Shown here one piece after another: positions 1-20,000 of a stretch of DNA of 20,000 bases. The position numbers were made by a program, and so were the translations under genes. The DNA comes from Craspedostauros australis (lineage: Eukaryota). The notes beneath the pieces are model-generated. The model saw only the letters and a program-made list of their open reading frames with translations. It ran no database searches and was not told where the DNA came from. The stretch spans positions 48,615 to 68,614 of the forward strand of contig JALAGF010003803.1 of assembly GCA_030167865.1 (NCBI GenBank). The letters are read 5' to 3'. The first letter of the stretch is position 1; the number at the start of each line of letters is the position of its first letter.

Positions 1-534
1 CGTCTCGCAGCCCTCGAACGGGCGTCAGAATGGCTCAAGTCGGTGCAACAGATCGAAGGAGAACGCAATGTCTCGACGACATCCAGATCGTACCTCAGCA
101 TCCTGCAAGCCGCGAGCCGAGCAACGACGCGCAGTGAGAATGATCTGCGGGCCAACGTCATCGCGCTGGAGACGTTGCAGGACTTCAAACGCACCCGGTT
201 CGACTTGGACCCCCAGGCCTACGTACTGGCGCTGAAGGTGACGATGCAGGCCTTGGGCAGGGCCCCTCGCGGTCAGAAGGATGTGTGGTTGGCGTCGCTG
301 ATGGATCTGTTGCACGATTGCTGCAACGAAGGGTTGATGTGTGCTGCCGCGGTGCGAACGTTCGCCAATGTGCACTGGAGCAAGGACGGTGCCTGGACAC
401 GCGCCGAACGTGACCAGGTGGTCAAGCGCTTCTTTTCCGAGTGGCCCTTGCCATCCTCGTGGACGCGCAAGTTAAAATTCACGCAGTTTCTTCCTCGCAA
501 GGAAGATCTGCAGCGGAACTGGGGAAAGAAATAA
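1..534 (+). CDS. 3' part of a helical-repeat protein, probably pentatricopeptide-repeat (PPR) type; 5'-truncated by the window edge
   Basis: Frame 1 is open from base 1 (RLAALERASEWLKSVQQIEG...) to TAA at 532-534. It has helical segments (RSYLSILQA, QAYVLALK) and a C-terminal 'CCNEGL...LPSSWTRK' signature that resembles the ends of diatom PPR proteins (recalled, not searched). Confidence 0.6.
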   Translation, partial: RLAALERASEWLKSVQQIEGERNVSTTSRSYLSILQAASRATTRSENDLRANVIALETLQDFKRTRFDLDPQAYVLALKVTMQALGRAPRGQKDVWLASLMDLLHDCCNEGLMCAAAVRTFANVHWSKDGAWTRAERDQVVKRFFSEWPLPSSWTRKLKFTQFLPRKEDLQRNWGKK

Positions 535-780
535 GCTGCAACGTGGCGCATGCATTTGCTCTGAAGTTGAGTTGGACATACTTAGTCAAAAATACGCTTC
601 AATTCACCACTACGTACGTAGAGAGGCGCAGTCGCTTGAGTATCGTAAGCTTTCAATGTTTACCAAGACTACCGATACACTGTTCTCCTACAGTAAATTG
701 CTCTCTATTCTACAAGTACCTATCCCAGAGAGCAGAGTAGGTAGTATTGGTTGAATGATCCACAAAGGTATTTGCACATT

Positions 781-846
781 GTGCTTGTCGGATGGACCTT
801 GACAGTAGGCCAAGAATGTCTATCGTCATTCGACAATCGAGCAAAA
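781..846 (-). promoter_or_regulatory. Candidate SECIS element in the 3' UTR of the MSP-like gene
   Basis: Minus strand: ATGAC (829-825), then GATAGAC pairing with GTCCATC (one mismatch), an ATT bulge, CTTGGC/GTCAAG closing loop CTACT, then CGAC (790-787). This fits the RUGAN...NGAN core. A weak lower helix TGCT/AGCA is possible. The canonical apical AA is absent. Confidence 0.45.
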
Positions 847-977
847 TGAAACGTGGATCTGATTCTCGAATCTCACGTTGCTTTCCTTTGGTGACCTTCA
901 GATTTGTGCTCCATGCGCACATGCGTGCATACATGGTGCGGTGTTGTGTCGAAGGAACAGCGCTTCACCGCTCTATT

Positions 978-2043
978 CTACTTCGATCGTTGATCGTATG
1001 CGTACAGAGCTGGAGTGATGAAGGGGGACGGAAACAGCGACCGAGAGATATCGGCGTGCGAAGTATGGGTTGAGCGGTGGAAGAAACGGGGCAGACAGAC
1101 ATCATGTTAGGTAGCCGAATGAATGGAATCTGAATGAATGGAATGAACGAACCGATCATCGTACAACTGTGGTACAATCGCGCCGCCACATTCATTTGTT
1201 TGCTCAATACCAACACTCACCATACAGCACCGCCCCAACGTATGCCATCGACGACGCCGTCGCATGCGGCAACGCTGCAAACGCGGCCGACGCCACGCCG
1301 CTGCGCAACGCAGAACCAGCATTCATGACGTTGACCCTGTCCAAAATCGCGCGGGCGACATCTGGATCCTCGATGCGGGTCATACCCGTACCATCGACGT
1401 CCCAAACGCCAGCCTGCGCGATATTTCACAGACCCGTGCGCGACGAATCCCTGTATCCGGCCGCAAAGAAGAGCGGCAGCACGACGAGGAATCGCGTGGC
1501 GAAGTCCGTATCTGTGATGGCCGTTACGAAGGCGTAGGCAGCTGCGACGTAGGTCGCTTTTGTGCCGGCCTCGGAGCGTCGCTGGCGTTCTTCCGGGCCG
1601 ATATTCTGCAAGTTCCGTGCGGCTTCTTGACGCAGGCGGGCAGTTTCTTCGGGCGATACTGCCTTGGATGGATCGCCGTCCTCCATGAGGAAGCCGTATT
1701 TGACGGTCTTGCCTTCTTGGAGACCCATCATATCCAAGTACGGAAGCAACCAAGACATGAGTCCAGTATTCTTGAATGGCTCCTTTGGTTGTTCTGACCC
1801 AGACGATACAGCTTTCGTCAGTAATGGCGTTGACGTCGGCGTTGACGCCGTTTGTGTCTCTTCATCAGCTGTTGGAGTGGATCCGAGGCGGAACGACGCC
1901 GATGTCGACGTCAATATCGATGAAGCCTGGGAAGAACCCGTCGATACCATCCGTTGTGGTACCATCGGTGTGAATGCACCTGCTTGTTGAGATGCACACA
2001 CGATGGCGACCATCGCCCCGACGGCAGCTGATCGGACCTTCAT
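978..2043 (-). CDS. Predicted membrane selenoprotein (MSP-like), 284 aa, Sec at codon 206 (TGA 1428-1426); exons 2043-1221 and 1009-978; bipartite plastid-targeting presequence
   Basis: Starts at accATGAAG (2043). Signal peptide MKVRSAAVGAMVAIVCASQQAGA|FTP is followed by an S/T-rich transit region, NIGPEERQRR and two hydrophobic helices. Then ...RTGL-TGA-NIAQAGVWDVDGTGMTRIED... continues in frame. Donor G|GTGAGT at 1220 and acceptor CAG at 1012-1010 join to ...VLYALYAYDQRSK-TAG (855 nt, divisible by 3). Confidence 0.8.
1010..1220 (-). other. Spliceosomal intron (211 nt) in the MSP-like gene
   Basis: GTGAGT donor, CTAAC branch-like motif at 1110-1106, pyrimidine-rich tract and CAG acceptor. 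Contains CATT/CATTC simple repeats. Confidence 0.75.
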
Positions 2044-2625
2044 GGTGATGCTGAGGTGTGGAGGCGGTGACACAATCTGGCAACTCGAAATAGCGCACTG
2101 GTCAATTTCAGTTTCTTCTCAAATAATGTGAGCTGGCCTCTTGCACAGCGTCGGTGTCCGTTTCGGCTCCTTGAGAAGCATTACTCTTCATCGCGATCTC
2201 GGTGAACGATGACGACGACGACGATGATGACGCTTTCACCGACAACACTTGTCTGGAACTGTCCACATCATCGAAGGAAAGAACGGTTGTGACCATTGCG
2301 TGGTTGGTGTTGCGTTGTTGTTCTGTTGTGTGGTGGTTGATCTCGATGCGTCAGAACATGAGACATTTCTGAAACGACCAATCGTGTGTGACTCAATCGA
2401 CTTCATAGTCGTACAAGAAACGAATCCAGAACTGCAACTGAACCAAATTGCCGAACCAACAAACGAGGTTGTCGTCAACACCAAACAACGAACACCAACA
2501 TCAACGTCAACATCAACATCGATCGGGATTCGCAACTGCACAACCCGAACATCCAGGAGAGATCCAGAGAAGAAAGAAAGAGAAAGGAAGAGTCCTTGCG
2601 GATTGCCTTTGTTCCAATCCAACCC

Positions 2626-2664
2626 AATTCAAGTCAATTCAAGTCAATTCAATTCACTTCACTT
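2626..2664 (+). repeat. Degenerate pentamer/decamer tandem repeat (AATTC/AAGTC/ACTTC) upstream of fibrillin
   Basis: aattc aagtc aattc aagtc aattc aattc acttc actt, read directly. Confidence 0.7.
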
Positions 2665-2759
2665 CGGTTGATCCCATAGTTCCTCTATTCCCCAAGCACA
2701 GCAAAGTCCCATCAAGCGCAAGAACAAACGCACTTCCAGTGCATCCAACAATCACCACA

Positions 2760-3638
2760 ATGAAGATCGCAACCCTTTCCTTGGCACTGCTGTTCGCAAG
2801 CAACAGCATCGGCAAATCATCGGCATTCGCATCGTCGCGTCCAACATCCGTGGCATTTTCTAACGCCAGAACCCAGCTGCACTCGTACCAGGATGATGCA
2901 CCCTCCGATTACGATCAATCTGATCTGGTCTCCTCAACGCAGGATCTGGTCGTCGACGACGACGAGAACGACGTCATCATCCGCGAGGATCTCAAACGCG
3001 AACTGCTGCTGCTCGCGAGCATCACGAACCGCGGCGAGTACGCGTCGCGCGAGGAACGCGACATCGTCGTGGATCTGGTCACGCAGCTCGAGGCCCTCAA
3101 TCCAACCGCCGAACCAGCCTCGAACGCCAACGGCGAATGGGATCTGTGCATCAGCTCGACGCAATTCTTCCGCAGCAGTCCCTTCTTCCAGGCCATCCGC
3201 GTGGCGGCCGGCGACAACAACAAGGCCTACGCCGAGAACTTCTTCGATCTGCACGACCGCGCCACGGCAGCGGGACGCGTGGGGCGCGTGCGTCAGATCA
3301 TCACGCAGGACACCATGATCAGCGAGGTGGATCTCGAGGTCGGCGTGCTGCCGGGATTGCCGATCCGCTTCGACGGCACGGTCGTGACGGATGCGGAGCT
3401 GTCCATCCGGTCGGCCGATTTGTGGGAGCTCAAGGTGCGCAACACGCAGGTCAAAGGTTCCAACATTCCCATCCTCAACCAGCTGATGGACGATCTCAAG
3501 GTGGATCTGCCTGTCGGTGACTTTTACGATCAGATCGGCTCGTCGCCGGTGATTCCGATGAAGACATTCTATGTTGACGACAGTCTGCGTATCACGAGGG
3601 ATATCGACGACAACTTCTACGTCTTCAGCAGAGCGTGA
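2760..3638 (+). CDS. PAP/fibrillin (plastid lipid-associated) family protein, 292 aa, plastid-targeted
   Basis: Start at acaATGAAG (2760); signal peptide ...GKSSA|FAS. Fibrillin motifs LKRELL..ASITNRG, LVTQLEALNPT..P....NGEW, and C-terminal YVDDSLRITRD..DNFYVFSR. Confidence 0.9.
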   Translation: MKIATLSLALLFASNSIGKSSAFASSRPTSVAFSNARTQLHSYQDDAPSDYDQSDLVSSTQDLVVDDDENDVIIREDLKRELLLLASITNRGEYASREERDIVVDLVTQLEALNPTAEPASNANGEWDLCISSTQFFRSSPFFQAIRVAAGDNNKAYAENFFDLHDRATAAGRVGRVRQIITQDTMISEVDLEVGVLPGLPIRFDGTVVTDAELSIRSADLWELKVRNTQVKGSNIPILNQLMDDLKVDLPVGDFYDQIGSSPVIPMKTFYVDDSLRITRDIDDNFYVFSRA

Positions 3639-4378
3639 GGTGGCACAGGCACACTGCTAATCAACTCGTATCAAGCCAAGTACTCGAAAGCCAAGTGAAT
3701 CGTATTGACTTGGACTGCGCTGTGTTGTGTGGACCTGCATGATAGAAAATCTGAACCCAATACTATCGTGGTGGAGTGAATCAGTGAAGTGTCATAGAGT
3801 GAGGCAATATCCGTCGAATGATGCTCTGTATCGAGTTGGCGTCCAGAGAGCAGCTCCACTTGCTGCGAGCTACGTGTGCCAATGCTGTTGACCACGAGAG
3901 TAGAGCTGGGGAGGAAGTTGTCGACAGTCACGAGCCAGAATGAATGGCAGGATAGAAGTCTGACCGTCATGCCGAAATCAGACCAAAAAGCAGTTTCCGA
4001 CCACTTCGATCACGAACAAGAATAACGACCGTGACGTGGCGAACATGAGTTCTTCCACCTTCTTCTGTCTTCCTTCGCATCCAAAAGCGAGATCGCCATG
4101 ATGGCACGCGACAGAAACCAAAAAGAACACGACAACTTTCCGATCTTGTGTGCCAAGAACAAATCAGCGACAAAGAAGCGGGAGGAGGGCGCACACGATC
4201 CAAACAGAGGTATCTTGGGCAAAGACATCAAACACAAATTCGATGTCAACGACCCTCTTCGTGTTGCCCAAATTCAATCGTAGAGAAACAGAGCGTTCCA
4301 TCAACAACACTTGAGAGAGTTCGCCATACTTGTAGTCGTACCATACAGAGTCGACATCACTCAGCATCACTCGACGGG

Positions 4379-6040
4379 ATGAGCGCCAATGCAGATGCAG
4401 ATTCAACGCTTGCTCCATCGGCAGACGTGGAGCAGCCAAACACCTCCAACGGAGAAGCTGAGCCAGCAGCAACAACAACAACGGTGACAGGAGCAGGAAC
4501 ATCTCCCGATGACGCCGTGAGTGATGATGATGAGGCGCGCAAGGGAACCATCTGGTCGGCACGGTTCAACATCCTTTCCACCATGGTGGGGGGAGGTTGC
4601 CTCTCCCTCCCTCTCGCCTTCCAGCAATCGGGAAATGCGTTGTTGGGACCCATCCTTCTCATCGTCATCACGCTCATCACCGATTTCTGCTTCCGCCTGC
4701 TCGTCGAGAGTTCGAAGGCTCACAGCGGCGTCGATCACAATCGTCGCGGAACGGATTCCTTCGAGTCACTCACCAGCGCGGCCTTCGGACCATCTGCCTT
4801 CCTTTTCTCGATGGCGCTCGTCACGTCCATGTGCTTCTTTGGTACCGTCGGATACTGCGTCTTGCTGCGCGACATGCTCAAGCCCATCACGGATTCCGTG
4901 CATGTCTTCGAAGGCTGGGATTGGCTGCACAAGAACCTCTGCATGTTCGTGGTCGTCCTCGGCGTCACGCCGCTCTGCACTCTCAAGACATTCACTGCAT
5001 TGCAGAGTTGCAACGCCACCAGCATGCTCTCCATCCTGATCCTGGGATCTTCCATCGTCTTTCGGTCCATCCAGTGCAACATCGCCTCCGCCACGGGTTC
5101 CTCGGATTCCGATCTGTTCGAACAGTTCGCCACCGCCACTGCCAATTCCGGCCCCTGGTACTCGCATTTGCGGCCGTTCCCAGATTCGGCGAAGGAGGTT
5201 CTGGATGCGCTGCCGCTCTTCATCTCCTGCTACGTCTGCCATTACAACATCCCCTCGGTGCACAACGAATTGCGCGAACCCTCACCGATCCGAGTTTCCT
5301 GGTGGCTGAGAAGCACGGCATGGACAGCCTTTGCACTCTACATGGTCTTGGGAGTTGCAGGATCCATGTACGGCAATTGCACGGAGACGGGCAAAGTGCA
5401 AGGCAACGTGCTGTTGGACTTTGACGAAGACGACCCGCTTCTGCTGGTCGGGCGCATGTGCCTGGCGTTGACAATCACGCTGGCATTCCCCATGCTCATC
5501 ATTCCTGCGAGAGATATCGTCATACGATTCATGATGGACAGCAGCGACGATGCTGACGCCGATGGCAACGATCGCACACCGAATGTCACCAGTGGACCAG
5601 CCACGTCCGCATCACCTTCATTGTTGGAAGGCCAAGAGGCGTTGGAGGAGCCGCTGCTGCAGGCATTGGATCCACCATCTCATTCCCCTGCCGATTCTTC
5701 AAATGATGTCGCAATTTCAACGGACGATGATGCTCCAGTGGCAGCATCCGCTCCCATCACAACGCGCCTCGCCGTCGCAGTTGCGATATTCTGGACCGCC
5801 GCCGCGTTCGCCAGCAGCGTGCAGAGCATCGACACGGTGTGGGATCTCCTTGGGAGCAGCCTTTCCATCCTGCTGTCGTACCTCCTTCCATGCGGAATCT
5901 ACCTCCAGCTCACCAAGGATCAGGAGGGCGGGGATCATGCCAACTCCAGAATCCTGGCCTGGGTCATCATCGTCGTCTTCACCCCGCTCATGTTCATCTC
6001 GACTGGCAATGCTGTTTACAACACCGCCACGGGGCAGTGA
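4379..6040 (+). CDS. Amino-acid transporter, Aa_trans / SLC38-AVT family, about 553 aa
   Basis: TM1 motif GTIWSARFNILSTMVGGGCLSLPLAFQQSG; LPLFISCYVCHYNIPSVHNEL; GNVLLDF; about 11 hydrophobic segments. ATG at 4379 follows a CA-rich leader. Confidence 0.9.
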   Translation: MSANADADSTLAPSADVEQPNTSNGEAEPAATTTTVTGAGTSPDDAVSDDDEARKGTIWSARFNILSTMVGGGCLSLPLAFQQSGNALLGPILLIVITLITDFCFRLLVESSKAHSGVDHNRRGTDSFESLTSAAFGPSAFLFSMALVTSMCFFGTVGYCVLLRDMLKPITDSVHVFEGWDWLHKNLCMFVVVLGVTPLCTLKTFTALQSCNATSMLSILILGSSIVFRSIQCNIASATGSSDSDLFEQFATATANSGPWYSHLRPFPDSAKEVLDALPLFISCYVCHYNIPSVHNELREPSPIRVSWWLRSTAWTAFALYMVLGVAGSMYGNCTETGKVQGNVLLDFDEDDPLLLVGRMCLALTITLAFPMLIIPARDIVIRFMMDSSDDADADGNDRTPNVTSGPATSASPSLLEGQEALEEPLLQALDPPSHSPADSSNDVAISTDDDAPVAASAPITTRLAVAVAIFWTAAAFASSVQSIDTVWDLLGSSLSILLSYLLPCGIYLQLTKDQEGGDHANSRILAWVIIVVFTPLMFISTGNAVYNTATGQ

Positions 6041-6623
6041 GGAGATGATGTGGCAGAATCCGCAAAAGTAGAGCTGAACGGCTCCAGCTAATTGCAGCGC
6101 TATGTGACTCCGCATAGCCAACGAATGGTAGTGTCCTACTCAACTTAACCCCATTCCTCGATACTCAAACACAGGCGCCTCCTTGGATTATTCGGTGTTG
6201 CCATCCCAGTGTATACCCATGATCATGCGAGCCAGAGCTCTTCTGTGCATGGTATTGACGGGGGCATGATGGCCTCTCTGTTCACTCCTCAAGTATACTG
6301 TACTCCATCATTCCGTACTCCTTCGTATCACCTGGCGCCTGACGATTCCACTTGTTGTGGGTGGCAAAATGTTCGCCGTCTGTCGTGTCACCCAGTCATG
6401 CGTGTTGAGGCGAAGCAGAACATCTGTTCTTCTGTTCTTTGGGCGCGTTCCTTTCTCCAACCAACCATCTGCGGAGAGAGACACTGCAACCGAAAACGCA
6501 AACGTCGATGATGGCCATTCGCATTCCTCCACCCACCCTCTCTTCTTCTTGGCCATCACAAACAGAAACAAAGCACAAAGCAGCACAATAGCGACGCAAC
6601 GCAAAGCAGGCTACCCACCCATC

Positions 6624-8269
6624 ATGATCCTCCGTTGCACGACCCTTGGTTTGGCAAGCCTCGCCTTTGGCGCCATCCACTCGGAGGCCTTCCTGCATCA
6701 CCATCCACCAGCATCCGCTTGGGCGCCAACGAGAGCGGAGGTCGGTTCGGCACAATCCGCCAATTTTCGCCGGGATTTGGCGCCATTGTCGCGCAACGCC
6801 CTAACAACAACGCAGCTGCGCTCCTCCACCTTCCCCTCGTCCTCCGGCACCGTCAAGCTCCCCAACGCCACGAAGAAGAAGAAGCTCAAGGCCTTCGTGC
6901 GGTACCTCGAGATCGAGTGCTGGAAACGCGCCGAACTGCGAGAACTGGAGCCCGTCCTGCAGGCCGTGGCCGATGCCTGCAAGCAAATCAGCCGCATCGT
7001 TCAGCGCGCGCAGACAGATGATCTGTACGGTGTGGCAGTCGACAAGACGACGGGTCAGCCGCTGGAGGACAACGTTCAGGGCGAAGTGCAGCAGCAGCTC
7101 GATGTGCTGTGCAACACCATCATGCTGCGGGCCTTTTGCGGCAGCAGCAAGTCCATCCATGCGGTGGCGTCGGAAGAGGAGGATACGTGCCGGTGTTGTT
7201 CGACGATCATGGTCAGTGGTGCGCTGAGTCGTACTGCATGGAACAGTGTAGATTGCTGTGTTGTGAGCGTTGGCTGTTTGAGGCTGATGGCAGGTGACAT
7301 GGGACCTGCCGTGCCATCGGCGTGAGCAACGAAACTACTGTGATGATTCATTCTTGCCACCCTACTTTGCAATACGTACGCAGACGCTTACCACATATGC
7401 AACACATTGTGCTTGGCTCCACTCCACTCTGCTCTATGGAAATCGCTTTGCTTTTGTCCACCTTCATCGCAACTCATTGAACACAGGGAGATACGGCATT
7501 CGCAGTGGGAGACTACATCGCTGCGTTTGATCCCATTGACGGATCCAAGAACATCGACGCTTCGCTACCCGTAGGTTGCATCTTTGGAATTTACAAGAAG
7601 CCACCCGGCGAGATTGACGAATCCACCTTCCTGCAGGACGGCAGCCGCCTCGTGGCTGCTGGCTATTGTTTATTTTCTGCCACCACGGTGCTGGTCTTGT
7701 CCTTGGGCTCAGGCGTAGATGGGTTCACGCTGGATCCCGATCAGGGCAAGTTCCTTCACACGCTAAGAGACATGCGCATTCCCTCATCCGGAGCCATCTA
7801 CAGCGTCAACGAGGCAAACTACCGAGAGTTCGACAAACCCGTCCAGGCCTACCTCAACTCGGTCAAGGAGCACAAGTCAGCATCCCACCTGAAACCGCAA
7901 GCGCGGTACGTCGGTGCCTTGGTGGCGGACGTCCACAACGTGCTGATCAACGGAGGAATCTACGCCTACCCCGCTACGCTATCAAATCCAACCGGCAAGC
8001 TCCGGCTCCTGTACGAGTGCGCTCCGATGGCATTCATCGTTGAACAAGCCGGAGGAGCGGCATCCACAGGTTCGGGACGTATCATGGATGTAATGCCCAC
8101 TGAGATCCATCATCGTGTGCCCTTGTTCCTCGGCAGCACGGACAACGTATTTGGGTTGGATCAGTTCTACAAGTATCACGGTGATGATGATGACGATGAT
8201 GATGACGATGACATTGATGAGGATGAAGCACAGAGGCAACAGTTGCCTTCGGATAATTTGCATCCTTGA
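6624..8269 (+). CDS. FBP: Fructose-1,6-bisphosphatase class I, predicted plastid-targeted, 456 aa; exons 6624-7211 and 7487-8269
   Basis: Motifs NVQGEVQQQLDV, ASEE, FDPIDGSKNID, YSVNEAN, ARYVGALVADVH and GKLRLLYECAPM. Signal peptide ...IHSEA|FLH (also ASA|WAP). A phase-0 intron joins the two ORF-track pieces. Confidence 0.92.
7212..7486 (+). other. Spliceosomal intron (275 nt) in FBPase
   Basis: ATG|GTCAGT donor and ACACAG|GGA acceptor. Splicing gives a continuous ...STIM-GDTAFAVGDYIAAFDPIDGS. Confidence 0.85.
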
Positions 8270-9532
8270 TTCAACAGGAACTAGCAACACAAGAGTATCG
8301 AACCACGGCATCGCTCCTCTCCTCCCACCTCAATGCCATCGTCTCACTCGATCCATGGATCACACACGAGCACTCTCTCGAGTGCGTCCTAACCCTATTC
8401 GAAGCAAGAACAGAAGTAGCGAGAATAATTCTCATGCTCAACCAACGAATGAGAGTGATGTCCTGACAATGTTTCAGACTGGTGCGAAATGCAGCATTCA
8501 ACGGCCGACATGCGAAACATGGAGACGGGCGGGTAATTGATTGATTAAGGGAGGACAATTGTTACTCTGCACCATTCATAGGCATTGCACCAGATGACCC
8601 CATCTTCAAATGATGCAACGCTCGCTGATGCGCCAAACGACCGTCGACCGGATGAAACCGACGTTGGCGATTGCGACTGTGGCTGTTACCATCGTTCCTT
8701 TGTTACCATACGTTTGGTGACACAGTTGGTGGGTCTTCATCGGCGGTTGGCATTCGTTTGTTGGTGCGCCTGGTGGCGCATGCGTCGTTGTTGCTTTTGA
8801 CGACACAACGATGTCTGTTCGTTGGCTTTTCGGTTTTGTTGTTTGTCTGTTGCGGTGGTTCCTCCGAAGCGTTTGCGGTGATTGCGTTTCAAACGGATGA
8901 TAAACGGTTATAACGTCTCAAACCATGAATGCGTTAAGTGCACAATGTGCTTTGTCGGTAAAGCGACGAAACCGTTTTGTGTGCCGTTTGCATCCCACTC
9001 ACATTTTCTTTGATCCTGGTTGATCGTTGGCAAGAGACGACAACAAGAGGAACAACAAAAGCGCACACCCATCGCCATCGCCATCACCATCACCGCTGGC
9101 ATCACCATCCGTCTCAACAACCGATTCTCGCGTCGGCGATTGACCCATGATTCAACCGAAAACCGAGAATTGCCATCATCATCGCTATCGCCATCAACAA
9201 AGAGAGGAGGGTACGCGGACGAGCAGACAGGCACAATCGGCCTCCTGGCCTCGGCTCCACCAGCTTCCCGTCTGCCTCGATTCTGTCGGAAGAACAACTT
9301 CATGCCTCCCTCAATCGCTCACATCGACGACATCGGGGCTCATCCTCGGGGCACCAAGTCGAACTTGTGAGTGATCATACAGATGCCAAACAGATACACT
9401 TGGCTTTCTCACAAAGGGGGAACAAACCATATCACGACAAGCAACCAATACACCACATCACGTCACATCATATCACATTCCAATACACACTACTGTTGAC
9501 ATGCAACAGAGTCTCACACACAAGGAACAACC

Positions 9533-11204
9533 ATGCAGGCCCAACACCCATCAACCCTCCTCTGTGTCTCCGATCACCTATCACAACATTGTGAAGCCAC
9601 GGGGGAGAGCATGATGGCACAACAGCAAGCATCAGCGTCCGCATCGTCGTCAACATCTTTGCCAAGCCTTGTTTCCGTACCCGACCTTGCGGTCGAAGGT
9701 ATCAACGATAATGCCTTCAACCACACACAAGGTGCTCTCACTCGACGAGTCAGCAACTACAGCAGCGACAGCAGCAACAGCATCGATATATATGAGGACA
9801 CATGGTCCAACTTTCCCATCAGCTCAGCGGTGGACCGAAAAAGTCATGGGGCACGCAAGGTCGTGCAATGTCGCGAACGCATCGGGACAACAGCACCAGC
9901 GGGGACCGCCACAGGGGAAACGCGATGGCACGATGACGACTTTCAAGTTCTGCGTCATTTGGGACAGGGGAATTACGGGGTTATCGTAAAAGCAAGCTAC
10001 AAAAGGGGACGAGGACGGCTTGCCATCAAACAAATTGCTAAGGACCGCATCCTGCGGGATGAATACCGTGGACGCCGCGGATTCCAATTATTGAGTCGGG
10101 AGATCGAGATTCACAGTCGGTACGTTTTGATGGTGCTCGTCATGCGCAGAGTTTGAAACATTGTGCCGGTCTCCATTTCGAACCGCCTTGCGTTGACGGA
10201 TTGGCTGGGGCGGACAGTCATGGCTGTTCCTGAACCATGCTCGCGCATGGAAGAAACGCGTTTCCTCACATTTGCAGTCACATTCATACTCGTACTCACA
10301 CTATCGCTTGCTCTCGCCCACATCCGTGCTGCAATACATTGTAACACAACGTCATGACCACAGACTCAGACACAACAACATCGTCCGCTTCTTCGGGTAC
10401 TTTCATTGCCGTGAGAATGTTCGCCTGGTTCTGGATTACGCACGTTTCGGCAACTTGCACACTTACATTCATCAGCATGAGAGAGGTGTGTTGGAACTTG
10501 GCCGCGCACGATCCTACTTGCGACAAGTCGCATCGGCGTTGAGCTACTTGGATGAGATGCAAATTTCGCATCGTGATATCAAGCAGGAGAACATCCTGAT
10601 GACTTCCAAAGACACCCTGCAGCTGTGCGACTTTGGTTCCGCCGTGCGCTGGCGCAACACAGCAACACGCACAACCTTGTGCGGAACTCCATTGTATGTG
10701 CCACCAGAGCTGCTCCAGGATGCGCCGCAGTACAACACCCGATACGTCGATTGGTGGGCCTTTGGGATTTTGGCCCACGAATTGATCTTGACGGAAAGTC
10801 CATTTGAATGCGATGGTGCTGCTGCATTGCAGAGCAACAATCGTCATGAGATCTTTGCAAAGATCCGCAATCATCACGATTTGACGTTGCCTGCTTGTTG
10901 CGAAACAAACGCGCAGTCGTTCATCCAGCGATTGTTGCAGCGCACTCCTGAGGATCGCATGTCGCCGAAGGAAGCGCAGGCTCATCCATTCTTGGCTGAG
11001 CAACCGCAGCCAACGGCAACAGCATCAACAATGATGCAGGCGGAACCGTTCATCTACAGCACGCCCTGCAAGGCGACTTCCGTTGCGACTGCGAATCGCC
11101 CGTACGCATCATGGCAAAAGCGATCTCAAAGCCGTCGACGATTCTTGGGGGAAGGGGACAAGACCTGGTACGCCCCAATCAAGCGTCGTCGGTTGAGAGT
11201 GTAA
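9533..11204 (+). CDS. Aurora-like Ser/Thr protein kinase, about 475 aa; exons 9533-10119 and 10364-11204
   Basis: Motifs W..DDFQVLRHLGQGNYG, AIK, REIEIHSRLRHNNIVRFFGYFH, HRDIKQENIL, CDFG and RTTLCGTPLYVPPE, which are Aurora-type. C-terminal basic NLS-like PIKRRRLRV. The start codon is uncertain (9533 or 9611). Confidence 0.8.
10120..10363 (+). other. Spliceosomal intron (244 nt) in the Aurora-like kinase
   Basis: CG|GTACGT donor and CACAG|A acceptor. Splicing restores HSR-LRHNNIV between subdomains III and IV. Confidence 0.85.
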
Positions 11205-11504
11205 TTGCACGAAGGCGTTGTCCAGCACATTCTTGCTAAGCTACAGACTACAATAATAAATAAGCAAGGTCTGTCGACACCTGAACAAATCGGGATAGAA
11301 TGTAATCGTACGAGTGGAGTGTTGAATAGTCTCATCTTGTGTTGGAAAGCAACAAGTTAATCGGCGCTCCACGTCTGCATACGAGTATGATGGCAACAGC
11401 GCTCCACTGAAATCCCTGTATTGCAGCCACGAACATCAGCTAGAGATAAAGACGCACAAGATGTTCACGAACTGAACTAAATTGGATCCTACTCGTGCAG
11501 TACT

Positions 11505-12926
11505 TCAGCATGCGGCTTCATGATCGGCGCCACGCAACGGTGTGCGGACGAAATGAATGTTGCACCATCCCTGATTGCCACGATGCGACCAGATTCGCGT
11601 TTCCCGAACATCTAGATCATCACGATCGTAGCTGACCGTGGCCTTGGTGCCCATGATGAATTCGATCTGGGCGTTGCGAATGTTGGTGGCATTGCCTGGT
11701 TGCTCCTGCTTTTGGAAGACGTCTTTCTCAGTGAAGAATTCACCGGCGCACAGACGTTGGTACTGGGTTTCGTCGTTGGTTTCGACGGCTTGCAACAGCT
11801 TGGCGTTGGCGTGGAGGATGTCATCCTGCAGGAATGCATTCATCGCGGATTGGGTGTCGTCCCAAACCTCGTCCAGGGGTTGATCAGCTTCGATGTCCAC
11901 GACGTTGAGGGAGGCAGTAGATTTTTCGATGATGCGCAGGGTGTCGATGACGGGCATCGTGTCGCCTTCGAATGTCGCGAAGCGCTTGCGCAAGCTCTCG
12001 AGGTTGTCGTCGGACCGTCCGGATTTCTTGGCGCGGCTGAGGATGCGTTGTTCGAGGACGTCGAGGGGGCACTGGTAGACGAGGACGCCGAGGATGTTGG
12101 AGACGGATTGCATGCACTTGGTCCATCCCTCCAGGTTGTCAAAGTTGCGCGGAAAGCCGTCGACCAGGAAGATGAGGGACTTGCCGTCGGCCTCCTTCAT
12201 GGCGTTCTGCAGCAAGGCCAGGGAGATCTCGACCGGCACGATCTTGCCACCCACGAGGCATTCCGATATGAGCTTGGCGTGCGGCGAGTCCTCCTTGCTG
12301 GCTTCGCTGCGCAGCAGCTCTCCGGCAGACAGATGCACGCATGGGTAATTTTGCAGGAGCAAATCGCTCTGGGTTCCCTTGCCGGCGCCAGGGCCGCCCA
12401 ACACGAAGAGGACGCGATACTGACCATCGTCGTTGCTACCATCAGCGTCGCTATTGTTCTCACCGTCAGATGAAACTGCCCCGACATTGATCCTGTACTT
12501 GAGCCCGCCGAAGTCCAGCAGATCCGAAGCATTGGCAATACCGAGCGATTCGCCCGCCACCTTCTCCATGAAGTCCGTGAGAGATTGCTGCGGTTCCGGC
12601 TCGATGGATTTGGTCGCCACGGATCGCAGAGTTTGGAATCGACGATTCCAGGACAGCGACAGCGATGATGCTGTTGATGAAGACGCTGTCGTGATGGACG
12701 CAGCGTTATGATCATACATTCCACCACGAATCTTGAGGAGTTGCGTTGCTGCTGCCGTGGAAGAGTACGCCGAAGCCGATGCTGCGGCGGCAACGGGGGA
12801 AGTCCTCGCGAAGGACGCAAAGGCGCGCGATCCCATGGCCTTGCTCGCGAGCACGAAGGAACTCGTCATGGCTGGTCGCTGCATCAGGATGGTGGAAACG
12901 AGCGCGATGGCCAACGTGTACTTCAT
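11505..12926 (-). CDS. UMP-CMP kinase / adenylate kinase family protein with an N-terminal targeting presequence and a C-terminal CaMKII-association (NTF2-like) domain, 473 aa
   Basis: P-loop VLFVLGGPGAGKGTQ, HLSAGELLR, GKIVPVEI, FLVDGFPRNFDN and short-lid GRSDDN. The C-terminal ~100 aa read ILHANAKLLQAVETND..Y...ATVSYDR..RETRIW...W.NIHF.R. Confidence 0.88.
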   Translation of the reverse strand: MKYTLAIALVSTILMQRPAMTSSFVLASKAMGSRAFASFARTSPVAAAASASAYSSTAAATQLLKIRGGMYDHNAASITTASSSTASSLSLSWNRRFQTLRSVATKSIEPEPQQSLTDFMEKVAGESLGIANASDLLDFGGLKYRINVGAVSSDGENNSDADGSNDDGQYRVLFVLGGPGAGKGTQSDLLLQNYPCVHLSAGELLRSEASKEDSPHAKLISECLVGGKIVPVEISLALLQNAMKEADGKSLIFLVDGFPRNFDNLEGWTKCMQSVSNILGVLVYQCPLDVLEQRILSRAKKSGRSDDNLESLRKRFATFEGDTMPVIDTLRIIEKSTASLNVVDIEADQPLDEVWDDTQSAMNAFLQDDILHANAKLLQAVETNDETQYQRLCAGEFFTEKDVFQKQEQPGNATNIRNAQIEFIMGTKATVSYDRDDLDVRETRIWSHRGNQGWCNIHFVRTPLRGADHEAAC

Positions 12927-13845
12927 CTTCGTTTTGGGTGTGATGCTCCGCTTCTTTCGCGAATTTGGGCTTGCTTTTCGCTTGGTCTTTCCACCGTTGG
13001 CTTCTGTCTTTGTTCCAACAATAGTATGGATTAAAATATAATATTGTACTGTATGCGTTGTTGCTTTGTCGGTGTTCGATGTAGTTGTCGGATTGATGGC
13101 GAGACTGATCGCGGCTACTCAATGAAGTGCCTGCAAGGAAGAATACATGATGATGATGATGATGGTGGTGGTGGGAACAACAACAAAGGATTCGACACGA
13201 CACAACACCACACATCACGAGGCATCGGTGTGGTTGTTGGCAGTGCGTGTTGTTGAATGCACAAAGGATACCATCGTCACAGAGCCAACCAAAACGTGTT
13301 TGTTCGTGAATTGGCCAATCGGGCGACGAACAGACACCGTGTTTCTTCGCGCTTGCGACCGTCGACTGATTCGAATACACCAATGCGACAAAACAGGACG
13401 ACCATGGCGCTCTTGATTTCTTGCGCCGTTCATCACTTCTCGATCAATTCTTGATCACGAAGTCGAACCACACCACCCCATCAGTCCGATACGACTACAA
13501 TCACTGCATACTAGTGGACGTACACCGAAGGAGCTGCATCTTTGTCGTCACCTTTTCTCCAGCCACAACAAGAGACCAACTCAACTCGATCTTCGATACG
13601 GAACGACGTGTTGCTCCAGCATCCGCCAACGGCAAAAGCACCGAGTCTTTCAATTCATCAATTCGTCGATCGTGGTCGAGTAGAATAGAATAGAGTGCTG
13701 CACTCTAACCAGATCGCTCCCGTCCATCAAGTTGCATTATTGACGCAGAAGCCCATCGTGATTGCAGCAGCATACAAATCACCGGCAGACACACACACGC
13801 GCACAGTCAAGCGACCAACTCCAAATAGAAGCACGCGCAGACACG

Positions 13846-14268
13846 ATGGCAACACCGGCCAGCAATCCAGGCGGCGCCATGGCAGCAGAAATCGACAAGG
13901 AGGTCGCCAAGTTCCGCGAAATCGAGCAGCAGATGCAGAAGGTCCAGAAGGATCTGCAGCTGGTCATTGGACAGCAGACGGAAAATGAGATGGTCCAGAT
14001 CGAGCTCAATCATCTCAATGCTGGCGACAACGTCTACAAGATGGTGGGGCCGGTCCTGCTCAAGAATTCGTTGGAGGATGCCAAGGAGACGGTGCAGAAG
14101 CGATTGGAGTTCATCCAGGCCGAACGAACGCGGCTGGAGACGAAGGGCAAGGATCTGGAAAGCAAGGGCAATGCCATCTCGGAAAAGGTGCAGCAGATGC
14201 AAACCAACCTGCAGCAGGCGACGGCAGCGGCTGTCAACGAAGTGGCACGGCAGGCTGGGAAGGTGTAG
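13846..14268 (+). CDS. PFDN6: Prefoldin subunit 6 (beta type), 140 aa
   Basis: Q..ENEMV..EL..L.....VYKMVGPVLLK....AK.TV.KRLEFI..E between coiled coils. ATG at 13846 (alternative 13879). Confidence 0.93.
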   Translation: MATPASNPGGAMAAEIDKEVAKFREIEQQMQKVQKDLQLVIGQQTENEMVQIELNHLNAGDNVYKMVGPVLLKNSLEDAKETVQKRLEFIQAERTRLETKGKDLESKGNAISEKVQQMQTNLQQATAAAVNEVARQAGKV

Positions 14269-14639
14269 ATCGAATGGGCATGATGAATCTACGACGGTAA
14301 CGATCGAATGGCAGGAAGCTTGCGGCAACAAGACAAGCATACCAGCAACATCAGCGCTTGCTTATGGCAACAGAGTGTCACGATCAATCATCACTAGAGT
14401 ACATACCTTCCAATTCAACATGCAACAACCCATTGGACGCTCCCGCCAACCGAAGGATGCGACTGTAAAAGAAGATCGGCTTGCTACTCTCTCTTTCTCT
14501 CGAAGAGGCCATAGTCTTGACTCTTTATGCTCTCTGTAGAACAAGACCAGTCGTATTTCTATATCACCCACATGGTAGCTGGTTGTCTTGTGTCATGAAA
14601 CTACTGCTATGGTTAGGTACGACCACGATGCCTGCGTCT

Positions 14640-17291
14640 CTACTCTTCATCCGACCAATCAATGCCCATCTGCACTTGATCTTCTTCCGCCAACGCTTCC
14701 GGATTCTCGACGCCCGTTGGCTGCTGCTTGCGTTGCTTCTTGGCCTTCTTGCGTTGCTTCTGCTTCTTGGGCTGCTGTTCCGCGCTGCGTTTCTGCGCAG
14801 GTCGTGTCGCGACCTCCAAACGCTTCTCCTTCAACACGGCCGCGTTCCAGCGAGCTCCCATGCTCGGTGTTTGGATGGGCTTCAGGATCTCCAACCGCTT
14901 CACATCCTTGGGTGCAATTTCGGTCAGCTTCGAGCGACCCAGCACGGCGGCCTTGCTGAAACGTTCCGCCATGTCGATGCAGCCCTTGGCGTAGGCTCTC
15001 CAGCGGGCGTTACGGGTGTCTTTGGCGAACTGTTGTGGATGTTTGTTAATTGTTGTGTTGTGTTGTGTTGTGTTGTCATGGATGGATGATGGAAGAGAGG
15101 AGCCATGGAGGAGAAAGTGAGGGATGCTGGTTGGTCTCAGCAGTGAATGGCATTTGTTGCGTTGCAATTCCTTTGACAGGGGACTACATTTCCACGTCTA
15201 GGCGCACGTTAATCCATGCCAACACCAAGGTCGGCAACAACGTCATGAAAACTCCAACCAACTGCAACCGCAAACATGACAGCAAGTCCAACAAATGCAC
15301 TTGCAGCATGCACATCAACGTACCTTCCGCAACCGTTGCACCACCCGCACCGAGAACTCTGGGAAACCCGCCGAGTATCGGTACAGATCCATCTCTCGGT
15401 TCAGCAAGACGAAGAGTTCCGACACGCACATCTCCAGCTCTTCCATGGTGCGCAATGGCGAATCCGCCCGCAACTTCAGTGTGACGGAGAGGGATTGGAT
15501 GCCCGCCTTGTCCATCTTCTTGGCCTGTTGGTACAGCTCCTTCGTGTCCAATGCATCCAACAGGATAGAGGTCGTGGGCAGGAAGACTTCGGCGGCGCCG
15601 GCGAGCTGCTGCAGCAATCGGATGCAATGCAATCGCAGTGGCAAGTACCGGGCGGAGGGAATCATCTTGCACGTTCCGATGATGACCTGCGACAAGGGGA
15701 ACAGGAGAGACTGCAAGAGCTGTTCCTCGCCGGTGGCATCCTGGCTTTGGCATGCCGCCGTGAGCACGGCCACCCATAGCTTGAGGCAGTGCATGTATTG
15801 CCAGCAGTACACGACAGCAAATGCTTCCTGCGTCTTCTTTTGCATCGCCGAGCGCAGATGGAGGGCGAGCTGACGGATGTAGATGAAGGCGTGTTGATAG
15901 GATGAATGGTAGTCGAGGCTGTAAAGTTCCACGATGCAGTTTCCCATGAAGGTGAGGGTCGGCAAGGAGGCGGTCGAGGATGCGGTGAATTTGGCACGCT
16001 GGGCGTATGCCAAGTACACCTTCTTCAAGCTCGTCTCGATGAAGGGGAATGGTTGCGTGAGGGCCAGCTGACGTATCCTGAGGAAGGCGTGCAAACGGAC
16101 GACCTGGTAGTCCTCGTTGGCGTCGATAGGTGCGCTCCACAGCGTGACGAATGCTTTGAGAAGGGACTCGGAGAGGCGTGGGAATGGACTGCAGTATGGG
16201 AGGTAGCTGACCAATGCCTTCAGGACGAAGGCGAGCAGATCTGGCTCCTTGGCTTCGGACAACAGATGAATCGCCGCTCGCAGGAAGGTTTGGATGATTG
16301 GTTGCACCTGTCCCCAACGGTTGGACTTTTCCATCTGTTTCGGCTGGATGGGCTTGTTTGGATCAATCTCCTCGCTGTCACCATCTTTGTCTGCCGCTGC
16401 TTCCTCATCGTCGTCGGCATCACCATCGGCACTATCACTGTCACTACCACTGTCACCCTCAGAATCTGTTGCTTTCCGAAGAAGATGATAATGGAATTCT
16501 TCATGACAACGTCCCAACGCGGTGACCATCAAATGATCAAACACCACCGACGATTCGATGTGGTATTTGTTTGCCTTCGCATTTTCAGCCTGATCTGCAT
16601 CGGCCATGTGGCAAGCGGCCTTGAAGACGTTGACGTACTTCTTCAATCCCTTGACGCCATGCGACTTGAATGCACCCTGCTCCATGCGCTTGAGCACCTT
16701 CGAAGTCACAAGTGTCACGCCTCGTTCGAGTGGCTCACTTTGCTTCTGATCGTCTGCCATGACATCTTCATCTTCATCATTATCATCGTCTTCAAAGTCC
16801 AGAATGCTCTGGTCGTTCTCCTTGAGGAACTGGTGGAATTCCGGATCGTTCTCGATCTCCTGCTTCATCTGATCTTCGACAGCGCCAATGTCTTGCTCTT
16901 CGTCGCTATCGTCGCTGTCTTCCTCGTCGTCGCCGTCGTCGTCATCATCGTCATCGTCATCATCGCTGCCTTCTTGATCCTCAACTTCGTCTTCCTCGCT
17001 CTCTTGCGCGGCATCCTCATTCTCTTCCACCGCGCTGGAAAAGAAGGACTCCAAATCGAGGTCGCCGAGATTCTTCTTGGACGTCAGATCTTCATCGTTG
17101 CGCTTGTATTCGAGTTCATCGGCGTAGCTGTTCCCAGCCTTGATGGCTTTCTTGATGGCACGGTCGTTGGCGGCATCGCTGCGTCCCTTGCGCTTCAGCT
17201 TGCCCTTGCTGGTGATGGTGCCCTTCTTGAGGCGCGACGAGACGCCTCCGCTGCTTTGGAACTTGCGGGCTCGCTTGGTTTGTTTCGGCAT
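14640..17291 (-). CDS. NOC2: Nucleolar complex protein 2 homolog (60S biogenesis), about 785 aa; exons 17291-15324 and 15029-14640
   Basis: Basic N-terminus, long acidic tract, DPEFHQFLKEND.S.LDF, SYQHAFIYIRQLA.HLR, VY.WQY.H.L.LW, RY.PLR.H and FPE. Intron AAG|GTACGT...CAG|TTC joins LRK-FAKDTRN. Confidence 0.93.
15030..15323 (-). other. Spliceosomal intron (294 nt) in NOC2
   Basis: GTACGT donor at 15323 and ACAACAG acceptor ending at 15030; phase 0. Contains a (CAACA)n repeat. Confidence 0.85.
15051..15077 (+). repeat. (TGTGT)n-type pentamer microsatellite in the NOC2 intron
   Basis: tgttgtgttgtgttgtgttgtgttgt, read directly. Confidence 0.75.
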
Positions 17292-17562
17292 GGTGGGTGT
17301 ACTGCTGCGATGGAGCTTATGGAGTGAGTGATGGTGTACGACTACAAGATGGCCGATCGATGTCCTGGTGAACAGATGTGTGAGACGGAGGAGGATGAGG
17401 ATGCGACGCCGGCGTTCGCGGTAACCGAAACATCCAGAGAGGAGATCACTTTTGGTTGGCTTCGTGTTGATTTGACAGAAGGTATCAAACGTACGGCAGC
17501 CAGACGTATTCGGTCACGAATGGCGTGATTTGCCCAACAAGATCGATTCTTGATGTTGACAA

Positions 17563-17603
17563 TCACATCACATCACACCGCATCGCATCGCATCGCATCA
17601 TCA
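17563..17603 (+). repeat. (CATCA/CATCG)n pentamer repeat in the NOC2-deacetylase divergent intergenic region
   Basis: tcacatcacatcacaccgcatcgcatcgcatcgcatcatca, read directly. Confidence 0.7.
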
Positions 17604-17800
17604 CCGACAACAACATCACCAATCCAACCAAAGAAAGAAGCAAGGAAGAACTGATGGATTCAGAGTGATTGGACCGTCATCTGACCGCACCGCCATCTTC
17701 GTTGGCATCACAAGCATCACCGACGCCAACGCTGGCCTGAATTTGTGCTCTCCATCATCCCCATGCGATGTCTGCCAGCACATCCTCGCGTCGTCGCATC

Positions 17801-18988
17801 ATGACGATTGGTCACAACGCGCTCACGCTTGCGTCGGCGTTGATCCTGCTGCTGATGCCAATGCAGATGCTTGTGCCCGTCGATGCATTCAAGATCCCCG
17901 TCTTCTTCGATTCTACGAACGGTTTGCACCGCGACATGCAGTACCATCCGGAGCAGGCAGCTCGCATCGAGCTGTGCGTGTCGACGCTGGAACAGCAGAT
18001 ACCCGACAAGGTGGAGCTTTACGACGTGGCGCCGGAGGCTCACAGCCAACAGCCACTGTCGGAATCGGCCAAGCCGTGGTACTTCACAGGAGACGAACTG
18101 GCACACGCGCGGGACATGCTGGTCAAGGCGCACAGCGAGGAGATGGTGGCTGGGTTGGAACAGCGTTGTCACAACTCGCGTCAGCAGCGCATCGAAGAAG
18201 GCAGGGATGCGTTGGGCTTTGTCGGATACGTCGACGCCGACACCTACCTCACCACCGAAACGTACGACGTCTGCCTGCGTGCCACAGCCTCATGGATCCG
18301 TGCCGTCGACGAATCGACTTCCGTCAACAACCCCATTCAAACAGCATTCGCCATGACGCGACCTCCTGGTCACCATGCCACGCCCTCGTTGTCCAATGGT
18401 TTTTGCTTATTCAATTTCGCGGGGGCCGCCACGATCCACTATCTCGAACAGCACCCAGAGGCCAAGGTCTCCATCCTTGATTGGGATGTCCATTACGGTC
18501 AGGGCGTCGCGAAGATCATCAGACAACACGATCGGGCGCGCTACGTGTCCATCCACCAGTCGCCCGCATTCCCCTACATGGCAAATCGGAAACGGATCAT
18601 GGGGGATCATGCCAACGTTCTGACGCTGCCCATCCCGGCAGAAAGCACATGGACGTGCGGGTACCACACGGTGCTGAAGGATGATGCCTTGCCCTTCCTC
18701 CGTACGACGGGAGAATGGGAACCAGATCTCGTCATCGTTTGTGCTGGATACGACGCCCTGTCCGCGGATGAATTGGCCAGCGTCAATCTCAATGCCAAAG
18801 ATTACGGTGCGATCGTGGAAGCGCTGATGGACCATCTGGATGATGGACAAAGTGCCACCAGCATCACATTGGGTTTGGAAGGTGGATACCAGCTGAAGCA
18901 TGCCCCCACGACAGGGAATCTTGCCGATGCTGTCGTCGAGACGCTTGAAAGCTTGCACCGGCGGCTTGGACCACCTCCTGATCAATAG
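17801..18988 (+). CDS. Zn-dependent histone deacetylase family (class II / HDA14-like or bacterial-like) deacylase with a signal peptide, about 395 aa
   Basis: Motifs HPE..RI, DTY, RPPGHHA, GFCLFN, ILDWDVHYGQG, SIHQ, PDLVIVCAGYDAL..D.L and LEGGY. ATG 17801 gives signal peptide ...LVPVDA|FKI; an upstream in-frame ATG lies at 17768. Confidence 0.88.
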   Translation: MTIGHNALTLASALILLLMPMQMLVPVDAFKIPVFFDSTNGLHRDMQYHPEQAARIELCVSTLEQQIPDKVELYDVAPEAHSQQPLSESAKPWYFTGDELAHARDMLVKAHSEEMVAGLEQRCHNSRQQRIEEGRDALGFVGYVDADTYLTTETYDVCLRATASWIRAVDESTSVNNPIQTAFAMTRPPGHHATPSLSNGFCLFNFAGAATIHYLEQHPEAKVSILDWDVHYGQGVAKIIRQHDRARYVSIHQSPAFPYMANRKRIMGDHANVLTLPIPAESTWTCGYHTVLKDDALPFLRTTGEWEPDLVIVCAGYDALSADELASVNLNAKDYGAIVEALMDHLDDGQSATSITLGLEGGYQLKHAPTTGNLADAVVETLESLHRRLGPPPDQ

Positions 18989-20000
18989 AGTCATAGGGTA
19001 GTCGTAGAGAGTAGTGCAGAACACAGAAAAGGAGTTCATACCCCTTGCATTTGACATAAATGAGACCCGTTGACTCTGCGAAACGTTGGAGTTGAAAATA
19101 ACGCTGAAGGCCCACCGTACGACTACACATTTGATGGTACATCAATGCTCCGGTCGCTATTGTGTGCTGCTGTGCGAATAAGACGATGTAGCATACTCTA
19201 CACGCGAGTGTGAATACAGCACAGCAGAATAGCCTTGCTTCGCAACCGTAGTTTTGTACCATATTTGCTAGTTCTCGTCAACCGCGCTCCAATGTATTAT
19301 AGTTGACACACCACATTCAGATCGAATGCTTTTGGTGCTACCCTTCCTGCAGACAAGAGTGGGCGCATTCGTCCCCAAGCGGTGACAACATACTACTACA
19401 CGTAGTCTGTGGAACGAAAGAGAGAGAGAGAGTATGTAGGTTTGCAAGCTGACCTCATCGCTTGGACGGATGATCGAAGCAAGCGATGGGACAACACACA
19501 ATGCATGATAGCCACAGGGTACTTGTTGGTGTTCGCCAACTCTGTCATTGATCTTCCTGAATGGTCCTACCAGTCGAAGAATCTCATCTCCGACGATGCC
19601 ACAGAAGAGAAGTCTGCGTTGTTCTCAGAACGTGTTTGCTTCCTTTCTTCCTTGTTGTCTGCGCGCATTTTCGTGATGGGTGGCAACAGAAGGATCCAAA
19701 CCAGAACCCGAGAGGGAGTGCGATCAACAGAAGGAGACCCCCATGCGACCAAGACAACACACAACTCCATACTCGAGCACATCAACAACAGACATCGAAT
19801 TGCAACGCATACTACTATTCATCACGCAGTGTATGGTACGTACTCATACGAATACAAGCCATTGAAGACACACCATTGATATCTCTGCCTCGTAGTAGAT
19901 AGCTCAGACCACACATTTCCTCGACAGCCAATCCAACGCCAAAAGACCACCAACCATCAACCATCCTCTCAACATGCCGAATGTTACGAACGAACAACTC

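Follow-up and report, generated by a model that had tools for sequence, protein, structure and literature searches.

A conserved in-frame TGA in a spliced gene of a diatom-like alga, probably read as selenocysteine

The minus strand of the window, by which we mean the whole stretch of 20,000 nucleotides of DNA that was analysed, carries a nuclear gene from a diatom-like alga. This gene is expressed and spliced, and its UGA codon 206 is probably decoded as selenocysteine (Sec), which would yield a 284-residue selenoprotein. We put the probability of this reading at roughly 0.78. Judged from its sequences, the protein is a member of a Sec/Cys family that is conserved in green and in red-plastid algae, and for this family as a whole the comparison of homologues strongly supports the Sec reading of the TGA. 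The first-pass annotation had proposed a hidden selenoprotein at this place. That proposal stands as far as it is carried by the family-wide alignment of TGA with Cys, whereas a canonical SECIS element was not found in the 3' UTR of the gene itself.

In the list of open reading frames of the window, the gene appears as a minus-strand frame at 1426..2073 with its first ATG at 2043, and it is closed by the in-frame TGA of codon 206 (Table 1). When 2043..1200 is translated with TGA as U, the U becomes residue 206 and is followed by NIAQAGVWDVDGTGMTRIEDPDVARAILDRV and further residues, over 68 codons in total (207-274). The frame after U206 begins with NIAQAGVWDVDGTGMTRIEDPDVARAILDRVNVMN, and its next stop, in the context GECWY-TGA, is located inside the intron. 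Translation therefore confirms that the frame continues for about 68 codons past the TGA at 1428-1426 up to a GTGAGT donor, as had been claimed. The donor reads TATG/GTGAGT at 1221/1220 and the acceptor CAG/C at 1010/1009, and the total coding length is 823 + 32 = 855 nt, corresponding to 284 codons plus the stop. The ALY..D of the second exon resembles a C-terminal ALYF..D found in relatives.

Table 1. Features of the gene and its transcript, in positions of the window.
Feature	Position	Strand	Evidence
5' UTR, minimum extent	2044..2153	-	X1 contig record 3 on 1858..2153 with 0 other letters; first in-frame ATG at 2043
Codons 1-23, hydrophobic signal-like segment ending in AGA, then F24 (AGA/FTP)	1975..2043	-	sequence
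Coding exon 1 (codons 1-274 plus base 1 of codon 275)	1221..2043	-	translation, X1 contig
In-frame TGA, codon 206, probably read as Sec	1426..1428	-	family alignment; present in the spliced X1 contig
Codons 207-218, NIAQAGVWDVDG, block with the highest conservation in the family, adjoining the putative Sec codon	1390..1425	-	alignments A3 and A8
Intron, 211 nt, GT..AG, phase 1	1010..1220	-	X1 contig joins 1221 to 1009
Coding exon 2 (end of codon 275, then LYAYDQRSK and TAG at 980-978)	978..1009	-	sequence, X1 contig
3' UTR, minimum extent	686..977	-	continuation of the X1 contig
Atypical SECIS-like candidate	771..845	-	constrained folds

A single contig of 960 nt from the public run X1 joins 1856..1221 directly to 1009..686, with 211 bases absent and 0 other letters. 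The skipped bases begin with CT and end with AC on the plus strand, which is GT..AG on the strand of the gene. While the label of X1 as RNA is a guess, a contig from which the intron is missing points by itself to spliced RNA. The junction is thus real, and splicing does not remove the TGA. The model of 284 residues with U206 and an intron at 1220..1010 thus agrees with both the sequence and the spliced contig, and the suggested transcript check returned the exact 1220/1010 junction with the TGA retained. The contig has a depth of 26 and no alternative letter across 1221-1856, though X1 possibly derives from the same strain as the assembly and is then no independent confirmation of the TGA letter itself. 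Positions 603-685 lack contig cover and are uninformative on the transcript end.

The main support for the Sec reading comes from the family. A HMMER pass over 1.84 billion representatives gave 282 relatives at E<=1e-3, with E<=1e-10 for 129 of them, and the site was examined in 151 of the 282 proteins (P0003-P0153). Exactly before codon 206, 95 of these 151 end in G-L or G-M. The remaining 56 show at the aligned column a C (29 rows, three of which, P0031, P0120 and P0131, are doubtful alignments), a W (12), an L (2), a single S, V or E each, or a gap (10); two proteins, P0145 and P0151, begin just after codon 206. The W at this site is a gene-caller artefact that results from reading TGA by another code, as seen in the one W row that was compared with its DNA: P0014 is the open reading frame of locus L007 except for a W where the DNA has TGA.

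The codon itself was followed in metagenome contigs, which were scanned for the pattern Q[AG]GxWDVDG, the core of the block at codons 207-218. This pattern begins four codons past the site, and the scan hence does not select for the site itself. Out of the 164 stretches that it yielded, tblastn confirmed 114, and 80 loci were retained. The aligned codon is TGA in all 80 loci and never TAA or TAG. The residues that precede it are conserved as ...S-[AG]-x-x-G-[LA], and those that follow it as N-[IVM]-[AG]-Q-[AG]-G-x-W-D-V-D-G. Homologues match the block behind the TGA without a shift of frame, so the observation goes beyond chance, and the family-conserved residues downstream of the TGA are all intact in the window protein (alignments A3 and A8). 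Both comparative expectations of the first-pass annotation were thereby borne out, homology on both sides of codon 206 (alignments A1, A3 and A8) as well as Cys or TGA aligned at this codon, with few other residues. The occurrence of either TGA or Cys at one conserved codon is an accepted comparative signature of selenoprotein families. TGA is not reassigned in the organism, since two other genes of the window, a PAP_fibrillin gene (profile positions 2-197 of 198) and an Aa_trans gene (1-407 of 410), terminate at TGA with their Pfam profiles complete.

Recoding of the UGA would need a SECIS element in the 3' UTR. Among the related loci, 4 of the 80 run off their contig, and a crude scan found, in 35 of the 76 loci with a stop, an xUGA...GA two-helix match that starts no more than 140 nt past the true stop. 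In many loci, a hairpin built around an AUGA or GUGA core was located 23-134 nt 3' of the stop. Folding gave textbook AUGA-type hairpins in a stramenopile-like group (L003/L005, L004, L006, L008, L009 and L010, and further L011, L012, L014, L015, L017 and L045), and GUGA-type hairpins with a long mini-stem in a GC-rich prasinophyte-like group (L024, L037, L039, L040, L053 and L078). The latter share the G before the quartet and the long mini-stem with the SECIS elements of Ostreococcus, as these are presented in the portion of the source considered here (PMC2375036). An Rfam search detected none of the evident hairpins in 20 related loci, and for this reason its lack of a SECIS match in positions 1-2200 of the window is uninformative. 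A covariance model (R1) that was built from eight related SECIS elements matched only its own training set and a duplicate, and was too specific to be of use.

The SECIS is the doubtful feature of this gene, and the first-pass annotation did not treat it. Strict, energy-ranked and per-core scans found no canonical SECIS in 977-686 or on to about position 300, and strict and energy-based scans of the minus strand over 1-1260 gave long-range or weak folds only. The covered part of the 3' UTR (977-686) contains four UGA triplets and one AUGA (829-826), and the latter is the core of the only candidate, an atypical element at 845-771. Its helix I has 5+1+5 pairs (UUUGC.C.AUUGU with ACAAUG.UGCAAA), followed on the 5' side by a loop CGAA, the AUGA and a C. 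Helix II is short, with 3+3 pairs (GAU-A-GAC with GUC-C-AUC) around an A/C mismatch, and extends over about 7-10 positions with two mismatches. The top consists of an AUU bulge, an upper stem of 6 bp and a loop of 5 nt from which the apical AA is absent, and the 3' side reads C-GA-CAAGC with the GA at 789-788. The candidate thus shows the two-helix architecture and the GAAUGAC context that are common to the family, 148 nt past the stop.

The folding energy of the candidate is ordinary, as it takes rank 125 of 231 and 74 of 234 among the AUGA sites of the window. An ungapped pattern test, which demanded a minimum of 8 out of 10 pairs behind the core and an uninterrupted run of 5 or more pairs in helix I and whose thresholds were set post hoc after the candidate had been seen, was passed by the candidate, by 6 of 218 ATGA sites of the window and by 12 of 2000 shuffles of the UTR; among real relatives, 3 of 16 passed. 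L001, the nearest Sec-type relative by tree path, is also devoid of a strong SECIS, and the surroundings of its weak candidate contain the same 9-mer, GAAUGACGA, as well as a GAC-AA on the 3' side. Taken by itself, the question whether 845-771 is a working SECIS is in our view evenly balanced. If it works, the accepted shape of eukaryotic SECIS elements would be broadened, and if it does not, the gene would be a rare snapshot of the loss of a selenoprotein. Other structures were considered and rejected: the AUGA at 1325 in the coding exon has the most stable of the 231 AUGA-site folds but an irregular stem and no AA, and it lies in GC-rich Ala codons, a long-range stem of the UTR (900-885 with 765-750) has its UGA in Watson-Crick pairs, and a very loose pattern scan returned hundreds of matches and was of no use.

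The main alternative is a nonsense allele, which we think is an unlikely explanation. According to it, a Cys-type copy devoid of a SECIS would have undergone a single change from TGY to TGA, translation would end at codon 205, and the product would be truncated or the gene a young pseudogene, with a downstream frame that is intact only because the change is recent. Such a change would account for the poor SECIS, given that the 3' UTR has no canonical element and that the stability of the candidate does not rise above the background, and Cys forms are indeed frequent in the nearest relatives, with the Cys protein P0003 showing the highest identity (46-48%). A rapid maximum-likelihood tree with 100 full-length rows places the window protein in a well-supported stramenopile-type clade of 35 rows (17 Sec, 11 Cys, 5 W), in which Sec and Cys forms are interleaved and stand side by side in the pairs P0005/L001, P0010/L009 and P0003/L002, and the window protein sits alone on a branch of 0.52. 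Against this explanation speaks that none of the family-conserved residues past the TGA has been lost, that splicing of the phase-1 intron still keeps the frame open into a C-terminus of the family type, and that the gene is transcribed and spliced. The invariant TGA at the DNA level points in the same direction. So does the candidate itself, as an AUGA/GA two-helix structure in the GAAUGAC context is found 148 nt behind the stop, as the pattern is passed by few sites of the background, and as L001 has the same 9-mer around its weak candidate.

Ordinary read-through of the stop, or a recoding that inserts Trp, Cys or Arg at the UGA in place of Sec, appears very improbable. It could draw on the W that gene callers wrote in 12 relatives, but the sole W that was compared with DNA proved to be TGA under another code, and apart from the few S, V, L and E rows it is Cys that forms the non-stop alternative of the family, which is a Sec/Cys signature. 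Furthermore, relatives possess SECIS hairpins, and TGA closes other genes of the window. That the TGA is a sequencing or assembly error in one base of a Cys codon is hardly credible. The codon is certainly only one base away from TGC or TGT, but the depth and uniformity of the X1 contig argue against an error, even if the run may stem from the same strain, and family members regularly have a TGA at this site.

The protein has no Pfam match, and the family is without a Pfam model and without a similar solved structure. An AF2 model was computed from a 48-row alignment (mean pLDDT 83.4, pTM 0.68), with pLDDT values above 90 for residues 90-274. In the model, a small beta/alpha piece is followed by helices 150-176 and 188-203, which form a first hairpin. 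G204-L205-U206 then opens a short helix (207-211), a beta turn leads through WDVDG, and helices 227-256 and 260-273 form a second hairpin. A Foldseek search with this model against the PDB gave no match at E<=1e-3, and in a wide VIA-align search the best Z was 5.5, reached with assorted generic helical bundles. A membrane protein is plausible. Kyte-Doolittle peaks of 1.6-2.0 in relatives suggest an insertion into the membrane, and the helices of the window protein stay below 1.4 outside the signal segment, which is under the usual transmembrane threshold.

The N-terminus of the window protein is hydrophobic and ends in an AGA/F junction, and many members of its clade have a similar hydrophobic start with an A/G/S-F junction, as in ATA/FAP, TDA/FTP, VSA/FAP and VDA/FTP. 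We take this arrangement to be the bipartite plastid presequence of diatoms and other algae with red-lineage plastids. Green-type members begin instead with Arg/Ser/Ala-rich stretches, which are presumably chloroplast transit peptides. Automatic counts of N-terminal motifs do not discriminate (31 of 35 in the clade and 22 of 65 outside), as the counters were too strict at one time and too loose at another, and the assignment as plastid signals hence relies on inspection of the sequences and not on the count. Such a presequence would send the protein to the plastid, where the mature part would consist of the N-terminal alpha/beta piece and of two helical hairpins of moderate hydrophobicity, with the lone Sec at the start of the short helix just past the first hairpin. 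As two helices lie between them, the N-terminus, at which some relatives have a glutaredoxin fused, and the Sec loop are likely found on the same side.

With respect to the function, three distinct open reading frames (L031=L033, L035 and L066) combine the domain of the family with an in-frame CPYC glutaredoxin domain at the N-terminus, assigned to PF00462 with E values from 1e-16 to 3e-18. In alignment A8, column 206 is the only conserved Cys/Sec column, and a second Cys is not conserved. From these fusions and the one conserved column together, we infer that a single selenol may be recycled via glutathione and glutaredoxin. The family would then probably represent a glutaredoxin-dependent oxidoreductase with a single Sec or Cys, whose chemistry is tied to glutaredoxin, and this names a class by its way of working, not a sequence family. 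The lone Sec would act as a redox-active selenol, its oxidised form would be a selenenic acid or a selenenyl-sulfide, and this form could be recycled by glutathione and glutaredoxin as in reductases or peroxidases of the 1-Cys type. 1-Cys (monothiol) peroxiredoxins, glutathione peroxidases and methionine sulfoxide reductases are enzymes that are recycled by glutathione or glutaredoxin. The family resembles them in possessing a single conserved catalytic Sec or Cys (catalytic by prediction in the family) without a conserved resolving Cys, but it differs in that Pfam, Foldseek and VIA-align reveal no similarity in sequence or fold. The natural CPYC glutaredoxin fusion in three frames of the family is a further point of likeness. 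In combination with the plastid-type presequences, the fusions lead to the testable hypothesis of a glutathione-linked selenol enzyme at the plastid membrane.

The first-pass annotation had likened the protein to MSP, a "membrane selenoprotein" that Lobanov et al. described in 2007 and that occurs in Ostreococcus, Chlamydomonas, Volvox and Dictyostelium (PMC2375036, in the portion considered here). According to the same portion, MSP "had two Sec residues", where the text does not state whether this is a trait of the whole family or of Dictyostelium only, and MSP is not listed there for Thalassiosira pseudonana (PMC2375036). The excerpted text of a second source describes MSP as occurring almost exclusively in the Sec form and gives 20-44 selenoprotein genes for diatoms (PMC7539508), and an excerpt of a third mentions one annotated "membrane selenoprotein" in Volvox (PMC6681478). 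On these partial descriptions, the present family and MSP are alike in being algal selenoproteins with unassigned function, predicted membrane association and an occurrence in Ostreococcus, which for the present family is very likely.

They differ, as far as a comparison by such descriptions goes, in three respects. The family has one conserved TGA and MSP two Sec residues (PMC2375036), a Cys is present in about a fifth of the protein relatives of the family while MSP is almost only found with Sec (PMC7539508), and the family has many stramenopile-type members while MSP is unlisted for Thalassiosira in the excerpt (PMC2375036). Indeed, the window gene and the open reading frames of the read-through loci possess a single in-frame TGA, but this speaks against MSP only if the two Sec residues are a family trait. 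The frequency of the family in Mamiellales-like DNA, together with its classic SECIS elements there, makes it very likely that it is one of the four selenoproteins that were reported as novel for Ostreococcus in 2007, that is, MSP or the hypothetical proteins 1-3, as far as the excerpt describes them (PMC2375036). It is probably already catalogued under some name; that this name is MSP has about an even chance, on a comparison by description only. A literature search for "membrane selenoprotein" found no description of the MSP sequence, and one for the WDVDG and NIAQAG motifs found nothing relevant.

SELENOK and SELENOS are small membrane selenoproteins of the ER with one transmembrane helix and a disordered tail that holds the Sec close to the C-terminus. 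The family is similar to them in its membrane association, which is predicted here, in the single Sec and in the absence of a thioredoxin fold. It differs in that its Sec is internal and, in the model, stands at the start of a short helix between two helical hairpins, and in that the presequence looks plastid-directed. A more far-reaching view, which we regard as tentative and rather doubtful, is that the family is not the catalogued MSP but an undescribed family of plastid-targeted selenoproteins that green algae have in common with algae of the red plastid lineage and whose fold has no counterpart among solved structures. In this family, a lone selenol at the membrane surface would be recycled by glutaredoxin and protect or repair components of the plastid membrane, and the lineages of the window gene and L001 would rely on a divergent SECIS whose helix II is short and which lacks the apical AA.

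Selenoprotein genes are routinely lost in annotation, and the selenium demand shapes the growth and the blooms of phytoplankton, which is why the set of genes behind this demand matters. Restored gene models add a conserved selenoprotein to the algal selenoproteomes, and the new content is the link to glutaredoxin, the plastid-type presequences and the absence of a similar solved structure. A tRNA search within the window found none. The source names of the relatives are all "hypothetical protein". A direct homologue search with the window protein returned three proteins, including its own truncated frame P0002, and a search with a 70-row alignment returned two, one of which was again P0002, as the word filter is too coarse for the family. 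An atlas search with the Cys homologue P0005 gave unnamed clusters of Bacillariophyta and Chlorophyta at scores of 0.84-0.86, which serve as leads only.

All public models that were examined for the family are either cut off at the TGA, divided in two or spliced so as to bypass it. Cut models include the 205-residue frame P0002 of the window itself and the NCBI-sourced P0158 and P0161, and cut forms of 150 residues are present on up to 36 contigs. The claim that automatic annotation truncates such genes is thus matched by the 95 of 151 relatives that end at the site, and mis-splicing, which had also been foreseen, is found in two NCBI models, Coccomyxa viridis g11217 and one protein of Elliptochloris bilobata, both of which skip the Sec region.

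The Sec-containing domain also occurs joined to a CPYC glutaredoxin domain, which lies N-terminal to it and in frame with it in three different ORFs among the metagenome DNA loci related to the window gene (E 1e-16 to 3e-18 for the glutaredoxin profile). Such a natural fusion hints at a glutaredoxin as the reductant of the Sec domain. Among the members seen, a possible partner cysteine was found only in two Cys-form database relatives, P0021 and P0032, in which an insertion directly after the NIAQ block adds a second Cys (..SSSC.. and ..GLSC..).

Features of the metagenome loci and of the window
Feature	Location	Strand	Remark
Grx-Sec domain fusion ORF	L031 997-1956		PF00462; same ORF in L033
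Grx-Sec domain fusion ORF	L035 294-1337		PF00462
Grx-Sec domain fusion ORF	L066 13-1080		PF00462
Convergent gene	window 1-602	plus	TAA end 532-534; X1 (public sequencing run) contig over 6-602
AUGA...GA stem	window 1249-1340	minus	AUGA at 1325; inside coding exon, ~100 nt past TGA
PAP_fibrillin (plastid lipid-associated protein) gene	window 2760-3638	plus	head to head with selenoprotein gene
Amino-acid transporter (Aa_trans)	window 4379-6040
FBPase N-terminal piece	window 6369-7325
Adenylate-kinase family protein	window 11505-12926		long N-terminal extension
Noc2	window 15315-17291
Histone-deacetylase family protein	window 17768-18988

Database models handle the Sec codon in different ways. 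The NCBI models P0202 (Coccomyxa viridis g11217) and P0203 (Elliptochloris bilobata) pass from the first hydrophobic helix region directly to ...VWDVDG, so that the stretch with the Sec codon is missing from both, and this gap looks like a false intron that was set to dodge the TGA. In the database protein P0014 the Sec position is occupied by W, whereas the matching DNA (L007 93-869) carries a TGA; each W in the 12 library proteins of this form therefore probably stands for a TGA codon read by another genetic code.

A strong SECIS is also absent from L001, the Sec-type relative with the shortest tree path to the window gene. Its weak candidate (2360-2425) matches the atypical candidate of the window in a 9-mer, GAAUGACGA, and in a 3' side with GA-CAA, and the two may represent a lineage-specific SECIS variant. 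The stem within the coding exon ranked 1st of 231 and 4th of 234 AUGA sites by energy, but as it is irregular, lacks the AA and is made up of Ala codons rich in GC, it was taken as a probable chance structure.

The start codons of the selenoprotein gene and the PAP_fibrillin gene are about 700 bases apart, and these two adjacent genes both encode predicted plastid-type presequences. On the other side, the 3' end of the convergent gene, whose product had no match in Pfam, lies at most about 85 bases from the covered end of the selenoprotein transcript. Like the selenoprotein, the PAP_fibrillin product has a signal-like segment at its start; the junction in the PAP_fibrillin product is SSA|F. 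Further along the window, the Noc2 and FBPase ORFs end short of the full profiles, and both genes therefore probably run on beyond introns.
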